From contig NW_025963890.1 of NCBI RefSeq assembly GCF_023055435.1, forward strand, positions 37,200,001-37,264,000: a stretch of 64,000 nucleotides of DNA. Reading direction: 5' to 3'. The notes below the pieces were generated by a model. It was given only the letters and a program-made list of their open reading frames with translations, was not told where the DNA came from and ran no database searches. Source of the stretch: Haliotis rufescens (taxonomy: Eukaryota). The position numbers and the translations under genes are program-made. Positions 1-64,000 of the stretch are shown here, in pieces (the stretch's first letter is position 1; every line of letters starts with the position of its first letter).

Positions 1-175
1 ACAAAATTGCGGGTAAAGTCTCTTTGCTACTCAACACTCAATAGCTGTCACTGCCTGCAACATCGTAGGGTTAGAAAATCCAATGAGCATCACAGCAGTA
101 CAGCAGTATTGACATTTATGTCACCCAGACAGGTCACAGTGGCCGTTTTGAATAAATTGAATGAGTAGAATATTG

Positions 176-528
176 CAGGTGAGGTGAAATGGGGTTTAAC
201 GTCGCGTCCAAGATTATTGCACTTATATAGCGACGTGCATGGACGTGTGTGTGATTGTGTGGCTGCTTGTACTAGTCCGGACTGATGCCGATTTATAGTG
301 CTAGCTCACTGAGATACCATGCCGCAGTTAACATGAATACCCCACTCAGACACAGTATACTGACTCCGAGCCGACCACTCCTTGTTTTAGCCCCTTAATG
401 CCGAGCGCCAGACAGGGAAACAACCAGTACTATCTTTAAACGTCTTTTGGTATGACGCGGCCGGGGATCGAACCCCAGACCTTCCGCTCTCCGGGCGGAC
501 GCTCTACCATTAGACCACGGAGGCGGTC
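176..528 (-). mobile_element. tRNA-derived SINE, family A (full length, conserved central domain)
   Basis: Minus-strand head has an A box (GTGGTCTAATGGTAGAGC) and a B box (GGTTCGATCCC). Flanked by an 11-bp TSD gtagaatattg at 165-175 and 529-539. Confidence 0.85.
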
Positions 529-574
529 GTAGAATATTGAAATTATCATTGACTTTATATTACTAAATCAGAGT

Positions 575-840
575 GTGGCCCTGCCGTCGAAGAGGCTGTA
601 ATTCGCTGTGCAGAGTTGCGTCCCTTAAGCACGCCAGAGTTCTATGATTGTAGGTTCGAATCCCGGTTCGCCCCGAATATGTTTCTAGGTTTGTCAGCAC
701 CATACCCGTGATCGTGGGTTTCACCAAAATGCTAAACGTTTTAAAACTGCATCACTTCGGGCTTCCCTCCCACATTAAACTGACACGCCGTGAAATAACT
801 GTTCAAAGCGGCGTTAAACCACACTGACTGACTCACTCAT
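575..840 (+). mobile_element. tRNA-derived SINE, family B
   Basis: B box GGTTCGAATCCC, body shared with copies at 11316, 30246, 35808 and 51621, 3' tail GCGGCGTTAAAC..(ACTC)n. Confidence 0.8.
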
Positions 841-2209
841 ATTTCGGAAATGTCGGCATGTACCAAGGTATCTTTTCTGTAAAAGAGATGACTGATACAT
901 GACGCCAGTCTTGTCAATCGGGTTCATTCAGAATTGTGTACCAGAATCAAGCAAATTTCAAGAGGTTCGAGAGAAGATTTTGTCTATATGTAAGCGTTCT
1001 ACATATCAACATTATGTTGACACAACATGCGTATGTCCACGCTAAAAAGACAAAATGTAAGAACAAATCAAAGTAAAGTAAATTGCGGAAACTAAAGCCA
1101 AACATTAAGAGGAACGTGATTAGGCTGTTCGTGTCTTTGATTATGTGCAAGGTGAATCTAGCTCCGCGTTTATCTTGAATCGGGAAATAATTGACGTCAA
1201 TCTGATCTAGATGTAATGGATGCGAGCATTAGCCCTGGAACTCGGGACTTACCGTCGATGGAGTCACAGAGTTGTTGTTGCCATCGTCGTGATTGAGCCG
1301 GAGTTTGCGATGACCGACCGTTCGCCGGCGAGTCTGTGGTGTCCTATGCCTCAGCAAGTGGCAAGTGAAAAGTGGGTGACCTCTAGATGTGATTGAGAAG
1401 CTGACGGGCAGCGATGGAGAAAGTTGTAGTCCAGATCGATGCCGAACCACCCTTTCCCTGGCTCCCAGCGCTCCTCTCAGTGCTAGTAATTACCACCAGT
1501 CTTGACGAAGAGACGTCGCCAGCTGCACGGCTCCGTATTGGAGCTCCTGATATTGCCCTTGCTCTGACGCGGGCTCAACCGTATCGACCGTACCATTCCA
1601 ATAAACTCACGACAAAGTTGTCGTCCAAAAATTGACGACTAGGGGTTTAAAGAATGGGTTGCAATGTCAATTAGGCGAGAAGAATTGACGTGGTTCGATT
1701 AAATAGTTGTTAATAATGATAGCTCGGATGCTGGGGCTGTCAGACTGCGGTGAGGTATGCACACTCTGGCGTCTTGGTTGCGGGCTGGTCGTATAATGAC
1801 ATCATGTGTCACAACATCGGTGGCACCATGGATTGGAGATGCGTGGGTGGCGCGGAATAAGTACGTGTGTGGTAGTGTGTGGTGGTGGGGGTGTGGTGGG
1901 GGTGTGGTGGGGGTGTAGTGGACCGGGTCTGTGGGTGGGCTGTTGGGGATGGGATGGTTCTCAGGATGGTTGATTGTTTGGTGATGGTGATGGTTGTGAG
2001 GATGGGTAATGATGGGTGATGGGTTCTTTGGAACTTGATGGTTGATGATGGGTTTTTCGGATGTTTTATTGGTGGTAAGGGCGGGTGAAGATTTATATGA
2101 TGGATGAAGGGAGGATGGGTAATTGGTAAAGAAGATGGCCTTGCGGTAATGATGGCATATTATGAACATAGTTGATAGATTGTGGAATGGCTGGCTGGTT
2201 GTGGAGGTG

Positions 2210-4197
2210 GATGATGGGTTGTAAAGACGGGGGATGGGCTGTGAAGACAGGGGATGGGATGTGAAGACGGGGGATGAGTTATGAAGGCGGGTGATGGGTT
2301 GTGAAGGCGGGGGATGGGTTGTGAAGACGGGGGATGGGCTGTGAAGACGGGGGATGGGTTGTGAAGACGGGGGATGGGTTGTGAAGACGGGGGATGGGTT
2401 GTGAAGACGGGGGATGGGCTGTGAAGACGGGGGATGGGTTGTGAAGACGGGGGATGGGTTGTGAAGACGGGGGATGGGCTGTGAAGACGGAAGATGGGCT
2501 GTGAAGACGGGGGATGAGTTGTAAAGGGGGGATGAGTTGTGAAGACGGGGGATTGGTTGTGAAGGCGGGGGATGGGTTGTGAAGACGGGGGATGAGTTGT
2601 GAAGACGGGAGATGGGTTGTGAAGACGGGGGATGGGTTGTGACGGCGGGGGATGGGTTGTGAAGACGGGGGATGAGTTGTGAAGACGGGGGATGGGTTGT
2701 GAAGACGGGGGATGAGTTGTTGAGACAGAGGATGGTATGTGATGCGGGGGATGAGTTGTGGAGACAGAGGATGGGTCGTGAAGACGGAGGATGGGCTGTG
2801 AAGACGGAGGGTAGGGTGTGAAGACGGGGGATAGGTTGTGAAGGCGGGGACAGGTTGTGAAGACAGGGGATGGGTTGTGGAGACGGGCGATAGGTTGTGA
2901 AGACGGGGGTGGGTTGTGGAGACGGGGGATAGGTTGTGAAGACGGGGGATGAGTTGTGGAGATAGAGGATGGGTTAAGAAGACTGAGGATAAGTCGTGAA
3001 GACGGGGAATAGGTTGTGAAGGCGGGGCTAGGTTGTGAAGACGGGGGATGGGTTGTGAAGACGGGCGATAGGTTGTGAAGACGGGGGGTGGGTTGTGAAG
3101 ACGGGGGTGAATTGTGGAGACGGGGGATAGGTTGTGAAGACGGGGGATAGGTTGTGAAGGCGGGGGATAGGTTGTGAAGACGGGGGATAGGTTGTGAAGA
3201 CGGGGGATGAGTTGTTGAGACAGAGGATGGGATGTGAAGGCGGGGGATGAGTTGTTGAGACAGAGGATGGGTTGTGAAGGCGGTGGATGAGTTGTTGAGA
3301 CAGAGGATGGGTTGTGAAGACAGGGGATGAGTTGTTGAGACAGAGGATGGGTTGTGAAGACGGGGGATGAGTTGTTGAGACAGAGGATGGGTTGTGAAGG
3401 CGGGGGATGAGTTGTGGAGACAGAGGATGGGTTGTGAAGGCGGGGGATGAGTTGTTGAGACAGAGGATGGGTTGTGAAGACGGGGGATGAGTTGTTGAGA
3501 CAGATGAGTTGTTGAGACAGAGGATGGGTTGTGAAGGCGGGGGATGAGTTGTGGAGACAGAGGATGGGATGTGAAGGCGGGGGATGAGTTGTGGAGACAG
3601 AGGATGGGTTGTTGAGACAGAGGATGGGTTGTGAAGGCGGGGGATGAGTTGTTGAGACAGAGGATGGGTTGTGAAGACGGGGGATGAGTTGTTGAGACAG
3701 AGGATGGGTTGTTGAGACAGAGGATGGGTTGTGAAGGCGGGGGATGAGTTGTTGAGACAGAGGATGGGTTGTGAAGGCGGGGGATGAGTTGTTGGGACAG
3801 AGGATGGGTTGTGAAGACGGGGGATGAGTTGTTGAGACAGAGGATGGGTTGTTGAGACAGAGGATGGGTTGTGAAGGCGGGGGATGAGTTGTTGAGACAG
3901 AGGATGGGTTGTGAAGGCGGGGGATGAGTTGTTGGGACAGAGGATGGGTTGTGAAGACGGGGGATGAGTTGTTGAGACAGAGGATGGGTTGTGAAGGCGG
4001 GGGATGAGTTGTGGAGACAGAGGATGGGTTGTTGAGACAGAGGATGGGATGTGAAGGCGGGGGATAAGTTGTGGAGACAGAGGATGGGTTGTTGAGACAG
4101 AGGATCGGTTGTGAAGGCGGGGGATGAGTTGTGGAGACAGAGGATGGGATGTGAAGGCGGGGGATGAGTTGTGGAGACAGAGGATGGGTTGTGAAGA
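2210..4197. repeat. G-rich ~20-bp minisatellite (gggatgggttgtgaagacgg) with compound 40/60-bp variants
   Basis: Tandem periodicity is directly visible and explains ORFs 2279..4309 and 3028..4257. Confidence 0.95.
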
Positions 4198-4523
4198 TCG
4201 ATAATGTGTTGTGCGGATTGAACATAGGTTGTAGAAATGGGTGACAGTTCGATGCAAAAACTGGCCGTGTAAATCTAAGGTACGAGGTAACCTGGGATAA
4301 ATTTAACATCGTGCAAGCAATTTAATGTACCCGAAGACTTCAGTTTGTAGAAATCATAGATTTATTGGAGACAAAACTGTAAATTTCTGGACAGTTGAAG
4401 AAGCGAAACATCCGACGATTACACAAGAAGTACAAATACTGCACTGTGCCTCCACGCACTGGGAACAGCTGGGGCAGCTCGAGACTGTGGTGACGCCACA
4501 CGGCATATTCCGATATGGAGATG

Positions 4524-4711
4524 TCAACCTTCTCCGCCACGACAGTGTCTTCGACGCCTGCACCGCTGTAACGAGTTACGACCGCTTCTACACCGGCGCC
4601 GCTTCCTGGTATCAGAGCCACGACCGTGAACTCTCCTTCTCCCGCGCTCCCTCCGCCGCTTCCTACCGTCACGCCACTTCCGCTTATGTCGCTTCCGGCG
4701 CCGACAGGAAT
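4524..4711 (-). CDS. RSPO: R-spondin exon 5: basic C-terminal tail (DSCRRRKRHKRKWRDGRKRRRERGRRR...RGGEG*)
   Basis: Acceptor ttgcAG at 4713-4712; phase 1 matches the TSP1 exon donor; Arg/Lys-rich tail typical of R-spondins; TGA at 4526-4524. Absent from the ORF track. Confidence 0.8.
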
Positions 4712-4729
4712 CTGCAATGGTGGAACTCT

Positions 4730-7700
4730 GGGTCAGCGGAACATATGTCAGGATATGACCACTAGTCAGCGGGACATATGTCTGTATATGAGCACTAGTC
4801 AGCGGGACATATGTCAGGATATGTCCACTAGTCAGCGGGACATATGTCAGTATATGAGCACTAGTCAGCGGGACATATGTCAGTATATGAGCCCTAGTCA
4901 GCGGGACATATGTCAGTATATGAGCACTAGTCAGCGGGACATATGTCAGGATATGACCACTAGTCAGCGGGACATATGTCAGTATATGAACAATAGTCAG
5001 CGGGACATATGTCAGTATATTGGCATTAGTCAGCGAGACAAATGTCAGTAAATAAGCACTAGTCAGCGGAACATATGTCAGTATATGGGCACTAGTCAGC
5101 AGGACATATGTCAGTATATGAGAACTAGTCAGCGGGACATATGTCAGTATATGAGCACTAGTCAGCGGGACATATGTCAGTATATGAGCACTAGTCAGCG
5201 GGACATATGTCAGTATATGAGCACTAGTCAGCGGGACATATGTCAGTATATGAGCACTAGTCAGCGGGACATATGTCAGTATATGAGCACTAGTCAGCGG
5301 GACATATGTCAGTATATGAGCACTAGTCAGCGGGACATATGTCAGGATATGACCACTAGTCAGCGGGACATATGTCAGTATATGAACACTAGTCAGCGGG
5401 ACATATGTCAGTATATGGGCATAAGTCAGCGAGATAAATGTAAGTAAATAAGCAATAGTCAGCGGGACATATGTCAGTATATGGGCACTAGTCAGCAGGA
5501 CATATGTCAGTATATGAGGACTAGTCAGCGGGACATATGTCAGTATATGAGCACTAGTCAGGGGGACATATGCCAGTATATGAGCACTAGTCAGCGGGCA
5601 TATGTCAGTATGTGAGCACTAGTCAGCGGGACATATGTCAGTATATGAGCACTAGTCAGCGGGACATATATCAGTATATGAGCACTAGTCAGCGGGACAT
5701 ATGTCAGTATGTGAGCACTAGTCAGCGGGACATATGTCAGTATATGAGCACTAGTCAGCGGGACATATGTCAGTATATGAGCACTAGTCAGCGGGACATA
5801 TGTCAGGATATGACCACTAGTCAGCGGGACATATGTCAGTATATGAACACTAGTCAGCGGGACAAATGTCAGTATATGGGCATAAGTCAGCGAGACAAAT
5901 GTCAGAAAATAAGCACTAGTCAGCGGGACAAATGTCAGTATATGGGCACTACTCAGCAGGACATATGTCAGTATATGAGGACTAGTCAGCGGGACATATG
6001 TCAGTATATGAGCACTAGTCAGGGGGACATATGTCAGTATATGAGCACTAGTCAGCGGGCATATGTCAGTATGTGAGCACTAGTCAGCGGGACATATGTC
6101 AGTATATGAGCACTAGTCAGCGGGACATATATCAGTATATGAGCACTAGTCAGCGGGACATATGTCAGTATGTGAGCACTAGTAAGCGGGACATATGTCA
6201 GTATATGAGCACTAGTCAGCGGGACATATGTCAGTATATGAGCACTAGTCAGCGGGACATATGTCAGGATATGACCACTAGTCAGCAGGACATATGTCAG
6301 TATATGAACACTAGTCAGCGGGACATATGTCAGTATATGGGCATTAGTCAGCGAGACAAATGTCAGTAAATAAGCACTAGTCAGCGGGACATATGTCAGT
6401 ATATGGGCACTAGTCAGCGGGACATATGTCAGTATGTGAGCACTAGTCAGCGGGACATACGTCAGTATATGAGCACTAGTCAGCGGGACATATGTGAGTA
6501 TATGAGCACTAGTCAGCGGGACATATGTCAGTATGTGAGCACTAGTCAGCGGGACATATGTCAGTATATGAGCACTAGTCAGCGGGACATATATCAGTAT
6601 ATGAGCACTAGTCGGCGGGACATATGTCAGTATATGAGCACTAGTCAGCGGGACATATGTCAGGGTATGACCACTAGTCAGCAGGACATATGTCAGTATA
6701 TGAGCGCTAGTCAGCGGGACATATGTCAGAATGTGAGCACTAGTCAGCGGGACATATGTCAGTATATGAGCACTAGTCAGCGGGACATATGTCAGTATAT
6801 GAGCACTAGTCAGCGGGACATATATCAGTATATGAGCACTAGTCAGCGGGACATATGTCAGTATGTGAGCACTAGTAAGCGGGACATATGTCAGTATATG
6901 AGCACTAGTCAGCGGGACATATGTCAGTATATGAGCACTAGTCAGCGGGACATATGTCAGGATATGACCACTAGTCAGCGGGACATATGTCAGTATATGA
7001 ACACTAGTCAGCGGGACATATGTCAGTATATGGGCATTAGTCAGCGAGACAAATGTCAGTAAATAAGCACTAGTCAGCGGGACATATGTCAGTATATGGG
7101 CACTAGTCAGCGGGACATATGTCAGTATATGAGGACTAGTCAGCGGGACATATGTCAGTATATGAGCACTAGTCAGCGGGACATATGTGAGTATATGAGC
7201 ACTAGTCAGCGGGACATATGTCAGTATGTGAGCACTAGTCAGGGGGACATATGTCAGTATATGAGCACTAGTCAGCGGGACATATATCAGTATATGAGCA
7301 CTAGTCGGCGGGACATATGTCAGTATATGAGCACTAGTCAGCGGGACATATGTCAGGATATGACCACTAGTCAGCAGGACATATGTCAGTATATGAGCGC
7401 TAGTCAGCGGGACATATGTCAGTATGTGAGCACTAGTCAGCGGGACATATGTCAGTATATGAGCCCAAGTCAGCAGGACATATGTCAGCATGTGAGCCCT
7501 AGTCAGCGGGACACATGTCAGTATATCAGCGTCAGCGGGACATATGTCAGTATATCAGCGCTAGTCAGCGGGACATATGTCAGTATATCAGCGTCAGCGG
7601 GACATATGTCAGTATATGAGGACTAGTCAGCGGGACATATGTCAGTATATCAGCGCTAGTCAGCGGGACACATGTCAGTATATCAGCGTCAGCGGGACAT

Positions 7701-7825
7701 ATGTCAGTATATGAGCACTAGTCAGCGGGACATATGTCAGTATATGAGTCAGCGGGACATTCATCCATATATCAGTACTAATCAGCGGGACATATATCAG
7801 TATATCAGTACTACCGGGGCATATG
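4730..7825. repeat. 33-bp minisatellite (actagtcagcgggacatatgtcagtatatgagc) in the last R-spondin intron, with higher-order blocks
   Basis: About 90 tandem units; the TSQRDICQYMS ORFs are interrupted by stops and frameshifts. Confidence 0.97.
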
Positions 7826-7904
7826 TTGAGGATTCATCACGAGTGTTTTTTTTCAATATGGGAAATACCAACCGAGTCTGACTTAATCTGTATTAGACAA
7901 GTTT

Positions 7905-8020
7905 GGTTTGATTTGGTTTGTTTGTTGCTTTACGCCGCACTCAGCAATATTCCAGCTATATGACGGCTATATGGCGGCGGTCTGTAAATAATCGAGTCTG
8001 GACCAGACGATTCAGTGGAA
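7905..8020 (-). mobile_element. 3' fragment of non-tRNA retroposon family D
   Basis: Matches the tail (gccgcactcagcaatattccagctatatgacggc...gtctggaccagac) of the full copy at 52619-52882. Confidence 0.7.
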
Positions 8021-8449
8021 CTTGTGAAACGTGAAACAGATGCCGTATGACTGGAACTTGACTTGGAGGTATTAGTAGATTAATCGTTATTAGACAGTGA
8101 CCTAACCAAACACCATGCTGACACCACACGCAAAATGGATAATTTGAGATGGCTGACTGTTGCCTCCTGGTGGTTTGAACATCACACGTACCGTACACTG
8201 GCCGTTACTGTGAGACTCGGGAGTTTCAGGAACAAATCAAGCTGGTGTGTTACTGTGTGCAATGCGTTTAATGGAATGCTTCCTGAAACTCTTTTGGATG
8301 TTTGTTTGTGCTGAGCAGTATTGATGTGTCAGTAATTATATATTCAAAGAATAGTTGTTCTTGTAACAGGCATCTGTGTGTTTTGATTTGATGGAACATT
8401 GTTTCCGGCAGTAATATGCTTACTTATATCATTGGGTATGACATTGGGT

Positions 8450-8632
8450 TATGTTGACTGATGTGGTCACTATTTGACGATGTTGACTAATGTGGTCACT
8501 ATTTGACGATGTTGACTGATGTGGTTACTATTAGACGATGTTGACTGATGTGGTCACTATTTGATATTGTTGACTGAGATGGTCACTAGTTGACGATGTT
8601 GACTGATGTGGTCATTATTAGATGATGTTGAC
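8450..8632. repeat. 29-bp tandem repeat (gttgactgatgtggtcactatttgacgat)
   Basis: About 6 tandem units. Confidence 0.9.
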
Positions 8633-8848
8633 CTGCCTTTGCGTGTGTTTGTGACGGGTTCCTCCGGTGGGGCAAGATAAGCTCATCTTTGATAGTGATC
8701 CATAAACAAATGGAGATTATATATTAGTAGTCGGTATCGTACCGAGGACTTTTTAGCATAGATTTCTTATGATCATTGACATATGTATATTTTTCGTCGC
8801 TTTTATTTGCATTCCCAGTTTTATCTGAGTTTCTTCTGTTATTCCTTA

Positions 8849-9023
8849 GGGCGTTGGGATATCTAGTGGTTAAATCGTTCGCTCGTCACGCTGAAGACCC
8901 GGGTTCGATTCCCCATATGGGTACAATGTGTGAAGCCCATTTCTGGTGTCCCTTGCCGTGATATTGCTGGAATATTGATAAAAGCAGCGTAAAATCCAAC
9001 TCACTCACTCACTGACTGACTGA
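8849..9023 (+). mobile_element. Short tRNA-derived SINE, family C
   Basis: CTAGTGGTTAA A box, GGTTCGATTCCC B box, (ACTC)n tail, TSD tattcctta at 8840-8848 and 9024-9032. Confidence 0.85.
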
Positions 9024-9112
9024 TATTCCTTATGTACAGATGGTATAAAGATATCTACATCTTGGGGGTAGTTTCGTATTAGAATACAAGAAGGTGACTA
9101 AGGGGGGCTAAC

Positions 9113-9295
9113 CTCTGCAAGCTGCGCGCGCACCTTGGCATCCGCGTCGCTCTCGAAGAGGGGGACACGCTGTTCCCCCATTGGGTGATGGAGACTCTAG
9201 GATGCTCCTGGACCGGACTCGGAAGCGCCGTCGGCGTCCGCATCTACGTGGTCTGCATGCGCTCCACGCTGTCCACGGCCCTACGAGACAGTCCA
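9113..9295 (-). CDS. RSPO: R-spondin exon 4: thrombospondin type-1 domain
   Basis: VDCLVGPWTAWSAC...RSRSILESPSPNGGTACPPLRERRGC shows the WxxWxxC, RxR and CP motifs; acceptor at 9297-9296, donor GT at 9112-9111. Confidence 0.9.
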
Positions 9296-9325
9296 CTGTT
9301 GGAGGAAAGGACATACAATGATGTA

Positions 9326-9393
9326 GTGTGAGTGAGTGAGTGCGTGAGTGAGTGAGTGAGTGAGTGAGTGAGTGAGTGAGTGAGTGAGTGAGT
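9326..9393. repeat. (GTGA)n microsatellite
   Basis: Directly visible. Confidence 0.95.
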
Positions 9394-10202
9394 AAGATTT
9401 ATAGTCGCATCGGCAAAATTTGACCCACAATATGATAAAGGAGACACAAAACAACATGAGCATGTGAAAACGACTCCCTCGCGTGTTAAGACTGATAGTA
9501 AACACTTCATGTACATATAGTGTGCTACATATGTTTTATCGCCGTAATGCCGAGCCCCAGGCAAAATGACAGCAAGTGCCACCTTTTCACGTCTTGACAC
9601 GGCCAGAGGATCGCACTACCGACATTCAGCTATCCTGCCAAACGCACTATCCACAACACGGCATCTTCACGGGGCAGGGGAGTTAACTGACTATAAAAGT
9701 CCAGTTTCCACCCTTGCCGAACTAGGCTAGAATTATAGAGTTGTATTTTGGCTGGACTAACGAGTCAATGCATAGTGCAATCAACATCGCTTAACAAAAT
9801 TGACATCCGGTTCGTAAAGTGCCGTGCAGACTTCAGTCGATTGCAGCATTTGCAAAGCATATGTACCGCCAAGTCGGCGTCAACAGATATTTTCCCAATA
9901 GTTGTTTGTAATCAAGGTGCTCATGTGATTGATGCACTTCGTGAAGTAAGACCTGTTATATCACAATATATAAATTGATTACCGATCAGATCGTCTTGAC
10001 TGGGCGCCGCCATTTTGTTTGACGCAAATGCAAGTGATATGAGAGGCGGAATTTGTATGGTCAATAGGAGGGGCATAGAAGGGACATAACTCGATGCCAA
10101 GAAATTCCAGCCGAGTTCGGCAAGGCTGGACACAGCCAGTGAACTCCCTCGGTTTGAACCGATAGGGAACATTAATGTGCACTGACTGACTGACTGACTC
10201 AC

Positions 10203-10352
10203 CTCTACTTCTACACTCAGACGAGTAGTTGGCGAGGTGCAGGCCGGTGGGGCAGGAGTCGATGCAGTCGCCCCTGTGGGCTATGCGTGGGCGGTAACAT
10301 CGCGTGCAGTACTGGCGTGTGAAGCAGGCCCGGCAGAAACTCACTTGACATT
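10203..10352 (-). CDS. RSPO: R-spondin exon 3: furin-like Cys-rich domain 2
   Basis: KCQVSFCRACFTRQYCTRC...GDCIDSCPTG...SSEC; ctcAG acceptor and gtgagt donor, phase 1/1. Confidence 0.92.
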
Positions 10353-10454
10353 CTGAGAAAACAAAATCATACCCAGCAAAGTCCATCTCAAGTCCGTATT
10401 CTATAACTGACCGTTATACGAGTAGAAATACAATAGATAGACACCAGTTTCAGG

Positions 10455-10960
10455 CTGACAGGTGGACTTTCAGACACACACAGGTGGACCTCCGGGTACA
10501 TACAGGTGGACCTTAAGATACACACAGGCGGACCTTCAGATACATACAGATCGATCTTCAGATACATACAGGTGGACCTCCGGGTACATACAGATACACA
10601 CAGGTTGACCTTCAGATACATACAGATCGATCTTCAGATACATACAGGTTGACCTCACGTCAAGGTGGACCTTCAAATACATACAGATGGACCTTCAGAT
10701 ACATGCAGGTGGACTTTCAGATACATACAGGTGGACCTCACATCCAGGCGGACCTTCAGATACATACAGATGGACCTTCAGATACATGCAGGTGGACCTT
10801 AAGATACACACAGGTGGACCTTCAGATACATACAGACAGACCTTCAGACACATACAGGTGGTTTCAAAGGTATTCTGGTACATGTAAGTTAATTCACAGG
10901 TACATATAGATTAAGTTACAGGTACATACAGGTTGATTTACAGGTACATTCAGACCTCAA
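10455..10960. repeat. ~22-bp tandem repeat (acaggtggaccttcagatacat)
   Basis: Degenerate tandem units in R-spondin intron 2. Confidence 0.9.
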
Positions 10961-11035
10961 GGCAGATATAGGTTAGCTTGAAATTATCTCCAGGTAGGTT
11001 TCCACTGATTCTCCTACCAGCAAGAGGCAACTTAC

Positions 11036-11227
11036 TGACGCATCTGTTGTGAAAGTGTTGGCGGACTCCGAAGTACCCTGGAGGACAGCTGGGCGTGCAC
11101 ATCCCCGTCTGGCGCATGTTCCGGCGGTACAGGAACAGGAAGTAACGTCTCTCGCATGTCACACAGCCGTTGACAGCGGAACACGACGTGCATCCGCGAG
11201 GACACATCGGATAGGGTCCGACCACAG
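11036..11227 (-). CDS. RSPO: R-spondin exon 2: furin-like Cys-rich domain 1
   Basis: CPRGCTSCSAVNGCVTC...FLFLYRRNMRQTGMCTPSCPPGYFG...NRC is the R-spondin FU1 signature; ttcAG acceptor and gtaagt donor. Confidence 0.95.
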
Positions 11228-11315
11228 CTGAAACACACACAGATCATCAGGATACATCTCCAAGCTCCTACCAAATACCAACTGATATTCAATAACGATT
11301 TTCTTTGTTGCAATA

Positions 11316-11578
11316 GGGGCATGAATGGCCTAGTCGTCTAAAGGTGCTGTAATTCGCTGTGCAGAGTTGCGTCCCTTGGACGCCAGAAACCTATGATAAT
11401 GGGTTCGAATCCCGATTTGCCCTGATCATGTTTCTAGGTTTGTCAGCACCATACCCATGCTCGTGGGTTTCACCGAAGTGGTAAACATCTGAGACCTACA
11501 CCACTTCGGTCTTTCCTCCCACTTAAGCTGACACTGGAATACTGTTAAAAGCGGCGTTAAACCCAACTCACTCACTCA
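11316..11578 (+). mobile_element. SINE family B (near full length)
   Basis: Leu-tRNA-like A box TGGCCTAGTCGTCTAA, B box GGTTCGAATCCC, (ACTC)n tail. Confidence 0.8.
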
Positions 11579-11869
11579 TCTTGTAAAAATGTGACAAAAG
11601 AGTTATCTGTACACGAAACAGAGATTTCTTAATTAACAGTTTCATAGAGACCATTTTAAATATATACTCTTTTTGGTGGTCAGTTGTCGGTTTTATAGTC
11701 AAAACATGAAATGGCATACAGTAAACTACAGTAATGACGAACTCAAAGTGACTACTAATTAGTTCTTTATAACTGTAGTTTGTTATAAGCATTTCGACTG
11801 TCAGACATCTTGGATCAAGTCACGTTTCCTCACAAATATGCTCGTTCGTTATATTCATCAATTTTATGT

Positions 11870-11985
11870 GACAGGGTAACGACAAGTACCATATTTTAAC
11901 GTCTTTTGGTATGACGCGACCGGGGATCGAACCCCCGATCTTCCGTTCTACGGGCGGACGCTCTACCACTAGACCACGGACCAAT
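11870..11985 (-). mobile_element. SINE family A 5' fragment
   Basis: Near-identical to 415-520 (tttggtatgacgcg..gggatcgaacccc..ggcggacgctctacca). Confidence 0.75.
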
Positions 11986-12574
11986 ATAAACTTGCGTAAC
12001 TGGTTTTCGTCTGTCTTCAGTTTGTTCATCTTTGAACTAATTCCGCCCTTTAGATTTCTTAAGCTCTTCTTAATGCTTGATTCAAGACGATTCTGCTTCA
12101 AAGATATTGATCATGTCACGATGGAACCTTTTTTTCAAATGTACGTAAAAATCCAAATTTCATTATACATATTGTTTTCAACCGCTTAAAGATACCACCC
12201 AACTTTATTTTGACGATTATCAAAATGACCTCAATTTTACCCATGAGCAAAAGGGTTGGGAAATCAATTGCATATTTAGTGAAGTCAGCATTATGTCTTT
12301 TAGGACGGAAACGGGCTTTCGATTAAACGCTTTGATCGACGGAAAAACAACATTTGTGATTGATTCATTTCTCTGATTCTTTTTGTTCCAAAATGTCTTC
12401 ATTTTGTATTAATCTTTATTCGAATGATGACATTTCTTCAAATTTGTTTTTCGTTTGGATTGAAGGCAAGCTTCAATTAATATATGAAATAAGTTCAAAT
12501 TGGAAATATATTTCTCAAGCCTAAATTAATAGTCTTTGTGCTAATTGGTACAGAGGAGAAAATGATAACGAAGA

Positions 12575-13142
12575 GGTTATATCCCATTAGTTAGACGTCC
12601 CATTAGTTAGACGTCCCAATTGTTAGACATGTTTATTTCGGCAAAGAGGGAATATACCTACAGGTGTAATGGATCAGTCCTAATTAGATTAAAGTACTGA
12701 GTAGGGATAGGGGACTCACAGTTTAGGGAGTATATATGTTATAATTTCGTTTAATTAACCTAAATTACCTTACTCTATGCACACGTTCAATAGGCATGAG
12801 ATTAACTATGTAAACTATGGAGTAGCTTAATTGTCTTAATGTATGATCAATTGAAGGAGTTGAGTTTGAGATAAATAAACTGTAAAAGTTATTAAATGTA
12901 AAGTGTCACAAAGTGTTGTTACAAACTGTATAAAATTTATCAAATGTAAAGTGTCATTAAATGTTAAGCATAATATTAAAGTATCTATTTAAAGCTGCTT
13001 TGCTTTGTTTGTCAGATCTTATCTGGACTATTCCATTTTAAAGTCTGAGGTAACAAGCACAAGGATTAGTGTGCACTCAACCGTTTAAAGTGTTGTTATA
13101 AGCTGTCTAACTATTGGGACGTCTAACTAATGGGAGGACACC
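12575..13142. mobile_element. Non-autonomous DNA transposon (MITE) with subterminal 16-bp tandem motifs, GG...CC ends and ~8-bp TSD
   Basis: cccattagttagacgt repeats at the left end and their inverse at 13104-13134; flanks aacgaaga (12567-12574) and aacgagga (13143-13150). Confidence 0.7.
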
Positions 13143-14780
13143 AACGAGGAACTATAAAACGTCAAGGCCGGTCTTGATTATCCTCCAAAACAGATTCCAC
13201 GGGGCGTAAAAGACGGTAGGGTGGATAACCCAAATCAGTGATGACACCAGGTGTTCACGAATGATGTTGAGGTTATATTCTTTTAATCTGCACATAATGT
13301 TTTCAAATATACACCTGGACTAAGCACCACTCTTATACTTTCAAATGTCCGGGACTTTCCTGTATCAGTTGATAATATATCTACATATGACATTGGTCTC
13401 ATTTTGAAAAATATGTAAGTTGCGACTAGTATCTGCAGAGACATTGTGTGTTTCTCCGGGAGGTCGAAGGTACAGGGTCGTATGATGCTAAGACGCTTAA
13501 GCACAGGAAGCTTTTGAAATGGTAGCCAAATAATTACCCATTGCAATCATATTATGTCATATCACATAATAATGCATTTTACCCGAAATCATTTGGTACT
13601 TGATACACACACTGTATTTACGATGAATGATAATTTAACCATTTTAAACTCGGGACTTTTGGCAAGAACCAACCAAAGACTACCTCCTTAAGTGTATTAA
13701 TGCCAAAATGAATGTCGTATGTAACTTTCAAACTATTGCGAGTATTATTTCAGGTTTTATATTTCAATATCAGTTTGTCACTTGCAAATGTGTTCCATCA
13801 GAAAGTTAATACATTATACGGTTTACATATATGGCTATTTGATGTGAAATAATATAGGAGTAATGCTTAACTTTTATTCACAGTATCACATTTACATTTT
13901 CGGAACATAACTGGTTGAATATAGTAATAAGTTTATTATTTATCATATAGCTTTTATTCCATTTATGTATAACATATAATATAATAATTTCTCTTTGAAG
14001 TGCCTCAATGAATCCCTATAGAATCCGTGTGGGGTTTGTGGTGAGAAACTCTCTTGTTGTTGTAGGCATTCTTTTACATTATATTTCAAGTCAAACATCA
14101 TGGCTGCATAACATTATAAATCTGGTGCTTTTAAGTTTTCTCTAATGGAGTTTATATTCTAGATGTATCCAACCAAGTATTAATTTACTGAGCTCCATCA
14201 AACAATTTTTACGTTTGAGCGTTTTCCACACAACCCCCACCCCCTCTCTCATCAAGGAACCAAATAGATCTTTTAATATTATGATCTTATATAATATATG
14301 TTTTTGTGAAAAAGATAAAATGTAGTATCTACATTAAACAATGAGGGTATACAATTTGTACCAATATCACAATGTAAGTTAATGCCAATCTGCTGAAGCT
14401 CACATGTAGAAGTCAATGTCATATCGACAACACACACATACTGATGAACAAACAGCTTCGTCTGTTCACTCTTTTCGTACTTTTACAACTTTACAACATA
14501 ATTCGACATACATTATCAACTGAAATTGTGTCAATCTACTGAAGCTTACATTTTGAAGTTAAGGTCTTAACACAAGATATATGTTTGTCAAAACACCCAG
14601 AGAAGACATACATTGTTGACAAACTGATCAATCTGTTCAATGTGTTCCTATCGTTGTTATGGTTCCATTATTTTTCGAAATACAATATACAATGATACAC
14701 ATTATTCCCAATATCAAGTTGGTTCGGTGTCATTAAATATCATATTCGGATTTGAAAGTGAGAATATCATTCGAAGTAAA

Positions 14781-14954
14781 TGAGTGAGTGAGTTGGGCTT
14801 GACGACGCTTTTAACAGTATTCGAGTTACATCAGTGCGTGTCAGCTTCATGTGGAGGAAAGCCTGAAGTGATGCAGTTCTAAAACGTTAAGGTGAAACCC
14901 AAGAGCACGGGTATGGTGCTGACAAACCTAGAAACATAATCGGGGCGCACCGGG
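14781..14954 (-). mobile_element. SINE family B 3' part
   Basis: Reverse complement matches the family B body and tail. Confidence 0.7.
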
Positions 14955-15169
14955 AAGTAAATGAACACTGAGCTGAACAATATAGGTCATGAAAATACCA
15001 CTAGACATAAGAACATTATTCTTATCCCTTTTAACAAAATGAGTGTCATGATGGGGGTAAAATAACGCTAAATCTATGTTTTAAAACTTTGCCAGCAAGT
15101 ACATTGATGAATGAACGAGAAGAGACCAGCTTTAGTGTGGTCTGTAATTAGTCCAGACTTGATACTGAC

Positions 15170-15675
15170 TTGACTCAAATGACCCCGCAGACATTATCGT
15201 TCTAAAACCTATAACTGCCGAGTTGACTCAAATGACCCCGCAGACATTATCGTTCTAAAACCTATAACTGCCGAGTTGACTCAAATGACCCCGCAGACAT
15301 TATCGTTCTAAAACCTATAACTGCCGAGTTGACTCAAATGACCCCGCAGACATTTCGTTCTATAACCTATAACTGCCGAGTTGACTCAAATGACCCCGCA
15401 GACATTATCGTTCTATAACCTATAACTGCCGAGTTGACTCAAATGACCCCGCAGACATTATCGTTCTAAAACCTATAACTGCCGAGTTGACTCAAATTAC
15501 CCCGCAGATATTATCGTTCTATAACCTATAACTGCCGAGTTGACTCAAATGACCCCGCGGACATTATCGTTCTATAGCCTTTAACTGCCGAGTTGACTCA
15601 AATGACCCCAGAGATATTACTCTATAACCTATAACTGCCGAGTTGACTCAAATGACCCCGCAGACATTATCGTTC
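15170..15675. repeat. 53-bp minisatellite (ttgactcaaatgaccccgcagacattatcgttctaaaacctataactgccgag), ~9.5 copies
   Basis: Highly homogeneous tandem units in R-spondin intron 1. Confidence 0.97.
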
Positions 15676-16494
15676 ATTGTCAATTAAATCAAACTTTACA
15701 GAAAACTGTGTTTTGAGGATCTAAAAATATTTTCAACGATCCAATTGACAACGGTTATATTTATTCATATTCATTATTGCGTCGTACAGTCAACCACCTA
15801 TTTTGTTTGTTAGATTACAGGTAACTAATTCCGTTAGTTGTTTCAGTAGGGCATTGTACATACAGCCTTACAGATCAGAATGCACAGGCGAAGTCGCAAC
15901 AAACTCCTGTGTACAATCCTATGGCCTTGTCATGCCAGTCTGGTTCATGTGAGAATATTACCAGTCAAGATGATTTTGTAATGTAGTGTTTAAATTAGAG
16001 GGTTAATTGATCTTGATGTTAATAGAGTTTCTATGTGTGACCCTCCTACAAAGATTCATCACTGTAAGTAGGAAGTAGTGAAAAGTCAAAGTATTCATAA
16101 AAGCCAGAAATATTCCATGACACAGACGTGGGCTGTTTTAAAAAAGAGTACGGATCTTACACGTACTGAGAGCATACAGTCGAGGGGCCAGGCGTGCATG
16201 GTCGAACCACAGTGCACGTCGTGACTCATTTCTGAAATATCGGTTGAAACACTCAACTGGCGTTAACACTTAAGTGGTTTTAAAACTTGAACCTTGTATT
16301 CTGGATTTTGGGACGCAGAACTGTTTTAACCTTTTTATTATACTTTCTGAAACAATTTTAACACACAACCGAAGCAACATCACTGATACGACACCTAAAA
16401 TTTGTATTGACAATCGACCCAGAAAGAAAACTTAAAGGATTTCAGGGGTAGAGTTGGTCTCCAGCAGCATATGCTTGTCGGAAGACATAACATA

Positions 16495-18500
16495 TAAACC
16501 GAGATGTACTGACTTCATCTGACCTGACACCCCATATATATAGACATGTGCTGACTTCATCTGACCTGACACACCATGTAAACACGGATGTGCTGACTTC
16601 ATCTGACCTGACACAATATATACAGAGACGTGCTGACTTCATCTGACCTGACACCATATATACAGAGATGTCCTGGCTTCATCTGACCTGACACACCATA
16701 TATACAGAGATTTCCTGGCTTCATATGACCTGACACCATATATACAGAGATGTACTGACTTCATCTGACCTGACACACCATATATACAGAGATGTCCTGA
16801 CTTCATCTGACCTGACACACCATATATACAGAGACGTGCTGACTTCATCTGACCTGACACCATATATACAGATAAGTACTGACTTCATCTGACCTGACAC
16901 ACCATATATACAGAGATGTACTGACTTCATCTGACTTGACACTATATATATACAGAGATGTACTGACTTTATCTGACCTGACACCATATATATACAGAGA
17001 TGTACTGACTTCATCTGACCTGACACTATATATATACAGAGATGTACTGACTTCATCTGACCTGACACACCATATATACAGAGATTTCCTGGCTTCATCT
17101 GACCTGACACCTTATATATACAGAGATGTACTGACTTCATCTGACCTGACACAATATATACAGAGATGTACTGACTTCATCTGACCTGACACCATATATA
17201 CAGAGATGTACTGACTTCATCTGACCTGACACACCATATATACAGAGATATCCTGACTTCATCTGACCTAACACCATATATACAGAGACGTGCTGACTTC
17301 ATCTAACCTGACACCATATATACAGAGATGTCCTGGCTTCATCTGTCCTGACACACCATATATACAGAGATGTACTGACTTCATCTGACCTGACACACCA
17401 TATATACAGAGATTTCCTGGCTTCATCTGACCTGACACCATATATACAGAGATGTACTGACTTCATCTGACCTGACACACCATATATACAGAGATGTACT
17501 GACTTCATCTGACCTGACACACCATATATACAGAGATGTACTGACTTTATCTGACCTGACACCATATATATACAGAGATGTACTGACTTCATCTGACCTG
17601 ACACTATATATATACAGAGATGTACTGACTTCATCTGACCTGACACCATATATATACAGAGATGTACTGACTTCATCTGACCTGACACACCATATATACA
17701 GAGATGTACTGACTTCATCTGAGCTGACACTATATATATACAGAGATGTACTGACTTTATCTGACCTGACACTATATATATATACAGAGATGTACTGACT
17801 TCATCTGCCCTGACACTATATATATACAGAGATGTACTGACTTCATCTGACCTGACACACCATATATACAGAGATGTCCTGGCTTCATCTGACCTGACAC
17901 ACCATATATACAGGGACGTGCTGACTTCATCTGACCTGATACAATATATATACAGATATGTACTGACTTCATCTGATCTGACACAATATATATATATACA
18001 GAGATGTACTGACTTCATCTGACCTGACACAATATATATACAGAGATGTACTGACTTCATCTGACCTGACACACCATATATACAGAGATGTACTGACTTC
18101 ATCTGACCTGACACAATATATATACAGAGACGTACTGACTTCATCTGACCTGACACACCATATATACAGAGATGTACTGACTTCATCTGACCTGACACAC
18201 CATATATACAGAGATGTCCTGACTTCATCTGACCTGACACACCATATATACAGAGACGTGCTGACTTCATCTGACCTGACACCATATATACAGAGATGTA
18301 CCGACTTCATCTGACCTGACACCATATATACAGAGATGTCCTGACTTCATCTGATCTGACACAATATATATACAGAGATGTACTGACTTCATCTGATCTG
18401 ACACAATATATATATACAGAGATGTACTGACTTCATCTGATCTGACACATAAACAGAGATGTCCTGACTTCAACTGACCTGACACAATATATATACATAC
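16495..18500. repeat. ~40-46-bp minisatellite (gatgtactgacttcatctgacctgacacaccatatatacaga)
   Basis: Unit length varies through an internal (AT)n/(CA)n tract; the array abuts the exon 1 donor. Confidence 0.96.
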
Positions 18501-18514
18501 AGATATTTACTTAC

Positions 18515-19766
18515 TTCGCCTTGATCTAGCTTTTGGAGCGCCTGCCTTAAGGATGTTCGTAATTAGATCGCCCAGATCTGCAGGTCTCGCAGACTGGTGT
18601 GCAGTTGTAAATGTCCACGTTGGGTCTGCCATCATGTCTGTAAAAATGTCTTGGTCGACAACTATGTGTGTGTCTCTCCTCGCTCGGGGCAAAATCACTC
18701 TACTTGATTTAGACTTAACTTGGATCATTAGATGTCCCAAAGTCTGCCCCTCCTCTGCCACATGTCCCAGTGGTCCTGTCTGTACCTCCTGTACCAGATG
18801 TCCCACTGGGCCTGTCTGTTCCTCCTCTACAAGATGTCCCAGTGAGCTTATCTGTCCCTCCTCTACCAGATGTCCCAGTGAGCCTGTCTGCCCCTCCTGT
18901 TCCAGATGTCCCATTAGGCCTCTTTGTCTCTCCTCTATCAGATGTCCCAGTTGGCCTGTCTTTCCCTCCTCTACCAGATGTCCAAGTGGGCCTGTCTCTC
19001 CCTCCTGTACCAGATGTCCCAGTGGGCCTCTCTGTCCCTCGGCTACCAGATGTCCCAGTGGTTCTGTCTGTGCCTCCTGTACCAGATGTCCCAGTGGGCC
19101 TGTCTGCCTCTCCTCTACCAGATGTCTCAGTGGTCCTGTCTGTTCCCCCTGTACCAGATGTCCCAGTGGTCCTGTCTTCCCCCCCTCTACCAGATGTCCC
19201 AGTGGTCCTGTCTGCCCCTCCTCTACCAGATGTCCCAGTGGTCCCGTCTGTCCCTCCTCTACCAGATGTCCCAGTGGTCCCGTCTGCCCCTCCTCTACCA
19301 GATGTCCCAGTGGTCCTGTCTGCCCCTCCTCTACCAGATGTCCCAGTGGTCCTGTCTGCCCCTCCTCTACCAGATGTCCCAGTTGTCCTGTCTGTTCCTC
19401 CTGTACCAGATGTCCCAGTGGTCCTGTCTGTTCCTCCTCTACCAGATGTCCCAGTGGTCCTGTCTGTTCCTCCTGTACCAGATGTCCCAGTGGTCCTGTC
19501 TGTTCCTCCTCTACCAGATGTCCCAGTTGTCCTGTCTGTTCCTCCTCTACGAGATGTCCCAGTTGTCCTGTCTGCCCCTCCTCTACCAGATGTCCCAGTG
19601 GGCCTGTCTGTCCCTCCTCTACCAGATGTCCCAGTTGTCCTGTTTGTTCCTCCTGTACCAGATGGCCCAGTGGGCCTGTCTGTCCTTCTATTTCTAAAAG
19701 TCCCGATGTGTCTGTCTGTCCCAGAACGGTCAGATATACACACACGACAGCTAGAAGCAAGTGCAT
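18515..19766 (-). CDS. RSPO: R-spondin exon 1: signal peptide, ~26 x 12-aa acidic repeat (GQTGPLGHLVEE) and linker with RARR and RSRR sites
   Basis: ATG at 19766 followed by hydrophobic MHLLLAVVCVYLTVLG; the frame stays open for 417 codons to a strong A|gtaagt donor (18514) in phase 1, matching the FU1 exon. Confidence 0.72.
18730..19690. repeat. 36-bp coding minisatellite inside R-spondin exon 1
   Basis: Units such as ccagatgtcccagtggtcctgtctgcccctcctcta; no frame-breaking indels. Confidence 0.95.
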
Positions 19767-20169
19767 AACGAGGTCCTAGGATCACTCGCAGCCCATGGGT
19801 CGGGCTAAACACTCCTAGTTTCTCAGGGCATTTACTTCTCTTCAAACTCCAAACAGGTACGCTAGGCACATCACGGTTATGACATCAACTGTAGCGTGTG
19901 AAATGATACACTAGTCGTACACATAATCACCCTCAGCTTCACGGCTCTAAGTGCGCCAGCAGGGAGGTCGGCCCACCAGATTGACTGTGACAGCCCGCAT
20001 ACCCGACTAACGTCGTCACTCTTGCTTTTAGCATTTTCCACATAAGACATATTTATAATCGACACATCTTTCATGCACGATCGCAGATGGGATAACTCGA
20101 ACCTTGTCCCGTATTTAAAGGTAAGACAATTGGTTACAGGCAGTATGAGTGGAGGTATGTTGAGGGTTA

Positions 20170-20268
20170 AAGTGACGTGTTGAAGTGATGTGTTGAAGTG
20201 ATGTGTTGTAGTGATGTGTTGAAGTGATGTGTTGTAGTGATGTGTTGAAGTGATGTGTTGTAGTGAGG
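20170..20268. repeat. 13-bp tandem repeat (gtgatgtgttgaa/gta)
   Basis: Directly visible. Confidence 0.85.
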
Positions 20269-20687
20269 TGAGGCTGTTGGTGGAACCAAAGCTTAGAAAG
20301 GGATAACCGGGTGTGGGATTGTTTAGAACTTGTTGATGAGTAGGGATTCCCTTTTTGGGATACTTTTGGGTTGTGGTTGCTTTTGGGAAAATCGCGAGGC
20401 GAGGGTGATGCAATCACTGAATTCCCTGAAGCCAGTATTCTGAGCACATACCAACAGGCACATCGTCCTGTAGGGTCTCTTGTAGTCGCAGAGATTATCT
20501 CTGCTGTCTTGCGGTGGGCCTTGTGGCATCCGGATATATACTACTCAAAAGAAGTTAAAGAACACCCCATCCTTTCATATAACTATTGTTAATCTGTCAT
20601 GGAATAAAGGATTAACTATAGAAATTTGAAAGAATCGTGTTTTCTTTAACTTCTTTTGAGTAGTATATATTTGACTGATTAAAAATA

Positions 20688-21150
20688 CAGGTGTGTTCTG
20701 TTATGGGGTATGATTAGGAATACGGGTGTGTTGTGTTATGGGGTATCCAGATAGGGGTGTGTTGTGTTATGAGTATCCAGATACGGACATGTTGTGTTAT
20801 GGAGCATCAAGATATGGGTGTGTTGTGTTATTGGTATCTAGATACGGACGTGTTGTGTTATGGAGCATCAAGATACGGGTGTGTTGTGTCATGATTTATC
20901 CAGATATGAGTGTGTTGTGTTAGGGGGTATCCGGATACGGATGTGTTGTGTTATGGAGCATCAAGATACGGGTGTGTTGTGTCATGAGGTATCCAGATAC
21001 GAGTATGTTGTGTTATGGGGTATCCAAATACGGATGTGTTGTGTTATGGGGCATCAAGATTTGGGTGTGTTGTATCATGAGGTATCCAGATACGAGTGTG
21101 TTGTGTTATTGGTATCCAGATATCCAGATGGTTTGTTATTGAGTGTCCAG
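20688..21150. repeat. ~32-bp tandem repeat (gtgttgtgttatggggtatccagatacgg...)
   Basis: Directly visible. Confidence 0.9.
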
Positions 21151-21454
21151 TTACGGGTTATATTATATTCTATTTTCGGCAGTAGACACAGACCAGCAAG
21201 TATATACCTCCAGTAGCCGCGGGCACGAGGTTGTAGATGGGCGGTAATAACGCGCTTATCTGATGTCGTCGCAAGTCTCGCCTGTACACCAGCTCACACA
21301 CGCCCCCCAGGCAGGTAAACACACAGAGTCATTAAATAACATGGTTGGAATAAAGTGATCAGTGTAGCAGCCATGTTTATTAACACTACACTGTTAGGAG
21401 ATGTTCGAGACAATTACAGTCTTCGTTACATATTGGTTCAACACTGACACCTCG

Positions 21455-22140
21455 TTTCAGTTGTTGTGTACATGGGGTAACTCCTTAAGTCACAGTGGCT
21501 ATGTACAAGGTATAAAACCTTAAGTCTCACTTGCTGCGTACATGGTATAACATCTCAGTCTCAGTGGTTATTTACAAGATGCAACAGCTTAAGTCACAGT
21601 TGTTGTGTTCAAGGTATAACTCCATAATTCTCAGTTGCTGTGTACAAAGTATAACATCTTAAGTCCCAGTGGCTATTTACAAGATGAAACAGCTTAAGTC
21701 TCAGTTGTTGTGTACAATGTATAACTCCATAAGTCTCAGTTGCTGTGTACAAAGTATAACTCCTTAAGTCTCAGTTGCTATGTACAATGTATAACATCTT
21801 AAGTCTCAGTTGCTATGTACAAGGTATAACTCCTTATGTCTCAGTTGTTGTGTACAAGGTATAACTCCTTAAGTCTCAGTTGCTTTGTACAATGTATAAC
21901 ATCTTAAGTCTCAGTTGCTATGTACAAGGTATAACTCCTTAAGTCTCAGTTGCTGTGTACAAAGTATAACATCGTAAGTCTCCGTTGCTGTGTACAAAGT
22001 ATAACTCCTTAAGTCTCAGTTGCTGTGTACAAAGTATAACATCTTAAGTCTCCGTTGCTGTGTACAAAGTATAACATCTTAAGTCTCCGTTGCTGTGTAC
22101 AAAGTATAACATACAATGTACGAGGTATAACACCTTAGTC
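21455..22140. repeat. 35-36-bp tandem repeat (ttaagtctcagttgctgtgtacaaagtataactcc)
   Basis: Directly visible. Confidence 0.92.
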
Positions 22141-22204
22141 TCAATGGTTATGTAGTACAAGGAAATAATTCTTGTTTCAGTGGCAGTGCAATGCAAAGTA
22201 AATG

Positions 22205-23615
22205 TACATCATATTACACACTGGTCTCTAAGACTATGTAACACACGTCATATCACACCCTGGTCTCTAAGACTATGTAGCACACCTGGTCTCTAAGACT
22301 GTGTAGCACACGTCATATCACACTCTGGTATCTGAGACTATGTAACGTAAATCATATTACATCCTTGTCTCTAAGACTATGTAACATACATCATATTACA
22401 CAGTGGTCTCTGAGACTATTTATCATACATCATATTAGATCCTGGTCTCTAAGTCAATGTAACATACATCATATTACACTCTGGTCTCTAAAACTATGTA
22501 ACACACATCATATTACACCCTGGTCTCTAAGTCAATGTAACATACATCATATTACACTCTGGTCTCTAAGACTATGAAGCACACGTCATATCACACCCTG
22601 GTCTCTAAGACTATGTAGCACATCTGGTCTCTAAGAGCATGTAGCACACGTTATATCACACTCTGGTCTCTTAGACTATGTAGCACATCTGGTCTCTAAG
22701 ACTATGTAACATACATCATATCACACCCTGGTCTCTAAGACTATGTAGCACATCTGGTCTCTAAGACTATGTAACATACATCATATTACACTCTGGTCTC
22801 TAAGACTATGTAGCACACGTCATATCACACCCTGGTCTCTAAGACTATGTAACATACATCATATTACACTCTGGTCTCTAAGACTATGTAGCACACGTCA
22901 TATCACACCCTGGTCTCTAAGACTATGTAACATACATCATATTACACTCTGGTCTCTAAGACTATGTAGCACACGTCATATCACACCCTGGTCTCTAAGA
23001 CTATGTAACATACATCATATTACACTCTGGTCTCTAAGACTATGTAGCACACGTCATATCACACCCTGGTCTCTAAGACTATGTAACATACATCATATTA
23101 CACTCTGGTCTCTAAGACTATGTAGCACACGTCATATCACACCCTGGTCTCTAAGACTATGTAACATACATCATATTACACTCTGGTCTCTAAGACTATG
23201 TAACATACATCATATTACATCTGGTCTTTAGGACTATGTAGCACACGTCATATCACACCCTGGTCTCTAAGACTATGTAACATACATCATATTACACTCT
23301 GGTCTCTAAGACTATGTAGCACACGTCATATCACACCCTGGTCTCTAAGACTATGTAACATACATCATATTACACCCTGGTCTCTAAGACTATGTAACAT
23401 ACATCATATTACACACTGGTCTCTGAGACTATTTATCATACATCATATTAGATCCTGGTCTCTTAAACTATGTAACACACATCATATTACACCCTGGTCT
23501 CTAAGTCAGTGTAACATACCTCATATTACACCCTGGTCTCTAAGACCAGTAGCACATATCACATTACACCCCGGTCTCTATATCTATGAATCACACATCA
23601 TATTACACACTGGCC
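22205..23615. repeat. 39-bp tandem repeat (ctggtctctaagactatgtaacatacatcatattacact), partly alternating dimers
   Basis: Directly visible. Confidence 0.95.
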
Positions 23616-24129
23616 TATTATATCCTGATCTCAGGCGGGAACTATTCCACCCTCTGTGTGATAATGGCATGATATTAATCTGTCATGTTCGCTTTTATTT
23701 CTACCTATTTCCTCGCCAACAATTGCACACGACCCTGGTGTCCGTTTGTGTTTAGATTGAACTAAGTTTGGCATTGTTGTTGACTGTAATTACAGTATTA
23801 ACGTGGTGTCACGGTGTAGGGAAGAGAGGTGCGTGTTTATGTAACCTACTTGGGGGGTTCTTCACAAAGCACCTCTCAACTCCGGGGAACGCAGATTGGA
23901 GGTAGCAAAACGACAGATCATACTCAAAGGAAACACTAATTGTGATCGTGTTCCTAGTTTTCAAAGTGATATTTTGAAGCAAACATCAGCGCATCTTTAT
24001 GCAGTGTTTAAAGTGTTGTATTGGGTAGAAGATGGGTTCTATAAACTTTTAAAAGAATTTTTTATTATTGTAAAAATTACAATTCATTCAAATATATAAA
24101 TTTCTTCTTCTTCTTCTGACTGTAGATGA

Positions 24130-25460
24130 TTTGACGGTTAATACAGTTTGGAGAAGAGGGAATATAAGGGTAGCAAAACTACACAGTTTAGGATAGAGGG
24201 AATATAGGGGTAGCAAGAGTGACGGTTAACACAGTTTAGGGTAGAGGGAATATAGGTGTAGCAAGACTAATGGTTAACACAGTTTGGAGGAGAGGGAATA
24301 TAGGGACAGCAAGACTAAAGGTTAACACAGTTTGGGGTAGAAGGAATGTAGGCGTAGGAAGACTAACGGTTAACACAGTTTGAGGGAATGGGAATATAGG
24401 GGTAGCTGGACGGACGGTTAACACAGTTTGGAGGAGAGGGCATATAGGTATAGCAAGACTGACGGTTAACATAGTTTGGGGGAGAGGGAATATAGATATA
24501 GCAAGACTGACGGTCAACACAGTTCAGGGTAGAGGGAATATAGGGGTAGCAAGAGTAACGGTTAACACAGTTTGGAGGAGAGGGAAAATAGGTGTAGCAA
24601 GACTGGCGGTTAACACAGTTTGGAGGAGAGGGCATATAGGTATAGCAAGACTGACGGTTAACATAGTTTGGGGGAGAGGGAATATAGATATAGCAAGACT
24701 GACGGTCAACACAGTTCAGGGTAGAGGGAATATAGGGGTAGCAAGTGTAACGGTTAACATAGTTTGGAGGAGAGGGAATATAGGTGTAGCAAAACTGACG
24801 GTTAACACAGTTTAGGGTAGAGGGAATATAAGGGTAGCAAGAGTAACGGTAAACACAGTTTGGAGGAGAGGGAATATACGGGTAGCAGGACACGGTTAAC
24901 ACAGTTTGGAGGAGAGGGAATTTAGGGATAGCAGGACCAACGGTTAACACAGTTTGGAGGAGAGGGAATATACGGGTAGCAGGACGGACGGTTAACACAA
25001 TTTAGGGTAGAGGGAATATAAGGGTAGCAAGACTGACGGTTAACACAGTTAAGGGTAGAGGGAATATAGGGGTAGCAAGACTGACGGTTAACACAGTTAA
25101 GGGTAGAGGGATTATAGGGGTAGCAAGACTGACGGTTGACACAGTTTGGGGGAGAGGGAATATAGAGGTAGCAAGACTGACGGTGAACACAGTTTGAGGG
25201 TGTGGGAATGTAGAGGTAGCAAGACTGACGGTGAACACAGTTTGAGGGTGTGGGAATGTAGAGGTAGCAAGACTGACGATGAACACAGTTTGAGGGTGTG
25301 GGAATATAGGGGTAGCAAGACTGACGGTTGACACAGTTTGGGGGAGAGGGATCAAGGGGTAGCCAGACTGACGGTTAACACAGTTTAGGGTTGAGGGATC
25401 AAGGGGTAGCCAGATTGACAAGTAACACAGTTTGAGGTTGTGGGAATATAGGAGTAGCAA
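24130..25460. repeat. ~48-bp tandem repeat (gacggttaacacagtttggaggagagggaatataggggtagcaagact)
   Basis: Directly visible. Confidence 0.93.
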
Positions 25461-26039
25461 AGTTCATGGGGTGATATCGTTTGTGGGGTATAATTTGTGG
25501 AGTAGCATATGTAAGAGGAATGAATGAACCTGCCGACGTCGAATATTCTAGCTAGGGACACATATTCTAACTGGATTCTCATATTAGACGTGAGTGGGCA
25601 CTTACAAGATTGGGGTACATGGAACATGCTCTGTCCTGGAGTCCCACTGGGCCTTTCCCCAATCCCAATGTATGAATCGAATCCGAGTTAAAATCCAGTG
25701 ATGTCCATACTAACAGAAAATTGTAGCTACGCTTCATATAAAGTTCAATAAAAGTAAACTTATTCTGAAATTAAATAATGCATTTTTCAATACATATTCA
25801 TGGAAACACCTTTTCGACTTTAAGGTCGTGGTTCACAACTTGTACGTGCATGTTAATACACAGTGCACAATTTGGATGTTTGTGTGTTTGTTGGGAGCAT
25901 GATACTCATCCGCGTGTTTTAATGTGAACAGCACACAGCAATTGTTTAGCTATCAAGTGCTCATAAAAACACTTTTGTTTGACCGTAAACAAAACTTACG
26001 CAATGCTGATAGATTGCTGAAAATCAACGTCTTCACGGC

Positions 26040-26575
26040 GTTGTTATGCTGCAAACAGGAATGGCGCAAAACGAAGTTGCCATACATTTTAATGCTCAGC
26101 GAAACATAATATCATCTCTTTGAATACGTTATCTACAGCAGGTCAACACTCTTGAGGTCGACATACTTGAGGCCGGTCGTCCACGTGTGACATCACGTCA
26201 ACAAGACAACCATATTCGGTTAGTGCAACTAGGGAATCGACACAAAACTGCCACATTAACGGCTCGGACATTTCCTAGGTTGAGACCAATTAGTGGCAGA
26301 ACCGTTCTCCACCTGCCGAGCGAGGGCAACATCCGGCACTGACGTCCAGCGATACGCACAAATTCGCTTCCTCGCCAGGCACACGTAGCTTGGTATGGAC
26401 AGCATCTGAGGTACAGAAGACAAGACTGGGACAATATGCTGTTCACAGATAAGTCAAGGTTTTATATGGACAGCTCTGATGGACGTGCAAGGGTCTACAG
26501 TAGTCCAGGAGAATTATTTTGCTACTCTTGTGTCACTGAACGTCGTCAGTTCAGGGGGTGGAAGTATAACGGTAT
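26040..26575 (+). pseudogene. Degenerate Tc1-family transposase remnant
   Basis: Reading across frameshifts: GRPRVTSRQQDNHIRL (AT-hook/HTH linker) ... WDNMLFTDKSRFYMDSSDGRARVY ... GGGSITV, matching the Tc1 W..VLF(T/S)DESRF..DGR.RVWR and GGGS.MVW motifs. Stops and frameshifts present; C-terminal DD34E part missing. Confidence 0.85.
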
Positions 26576-28239
26576 TCCCCGTGATAACATGTCTGGGAAA
26601 AGATGGAACGACGCGTACAACAGGACCAGAACCAGTCGGTAATGCTAGGTCAGTTGGGTCAATCTTTGTTTGACATTTGTAACAACATGCTCTCGGCTGT
26701 CTTCAATGCCCTGCCGTAGACTAACATCTAGTCTCTGAAATGAACATATCGAACAGAAAAAAACAGTTGTTAAATTATATTTTTATATAAAATAATAAAG
26801 AGGAGCCAAGACCTGATACTGCAGAAATCTAGACTTGCTAAACAAACATTATAGACTTGTATGGGCTGTGTTTGATATATTTGTATCAGGGTCTGTAAGA
26901 CAGACTAGCCCTGCCGCTGCCTCGCCTGTATCAACGCAAATGGTGGTCACGTCCGATTTTGACACTTATTTGAGTTGTTACACATCCTTCTTTAAGGGCG
27001 TGTCGCTGTCTCCCGTTACCAGATATCGGTTATGTCACTTAATTTGTTATGATAAGACATTGATCAGACGAATGACCAAGCATTACGTTATTTTCAATAA
27101 CATAAAATTTACACTTTATATGACGCAGTTACGTATTTTGGCTTGTTTATATCATTGTATAAGGTCTTTTTGAAGAACATACCATAATTTAAGATTACCT
27201 CACGAACATATACTGTTTGTAAATGGGATAAATTTGACTTAACGTCGCATAAAGCACTTTAGAATGTATGCAATGAAAATACGTTTTTTTACAGGTGGAT
27301 GTAATAATTGTCATATGACATGAGTTAAGGTGACTTTGTACCACAGTTCCCGTGTTTGTTCAGGTGAACACTTGACTTGACTTGCATTTATTTGTGATGG
27401 GTGAAGCAGGATATGCTCACCTTTGCAAACACCTGTTGTCGTTACTATATGATACGGTCCATAAACACTTGAAAATGGAAAATGTTTTGTTTGGTTTATT
27501 GTTAACATCCTCTTAAAAGTATTTAACTGTTTTAAGCAACATGCCTGTAACATGGTGGCTTGTACTAGTTCAGTCTAGGTTTTATAGGGTTATCCTCTGA
27601 GATGCCCCCAGACTTTTGGTATGAGGTGGACAGGGGATCGATTCAATTACTTCCCACTCCTCCTTCAGACCCTCCAGGCAGGCAGTCGGAAAGGTAGAGG
27701 GTGGAACTAGGGTTGTATTTTTAACTAACATGTTCTGCAGCAGTAATTCAGATGTTTGTCACCTGTGACATATGAATCAAGAATATAAATACATATGTTC
27801 AGCTATTTTTGTGAAGGAAATCATTACACAGACGTTTTCATGGTTAAAACCAACCCAGGGATGAGCACACATGGACATTAGGATAAACACCATTCAGCTT
27901 TGATTATTTTATTTCTTGATGAGACCAGATCATAAATAACATGTACCGATGGTAAATGTGAATCGTAATCTTACAATGTTATGCAACTAAAATGTTTAAC
28001 AAAAAATGTATATATTATATATGATGAAAAAGTGGACGGTATCTATCACAGTCATACACAAAAACACATGGCTCGGACAACCTGCACCCAGTTCTGACAG
28101 AAAACACTATCAGTGAAGGACACGAGTGTAAATATTGACAGCAAGTCATAGAATACATGGTCATTAGTAACAGTAATAACATTGTCAATGGTCACAATGA
28201 CTGCAATGTCAGTGTTCACAGCTACCAAGTGTGAATTGA

Positions 28240-29170
28240 CCAGTATGTCAATGGTAACAGCAACTACGTCAATGGGCAGTGACATCAATGTTGGTGTTCA
28301 CTGATACTCCGGTGCCAATGGACCAGTGATTTCAATGGTAACAGCAACAGCAACCAGTGATGTCAATGGTAACAGCAACAGCAACCAGTGATGTCAATGG
28401 TAACAGCAACAGCAACCAGTGATGTCAATGGTAACAGCAACAACGACCGGGTTGTAAATGGTAACATCAACTACTACATCAATGGTCACCGTGACACCAA
28501 TGTTGGTGGTCACTGCTACTCTGATGTCAATGGACCAGTGATGTCAATGGTAACAGCAACAGCAACCAGTGATGTCAATGGTAACAGCAACAGCAACCAG
28601 TGATGTCAATGGTAACAGCAACCAGTGATGTCAATGGTAACAGCAACAGCAACCAGTGAAGTCAATGGTAACAGCAACAGCAACCGGGTTGTAAATGGTA
28701 ACATCAACTACTACATCAATGGTCACCGTGACATCAATGTTGGTAGTCACTGCTACTCTGATGTCAATGGACCAGTGATGTCAATGGTAACAGCAACAGC
28801 AACCAGTGATGTCAATGGTAACAGCAACAGCAACCAGTGATGTCAATGGTAACAGCAACCAGTTATGTCAATGGTAACAGCAACAGCAACCAGTGAAGTC
28901 AATGGTAACAGCAACAGCGACCGGGTTGTAAATGGTAACATCAACTACTACATCAATGGTCACCGTGACATCAATGTTGGTGGTCACTGCTACTCTGATG
29001 TCAATGGACCAGTGATGTCAATGGTAACAGCAACAGCAACCAGTGATGTCAATGGTAACAGCAACAGCAACCAGGTTGTAAATGGTAACATCAACTACTA
29101 CATCAATGGTCACCGTGACATCAATGTTGGAGGTCACTGCTACTCCAGTGTCAATGGACCAATGGTTGCA
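28240..29170. repeat. Compound repeat: 31-bp ccagtgatgtcaatggtaacagcaacagcaa subunits in ~237-bp higher-order blocks
   Basis: Blocks recur at ~28388, 28625 and 28862. Confidence 0.92.
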
Positions 29171-30245
29171 GTAACATGAAAGTCACCGGTTACACAAACC
29201 AGTGCCAGGACAGTGATGCACACACAGAACACACATAACAAACACTTCATACATATTTGAACAAAAAGTGCCTAGGTACTGCAGCTCACCCTTCTCTTTG
29301 GAATGTCCCACCTTCTTGTCCTCCCATAATACTTTGTGAATGTCTCTACATGAAGCAGCCTAACAATGTCTGGTAGCATCTACTCATTATATACTGTATA
29401 TTATCCACTGACAAGTGATATGCTACATCAACGCTAACTAATGGCATAAAAATATTCTACAGCTGCCTGGCAACCTGAATTTCATTACTTTCCGTTAAAC
29501 ATTCTATCAACTTCACAATGCCAAAAAGCCAGACACATTTGTAAAAAAATTGATCCATATAGAGAAGGCTACTAGCAAAGGGACCACATGGTTGATCAAA
29601 ATTTAGGAGTTATAAATTGAACAATTAATTGAACATCATCAAGGCAGAACATCATCTGTTTCAAAGCTATTCAGTTCAATATTTTGGTTATTTTGGAGGG
29701 ATGACATTGTTGATTATGAATCCAGTCAATACCGACCAGGTGGCCCTTTACTGGTAGCCTTCCCCATATGTTCTTGCTCTTCACGGGCTGAACTTAATTT
29801 TCACCACAGCCAATTCCCTGGCATCCATAGGTTTGTTTCTTTCAGTTAAACATTTGACCAATTCACAATGCCAAACAGCCAGACACATACTATTGAAACA
29901 AACTTGCTCAATATGTTCTTGTTCTTCTATTTCACCAATGCCATGTTGATTTGAATAAACTGAACTAGCAGGTACCCAGGTTCTATTGGATTCATATGAC
30001 TGACACTATCATGAACATCATCATAAATACTATATGGTGATGCAACACAGTCAGATGTTGTCGTCCAGTTGAAGTATACATAAAAAAAGTGGTACATGTT
30101 TTAGTTTTTTGGAAAATTAAAAATGCTGTTGGATAAGTTGCCTTCCTTTTCTGTATCGGACGAATGACTGTCACCTTCCGTGCTTAAGACCAATAGTCCC
30201 CAGGAGCAGGAGCCTGTTCAGCAATGTTATCACATGGTTGTAGAA

Positions 30246-30519
30246 TGAGTGAGCGTATTGGGTTTAACGCTGCTTACAGTATTCCAGTTATATCACCAGA
30301 TGTCAGCTCATGTCAGAGGAAAGCCTGAAGTGATGCAGGTATCAGACGTTTATCACTTTGTTAAAATCCTCGACCGCAGGTATGGTGCTGACAAACCTAG
30401 AAACATAATCAGGGCAAATGAGGATTCGAACCCACAATTATAGATTTCTGGCAAGCCAAAGGGACGTAACTCTGCACAACAAATTACGGTGACTTAGACA
30501 CCTGAGGATCCCGTGCCCT
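30246..30519 (-). mobile_element. SINE family B
   Basis: Reverse complement matches 11316-11578. Confidence 0.78.
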
Positions 30520-31727
30520 CAAGAAGGTTGTTGAGGTTTTGCAGGTACCGCTAACTTGACACACAACACACCTATAATCATTTGTTTACACGTTTGGCCG
30601 ATAGATGTGTGCTTTTTGTTATACTACATAAACAGATCTTTGTGGGCCCATGCAACGACATACATTGGTCTTTGTGGGCAGGTTACATTACATTCACATA
30701 TGGGGCACCTGCTACAAAATACATTATATACACAGAGCTTTGTGGGCATATGCCATTACATTGACAAACAGGGCACTGCCATATAATACATTATACATAC
30801 AGTGCTTTGTGGGCACGTGCCATTAAATTCACATACAGGGCACAGCCACAAAATACATTATATATACAGATATTGTGATCATGTGCTTCCATATACCTTC
30901 CCTCAGCCTTTCGGCCTGAGAGATGTTAATAAAAGTCAAGACAATAGTAATACTGTTCCTAAACCTTGTCTCACACCAGCGAAGACAAATTATTGGCTTG
31001 TGGTCCAACACATTCAATACACAGACATACAAGCACATGTCCAGGACACTATCATCATCTGTACAGCTGGAATGTAATCAGACTCAAATGCAACACAGGA
31101 ATAAATATTTTAGTCAGTGACTGTGAATGTTGCAACGGTTGGTAACATGCTGACAGTGACTGGTGGTGCCCCTGTTGGTGACACATGCAGATGATGACTG
31201 GCGACAGGGTGACATCCCTGCAGATATCTAGGAATCAGGACGTCACTATTCCTTGTAAAACAGTAAACCTTACTTAAAACTTAATGAGACTAAAAACAAC
31301 TCAACACCAAATGAATCAATGAATAAATAAAAACATGTATTTCATGGTATGCTTTCGAAAGGAATGATGCGTTTAAAAAGGTTCCCTGGCAATCGAACCA
31401 ATTCCTTGGCAACAGAACCAATTTTAGATCACAGCCAGGTCTCTGGTCAGACGTGTAACTGAGGTTTGGTCAGGTTTCAGTGTAAATAGTCACACACATG
31501 ACAGTAGGTGTCCCCTTGCCTCACCACATTATGTACAAATACAAGTGATATCCTGGCATCAGTAAGCTTCAGATGGTGCTCTGCTGAACAACACACAGTG
31601 AACATGATGATCTTCCTATGTACAAAGGTTGCAGTCTGAGTCGACTCCTTTGCCTGCTTGCTCCCTCACTGACTCCATCTCTGGCTCCCTGCTGGCTCCA
31701 TCTATGTACACACAGCGTCTCAGACAC

Positions 31728-31916
31728 TCAAGTCTTTTTACTCTGAATGGCTGCCAGCCCACTGGCACTTATGGTTCCGAATGACTGTGTGTAACTGCCG
31801 AAGCTAGCTTTGTGTGCTCCTGTAGATGGGTTATTGACGGCATTACTGAACTGCTTGCGTCCATACACAGGCTTGGGGCGGGGGTTGGATGCTGACGAGG
31901 GCCGCTGTCCGGGGAC
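31728..31916 (-). CDS. MAPK15: MAPK15 exon 13 (VPGQRPSS...YGRKQF...ASFGSYTQSFGTISASGLAAIQSKKT*)
   Basis: ccAG acceptor, phase 0, conserved C-terminal motif, TGA at 31730-31728. Confidence 0.85.
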   Translation of the reverse strand, partial: VPGQRPSSASNPRPKPVYGRKQFSNAVNNPSTGAHKASFGSYTQSFGTISASGLAAIQSKKT

Positions 31917-33713
31917 CTGGGTACAAAGTCAGATAGATCAGTTTGTTGTTTGTCGTTTAATGCAAAAATCAGAAATATTGATGTAGACCTGTAAATAATT
32001 GAGTTTGGACCATACAAACCAGTGATTGATATTATGAGCAACTGTCTGTGTACGAGGACATGCAAGCAACTTAAGTCATTGAGCCTTAAGACAAAGTTAT
32101 TAAAGTATGATCACAGTGGGTGGCAGATCCAGGGGATTGTGGGGTGGAGGGGTTTGTGGGTGTGTTTGTGGGTAGGTGTGGGGTGTGTGTATGGGGTGTG
32201 GTGTGGTGGGGTCATAGGGTCATGGCCCCCTTTTGAAAATAACATTTTTATATTGTCAACATCCTTGATACTCCAGTGTATTATATCTGCATTCAAGTTT
32301 GATAAATATACTAGATCCATTCACCATCATTTGTTTCCATCGTCCTTATCTCTCACTTAGCTCAGAATTTCTCTCGACCATGTAACCATCATCTTGAATC
32401 CTTGCAGAAGTTATGATAAATGAGGTAAGCATTGGCTTTCATCTATTATGCATTATTTTGATAACATATTGATTTATGATACCTGCTTAATTCCCTTTTC
32501 ACAAAAAACAATCTAAAACTTAATCTCAAATTCCAATTCAAAGAATGTCCATTGATTCCACAATTTCAGTAGAGTGCAAGAGAGAAACTTCAAAGTAATC
32601 GTTTGATAAATAGATGCCATCATCATTCAATTGGCAAAAAAGAATCATTCAAAATACGAATCTGTACACAACATTTACCAGAGATGTTGTAATATTTTAG
32701 GGGTGATTCAATCAACAATCAGCTCATTCAACACATTCTTGTGGCAGCCATTTTGAGTTTGGAATAGAATTTGTTGTATTGAAGAATCATATAAGCATCC
32801 GGCCAACACTTGAATACAACAATATGGTTTTGTTGACAGAAAAAGGAAACCGTTCCACTATTCACTTGCTGATTCTCAAGTCTCAAGCTTCATTTCTGTA
32901 AGAGAGTTGTTTTTAATGCTGCTTTGTGGTGTGTGCTTTTAGCAGCATCAGTGATCGAAATTAAACATGAAAATCAAAGGGTAGTTATCCCTATGTGAAA
33001 GGTTTAACATCAAGTGTATCCCCAGATTCAAATGCCTTAGGCATTTGTTAGGAGAAGACCTCAAGGATCCCAGGACCCCTTAAGTTTCAGCACTGAACAT
33101 TCTAGCAATTGGCTTCACACATTGTATAGTCTGGAAGGTAATTTAAGGTACCGACGTTTACTACAATATCTGAAAAACTATCGGACCTACTCCAGTCAAA
33201 GTTGGTATGAGATTATTAAACAGTCATACATAACTGGATATTACATTTAAAGACAATCAGTGCATGAATAAAAAATCTGTCTATTTAGCTATCAATATAT
33301 TTCATCAACAACCAGACCTGTTCGTCACGGGTGGAACGAGCATTTATTGTAACAGCCATCTGCATAATGCTACCCCTGCGTCACAGGGCCATATGGCCAT
33401 ATGGCTGTTTCAATGAATGCTCGTCGTAAACGTCGGTACCTTAAATTACCGTCCAGACTATACACATGTGGACGCTTAGCAGTTTGGTGAGAAACCCACA
33501 AGCACTTACATGTTTCTGAGAAACCATGGGCCATAATCAGGTCCAATCTGGCATGGGAAATGGATGTCACACTACACAGTTAAAGCCAAGCTAACTTACT
33601 CCTCAATTTCTGGTAAACAGGATAAAGTAAGATATAACAATTTTTGATTCAATCATAAATTGATGATTTGCTTTCCTACATTTACGACTTGACAAAATAG
33701 AACAAATTCTTAC

Positions 33714-33902
33714 CATTCGTGAGCTTGTGACGGTCAAACCGCCACCGCCACCGCCACCCCCAGACCCCTGACGCTCCTCCCCACCCCGGGTTATCACAGG
33801 GTTTCTGTAGGCACCAGATATTGGGCGGCCTTGACCCCGGGTCACTGCTGGGGCTGATGCTTGGCGGTTCTTCTGGTTTTGCTGGATTGGAGGATATGGG
33901 TC
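33714..33902 (-). CDS. MAPK15: MAPK15 exon 12 (DPYPPIQQ...GGGGGGGG...SSRM)
   Basis: acAG acceptor and gtaaga donor, 189 nt, phase 0/0. Confidence 0.75.
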
Positions 33903-34526
33903 CTGTACAAACATCATAATTAATATAACTCCAATCTTTGCCTTAGGCTTTATCATTTAAAACAAATTATTTCAGGTAACACATCCTTAGGAACCCTAAA
34001 ATGTTACTCTGAAAATGTTGACTTTTTCAGAAAGGAAAACACACAAATCATAGGACCAGTGCATAAGAAGTTTCACCAACCCCAACACAAAGGGAGGGAT
34101 TGTTGAACTGGCATGATTTTTCTAGAATTTCACCTTGTTTTACCAGTGCCTTTGATTCTGTTCACTATCATAGAAGAATGATGATTACAGCTGTTATGTA
34201 TTGACCTGAAGTGTAAATCTCATGGAAATATTTGTTGGATGCACCACTACCCTCAAAATGACATAAAAATTTTGAACCCTTCCCAAACATGGTTAAATTT
34301 CTGAATTATTTCCCAACAACTATTTCAAACCTTACAAACAGAGGACCTATATCTGTGGCGCTTGAGAGAGAGGGACTAAGTTGGTGGTTAGAGAGAGGAC
34401 CAAAACTGAGAATGAGGGCCTACCCTATCCATGATAGACTTCATGGACAGTGACAGATAAGACGTAAACTGCTGGTGAGAGAGAGGACCTAAATTGGTTG
34501 GGGGTGAGTAAGAACCCACACTGGAG

Positions 34527-34727
34527 TGATTGATTGATTGCTTGATTGCTTGATTGCTTGATTGCTTGAGTATGGTTTTATGCCGCTTTTAGCAATATTC
34601 CAGCAATATCACAGCAGGGGACACCGGAAATGGGCTTCGCACATTGTACCCATGTCAGGATTCGAACCCGGGTCTTTGGCGCGACGAGCGAATGCTATAA
34701 CCACTAGGCTACCCGACCCCCCAGCCT
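34527..34727 (-). mobile_element. SINE family C with (GATTGCTT)n tail
   Basis: tRNA head at the right end; TSD acactggag at 34518-34526 and 34728-34736. Confidence 0.82.
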
Positions 34728-34797
34728 ACACTGGAGATTAGAGGGGACAGGAGGCTTATATTAGTGACTGTGTTTGAGAGAGAAAGGTGGCACTTAC

Positions 34798-34904
34798 ATT
34801 GGAGGCGAGAGAGTGTTGCTGCCCATTAAGGTAGTCCAGACTACGTTGCCTCATCAGGGCCTTCTGCTGAGCTTCATGGGTTGTTGTTCGACCAAATGCG
34901 ACAT
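34798..34904 (-). CDS. MAPK15: MAPK15 exon 11 (NVAFGRTTTHEAQQK...LASN)
   Basis: ttacAG acceptor and gtaagt donor, phase 1/0, open frame. Confidence 0.72.
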
Positions 34905-35014
34905 CTGTAAAGGCAATTTGACATCAGTAAGACATCAGTATCCAAACAGATACAAAAATGACAAAATGAAAATGAAACAAACTATTCTAATATTGGAATG
35001 CTGTGTGCATAGGA

Positions 35015-35402
35015 CAGTAGAACACGAATATAATGAACATGGAAAAAGCAAACAAACGGATACATCAAACTGTTAAAAAATCCCTGATTTATCTCCTATA
35101 TAATATCATATAAAATTTACGCATATAACGGACTCTCTACAGCCAACTAACAGATACAGCGAACTGATATCTGATCACCAGCAAGCCCATCTACCAGTAA
35201 TTAGTGACGTGTATAGTGAACTAAGAAATCTCACTCAGTGTCAAGTGTCACTGAAACAAGTCAATGCTGCAATTACGTGTATTGTGTTTTGTTTTATCCA
35301 AGATGGTGGACGTTTCTGAGACGAAAATGTATTTAACGAACAACGGATATAACAAACTGATTTCTCTGGTCCCTTGTAGTTCGTTATATCCATGTTCTAC
35401 TG
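35015..35402. mobile_element. Tc1/mariner-pogo-type MITE
   Basis: Imperfect TIRs cagtagaacacgaatataatgaac / gttcgttatatccatgttctactg, with TA on the right flank. Confidence 0.7.
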
Positions 35403-35455
35403 TAGGAGGATATAGGAGGCATTTGCTTTATTTGGTGAAGACTTGGGATATTTAC

Positions 35456-35690
35456 TTGTGAAGGAGGAGTGGTGTCGGTTGTCAACGAGGCCTCCCCTGG
35501 ATGCAGACTTGGGGGAGGGGCCTGACACGTTTTCCTTCATAGCGGGATCCTGGTGGGGAGGGGAGAGGTTGCTGCTGGAGTCTCCAGCGGCCATCAATGT
35601 TTGTTGCTGCTGCTGCAGTTGTCTCTGCTGCGCACTCCGTGACTCTTCCCGTCGGCGTCGACGACGTTCTGCTTTCTTTTGCATGATCAT
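35456..35690 (-). CDS. MAPK15: MAPK15 exon 10 (MIMQKKAERRRRRREE...HHSSFT)
   Basis: gtAG acceptor in phase 0 after LYE. The donor A|gtaaat is weak but gives the phase exon 11 needs. Confidence 0.75.
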
Positions 35691-35807
35691 CTACAATGGC
35701 CAGGATGTGATGTCTCGCAATTGTATAAAAATTGAACACATTTCTTGGGTTGGAAACTTCCATGTTTATCAATGCTTTGAACAGTATTGCAGTTCTATCA
35801 TGGTGTC

Positions 35808-36032
35808 TCAGCTTAATGTGGGAGGAAAGCATGAAATGATGCAGGTCTCAGCAATTTGCACCTTTGGTTAAACCCACGAGCATGAGCATAGGTAGGGTCC
35901 TGACAAACCTAGAAACATAATCGGGGCGAACCGGGATTCGAACCCACAATCATAGGTTTCTTGTGTGCACGAGAGACACAACTCTGCACAGCGAATTGCA
36001 GTGCCCAAGATAACTGTGGCATCTGTGCCCCC
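35808..36032 (-). mobile_element. SINE family B
   Basis: Reverse complement matches the family B head and body. Confidence 0.75.
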
Positions 36033-36249
36033 TGTAATGATGGAATACAATTGTTTCATATTATATTGACATGGACTGAATGTTTCCCTAGACCATGTCA
36101 GACTCTATACACTGCGTACTGTTCCTTTTGTTTGTTTGTTATTTTAACATTGCAGCCCCAGTCAGCAATATTTCAGCTATATCAAGGCAGCTAGTAAATA
36201 ATCGAGTCTGGGTCAGACTGACGGGTAATTCACATTAAGACAAAATGAT

Positions 36250-36470
36250 TTGTTTACTTGGTTTGTTTGTTGCTTAACGCAGCACTCAGCAATAGTCCAG
36301 CTATATGATGGCGGTCTGTAAATAATAGAGTCTGGACCATACAATCCAGTGATTGATATCATGAGCATCAATCCACACAATTGGCATATGTTGACATGCA
36401 TCAACCAAGTCAGCGAGCCTGACCACCTGATCCTTAGTCGCCTCTTACGACAAGCATAGTCGCCTTTGAT
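36250..36470 (-). mobile_element. Retroposon family D copy (adjacent fragment at ~36130-36210)
   Basis: ttagtcgcctcttacgacaagcat motif and family D tail. Confidence 0.78.
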
Positions 36471-36520
36471 GAAGTCCAGAAGCAATAGCAATAGAGTGCT
36501 TCCCAGAGCCCACTCCTCAC

Positions 36521-36626
36521 CTCATACAGCATACTCCGATATTCATCCACGGAGCGCTGGACATCATCACTAAGTGGAGGGACCACATCATAACTAAGCG
36601 ACAGCTCTTCTGACGTGTTGTGAAAT
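36521..36626 (-). CDS. MAPK15: MAPK15 exon 9 (RFHNTSEE...PPLSDDVQRSVDEYRSMLYE)
   Basis: Conserved MAPK15 post-kinase segment; ctAG acceptor and gtgagg donor. Confidence 0.9.
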
Positions 36627-37187
36627 CTAGGATGCAAGGCAAACATTTAGAAGCAGTTCAAAAGGTCCATGTCAAATAATTATTTTTGAAGTTTTGAGAC
36701 ATACCCCAACATCCCCAATGAAAGGTGATTATGAAAATTTTGACAAGCTCAAGGAGATTTTCAGAAAGAATAACAAAGAAATCATAGTACAGCTGCAAAA
36801 TGTTTTTGAAATCCTTGGACAACAGAAGTTGTGGAGTAGGAAACTACCTCAATCTTCCTGGGGAAACTTTGACTCTAGGGCATGGTTATTGGATAGGCAG
36901 TTTGTGTACCAATAGACAAGACTTCCCAAAATAGCATTACAGATTAAATGAAAATTGGAACAAGTAAAATCTGTAAAGCACTATTTCTTCTCCTCCAAAA
37001 TGCAAACCAAACTATTTGTGCATACAAGTCAAAGGTAAACTGCAAGACAACAGATTGTGATCACTGGTGATAGGTTAAATGATGGTACAAGTGTAAGTAT
37101 CACTACAGACATGATAACATATTTAGATAACTTTCTGATATAAAGAAATGCCAAATGTTTGTGATGTTTGTTTCCACCTATTGACCT

Positions 37188-37286
37188 GGGCCGACTTGCA
37201 CAAAGCGATCTTAGTGCTACAACTACCTTAGTCTAAGTTAGAGTATGGGAGTTACGATCCTCTGAGCGCTAAGTGCAAGTGGGCCC
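37188..37286. mobile_element. ~100-bp MITE (PIF/Harbinger-like GGGCC ends)
   Basis: TIRs gggccgacttgcac / gtgcaagtgggccc. Confidence 0.55.
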
Positions 37287-37319
37287 TGGATCTTTCACAC
37301 AATATATCTGTAAACACAC

Positions 37320-37454
37320 CTTTCTACATATGGGTGGCGGACTGCTTCATCTGCTGTGATGCGCTTGTCGGGGTTGAAGTGCAAGAGGCGACGCACAAGG
37401 TCAATGGCCTCTGGCGGGCTTTCTGGCAACATGTCCTCTATCCTCCTTTTTGGT
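37320..37454 (-). CDS. MAPK15: MAPK15 exon 8 (PKRRIEDMLPESPPEAIDLVRRLLHFNPDKRITADEAVRHPYVE)
   Basis: Kinase subdomain XI; gcAG acceptor and gtgtgt donor. Not in the ORF track. Confidence 0.92.
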
Positions 37455-37769
37455 CTGCAACCATGGCAACACAGAAATAGTTAATTACAGAATACAAAAC
37501 TGCAGACAACTAGGAAGCTTAAACAGTATCTGCCAATGATTTGCGGAGTTTTTTGATTAACTGAGCACTTTTGAGACAGACCCAAGGGACACAACTCTGC
37601 ACAACGAATTTTGGCTGATGACTGAGGCCCTATGAGACCATCCATTTAGGATCTAATAGGACACTGAACATATCTTCCTCAGGATGAATAAACAGAACAT
37701 TTGATTATCTTGGATCTAGATATGTTCCTGTAGCATAAAGAAACTGAGCACATATCAACTATTTGTCTG

Positions 37770-37995
37770 CTTCTTTGATGTTGAACACTACACTCAATAT
37801 TCCAGCTATAGGATGGTGGTGTGTAAATAATTGAGTCTGGACTACATAATCCAGTGATTGACATCATGAGCATCCATACATGCAATTGGGATATGATTAC
37901 ATGACTCAACCAAGTCAGCGAGCCTGACCATCTGATCCTGTTAGTTGCCTCTTATGACAAGCATTGATTGCTGAAGACCAATTCTAACCCAGGCC
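37770..37995 (-). mobile_element. Retroposon family D copy
   Basis: Similar to 52619-52882. Confidence 0.75.
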
Positions 37996-38178
37996 TATCA
38001 GCTAGGATCCAATGACAACAGTTTCCGAATGGATATGCTGTTCACAAAATCTTCAAGAATCTTGACTAGTTCAAATCAGGATTACTTCATCCAGAAAAAT
38101 CTAAACAATGCTGAAAGCAGGAAGTTGTTTGAGATCTGAGACACAGTGTTATATTCCCAGAACTAAGTGTAGCCTCAC

Positions 38179-38236
38179 CTCATAGCAGCTTTCTCTAACA
38201 CAGACGACCCGTAGGCGGACTTGATGCTCTCGATGT
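38179..38236 (-). CDS. MAPK15: MAPK15 exon 7 (DIESIKSAYGSSVLEKAAMR)
   Basis: 58-nt exon, ccAG acceptor and gtgagg donor; phases 1/2 fit both neighbours. Confidence 0.88.
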
Positions 38237-38736
38237 CTGGAAGGATAACATGAGAAGCATTACTACACCAGCATGTGTATCTCACCTCCTGGCTGGAGTC
38301 CTGCCTGTCATCAATGTCACACAAGTACATGCACTCTGAACACAATCAAACATTTCTGCTGAAAACAGCCCAATGAGGTGACCCGTAGCCAGTTTGGCCT
38401 GTTGACCTTGCTAGCATTTGGCTGTCACGTGATGTAAACATCCTAGTCAACAACCATTGACACCTTGTCAGATGCAGAAAGTTGCAGAAAAATGGTGACC
38501 TGGTAAAGGTAAATGTTAGATCACTAATATTTCTTTTAGCAAATTCAATGACCGCTTGTAGTCAATGCTTGCCATGACCACTGGTACCCTCGTGCTTTTG
38601 TTTACAGTCCCCATGTTGAAACTATATTTTCAAAACCTTGTTGAATACAAGTGTCTTTTGATTATACAATAAGTACTTAAATGTAAATAAGTAGGAATTA
38701 TAAAGGTGTTTGCTGACGACTGGCAACACTACTTAC

Positions 38737-38876
38737 CTCCCCTTGAGGGTGCAGGGATAGAGGCCATGATCCTCTCGATCTGGTTGATGGTGGACGACCC
38801 TGGAAACAGAGGCTTGTTTATCAACATCTCCCCCAGGATACAGCCCAGACTCCACATGTCCACACCCTTGGTGTAC
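38737..38876 (-). CDS. MAPK15: MAPK15 exon 6 ([18 protein letters not shown]...[15 protein letters not shown])
   Basis: Kinase subdomains IX-X; tcAG acceptor and gtaagt donor. Confidence 0.95.
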
Positions 38877-38881
38877 CTGAA

Positions 38882-39710
38882 ACATACAGGAGACATACAG
38901 CAGACATACAGGAAACATGGACATAATACAGGTGACATCATGGACATAGGGAGCATACAAGTGAAATACACAGGTCATACAGGAGACATAGAGGGGTCAT
39001 ACAGACATCATACAGGAGACACAGGGGACATACAGGGGTCTTACAGGAGACAAACACAGGTCATACAGGAGACATACAGGGATCATACAGGGGACATATA
39101 TGAGACATAGGGGTCATACAGGGGACATACAGGAGACACACAGGGGTCATACAGGAGTCATATAAGAGTCATACAAGAAACAGGGGACATACATGAGACA
39201 TAGGGGTCATATGGGAGACATGCAGGGGACATACAGGGGACATACAAGAGACATACCGGGGTCATACAGGAGACACAGGGGTCATACAAGAAACAGGGGA
39301 CATACAGGAGACATAGGGGTAATACATGAGACATACAGGGGACATACATGAGACATAGGGGGCATACAGGAGACATACAGCAGACATACAGAAACCAGTG
39401 ACATGATACAGGTGACATCATGGACATCGTGGACCTAGAAGCATATAAGTGAAATACACAGGTCATACAGCAGACATACAGGAGACATACACAGGTCATA
39501 CAGGAGACAAACAGGGGTCAGACAGGAGACATACAGAGGTCATAGAGCAGACATACATGAAACATGGACATGATATAGGTGACATCATGGACATAGGAAG
39601 CATACACGTGAAATACACAGGTCATACAGGAGACATACATGGGTCATACATGAGACACACAGGGGTCATACAGGAGACATACAAGGTAATACAGGTGACT
39701 ACAGGACCTG
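38882..39710. repeat. Irregular purine-rich tandem repeat (catacaggagacatacagggg) filling MAPK15 intron 5
   Basis: Directly visible. Confidence 0.85.
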
Positions 39711-39796
39711 TATATCAGAAACTTACAAAAGACGACATCTTGCAAGCTGCAAAAGCCACATTTCATGTTACCATGGTGATAAAACAGTTGGTTTAC

Positions 39797-39963
39797 CTGT
39801 GTGATGCAAGCAGGATCTCAGGGGCTCTGTACCAGCGTGTGGCCACGTACTCTGTCAGATTGGGGTCCCCTGTTTCATCCATGCCGATCTGTGTGAGTGA
39901 CCGTGCAAGACCAAAGTCACACAGCTTGACCACACACTCACTGTCCAGCAGAATGTTGGAAGG
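39797..39963 (-). CDS. MAPK15: MAPK15 exon 5 (PSNILLD...DFGLARS...[17 protein letters not shown])
   Basis: DFG, TEY and APE motifs; gcAG acceptor and gtaaac donor. Confidence 0.96.
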
Positions 39964-40177
39964 CTGCAGGGATAGAGAAACTGATAATCTCAACATGCTC
40001 AAACAGCGGGGTACAATAGGGACATGCAACTTTACTGTGTGCAGCTGGTGTGGGCCACATATTCATGATAATAATATGAACAAACAAATCAATAGTGGCT
40101 TTGAATGAAAATCACAGGTTCCAAGACATATTGGTACATGACCAATTTTACAAAGTGAGTTAATTACTAATGATTCA

Positions 40178-40412
40178 GACCTGTGAAGAGTCAGGTAAGA
40201 ATAGGTCTTCAGCAGCCCATGTTTGTCAGTAAAGACGCTAATGCTTGTCTTAAGAGGCGACCAATGGGATCGGGTGGTTGATACATGTCATCATATCCCA
40301 ATTACTTAGACCAATGCTCATGATGTCAATCCCTGGATTGTCCGGTCCGACCACACCGTCGTCAAATAGCAGGAATATTGCTGAGTGCGGCGTCAAACAA
40401 CAAACAAACAAA
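40178..40412 (+). mobile_element. Retroposon family D copy
   Basis: 5' gacctgtgaaga..agaataggtcttcagc head and (AAAC)n tail. Confidence 0.78.
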
Positions 40413-40721
40413 CTTTACTTTTTCAGAAACTTTATTGCTCAGATATGAAGGGTTGTTAACTGTTTTCAGTGACCAATGACATAATAAGGGACCACGTTAT
40501 AGTCAGCACTATTTCGGGGACTTTTAGATAGTGGAGTCTAGACCAGGCAAACCAATGACTGAAAGCATGAACAAGGAACCATGCCATAAGGGGACAATGA
40601 CACAAAACTTGTCACAGAGCCTCTTACAAGCATGAGGTACCGGGGACCCATTCAAACCTAGAATCCCTATATGGCAATGACCTTGATACAGGTTGTGTCA
40701 GAATGACTAACTATTTGTTAC

Positions 40722-40852
40722 CTTCTGATCTCGATGGATCACATTGCCTGAGTGAAGATACTTGGTAGATTTGAACAGCTGGTACATGATGTACCGTTTG
40801 TGAACATCCTTCAGAATGTTGCCTCTCTTGATCACATTGTGAAGGTCAGTTT
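40722..40852 (-). CDS. MAPK15: MAPK15 exon 4 (ETDLHNVIKRGNIL...HSGNVIHRDQK)
   Basis: HRDQK catalytic loop as in vertebrate MAPK15; tcAG acceptor and gtaaca donor. Not in the ORF track. Confidence 0.95.
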
Positions 40853-41113
40853 CTGAAAAGAAATACAATCAAATACTTTAATATAATCAACTATCTTTTA
40901 GGCCTTCACATACAACCAACTAATTTAGACATTGTGCTAGGTATGAAATTGCTCGAAACAAATGACAACAACATACTTTAACATGTGTAAGACGTTCTGC
41001 AAGATGCATAGTCACTGGATACACGCAAATACTTTATTCTGCTAGGTGCAAAGTCACTGTATACAGGGCATAAAACCACATAAAAATAAGTTCAAACAAT
41101 AAGATTTACTGAC

Positions 41114-41234
41114 CCATGAACTCAAAGACAAGATAGATATCCTTGTCATTTTCTGCCTTGATGACGTTATGGAGCTTAATGATGTTGGGATGGTCCCCGA
41201 ACTCCTGGAGGAACATGATCTCTCGGAACGTCCT
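41114..41234 (-). CDS. MAPK15: MAPK15 exon 3 ([19 protein letters not shown]...DIYLVFEFM)
   Basis: Kinase subdomains III-V; acAG acceptor and gtcagt donor. Confidence 0.95.
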
Positions 41235-41286
41235 CTGTAACACACAACACAAGGTCAGGACAAACACAATAACATAGAACTGGTGT

Positions 41287-41372
41287 TATGTATGTATGTA
41301 TGTATGTATGTATGTATGTATGTATGTATGTATGTATGTATGTATGTATGTATGTATGTATGTATGTATGTA
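41287..41372. repeat. (TATG)n microsatellite
   Basis: Directly visible. Confidence 0.97.
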
Positions 41373-41516
41373 TATGAACAATATGAAACAGACCTTAGTG
41401 GAATGTATAACAGTTAAATGCCAGACTCAGCAATATCCAGCTATATCATGCTATATGATGTCAACATGTAAACAAGCAAGAGAATTTATGGATGTCAACT
41501 TCTTTATTATGAGGAA

Positions 41517-41556
41517 CACAACGTTTCGGAGTATATGCTTACTCCTTCATCAGGTG
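41517..41556 (-). ncRNA. Minimal type I hammerhead ribozyme motif
   Basis: Minus strand reads cac-CTGATGA-a-GGAGT-aagcatat-ACTCC-GAAAC-GTT-gtg. Confidence 0.7.
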
Positions 41557-41752
41557 AGAATGAATGAATTACTGTAATTACTGCAATTGCTAATTACTGT
41601 AAAGTGTTGGCTTCCATTATCTATTGCTAATCACCTATCAGTGCCAATTATCTGTTGGCTTCCCTTGTTAAGTTTCCACCTCTATCTTACCGGTATTACT
41701 TTTGTTGTTCTTACATGTACATATATATGCTCTCTGCCTCATGGCATTCATT

Positions 41753-41792
41753 CACCTGATGAAGGAGTGAGCATATACTCTGAAACGTAGTG
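41753..41792 (+). ncRNA. Minimal type I hammerhead ribozyme motif
   Basis: cac-CTGATGA-a-GGAGT-gagcatat-ACTCT-GAAAC-GTA-gtg. Confidence 0.65.
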
Positions 41793-42959
41793 TTCCTCAT
41801 AATAAAAAAGTTGACATCCATATATTCTCTTCCTTATGTGTATGACTTCTAAATGCATTTCAAAGACTTGAACATGTAAATAACTGGACAAAAAGTGATT
41901 CAACTTCCCACACCATCAGGATACAATGATATGCAATTGTCCGAATCACTAAGACTGACCACCAGGTATGTTTATTCACCTCTAATGTTGCTGGAAAACT
42001 ATTCTTCCCCAGAATCCCCATGGGGAGAAAACATTACATCCTTTATCATGTTTAGGTGGTGTGTCAGGTCAGAAAGCATCAATACGTTTCCACGAGGTAT
42101 GTCAACACCATAATATAAGATAGCTACGTGATAAATCGCAAAGAACAATGAAGAACATACATGGTTTATTTCACAAGAAAACATTGTTCTATAATGACGG
42201 CATTTCTGGAGATTCGAACATGCGCTCAAAACTTGATGACATAAATTGGACGACGTTATTTCTTTGTTTGAAGTGTCTAGTGAGTTGTTCCCCATAGATA
42301 AACGCAATGGCCGAACGATCGCATCCAAAAAAAGGGGAGAAAAATGACAATCAGTTTTGGGAAAAAAGGTACAGATAATTGAGGTGAAAATTGTGAGAAT
42401 ATGCAGGAAAGACCCCCCCTTTCATAAAATGGACTTGTCTATTCTAGAGGAGTCATCAATATTTAAATATGGGTAAATATCTTAAACATGTTAAAGCTTG
42501 TAATTTTATTAACATCCTTAAAGAGGCTGTACATAATATTGATATCTCATATAAGAAATATACCACTTGTGGTCATTGTACATTTTATTGTACGATTATG
42601 AAACACTGCAGGGAGAATAAACCACACAGAGCTGCTCTCACTTGTTTATTCTTAAATATGGACTATGTAGGCCATGTAATGCATATGTAGTAAGTTCAGT
42701 GATATTTACATCAGTGTGACTGTTATGCACATGAATCAATACACTAACAGACTAAAGAATCAGTGTTATGCTCACATACTACAGAAATTAACACAACACT
42801 ACCATCATGATCATGAATGCTCAGGATAGAGGCATTAGTGTCGCCTCTTACGACAAGCATAGTTGTCTCTAACAGCAAGTATGGGTTGCTGAAGACACAT
42901 TCTCTACCCGGATCTTCACGGGTTGTCAGTATAATGATACAGACTGATACATTATGTAC

Positions 42960-43058
42960 CTGAGCATCTGTCTGGTTCCTGAATGCATCGAAAATCTTCT
43001 TGACCGCCACCACCTCCCCTGTGCGACGGTCAATCGCCTTCCATACAATGCCATATGC
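42960..43058 (-). CDS. MAPK15: MAPK15 exon 2 ([33 protein letters not shown])
   Basis: End of the Gly loop and the VAVKK lysine; gcAG acceptor and gtacat donor. Confidence 0.96.
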
Positions 43059-44044
43059 CTGCAATGACAAACAACATACATGATAATGTGTTTAAACATA
43101 ATCTTTTCATAAATGACAGCAAAGTCAATGTGTACCCTGGTCTGTTCAATGAAATTAACAATATTGAAAAAAATTGCAGTCAAAAAAATTCTTTCAGTGT
43201 AGTAAGCTGAGCTAATGATCGTCATAATTGTGACTAGTCCATAAATAATGACTACAATCTGCTCAAAACATCTGTCAAATTTGGAGTACACTGTCTTTGA
43301 TACTTCAGAAGTCATGGTATTTATGCATAAAATTCCATTTACTTCACAAATACACATAACATGTACATGATGTGAAGCCAGGTTTTGTTTATTCCTTGGT
43401 ATAAAAAAGACATTTATCTTCCTTCAACAAGTTACCTGAATATGTTGTTGTGTGTGCAACGTTAGATAAGCTTGTCCCGTTGTCAACCTACTGTAATCTT
43501 GCACTGAGTTGCAGTTTAACATTTTGCTTACATTTATTCTGTGTGTTGATCTTGTAATCATGGTAAGTTTGCATTAGGGGAACCTTTTTTGGTCTTTTCA
43601 GGTTTTTTATTTTTCCATTTTTATGGTAGGTAAAATCATTAACATGATTAAATAACTGTTTCTTAAAAAACCTTGACAAATTAGAAAATACACCGATGAA
43701 AAGTGGAGTAGTACCATGGCTATCCACTTACTTGATAACACATACAACATGTACAACGGCTGACGTATGTTCATACCACAAATATTTGTGATGTACCACA
43801 CTGAATTTAAGTTACCCTCAACAATATTTCAGTGTCATCAAACTATCTGTTGTAAATATATTTGTGCACCATTAATGTATCATATTTATGAATATCTGTA
43901 ATTTTTAAAGTCACATGTGGATAATTTTGAATGTATGACACAAGCGCATATGGATTTAGTATCTTAGCACCTGTATCTTCACCATGTGGGCATAATGTTT
44001 TATATACTTCCCATAAGCACAAGCATACAGCAAGTGATCAATAA

Positions 44045-44199
44045 GTGAGTGAGTGAGTGAGTATGGTTTTACGCCGCTTTTAGCAATATTCCAGCAATAT
44101 CACAGCGGGGGACACCAGAAATGGGCTTCACACATTGTACCCACGTCGTGAATCGATCCCGGGTCTTCGGCGTTTAACCACTAGGCTACCTGACCACCC
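44045..44199 (-). mobile_element. SINE family C (putative source of the 53488-54039 chimera)
   Basis: TSD gatcaataagt at ~44036 and ~44200. Confidence 0.82.
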
Positions 44200-44764
44200 G
44201 ATCAATAAGTGAAATTGCATGAATAACTGAAATTTAAACATTTCTTAGAAGAGCTAAGACTGATGTAAATAAATATTGTTCAAATGAGTGAATGTTGTAT
44301 TTCATGGCAGACAGCAATGTTCTTGAGATAACAATCAATTTTCCATCAAGTATGGACCAGCTGCCAGTGGTATTAGCCTGGGTCCCCTGACAATGTGAAT
44401 CAGCAACTCAGTCAGGCCGCAATAAATTTATTATTAGACTTTCCTCCATGCACAACTCACATCATTCAATGTCACTAAGACAAGAAAGTCAACATGTGTG
44501 TTGCATTCTTTTGCTACTTGATGGAATACAATATATGTATTGCTACTAACATTCAGGCTTTAACATGAATAAATGAATCATATCTGTCAACTGTTAATCT
44601 AAGCTGACACCAGTGACCTTGAATAGTTTTTTAACTGCTTAAAGAAAAGAAAATATTTGGATGAAAATCTAACAAAATTTTTACTGTGGCCTTATTTGAA
44701 CATATTGAGAAGGGATTGTATTTGACTGAAAATTTTAATATTGATATATAATAAAACAGGAATA

Positions 44765-46088
44765 CAGTGATCGCTCGCTATTGCGCTACCAATGGGGTCC
44801 AAATAATTGGTGGGCGTTATAGACGATGAGCCGTTTAACCGAAGCCGAGGCGGGGGAGCGCGCTCGGCAAATCTCAAATCATCAATAGGCCTATGTGTTT
44901 ATCTCACGTCACGTCAAAATAGTATATATTTTTATGGACCTAGATCTACCTGTAATATCATTCATTTATTAAATCTGTCATATTTCACAATGTCTGAAAT
45001 ACGTATTCCATTCTAATTTATCATTTTTTATCAATAAATTAAAAAATTATTCACTATTTCCCGCGATGTTATTGAAAATAAAATTCTCGGACACACATTT
45101 CGACAACGGGTCCGCATCGAACATGTCAAAGAGCAAAATATAGACTATTTTAAGCAAATCTTTAAATATATTATACAAAGTGATAAATAAAATCAACAAA
45201 AATATATCTAAAAGTAATCAAACTTACATCTAAGTTATTATTTCCATCGTTTTGTGCGATCGCGTGTAATGTAAGTCAAATGACATCTCGGCTTTCGTCG
45301 CCTTGAATTCTCGGCTCGGACACAACGTTTAATGCAAAAATATATGCATGAAAAATCTTTGTCACAGCTCGTAACCTAGCACGATACATTCGCGAAGTTC
45401 CATATTTTTAATATATATCGTGATTTCCTGCTTAAAACGTTCAGAATAACACGATTTAACAAAAAATCTTTCGCTAACTTCTGAAATTTATCAAACACGA
45501 GCTTTGTATCAAAGCTTGATTGGCTGCCTGAGGTCACGTGCTCAAAATTGACCAATCACGAAACTTGTAGCAGATTTCGGCAAGAAAGCGTCATTAGAAA
45601 CAAATTTTAATCCAATGAAATCGCTTGTTATAACTACGGGGAAAAAACAGGCGATGTTACGAAAGCGCGATTACGAAATGAATGACCGCCGTGTTGTGAC
45701 AGCAACTACATTTGTGTGACAGTTTAGCCTTAAATTGGATTGCCCACTAATTAAGAATATAAACTTCACTTGTGGTTCTCTTTTATTGCATGCATGCGCT
45801 TCTAAGATCAAAGGATGTATAGTGTGAAAAGTTAACTAGTTGAACAATCGTATTTCCGGGACTTGCCGCGGATATTTTCAAACAGATTATTAGAACTCCA
45901 TTCAGCGATAAACCGTTGATTATGCAATGAGAAGCGTTATGTGCAAATAAACAACGAACAACAATACAATCATGTCTGTGTAAAACTCTCAGTATTAAAA
46001 GTGTACATAAATTTTGGGAGCCATGCGTTACCGCGCGTAATAACCGAAGTAGCGCTTTATCGAAGAGCGCAATAGCGAGCGATCACTG
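44765..46088. mobile_element. Non-autonomous Tc1/mariner-type DNA transposon, 1.3 kb
   Basis: Perfect 23-bp TIR cagtgatcgctcgctattgcgct, TA dinucleotide on both sides, no transposase ORF. Confidence 0.88.
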
Positions 46089-46469
46089 TACAATCATTAC
46101 AGACGGGATGTTTTGCAAGTACAGTTGCTTCTTATATTCTTGCTGTTTCCACTTTAATTGTGTAACAGAATTGAATGAAGGGATGGTAACTAAAAGTAAC
46201 AGTTAGACCTTTGCAGTATTTTGTTCCCAGTCACACTGGCGAAACAATACCCTGTGATGTCAGTGGTCATGGAGTGTGCTTAAGCTCCCCTCATCTCCAC
46301 ACGCAATGTCGTTGCAAAAGCCCAGCGATGTTGAGCGTTTTGTATATTTGTTTACTAAATGTAGCCTGTGGCAGCGCATTTTTTAACAAGTGCTCGTTTA
46401 TGAAAGCACTTTTATTTTCAACATATTTTTTATTTCCTTTTTTTCTTAATCATGTTAATTCAAGTGGCG

Positions 46470-47855
46470 AAACCGCATTATCGGTGGTTCGAGAAGGGAG
46501 CTAACTCCGTTTGCCTAATCGAAAGTTCGAGGTGGGCCCACATTCGAAACTAAACGCACTTGTTGTTGAGAATATATACTACGTAAACAAACCCGCATAA
46601 CGAACTCATAATTTGTCTATTTAAAATAAGTATTATGACTTATAATTGGATTAAAATGTACAAATAAGATGGCAATACAGCAGAACTCACTTCTACGAAC
46701 ATCGCCAAACTAGGTCGTGGGGTTATTAATATTCATGAGTTAGGCCTATTCCTTTTATGGAACAAGTTCTCGGAAACGTCTGAGGCTTGTATCATGTCCG
46801 AGATCAATTCAAGTGTAGACATATGTTCAGGCTTATATCGCCACCAACACTTATGATTAGATTGGTGTGTTATACTGGAAAAGGTAGAATGAGTGGTATT
46901 GCCTCTGTAATTTTAATTTGAAGTAGATTTAAGTTTCTTGCTTGGTAGCTATTTTTGTAAAACTAGTGTGGTCAGCTATGACGCAGTTATTCAAACTTCA
47001 AAGACTTTTGTGCCTTTTATGGAATTAATGTCACACGAAATGATTTATAAAGATATTTCCCATCAATATTACAAAATATGAATAATAATATAAAATGTCA
47101 CATAATGACAAACGTGAGCCCAATAGCCTAAATGACTTCGTCAACCTCATGAAACCCAGCGATTTAAAAATGTGGGCCCACCTGTTTCGATCACTATAAG
47201 ACGGGAACAATGTGGGCCCACATTTTAGAAAATGGTTATAAGTAAGCAAAGCTAATGAAGCTAGCGATTTTTTAATGTGGTCCCTCCTTTTGCAATCACT
47301 ATGACGGAAGAACGTCTACCCACTAGGCGATATACAAATGTGGGCCCACTTGTTTCGATCACCATATATGACGGGAACATTGTGGGCCCACATTTGAGAA
47401 AATGATTATCAATATTTAAGTAGAATTTCGCGATTAATAAATGTGGTCCCTCCTGTTGCAATCAATATGACGGAAGAACGTCTGCCCACATTTAGGGATT
47501 GATTATCAGAACTAACGAAACAACCTAACGAAGCTAGGCGAAATACAAATGTGGGCCCACTTGTTTCGATCACCATAGATGACGGGAAAAATGTGGGCCC
47601 ACATTTTAGAAAATGGTTATCACCACTAAACCAATCTTAGAAGATGTACTGATGGAAACATAAATATATAATGCATTCAAACATTTAATTACCTTACGTT
47701 TTACCTTAGGGATAAGCTGGGCATTTAATAGCTGGACCAACAACGTGCAGCGTGGGTGACGCCATTTCTCGCAAATACGAAAACAACGGAGATAGCTCCC
47801 GTTTGAAATTAGAGTGACCTCCCTTTCCCAATATGAACCACTGATAATGCGGTTT
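46470..47855. mobile_element. Non-autonomous TIR element with internal palindromic repeats (aatgtgggcccacatt)
   Basis: TIR aaaccgcattatcRgtggttc at both ends; ~210-bp internal duplications; TSD not evident. Confidence 0.65.
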
Positions 47856-48781
47856 ATAAAATGATTATAAATGGGAACTAATATACATATTGTTATTTTT
47901 TCTATTCATTATTTTTCATTAATATGCACAGGGATGAAGTTTATTAGGTATATTATAATGACACTGAACACATCACCTCTTTATGATCATTAGGGTTAGG
48001 TACCCGTTTAGTGGCTATCATAGATTCTATAGCGGCTCCAAATATTCATCACACAAAAAAGTCAAGAAAGCAGGATGAAATGGTTTAGTGTCAAATATTT
48101 TGGCTACTGGAAACTGTCCGCGAAATTCAGACAAGCCATATTCATCCGTTGTGTTTATTCAGTAATGATTCAAAAGCGGACTCAACCTTGTTGCGTCACT
48201 ACACGTGCTTATTCCTCCTTCATTCCTTACTGTGATCCACATTATCCTTACAGTTTTCCCTACCACACTTTTATGTCACAAAATCATGGGACAAATGATT
48301 AAATACCATGTAATGCATGCGTACCTGCGAGTTCGATGTCTGACACCTGGAACTGTTTTCAGTTTGCGCCATATCGGCTCATTCCTCACCCCTCAGTAAC
48401 TTGTAGATGACGGAATGGGACGAGTGTGCCAAATGGCATCGGGATCACTCGTAAGCGTCCGTAGACCAAAGTCACGAGACCCCATGCCTACCAGTAACCT
48501 TTGTAAGTGTCCGTCACCTATTCGATCCATTCCGTTCAGTTTTACAGTGTTAACGTAGCTCAGTTGGTTAGCTATCGGGCTAACCATCTGAAAGTCACGA
48601 GTTCGCGTCTGATGCATTATCACAAAAACTGGTTGCTTGTCTTTGAGACATGTGACCTACGTCAGAGATCCTCCTCATGAGAAGTTGTGGTACTGTATTC
48701 TAAAGGTGCTCTGATTATGATAAAGAAACGATGTCAAGTTCATTTGTGACAATGTACAAAATAAACCAGTGATAACCCAGG

Positions 48782-48935
48782 GTGAGTGAGTGAGATTTTA
48801 TGCCACTTTTAGCAATATCACAGCATTGGTACATGAGAAATGGGCTTCACACACTGTACCCATGTGGGGAATTGAACCCGGGCCTTCGTCATGATGGGTG
48901 AGCACTTTAACCAGTTGGTTATACCACCACCCCCT
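48782..48935 (-). mobile_element. SINE family C
   Basis: aatgggcttcacacactgtacccatg body and tRNA head. Confidence 0.78.
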
Positions 48936-50113
48936 AAACATGCTAAACCAGGAAAAACAACCATATATACTATCAATGACTGTAGGCTCCTGTACCCCAT
49001 TTCAAGGAGACTTCATTGTAAACACAGTAACAGTAACCAGCTGATTAAACATTTGATTAGCTATTTAACAGGTATTAGTCAGTGTTAGAAATTGGCAATG
49101 GTCCTGTAGTCCTTGCCAAACTGCCCAATAGTTAAGGTATCATAAGGATGAATAGACATTTGCCATTTGTAAGTGGTTTGCTATATGTTATCATTGTAAG
49201 GACTAGTAGACTAAACATGTTAGTCTCTACCCCTGTATGAGTTCTTTTGGAGGAAGTTTGGTTTACAGTTACCTCACGTTATTGTGGTTATAATTCATGT
49301 TTTAATAAGAAGCAGGCATCACTCGGATACATTCATCAACTTATCACATATTTCTAACCGGGCAACATATCATTAATTGTGCATCTATGACAGATCTATA
49401 AGATTCATTTTGCTACCCTACTACTACTACTACTAGTAGAACTGAAGCAAATAGCCCCCATGTGAATTCTTGGGCACAACTGGTCCCCGATATTGTTTCA
49501 TTGGTCACACCAATCGGACATGAGCCCTTGAAGAATTAATGAACTTACTTAAATATGATGGCAGAACAGGAAAATAAAAGTTGCAGTCATGAAAAATAAT
49601 TTTACTCAGATAAACCTATCTGGATTAATATGGAAATCAGTGGGACACTGGGACATTGGCCAGATCACAAAGGCATAATGCCAATGACAGATATATTGCC
49701 AGTGCGTTCGAAGTTAGTAGTTATCTTTTCCCCTTATATGTCATCATGACTCAGGTGACAGAAATTAAATGAAAGATATTGCTGGTCTACACTGTAAGTG
49801 AAGAGGCCATCGATTTCTGGGCCGTCTCACGGTTGGACCACTCAACTTGGGTCAATCCCAATCCCACGACATTCCAGCAGACATGTTTTTTTGTGACGGC
49901 TAAGAAATTGAACGACAACTTGACTTTAAAAATTCGGCGTGATGTCCAGACTCGGTTTCTAATCAGTGTCCAAGGTTTCAAGCAACGCCAAGGTCTCAAT
50001 CGCAAGATCAAGTACGAACACATCGACTCTCTTGAAATAACACACATAGTTAAATCAGACATAGCACACCAAATTGATATAATCACAATTAAAATAATTA
50101 TCCCGTTACATAC

Positions 50114-50179
50114 CCCTTTTCCAAGCCTCTTCTTTATTTCATACTTCTTTGTGATGTGAGGCTCTATTTCAGAATTCAT
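50114..50179 (-). CDS. MAPK15: MAPK15 exon 1 (MNSEIEPHITKKYEIKKRLGKG)
   Basis: ATG at 50179, GGG|gtatgt donor; joins exon 2 to give GKGAYG. Confidence 0.94.
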
Positions 50180-50445
50180 ATTTCCGAATATTCCGAGTCG
50201 AAGCGTCAACAGTCATGGATGCCGGAAGTCGCCATGATACAAATTACAGTAGGAGGTGAAGGTACAAAAAATAGTCCTTTCATAACATTAATTTACTGCA
50301 CCAAAATAGCACAAACCACTAATATCGCATTAAATATGATTAATAACATATACTTTCATCTCGGATGTTATATTAAAAAATGAACTTGTGTCCTACTTTA
50401 GATGTGCATTTTTCTAGGCGACGAAATACGGTGTGAAGTAAGTAG
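50180..50445. promoter_or_regulatory. Putative (bidirectional) promoter of MAPK15 with ETS motif GCCGGAAGT
   Basis: ETS-type motif at 50221-50229 just upstream of the MAPK15 ATG; a strong plus-strand donor gtaagt at 50438. Confidence 0.45.
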
Positions 50446-51099
50446 GTCCAACACACATTTTGCCGCGTCATCAAAATGTGTGCATTTATGTGCATAACCA
50501 TAGCAATGACCTTTCGATCGACCTCAAAACACTGGGGTACAATACTGAGACACGGAGCTTGGTGTGGCACACGCTCGCTTAATTAATATTGATGAAGAAC
50601 ATCTGGGGCAGATAAGATTGTAAATATTTGATAAGTACTTTAATTTGTATCCTATAATGCGGAATACGATGGATATTTTAATCTTAGAATCCGAATGTAA
50701 CTGTATATCTAGTGTTGTGATATTTTGATGCCTACAGACGAATGTTGATCGATGTATAAATCAGAATATGCAAATAGAGGTTTTAGTTCTAAAAGTGTAC
50801 ATGCATTACAGTATCATTTGTATAAATGTGACCAGAGAATTAATTACACAGCGTTAACAAACAACTGTAATCTCAACGTTTATTTTCTAAAGCATGTTAC
50901 GATATATGCTATCGCAAATTGCGATATGGTAGTAATAGATTGTCGTTGTATTCATTGTCACTTATTCCTAACACTTTCTTAAATATTGCATACCATTTTT
51001 GAGTTACTTGTGCATCATCCCAGTAACTTTTGAGAAAATGATTTCATTATGAGTGAGTGAATTTTGGGCTGATGTGAGCGACGATGCAGCATAGAGAAC

Positions 51100-52265
51100 G
51101 AGTGAGTGAGTGAATTGGGTCCAACGCCGCTTTAAACAGTAGGCCTATTCCAGTTATATCACGGCATTTCAGCTTAATGAGGAGAAAAGAAGTGATTCAG
51201 GTCTCAGACGTTTATCACTTTGTTGAAAATCATGAGCACGGTTATGGCGCTGACAAACCAAGAGACTTAATCTAGGCGAACCGGGATTCGAACCCGCAAT
51301 CATAGCTCCTGGAGTGCCTTCAGGGACAGCTTCCCGTGGGTTCGAATACCAGAATCGTTTGTCTGTCAGCACCACGTCCATGTCCGTTGTCCGTTGTCTT
51401 CATCAAAGTGGTAAATGCCTAAGACCTGTTTCTCTTTGAGCTTTTCTGTTACATTTCGCTGATACGTCGTGATATAACTTACTATTACCCAAAGCATCGT
51501 CAAACCAAGCTGCCTCCTTCTATCTTAAAGAAGACCGCCTCCGTGGTCTAGTGGATATATCGTCTGCCCGGATAGTGGAAGGTCGGTGGTTCGATCCTCG
51601 GTCGCGTCATACCAAAAGAGGGAGTTGGACTTAATGTCGCTTTGAACAGAATTCCAGTAAAATCACAGCATTTCAGCTGAATGTGAGACAAAAGCTCGAA
51701 TTGATGCAGGCCTCAGACGTTTACCACTTCGGTGATACCCACGAGCTCGGGTATGGTGGTAACAAACCTAGAAACATAATCGGGTCGAACCGGGATTCAA
51801 ACCGAGCATAGGTTTCTGGCATGCCCAAGAGACGCAACTCTTCACAGCGAATTTTGATGCCTTAGACGACTCGGCCACCCGTGCACCCCACGTGGTTGTT
51901 GAGGTTTTGCAGGTTCGTCTTCCTTGACACTCGGTACATGTCACTTCAGGGCAGTACAGGTAACTGTGACTGTCGGTCTGACACTTCATACAACCGTATC
52001 GAGGTGGCATGGTTGGTTTCATAGAATGCAGTGTGTGAGTGGCTTCGCTCTTGTTTTGTTTTTATAGGAGAGCCTTGACACACAATGCACATATAAAAAA
52101 TGTTAACTCGTTTGGTACTTCTTGTTACCCTGCCTGGCGCTCTTGGGATTACACTATAAAACTGGCATTATTCTGGACTAGTACAAGCACACACACGCAC
52201 GCATGCAGGTCGCTACATAAGGGCGTTAATCTTTATGCGAAGCTAAACCCCATTTCACCTCACAT
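51100..52265. mobile_element. Nested SINE cluster: two opposed family B fragments (51100-51510); family A head (51533-51620) and tail (~52095-52265) split by a family B copy (51621-51889, minus)
   Basis: Segments match the family A and B copies elsewhere in the window. Confidence 0.7.
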
Positions 52266-52618
52266 TATCTATCTTAAAGTTTAGTTATGTATTGTTTTCT
52301 ATGGAACTCTATGTATCCAGTGGCATATTCTGGTGCAGCATGGCTTGGACAGGTTTAGGATGCACTCCACATATTATTTATCACAATTACTGCTTCCTCA
52401 GATTACTTGGTAATCTATGTCTGAATACTTCTGCATTAAGAAATAGAATAGAACAGGGGCCTTAGTCATTAACATGCTCAGAATTATACAATTTAAGAGC
52501 AGAATTGTTTTAAAACGTTCATGAGGGATGGGGACGGAGTGGGCAAGCAGTCAAAAGTGCCAGACCAGCAAGCCCAAGGTGCCGAGATCGTTTGACTGGG
52601 TTGTTATTCAGCCTTGGG

Positions 52619-52882
52619 TTGGTTGGTTGGGTGGTTTGTTGTTTAACGCCGCACTCAGCAATATTCCAGCTATATGACGGCGGTCTGTAAACAATCCAGT
52701 CTGGACCAGACAATCCAGTGATTGATATCATGAGCATCTATCCACGCAATTGGGATCGATGACATGCATCAACCAAGTCAGTGAGCCTGACCACCCGATC
52801 CCGTTAGTCGCCTCTTACGACAAGCATAGTCACCTTTTACAGCAAGCATGAAGACCTATTCTAAAGCGGATCTTCACGGGTC
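52619..52882 (-). mobile_element. Full-length non-tRNA retroposon, family D (RTE-5'UTR-like head)
   Basis: 11-bp TSD tcagccttggg (52608-52618, 52883-52893); head GACCCGTGAAGATCC..GCTTGTCGTAAGAGGCGACTAA; (AAAC/CAAC)n tail. Confidence 0.85.
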
Positions 52883-53487
52883 TCAGCCTTGGGACCAACA
52901 GTATTTACAGGTCTTTACAGTGTTGCCACTACCCCTAGCGTACAGTACATTGTACGAGGATGCGGTGGTCAGACTCGGTTGATTACATGTGTGGCATCAT
53001 CCTACCCTGACGGTATGGGAGGTTGCTCATGATGTCAATCACAAGATTGTCTGGTCAAGACATGAATATACATGTTGCCGTCATATATAGCTTGAATAGT
53101 GTAGAGTGTGGCATTAAACGACAAACACAATCCTTGTTACCTGCTCCATACAGAGTGAGTGAATATGGTTTTGCTATATTCCAGCAATATAACGGCGGGG
53201 GACATAAGAAAAGGTATTCACACATTGAACCAATGGGACGAGCGAATGTTTAAACAACTTGGCCACCCCACCGCTCCATGCATGACTTTCTAACGATCGA
53301 CTTTCGCCGTTAAACCTTGATGTTTTAGGGATACAGACGTCTATTAAACCGTAGACACATAAATACTCACAGCTTATTGAGTGACTGAGTGAAGATTCTT
53401 TAACGCCGCACACAGCCATAACAGCCAATACCAGGGAAGCCTGGAAATAATCGCGTCTGGACCAATAAGGCAACGTTCTATGCAATA

Positions 53488-54039
53488 GGGCGGTCGGGTA
53501 GCCTAGTGGTTAAAACGTTCACTCGTCACGTCGGAGACCCGGGTTCGATTCCCGACATGGGTACAATGTGTGAAGCCCATTTCTGGTGTCCCCCGCCGTG
53601 ATATTGCTGGAATATTGCTAAAAGCGGCGTAAAACCATACTCACTCACTCACTTATTGATCACTTGCGGCATGCTTGTGCTTATGGCAAGTATATAAAAC
53701 ATAATGCCCACATGGTGAAGATACAGGTGCTAACATACCAAATCCATACGTCGCATGTGTCATACATTCAAAATTAGCCACATGTGACTTTAAAAATTAC
53801 AGATATTCATAAATATGATACATTTTTGGTGCAAAAATAAATTTACAACAGATAGTTTGATGACACTGAAATATCGTTGAGGATAACTTAAATTCAATAT
53901 GGTATACATCACAAATATTTGTGGTTGAACATACGCAATCGTTGTACATGTTGTATGTGTTATCAAGTAAGTGGATACTACATTTTTCAACGATGTTATT
54001 TCTAATATTGCTAAAAGCCGCGTTAAACCATACTCGCTC
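53488..54039 (+). mobile_element. Chimeric retro-insertion: SINE C + ~350 bp copied from MAPK15 intron 1 + second SINE tail
   Basis: TSD ctatgcaata(ggg) at 53478 and 54040; 53652-54005 is the reverse complement of ~43680-44045. Confidence 0.8.
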
Positions 54040-54832
54040 CTATGCAATAGGGGACGACACAATTACCGAGCCGACCGCCCGATCTATTTTAGTCTCACGA
54101 GGTTACTTTGCAGCATCTGTATATCCTGGAATCCACAAGGAGATTAGTATAAATAGAGCGGTGTTATATTGATTTTACGAAATACGAGTCAGACTTAATT
54201 GTATTTTCCGAGTACCATAATTAAATCAGCGTATATAATATCAATACACCGATTCCGAGTATGAACTAAAAATTACACATGTTCTGAGTACTGAGTCTTA
54301 TTAAGATTAACTTGATCGTGATCGTGGTAATACTTTTCGGTAAGACTCATTTCCTAGTCCTTTTTTGGATTGTTTGCGGAACGGTCCTCAGCAAAATATG
54401 CTGGGCCCCGTCTTTCATAGCAGAATGGAGAGCATGCAGCGTATCACGCACAGAGAACCGGGAACCAAGCAATGTTACGTCATAGCAGTGTATGACGGCA
54501 GTGGATCTGGTCAGAAGGGCAGATGTTCTATGCTCGCCTTGTTAAGAGTGCCATATGGTACCGGTCTTGCGCTAGTTAAGGAGTGGTTTGGAGTGATTGG
54601 TTGTTGAATGGGCTTATGTATATCTAACGAGCAGCATTTAAGTCAAACAAAGCTAAAAGCGTTACTCTTGCTGCGCGAACCAACAGTGGAACCAGTTTAG
54701 AAATTGTAGCATTCGTTATCACTTTCTGCAGCTGCAAGAAGACTCGTCCCCATTCGTGACCACACCACTCGTCAGCAAACACCACCAACTCCCTCCATGC
54801 AGATCTGTTTAACCCGCGAGATCACGCACTCT

Positions 54833-55182
54833 GGTCCTATACTAAACAACGTCCGGGAGCGTCCGGGCAACGCCATGGAGCGTCCGAGAACGTCCCGGGG
54901 AAAGATGCTACCAAAGAAGTGTATTCTATATCATTGTGTTCTTGTATTAATTATAACAAATTGCCAAACCCCTCCTCCCTTGAATCACGAATACCATCTA
55001 ATTTTTTACCCTAATTGCTCGCCTATGAATCCCGAATACTATTTGACACAAATCTCAAAAGCATTGAGAAAAGGGGTGCGATTTGAAGTTTGATGTTTTA
55101 TTGACTGACTGAACTTCATTTTTTAACTCCCGAACGTCTGATGAAACCTCTCGGACGTTCCCGGACGTTAAATAGTAGGACC
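54833..55182. mobile_element. MITE with 10-bp TSD (Mutator-like)
   Basis: TSD cacgcactct at 54823-54832 and 55183-55192; imperfect TIRs ggtccta..aacgtccggga.cgtccg. Confidence 0.82.
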
Positions 55183-56714
55183 CACGCACTCTGATCGGTA
55201 TATCTCAATTCAGCGGATTGACGCAAGTCTATCTTGGAGTACCCATGCAGTGTGTCATTTCTCCATTCTATTTACCAACATAGAACGGAAATATATTGCC
55301 CTCGATTGATGGACAACTTGCTGGTGAACTTACTGGAATATAGGTAAAAACGGCCCAAAACAACAGTCACTTACAAGAAAATACTCCATGGCGGAAAATA
55401 TGGTGGTCATTAAAGATATATTTTCCGGGTACATGTTCTACAATATTTGACCGATATATAATTCCCAGAAAATATATCTTATATATTACCAAGAACCTAG
55501 GCAAGTCTAGATCAAACTATCCCCCCAAGTGTATAATTTCCTTATGAAAACAGCGGAGGAGGAAATGTTCTTTTGAAAAAAAATACAATTATTTTAAAGA
55601 ATGTTTTCATAAACTAAGTGTTCTTGTATATAGGCGATAACAATTATTTGTGTTTTTAGATTTGTATACATAGGTATTATCATGATTATTGGAATTCGTA
55701 AAGTGATTTAGAGCGTGAGCTGCAATTTGCTTCGTTAGAAAACGTATACATGGTCTACTTATTGTATATTTAAACAAAATATGGATGATTAAACCCTCTA
55801 AGACTTTCGAGAAGGAAAAGTTTCAAATCCCAACAATATTTAGTCAGTGGTGTACTAGAATCTGTCGGTTTAATTACAATAATAGCTAAATTAAAAATAT
55901 GAAAACAATAAAGGACACATCGTTTTATACAAAAGAGTGTGTCCTCCTTATCCTGACACTGGCGAAAACCCCTCGGTACAAATGATCGATTCTTGTGTCA
56001 AGGAACCATATACATGTATTATGTGTGCCCTTTGTTGTGACCAAGTCCTATATTTATTTATTACCTCAGGGAGGTTTTATACAGTCCACCAGTGCAGTTT
56101 TGTAACTTCACCGGTTTCTACCGGTGCTTCTGTTCTTTGTTCCCTGTATTTATATGCAGGCCCAACGGGAGTTGAGACCCAGTCGACGTAGATATTGCAG
56201 GTGCACGTGTGGAACGTGAGTCTAAGAGTAAGATTGTATGAAATATTGCCTGTCGTGTTTATTGCCTCGCAAGTCCGTTTCGCAGTTCAGTACAAACCCA
56301 CACTGAAACAAAAAGACGTTGTAAACAGCCTCAATGTTATTGTTGACTGAAAGCCGTGAGAGCGCTAGTCGGAATCAGCACTAGTCCCAAATGGCGCTTT
56401 CCCAGTTGATTAGATATTTTATCTTTGAGTATTTCGTGATATTGCTTGCATTCATTATTAATAAGACTATTAAATTTAACTATTGAATGTTAACACGTTT
56501 CGCGATTTCTCAACAAAATATTTGTCAAGAATTGATGAAAAACTAATTGAAATTGATATGTTCTAGAATTACTAGAGTGTTTTTTTTAATGTAGACATTG
56601 ATACGTGAATTCTTTTTGGGGGGCTTTAGTTAAATCCACAAATATTAAATAAAAGTAAAATAGTGAAATTAATATATGACAACAAAACCTAATAAAGTAA
56701 CCATGATAATATAC

Positions 56715-58594
56715 CAGAGACCATATAATAGAGGGACGGCCCTCACCAACAGTTTATCACTAACCATCAGCGCTACTGTCTGGCATGTAACTGATACACC
56801 CCGACACCCTGCTGTTAACCTCCCTGTACCGCTGCAGATGCGCAATAGATGCGCAGACATTCACGACTGACCATCCTGGTAACCACGTAAACAATATTAC
56901 ATAATATCCGGGGTAAGAGTTAATTCCCTTATCCGACTACGACCAGCGACAATCCAATAAAAGAACGTCTCTTAGCGGATTACAAAGATGTTTGTATGAT
57001 ATCTCTCATTAGCACATGTCAGTTGGCTGCAAATTATTTGCTGAACATGTGTGTCTTCCGGGACATTTATTTCAATTTAAATATCTCATTTTATTCTGCA
57101 ATTGTTAACTATTATAAATAAACAAATATACCAAATCTACTATGAACGCCACAGAAAACTACGATCCGGTAAATTGCACAGGAACTCAGGAAGTGTAAAT
57201 AAAACTCATTCAGAAGCAGGGAAGACACTTGTAACATATCACCATATTCCCGATGTTCACAAAATATATCTCCAGATTAACTTCATATCTTATGATAAGT
57301 CCAGACTAGATTTACTTGCAAAAATGCATGATCACCGACTGGTGTAAATGCTTTACTATTAGCCAGAAATTTTTTTACGCCATATTAATGTTTTTATTTC
57401 ATGTAAATTCGCTACTATTTTATAATGCTAATAGTTCCAATGAATTAAAAATACACATTAAACTACGAGCGTTGTTAAATGAATTTTCAATGTGTCTGAC
57501 AATGGGCTTCGAAAGAATCAAATGTTATTGGTTAATGCCAGTTTGGGGCTAGCAGTGATAATGGGGTTTGCCGGAGCGAGATAAGTTTGACACCTTCGAC
57601 CTTGTTGTCTGGAACTTCTCTCCCGACGACTGCCGATATAATCCTTCTTTTTTCTTAGCATTTACAAAGCAAATGATAATTTTATAATACAAATATTTCA
57701 TGTAACAGATTTTTATTTTTGTATGATGTTTTCACTGTTGTGTAAATACACAAAGTAAGTAGTACCTTCATCATATTTACATTATTATGATTGGGCCTAG
57801 GCCAAGATCATTTTGCTCATAATCAATATTTACACGGCATAAAATAAATAATTGATTAAATCATGATCAATACAGACAAAATCTTCAGAAGATAACAAAT
57901 ATGTTATGGTAATTTAACTTAAAATATGTGACGTAAAATATGGCCTTGCGCCAAAAATCATACAAAAAAAAACTACCGATCGTACCAAAATAACTTTGGT
58001 ACCAAGCCAAAGGGGAAATCGTGATGAACTATTTAATTCAGGACCGATGATAGGAACACATTCGTCTGAAAGCATGCGAAAATTAAGAGTTGTGGTGTAA
58101 TTATTTTGGGAAAAGTCAGATTTAGTCCCATTTCTGGAGTCAAAATCTGAAATATCGCATCCGCCCTAAATTTGTAAATGGCACTAAGCCAATTTTTAAC
58201 ATATTTCCTTTTTATACACCTTGGTAACCAAGGACTTTCATTGCGAATTAGAGGCCGTTATTGAAAATCAAAATCTGCACTTTTGCCGATTTTACCTGTG
58301 CGCTATTGTTCTCTCGGACAAAGACAAAGCGTGATCACAGTCATCAAATACAGTGACAACGACATGCTTTAGGGCACCAACAAATCTCAGTTGTAATGTT
58401 AACAATGTTAAGAAATACATGAGTGTAATTTTGTATTGTAAAATATATCTTTTGCATGGGGGAAAAAAAGGCGACAACGATGACTGCAGTGAACGCGTTT
58501 CTGCTCGCTTCCGGACAGGCTGCGCAGTACAAGCCGTAGCACTGATGGTTTCGCGCATAGGCTAGAGGGCCGTCCCTCTATTATATGGTCTCTG
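56715..58594. mobile_element. Non-autonomous DNA transposon, P-superfamily-like, 1.9 kb
   Basis: Perfect 30-bp TIR cagagaccatataatagagggacggccctc; 7-bp TSD aatatac (56708-56714, 58595-58601); CA...TG termini. Confidence 0.85.
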
Positions 58595-58991
58595 AATATA
58601 CTAAAAAAAACTGCAAAGGTGATTTTAGATGTATACTTTATATACCATATAAATAATCAACAGATGGTAATCAATCATTCAAAATTGGCGCACATCATTG
58701 TCATTGACCCAGGTTCCACATGGAACACATGGAGCAGTAGATTTTCAAGGTGAAGGTCATCTGTTCTCAACATCTTGAATGGCCACCATAAGATGACTAG
58801 AAGCAGTCAGGTCCCAAATTGTGACCTGGGCAATGATCACATACTCTGCCTGCAGTGCATGCGCCAACTTCAGGGGATCCGTGGTTGTTGTTGACGTGCT
58901 CATAGTCATTGATCCAGTGCATCTCATAAATGAGACTATGACTATGCATATATAATGTTGACTGATGTTGTTGAAAAATGTGTTTCAGGTG

Positions 58992-59534
58992 ATGGAGATC
59001 CAACTTCGAGATCGCAGCAACAAGGTGCGTTATGAATTCCGACTGGTGGCCCGCGAGGTCACCCATGAGGTCTATGATGTCCCGGAGGACAATCAGGTCC
59101 TCTTTGCCTACCAATTTGAGCGCCAGACCCGAGGTCCTTCACACGTACTGGAGCTGGCACAGCTGTCAGGAGGTGGTCGGAGACACCAGGTGGCATGTGG
59201 TGCCTTGTCCTTTAGCCTGGCTGATCGATCCATGGATGAAGCAGGTTCCATGTTTGACAGTAGCTTCTACCACATGATCACTTTCCTGTTTGTCAAACCT
59301 GAGCACCAGAGGACAGGAGTAGGCCGACAGCTGATGCAGGCGGCCCTCAAACATATGGCAGCCCACGAGCCTAGTAGGCCAGTCAGAGTGGAGAGTGCGC
59401 TTGGAGCAGCCTACTTCTTCGAAAAACTTGGCTTTGTTCGAGTTGGTGAACCGTTTGAGACTGTGTGTTCGGGCTCCAGATTGTTCAGATCTATGGTTAA
59501 TATGGAGCATGAAGCTCCAAGATGTGACCCTTGA
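58992..59534 (+). CDS. GNAT-family N-acetyltransferase (~180 aa, single coding exon)
   Basis: Acetyl-CoA motif A FLFVKPEHQRTGVGRQLM and motif B AAYFFEKLGF; acceptor tttcAG at 58987-58988 three bases before the ATG. Confidence 0.85.
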   Translation: MEIQLRDRSNKVRYEFRLVAREVTHEVYDVPEDNQVLFAYQFERQTRGPSHVLELAQLSGGGRRHQVACGALSFSLADRSMDEAGSMFDSSFYHMITFLFVKPEHQRTGVGRQLMQAALKHMAAHEPSRPVRVESALGAAYFFEKLGFVRVGEPFETVCSGSRLFRSMVNMEHEAPRCDP

Positions 59535-59569
59535 ACAGCGTATGTTCACAGATGAAGAGATTATGCCAA

Positions 59570-60195
59570 TAGTGAAATGTTGCTCAAGACAGCATGCAGT
59601 CACGGAGGAAGAGGTTGTTAGATGTTGCTCAGGAGAGCATGCTGTTACGGAGGAAGAGGTTGTTAGATGTTGCTCAACACAGCATGCAGTCATGGAGGAA
59701 GAGGTTGTTAGATGTTGCTCAAGACAGCATGCAGTCAAGGAGGAAGAGGTTGTTAGATGTTGCTCAAGACAGCATGCAGTCATGGAGGAAGAGGTTGTGC
59801 GATGTTGCTCAGGAGAGCATGCAGTCACGGAGGAAGAGGTTGTTAGATGTTGCTCAAGACAGCATGCAGTCACGGAGGAAGAGGTTGTTAGATGTTGCTA
59901 AAGACAGCATGCAGCCACAGAGGAAGAGGCTGTGCGGTGTTGCTCAGGACAGCATGCTGTCATGGAGGAAGAGGCTGTGCGATGTTCCTCAGGACAACAT
60001 GCTGTCACGGAGGAAGAGGCTGTGCGATGTTGCTCAGGACAACATGCTGTCACGGAGGAAGAGGTTGTTAGATGTTGCTCAAGACAGCATGCAGTCACGG
60101 AGGAAGAGGCTGTGAGATGTTGCTCAAGACAGCATGCAGTCATGGAGGAGGAGGCTGTGCGATGTTGCTCAAGACAGCATGCAGTCACAGAGAAT
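59570..60195. repeat. 45-bp minisatellite just after the GNAT stop codon
   Basis: Units like tgttgctcaagacagcatgcagtcacggaggaagaggttgttaga, ~14 copies. Confidence 0.95.
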
Positions 60196-60774
60196 GAAGT
60201 TATATGGTAGCTGGAGACAGCAGGAAGCCTGGGTGTAGAGGTTGTTGTTGAGGACAGTGAGATTGTGGGATCACTGAGGGATAGTATGACGATGATGAGG
60301 AAGCTGAGGCAGATGACGTCAGTGTAAGCATGGGGGGAACACTGATAAACTGTTTTGTCCATAATAATGTTACTTCATCAAGGATTGGTGGAATGGTTTT
60401 AATCACATTGTCTGCTGTGACAAATATATTTTCAAACTGTTACGTACATGATGACACTGATGAAATGAATATTATCAAATTGCTTTGAAATACAGATTTT
60501 CATATTGCTGATGTTCTATAAACATGGTGGAAGTTTGTATATTTATGTTGGTCATTATTTCATTCATGTCTTTTGGCATAGATGCCTGGCATTGCCTGCA
60601 CAAGTTTGTCATCCCTACCATGTGCAGCTGTCGTGATGGTGTCATCAGACTGTGCCCCTGTCTCGTGTGGGTGTTGGGGATGATGTCACCTCATCATCAG
60701 CATGTGCTCCCCCTTGTCATCAAGTTGAATAACTCGGTCACACATCTAAGCTCAAAACCAAATCGCACATAGAA

Positions 60775-61390
60775 GCTTCAGACCACAGTCACACATCCAT
60801 GCTCCAGACCCCAGTCACACATACAAGCCTCAGACCACAGTCACACATCCAAGCCTCAGACCACAGTCACACATCCAAGCCTCAGACCACAGTCACACAT
60901 CCAAGCCTCAGACCCCAGTCACACATCCAAGCCTCAGACCACAGTCACACATCCAAGCCTCAGACCACAGTCACACATCCAAGCCTCAGACCACAGTTAC
61001 ACATCCAAGCCTCAGACCACAGTCACACATCCAAGCCTCTGACCCCAGTCACACATCCAAGCCTCAGACCACAGTCACACATCCAAGCCTCAGACCACAG
61101 TCACACATCCAAGCCTCAGACCCCAGTCACACATACAAGCCTCAGACCACAGTCACACATACAAGCCTCAGACCACAGTCACACATCCAAGCCTCAGACC
61201 ACAGTCACACATCCAAGCCTCAGACCACAGTCACACATCCAAGCCTCAGACCACAGTCACACATCCAAGCCTCTGACCCCAGTCACACATCCAAGCCTCA
61301 GACCACAGTCACACATCCAAGCCTCAGACCACAGTCACACATCCATGCTCCAGACCCAAGTCACACATACAAGGTCAAGACCACAGTCAT
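60775..61390. repeat. 26-bp satellite, variant 1 (cagaccacagtcacacatccaagcct)
   Basis: Directly visible. Confidence 0.95.
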
Positions 61391-61646
61391 GACCCATTAA
61401 GATCCGGGGTAGAATAGGTCTTCAGCCACCCATGCTTGCAATAAACAGTGACTGTGCTTGTCTTAAGAGATCAGGTGGTCAGATTCACTGACTTGGTTGA
61501 TGCATGTCATCATATCCCAATTGCGTAGATCGATGCTCATAATGTCAATCACTGGATTGTCAGGTCCAGACTCTATTATTTACAGACGGACATCATATAG
61601 CTGGGAAATTGCTGAGTGTGGTGTTAAACAACAAATGAACAAGCAA
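61391..61646 (+). mobile_element. Retroposon family D copy inserted in the 26-bp satellite
   Basis: gaccc..gatccggggtagaataggtcttcagc head; flanks accacagtca / accacaatca. Confidence 0.8.
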
Positions 61647-61659
61647 ACCACAATCACAC

Positions 61660-64000
61660 GTACAAGCTCCAGACCACAGTTACAGACCCAAGCTTCAGAC
61701 CCCAGTCACAGACCCTAGCTTCAGACCCCACTCACAGACTCAAGCTTCAGACCCCACTCACAGACTCAAGCTTCAGACCCCAGTCACAGACTCAAGCTTC
61801 AGACCCCAGTCACAGACTCAAGCTTTGGACGCCAGTCACAGACTCAAGCTTCAGACCCCAGTCACAGACTCAAGCTCCAGACCCCACTCACAGACTCAAG
61901 CTTCAGACCCGAGTCACAGACTCAAGCTTCAGACCCCAGTCACAGACCCTAGCTTCAGACCCCAGTCACAGACCCTAGCTTCAGACCCCACTCACAGACT
62001 CAAGCTTCAGACCCCACTCACAGACTCAAGCTTCAGACCCCAGTCACAGACTCAAGCTTCAGACCCCAGTCACAGACTCAAGCTTTGGACGCCAGTCACA
62101 GACTCAAGCTTCAGACCCCAGTCACAGACTCAAGCTCCAGACCCCACTCACAGACTCAAGCTTCAGACCCGAGTCACAGACTCAAGCTTCAGACCCCAGT
62201 CACAGACCCTAGCTTCAGACCCCACTCACAGACTCAAGCTTCAGACCCCACTCACAGACTCAAGTTTTCAGACCCCAGTCACAGACTCAAGCTTCAGACC
62301 CCACTCACAGACCCTAGCTTCGGACCCCAGTCACAGACTCAAGCTCCAGACCCAAAACACAGACCCTAGCTTCAGACCCCACTCACAGACCCAAGCTTCA
62401 GACCCCAGTCACAGACTCAAGCTTCAGACCAAAGTCACAGACTCAAGCTTCAGACCCAAGTCACACGTCCACGCTTCAGACGCCAGTCACAGACTCAAGC
62501 TTTCAGACGCCAGTCACAGACTCAAGCTTCAGACCTCAGTCACACGTCCAAGCTTCAGACGCCAGTCACAGACCCAAGTTTCAGACCCCAGTCACAGACT
62601 CAAGCTTCAGACCCCAGTCACAGACCCTAGCTTCAGACCCCATTCACAGACCAAAGTTTCAGACATCAGTCACAGACTCAAGCTTCAGACCCCAGTCACA
62701 GACTCAAGCTTCAGACCCCAGTCACAGACCCTAGCTTCAGACTCCACTCACAGACCCAAGTTTCAGACCCCAGTCACAGACTCAAGCTTCAGACCCCAGT
62801 CACAGACCCTAGCTTCAGACCCCAGTCACAGACTCTAGCTTCAGACCCCACTCACAGACCCTAGCTTCAGACCCCAGTCACAGACTCAAGCTTCAGACCC
62901 CAGTCACAGACTCAAGCTTCAGACCCCAGTCACAGACTCAAGCTTCAGACCCAAGTCACACGTCCACGCTTCAGACGCCAGTCACAGACTCAAGCTTTCA
63001 GACGCCAGTCACAGACTCAAGCTTCAGACCTCAGTCACACGTCCAAGCTTCAGACGCCAGTCACAGACCCAAGTTTCAGACCCCAGTCACAGACTCAAGC
63101 TTCAGACCCCAGTCACAGACCCTAGCTTCAGACCCCATTCACAGACCAAAGTTTCAGACACCAGTCACAGACTCAAGCTTCAGACCCCAGTCACAGACTC
63201 AAGCTTCAGACCCCAGTCACAGACCCTAGCTTCAGACTCCACTCACAGACCCAAGTTTCAGACCCCAGTCACAGACTCAAGCTTCAGACCCCAGTCACAG
63301 ACCCTAGCTTCAGACCCCAGTCACAGACTCTAGCTTCAGACCCCACTCACAGACCCTAGCTTCAGACCCCAGTCACAGACTCAAGCTTCAGACCCCAGTC
63401 ACAGACTCAAGCTTCAGACCCCAGTCACAGACTCAAGCTTCAGACCCAAGTCACACGTCCACGCTTCAGACGCCAGTCACAGACTCAAGCTTTCAGACGC
63501 CATTAACAGACTCAAGCTTCAGACCTCAGTCACACGTCCAAGCTTCAGACGCCAGTCACAGACCCAAGTTTCAGACCCCAGTCACAGACTCAAGCTTCAG
63601 ACCCCAGTCACAGACCCTAGCTTCAGACCCCATTCACAGACCAAAGTTTCAGACACCAGTCACAGACTCAAGCTTCAGACCCCAGTCACAGACTCAAGCT
63701 TCAGACCCCAGTCACAGACCCTAGCTTCAGACTCCACTCACAGACCCAAGTTTCAGACCCCAGTCACAGACTCAAGCTTCAGACCCCACTCACAGACCCT
63801 AGCTTCAGACCCCAGTCACAGACTCAAGCTTCAGACCCCAGTCACAGACTCAAGCTTCAGACCCAAGTCACAGACTCAAGCTTCAGACGCCAGTCACAGA
63901 CTCAAGCTTCAGACCCCAGTCACAGACTCAAGCTCCAGACCCCAGTCACAGACCCTAGCTTCAGACCCCACTCACAGACCCAAGCTTCAGACCCCAGTCA
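61660..64000. repeat. 26-bp satellite, variant 2 (cagaccccagtcacagactcaagctt) with 495-bp higher-order repeat; runs off the window
   Basis: Diagnostic variant tcacacgtccacgct recurs at 62461, 62956 and 63451. Confidence 0.96.

What the first reader, a model, noticed from the sequence alone, without database searches (positions are those of the whole stretch)
18515..19766. R-spondin with a giant acidic His/Glu tandem-repeat pro-region bounded by furin sites
Seen: exon 1 encodes a signal peptide, ~26 copies of (G/E)QTGPLGHLV(E/Q)E, then PRARR (~18686-18675), a ~50-aa spacer and KARSRR. It ends exactly at a phase-1 gtaagt donor that splices in frame onto the FU1 exon. The 36-bp array has no frameshifting indels, unlike the neighbouring non-coding arrays. 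Known: characterised R-spondins are only ~230-270 aa, with a short N-terminus before FU1, and bind heparan sulfate through TSP1 and the basic tail. Inference: the ~310-aa polyanionic repeat could be a removable latency or chaperone domain. It would neutralise the very Arg-rich TSP1 and tail, keeping a Wnt potentiator soluble or inactive until furin cleavage. The regular His+Glu spacing may bind metal ions, and the repeated PLG-HL resembles MMP-sensitive sequences. This would be an undescribed mode of RSPO/Wnt control, with VNTR-type allelic length variation.
Basis: partly seen in the sequence, partly recalled or inferred. Interest (0 to 1): 0.85.

Follow-up and report, generated by a model that had tools for sequence, protein, structure and literature searches.

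The report
Abalone R-spondin with repeat-expanded N-terminal pro-segment
The first coding exon of the only R-spondin (Wnt-enhancer) gene found in this abalone-like genome carries a transcribed, in-frame 26-copy 36-bp repeat between the signal peptide and a conserved furin-type motif, but nothing yet shows that this long extra segment does more than get cut off.

Summary
On the minus strand, ATG 19766 opens a 417-codon frame. It encodes a signal peptide, 26 in-register 36-bp units (GQTGPLGHLVEE), a 78-aa unique linker with RARR and RSRR, and a phase-1 gtaagt donor at 18514.

RNA-derived contigs from four public runs (three studies, two species) end exactly at 18515. They continue with the first 30 bases of the FU1 exon at 11227. 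The intron has no coverage, and no contig skips the array.

The annotated Haliotis asinina orthologue (509 aa) has the same layout with about 14 degenerate units. Other mollusc, annelid and nemertean R-spondins found are 219-329 aa. Those with an N-terminus place an R-x-K/R-R motif about 10 aa after the signal peptide, directly before FU1.

So this is a Haliotis-specific coding minisatellite in a probable pro-segment. The latency and polyanion idea is not supported as a conserved function:
- Net charge of the repeats is -45 here but -5 in H. asinina.
- His and PLG positions are not conserved.
- Variation among units and between species looks near neutral.
- Non-coding 36-bp arrays without indels are common in this genome.

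Cleavage is inferred, not shown. It is a new variant of a known kind. The scan had not noted this feature on other DNA.

The parts
19767..19966 (-). 5' UTR; the transcript start lies at or upstream of about 19966
   Evidence: RNA contigs reach 19889, 19938, 19966 and 19965 in runs X1, X3, X6 and X9, with zero depth beyond 19996. Sequence.
19719..19766 (-). Start codon and signal peptide MHLLLAVVCVYLTVLG (residues 1-16)
   Evidence: It is 15/16 identical to the H. asinina orthologue and aligns with the signal peptides of other gastropod R-spondins. The cleavage point after G16 is inferred from the -3/-1 rule; no predictor was run.
18750..19685 (-). 26 in-register 36-bp units encoding (G/E)QTGPLGHLV(E/Q)E. 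The 5' and central units are nearly identical; the 3' units are degenerate.
   Evidence: TRF, unit table. RNA contig X1 runs unbroken over 18515-19102, and short unitigs cover most of the rest, with no joints.
18516..18749 (-). Unique linker (78 aa), 49% identical to H. asinina
   Evidence: It is single copy in the genome. A sister species carries a 15-nt in-frame deletion at 18645.
18675..18686 (-). First furin-type motif R-A-R-R (residues 361-364), followed by D-T-H-I-V
   Evidence: H. asinina has R-G-K-R-D-T-Y-I-V at the aligned place.
18516..18527 (-). Second furin-type motif R-S-R-R (residues 414-417) at the end of exon 1
   Evidence: R-x-K/R-R is invariant before T-[IV]-[IV]-G-x-Y-P-x-C-P-R-G-C in the mollusc and annelid R-spondins aligned. 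It is also seen in nemertean, chiton, scallop, Gigantopelta and Patella sequences. It aligns with RSKR 28-31 of R-spondin-2 in PDB 8xft.
18509..18514 (-). Phase-1 splice donor gtaagt
   Evidence: Contigs of four runs stop at 18515 and continue with exon 2.
11036..11227 (-). Exon 2, FU1
   Evidence: Pfam Furin-like_2 E=1e-18. Human R-spondin-1 FU1 E=1e-17. 61/63 identical to H. asinina.
10203..10352 (-). Exon 3, FU2
   Evidence: Pfam Furin-like_2, profile positions 57-102, E=2e-8. 46/49 identical to H. asinina.
9113..9295 (-). Exon 4, TSP1
   Evidence: Pfam TSP1_spondin E=3e-10, 40.6 bits against a cut-off of 41, on the exon piece alone. 54 identities over 62 aligned columns with H. asinina.
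4524..4711 (-). Exon 5, basic tail and stop codon
   Evidence: 32 of 61 residues are Arg or Lys, counted by hand from the translation printed, not by a script. 51/60 identical to H. asinina.

Best explanation
This is the true first coding exon of the single R-spondin gene found in an abalone (Haliotis) genome. A 36-bp minisatellite has expanded in frame between the signal peptide and the basic R-x-K/R-R motif that directly precedes FU1 in spiralian R-spondins. The whole exon is transcribed, kept in the mRNA and spliced to FU1 (shown). It adds about 400 residues of fast-evolving sequence with no confidently predicted fold. Inferred: this segment is a pro-segment that furin-type convertases remove in the secretory pathway, at RSRR417 and perhaps RARR364, releasing a normal-sized R-spondin. 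Because it is discarded, only its reading frame is under selection. A frameshift would destroy the only R-spondin gene found. The array can therefore grow, shrink and homogenise like any minisatellite of this genome. That explains why unit sequence, number and charge differ so much between Haliotis species.
For: Gene model: five exons, all introns phase 1. Domains. RNA: contigs of X1, X3 and X6 (organism A) and X9 (organism B) end at 18515 and run on with the reverse complement of 11227-11198. Depth in the intron 18457-18513 is zero and no joints lie inside the array. No retrocopy: FU1 and the linker each match one place in the 1.33-Gb genome. Orthologue: H. asinina XP_067679447.1 (509 aa) has the same signal peptide, about 14 degenerate 12-aa units, the linker and both basic motifs. 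Lineage-specific: 22 other spiralian R-spondins plus one amphioxus R-spondin are 189-329 aa, including Gigantopelta, Patella and Lottia. Conserved R-x-K/R-R before FU1. Relaxed constraint: linker 49% identical against 94-97% for FU1 and FU2. Unit variants are 8 synonymous to 24 non-synonymous, against 30 of 108 possible changes being synonymous. The sister species shows 5 synonymous to 11 non-synonymous differences in exon 1 plus an in-frame 15-nt deletion, while its two visible changes in exon 2 are silent. Minisatellite background: non-coding 36-bp arrays with 0% indels elsewhere.
Against: Cleavage at either motif has not been shown for any R-spondin in what I could search. The basic motif could instead serve heparan-sulfate binding or secretion. 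Islands of conservation in the linker (GHLMI.VK.KSS, R..RDT.IV, NMMA.P.W, ILK) and the recurring L-G-x-L-V-E pattern in the degenerate H. asinina units hint at some constraint beyond reading frame. The middle of the array is covered only by short unitigs, so minor isoforms with fewer units cannot be excluded.
Confidence: 0.55

Rival explanations
1. The acidic His/Glu repeat is a functional latency or chaperone domain. It masks the Arg-rich TSP1 domain and tail, or keeps the protein soluble, until furin cleavage. This would make a regulated pro-R-spondin.
For: Net charge of the repeats is -45, against about +52 for the mature part in this species. Two furin-type motifs are conserved in two Haliotis species. 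The segment has persisted in at least three Haliotis species. This is the only R-spondin gene found.
Against: The H. asinina repeats have net charge -5 and its whole pro-region +1, with an equally basic mature part of +56. Its units include basic ones such as GHRGQTGRRVED. His and P-L-G positions are not conserved. The substitution pattern is near neutral. No confident fold is predicted, pLDDT 48.9. Other spiralian R-spondins have equally basic tails without such a domain.
Confidence: 0.17
2. The segment is not removed. Mature abalone R-spondin carries a long flexible N-terminal extension next to FU1, the ZNRF3/RNF43-binding side. The R-x-K/R-R motifs are basic patches, not cleavage sites.
For: No evidence of convertase processing of R-spondins turned up in the literature searches. 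Vertebrate R-spondin-2 keeps RSKR at the same place. From memory only, vertebrate R-spondins are usually described as starting right after the signal peptide.
Against: R-x-K/R-R followed by Thr is invariant across the phyla aligned and recurs in most sequences, and it fits the furin consensus. A second such motif is conserved inside the fast-evolving Haliotis linker, where little else is conserved.
Confidence: 0.22
3. The array is not translated. It is spliced out, or another first exon is used, or the ORF is a chance product of a minisatellite.
For: The array is open in 5 of 6 frames. Intrinsic coding tests are uninformative. A 33-bp intronic array abutting exon 5 is also open in that exon's frame, yet it is absent from the orthologous protein. 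Contigs cannot exclude rare isoforms.
Against: Contigs run unbroken from the donor through the linker into about 10 units. They also run from the 5' UTR through the ATG into the first units, with no joints, in four runs. The orthologous model in H. asinina includes the repeats. No other signal peptide is available in the linker.
Confidence: 0.04

Closest known systems
R-spondins (RSPO1-4 of vertebrates; single 'R-spondin-2-like' genes of molluscs, annelids, nemerteans)
   Same: Signal peptide, FU1, FU2, TSP1 and an Arg/Lys-rich tail. One domain per exon, with phase-1 introns. A basic R-x-K/R-R motif at the end of the first coding exon.
   Different: About 400 residues instead of about 10 lie between the signal peptide and the basic motif. 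These comprise 26 tandem 12-aa units plus a 78-aa linker with a second basic motif.
Haliotis asinina XP_067679447.1, 'uncharacterized protein isoform X1' (automatic NCBI annotation)
   Same: Same architecture and the same gene. FU1 is 61/63 identical, the signal peptide 15/16, and both basic motifs are present.
   Different: About 14 degenerate units, with signs of a three-unit higher-order repeat, instead of 26 homogeneous ones. The repeat region is nearly uncharged instead of strongly acidic. There are 11 extra residues between FU1 and FU2.
Convertase-processed growth-factor precursors (TGF-beta/BMP, NGF pro-domains)
   Same: Signal peptide, then a long N-terminal segment, then R-x-K/R-R, then a compact Cys-rich signalling domain. 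This is a resemblance in layout only.
   Different: Those pro-domains are folded, conserved and needed for folding or latency. Here the segment is repetitive, fast-evolving and has no confident predicted fold. Cleavage is not shown.
Coding minisatellites (VNTRs in exons of secreted proteins)
   Same: The unit length is a multiple of three. Expansion is by whole units, the array edges are degenerate and the centre homogeneous. The array differs between related species.
   Different: It sits in the pro-segment of a conserved developmental signalling ligand. Length polymorphism within the species was not tested.

Membership tests
R-spondin | Two furin-like cysteine-rich repeats (FU1, FU2) | tested here: met
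   Pfam PF15913, E=1e-18 (profile positions 2-55) and 2e-8 (57-102) on exons 2 and 3. PDB R-spondin-1 E=1e-17.
R-spondin | One spondin-type TSP1 domain after FU2 | tested here: met
   PF19028, E=3e-10 and 40.6 bits, which is 0.4 below the curated cut-off, on the exon piece without its junction residues. The orthologue carries PF19028 and aligns through the TSP1 domain of R-spondin-2.
R-spondin | N-terminal signal peptide and basic C-terminal tail | tested here: met
   The hydrophobic N-terminus aligns with those of other R-spondins. 32 of 61 tail residues are R or K, a hand count from the translation printed. No signal-peptide predictor was available.
R-spondin | Receptor-binding residues (ZNRF3/RNF43 site in FU1, LGR site in FU2) and Wnt potentiation | not testable with these tools
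   The alignments show the R..Q of ...RRNMRQTG... and the first Phe of CF..(Y)C kept. Activity needs an assay.
Furin/proprotein-convertase-processed precursor | R-X-K/R-R motif after the signal peptide, ahead of the mature domain | tested here: met
   RARR 361-364 and RSRR 414-417. Conserved in H. asinina and, for the second motif, across Spiralia.
Furin/proprotein-convertase-processed precursor | Actual cleavage at the motif | not testable with these tools
   No protein data. Literature searches found no report for R-spondins.
Collagen (Pfam PF01391 hit) | Long uninterrupted Gly-X-Y triplets | tested here: not met
   The Pfam hit has E=4e-9 on residues 244-298. However, each 12-aa unit has at most three G-x-x triplets and then V-E-E, and 8 of 26 units start with E instead of G. 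This is a compositional match only.
Coding minisatellite / VNTR | Tandem units with length divisible by 3, retained in the mature mRNA | tested here: met
   36 bp x 26.2 copies, 0% indels. The array is present in spliced RNA contigs.
Coding minisatellite / VNTR | Copy-number variation among individuals | not tested

The most novel reading that the evidence does not exclude
Spiralian R-spondins, and perhaps R-spondin-2 of vertebrates, are made as pro-proteins that must be cut at the conserved R-x-K/R-R motif before FU1. In abalones the pro-piece has grown into a roughly 400-aa acidic repeat that keeps the ligand latent or soluble until convertase cleavage. This would add a proteolytic switch to Wnt potentiation.
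Probability: 0.15. Interest if true: 0.7.

Novelty: new variant of a known kind. Interest (0 to 1): 0.42.

Why it matters
R-spondins are described as small secreted Wnt enhancers whose N-terminus starts almost at FU1. Here the only R-spondin gene found in an abalone genome encodes a precursor about 2.5 times the usual size. The extra part sits exactly between the signal peptide and a furin-type motif. That motif is conserved across spiralian phyla and aligned with RSKR of R-spondin-2.

This makes one question directly testable: are R-spondins processed by convertases at this motif? In abalone the cut and uncut forms would differ by about 40 kDa, so a simple blot would answer it.

The case also shows how a genome rich in minisatellites can insert one into an essential developmental gene without harm. 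For annotation it is a caution, because the NCBI orthologue is labelled only 'uncharacterized protein'. A 2025 survey of 1,496 R-spondins has no occurrence of 'Haliotis' or 'cleavage' and, in the passages I read, no N-terminal repeat extension.

Tried and rejected
1. Intrinsic coding tests on the array (codon-position spread 11/12/9; 8 synonymous to 24 non-synonymous; absence of stops, P about 0.16 by chance) do not separate coding from non-coding.
No dN/dS was possible between the two species, and its repeat DNA was not inspected.
3. AlphaFold2 on the exon-1 protein alone gave mean pLDDT 48.9 and pTM 0.18, so no fold search was made.
4. The exhaustive profile search with the exon-1 protein gave only H. 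asinina as a true relative. The stronger hits are long uncharacterised proteins of a locust, a crayfish and a tunicate. I take them for periodic low-complexity look-alikes on score pattern and taxa alone; their sequences were not inspected.
5. The Pfam Collagen hit was rejected.
6. The 67-70% DNA match on contig C24 is an unrelated 36-bp minisatellite.
7. An internal acceptor before RARR and cryptic donor/acceptor pairs in the units were considered by eye. No contig uses them.
8. Exons were searched one by one by reference. The only sum over exons was a residue count for net charge.
10. No signal-peptide or ProP-type predictor is on hand.

Full report
**What is in the sequence**

On the minus strand an ATG at 19766 opens a frame of 419 codons that ends at 18507. 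The text reads as follows:
- MHLLLAVVCVYLTVLG, a typical hydrophobic signal sequence.
- Eleven residues.
- 26 units of 36 bp, all in register, with consensus GQTGPLGHLVEE.
- A 78-residue unique linker.

Tandem Repeats Finder gives period 36 at 18742-19685, 26.2 copies, 88% matches and no indels. PRARR is at 18689-18675 and KARSRR at 18533-18516. The base after the last Arg codon is followed by gtaagt, with the donor at 18514 in phase 1.

**The rest of the gene**

Four more exons follow downstream on the same strand. Each begins after an AG and ends before a GT, and all introns are phase 1.

| Exon | Coordinates | Domain | Evidence |
|---|---|---|---|
| 2 | 11227-11036 | FU1 | Pfam Furin-like_2 E=1e-18; human R-spondin-1 in the PDB E=1e-17 |
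| 3 | 10352-10203 | FU2 | second half of the same Pfam profile, E=2e-8 |
| 4 | 9295-9113 | TSP1 | TSP1_spondin E=3e-10 |
| 5 | 4711-4524 | basic tail | 32 of 61 residues Arg or Lys (hand count) |

The FU1 exon and the linker each occur once in the 1.33-Gb assembly. This is therefore the only R-spondin gene that the search found.

Every search was by exon, by reference.

**Is the long ORF more than chance?**

From the sequence alone the case is weak:
- The array is open in five of six frames.
- Among the 26 units there are 32 distinct variants, spread evenly over codon positions (11, 12, 9). They are 8 synonymous to 24 non-synonymous, which is the neutral expectation (30 of 108 possible changes are synonymous). 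Seeing no stop has a chance probability of about 0.16.
- Arrays without indels are not special. The 35-bp, 48-bp and 13-bp arrays nearby also have 0% indels.
- The genome holds many other 36-bp arrays with 0% indels that carry a stop in every unit of the matching frame, or give meaningless 400-aa ORFs.
- Inside this same gene, a 33-bp array in intron 4 (4732 onward) is open for about 300 codons in the frame of exon 5. It is nevertheless absent from the orthologous protein.

**RNA evidence**

The search for runs returned eight small contig sets of one organism holding 49-58% of the sampled words of 18498-19900. It also returned sets of related organisms holding 21-30%.

I laid the contigs of X1, X3 and X6 (organism A, two studies) and X9 (organism B) on 18400-20100:
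- In all four runs one contig ends exactly at 18515 and continues with 30 letters whose reverse complement equals 11227-11198, the start of the FU1 exon.
- Depth in the intron 18457-18513 is zero, so the material is spliced RNA. A retrocopy is excluded by the single-copy result.
- The X1 contig (1,435 nt) runs unbroken from 18515 to 19102, through the linker and about ten units.
- Other contigs run from the 5' UTR (up to 19966) through the ATG into the first units.
- The homogeneous centre is covered by short unitigs, as expected for short-read graphs.
- No joint skipping any part of the array was reported.

Contigs cannot count units or exclude rare isoforms.

**Comparative evidence**

The word-indexed protein search with the exon-1 protein found one true relative. 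It is XP_067679447.1 of Haliotis asinina, 509 aa, annotated 'uncharacterized protein isoform X1', with Furin-like_2 and TSP1_spondin domains. It has these features:
- The same signal peptide (15/16 identical).
- About 14 degenerate 12-residue units, one of them 13 residues long.
- The linker, 38/77 identical.
- RGKR where the window has RARR, and RTRR where it has RSRR.
- FU1 at 61/63 identical.

The window therefore comes from another Haliotis species. This is an inference, because organism names were coded.

Organism B shares the array and the junction. It carries a 15-nt in-frame deletion in the linker.

The other R-spondins found are 189-329 aa. They come from Babylonia, Nucella, Pomacea, Littorina, Elysia, Aplysia, Lymnaea, Biomphalaria, Bradybaena, Gigantopelta, Patella, Lottia, a chiton, a scallop, an annelid, a nemertean and amphioxus. 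Where an N-terminus is present, they have a signal peptide, about ten residues, and then R-x-K/R-R directly before T-[IV]-[IV]-G-x-Y-P-x-C-P-R-G-C. The two Arg are invariant in the alignment. The motif is also seen in Gigantopelta, Patella, chiton, scallop and nemertean, but not in amphioxus. It aligns with RSKR 28-31 of R-spondin-2 in PDB entry 8xft.

The extension is thus a Haliotis-specific insertion between two conserved landmarks.

**How it most likely works**

Shown: the precursor mRNA encodes about 400 extra residues ahead of a furin-type motif that long predates them.

Inferred: the motif is a convertase site and the extra residues are a pro-segment removed before or at secretion. What is under selection is only the reading frame, because a frameshift would destroy the sole R-spondin gene found. 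This accounts for the near-neutral pattern:
- The linker is 49% identical, against 94-97% for FU1 and FU2.
- Organism B differs by 5 synonymous and 11 non-synonymous changes in exon 1. Its two visible changes in exon 2 are silent.
- The arrays are homogenised independently. There are 26 near-identical acidic units here. H. asinina has about 14 divergent units that look like a three-unit higher-order repeat.

Its central feature is not conserved:
- Net charge of the repeats is -45 here but -5 in H. asinina. The whole H. asinina pro-region is +1, while the mature parts are equally basic, +52 and +56.
- The regular His and the P-L-G-H-L motif are present in only a minority of H. asinina units.
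- AlphaFold2 gives no confident fold (pLDDT 48.9).

A species-specific role cannot be excluded. Small conserved islands in the linker and the recurring L-G-x-L-V-E pattern leave room for some function. I give the regulated-latency reading about 0.15-0.2. I give about 0.2 to the reading that the segment stays attached.

**Comparison with what is known**

By every domain test that could be run, the gene is a member of the R-spondin family. The pro-segment has no known counterpart in that family:
- A survey of 1,496 R-spondins in 430 species has no occurrence of 'Haliotis' or 'cleavage', and the passages I read describe no N-terminal repeat extension.
- Three full-text searches found no report of convertase processing of R-spondins or of an abalone R-spondin.
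- The only prior trace is the automatic, unnamed NCBI model.

I therefore class it as a new variant of a known kind. Interest is moderate. The most probable reading is a tolerated coding minisatellite. It does, however, make the question of R-spondin N-terminal processing easy to test.

**Limits**

- The single read-laying run used contigs, not raw reads. Expression level, exact transcript start, unit number in the mRNA and length polymorphism therefore remain open.
The scan had no note of this feature on other DNA.

Noticed in passing
G000 C24:30109958-30111054 (L002); C1:26255853-26259108 (L009); C605:17477045-17479365 (L010): The genome carries many non-coding minisatellites of exactly 36-bp period with 0% indels (33, 90 and 64 copies). 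Some give 400-aa chance ORFs, others a stop in every unit. 145 places match the translated R-spondin array at E<=0.001.
   Followed up: partly
window 4732-6000 (intron 4, minus-strand gene): A 33-bp array (38+ copies, 0% indels) abuts the acceptor of exon 5. It is open for about 300 codons in the frame of exon 5, yet has no counterpart in the H. asinina protein. It is an internal example that an array in frame with a real exon need not be coding.
   Followed up: partly
window 11003-11035 (minus strand, just after the FU1 exon): Reading through the FU1 donor stays open (SKLPLAGRRI) up to a second phase-1 GT (a|gtggaa). H. asinina isoform X1 carries the matching 11 extra residues SMLPLARRKII between FU1 and FU2, which R-spondin-1 and -2 lack. 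This may be a conserved alternative 5' splice site. It was not checked with reads.
   Followed up: no
window 16484-18497: A 42-bp array of 48 copies begins only 17 bp downstream of the exon-1 donor. RNA contigs show no depth over 18457-18513, the only part of it that was laid.
   Followed up: partly
window 19832-19824 and 19796-19782 (minus strand, 5' UTR): Two very short upstream ORFs (ATG CCC TGA and ATG GGC TGC GAG TGA) lie inside the transcribed 5' UTR.
   Followed up: no
P0004-P0009, P0164, P0166, P0167, P0169, P0171 (alignment A1): R-x-K/R-R followed by Thr directly before the first FU1 cysteine motif is kept in mollusc, annelid and nemertean R-spondins and aligns with RSKR of R-spondin-2. 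It is absent from the amphioxus sequence P0170.
   Followed up: partly
window 18562, 18761, 19644, 19807: At these places all four RNA contig sets agree with each other and differ from the assembly. For example, 18562 A>C changes Ile402 to Ser. These are either alleles of the assembled individual or consensus errors.
   Followed up: no
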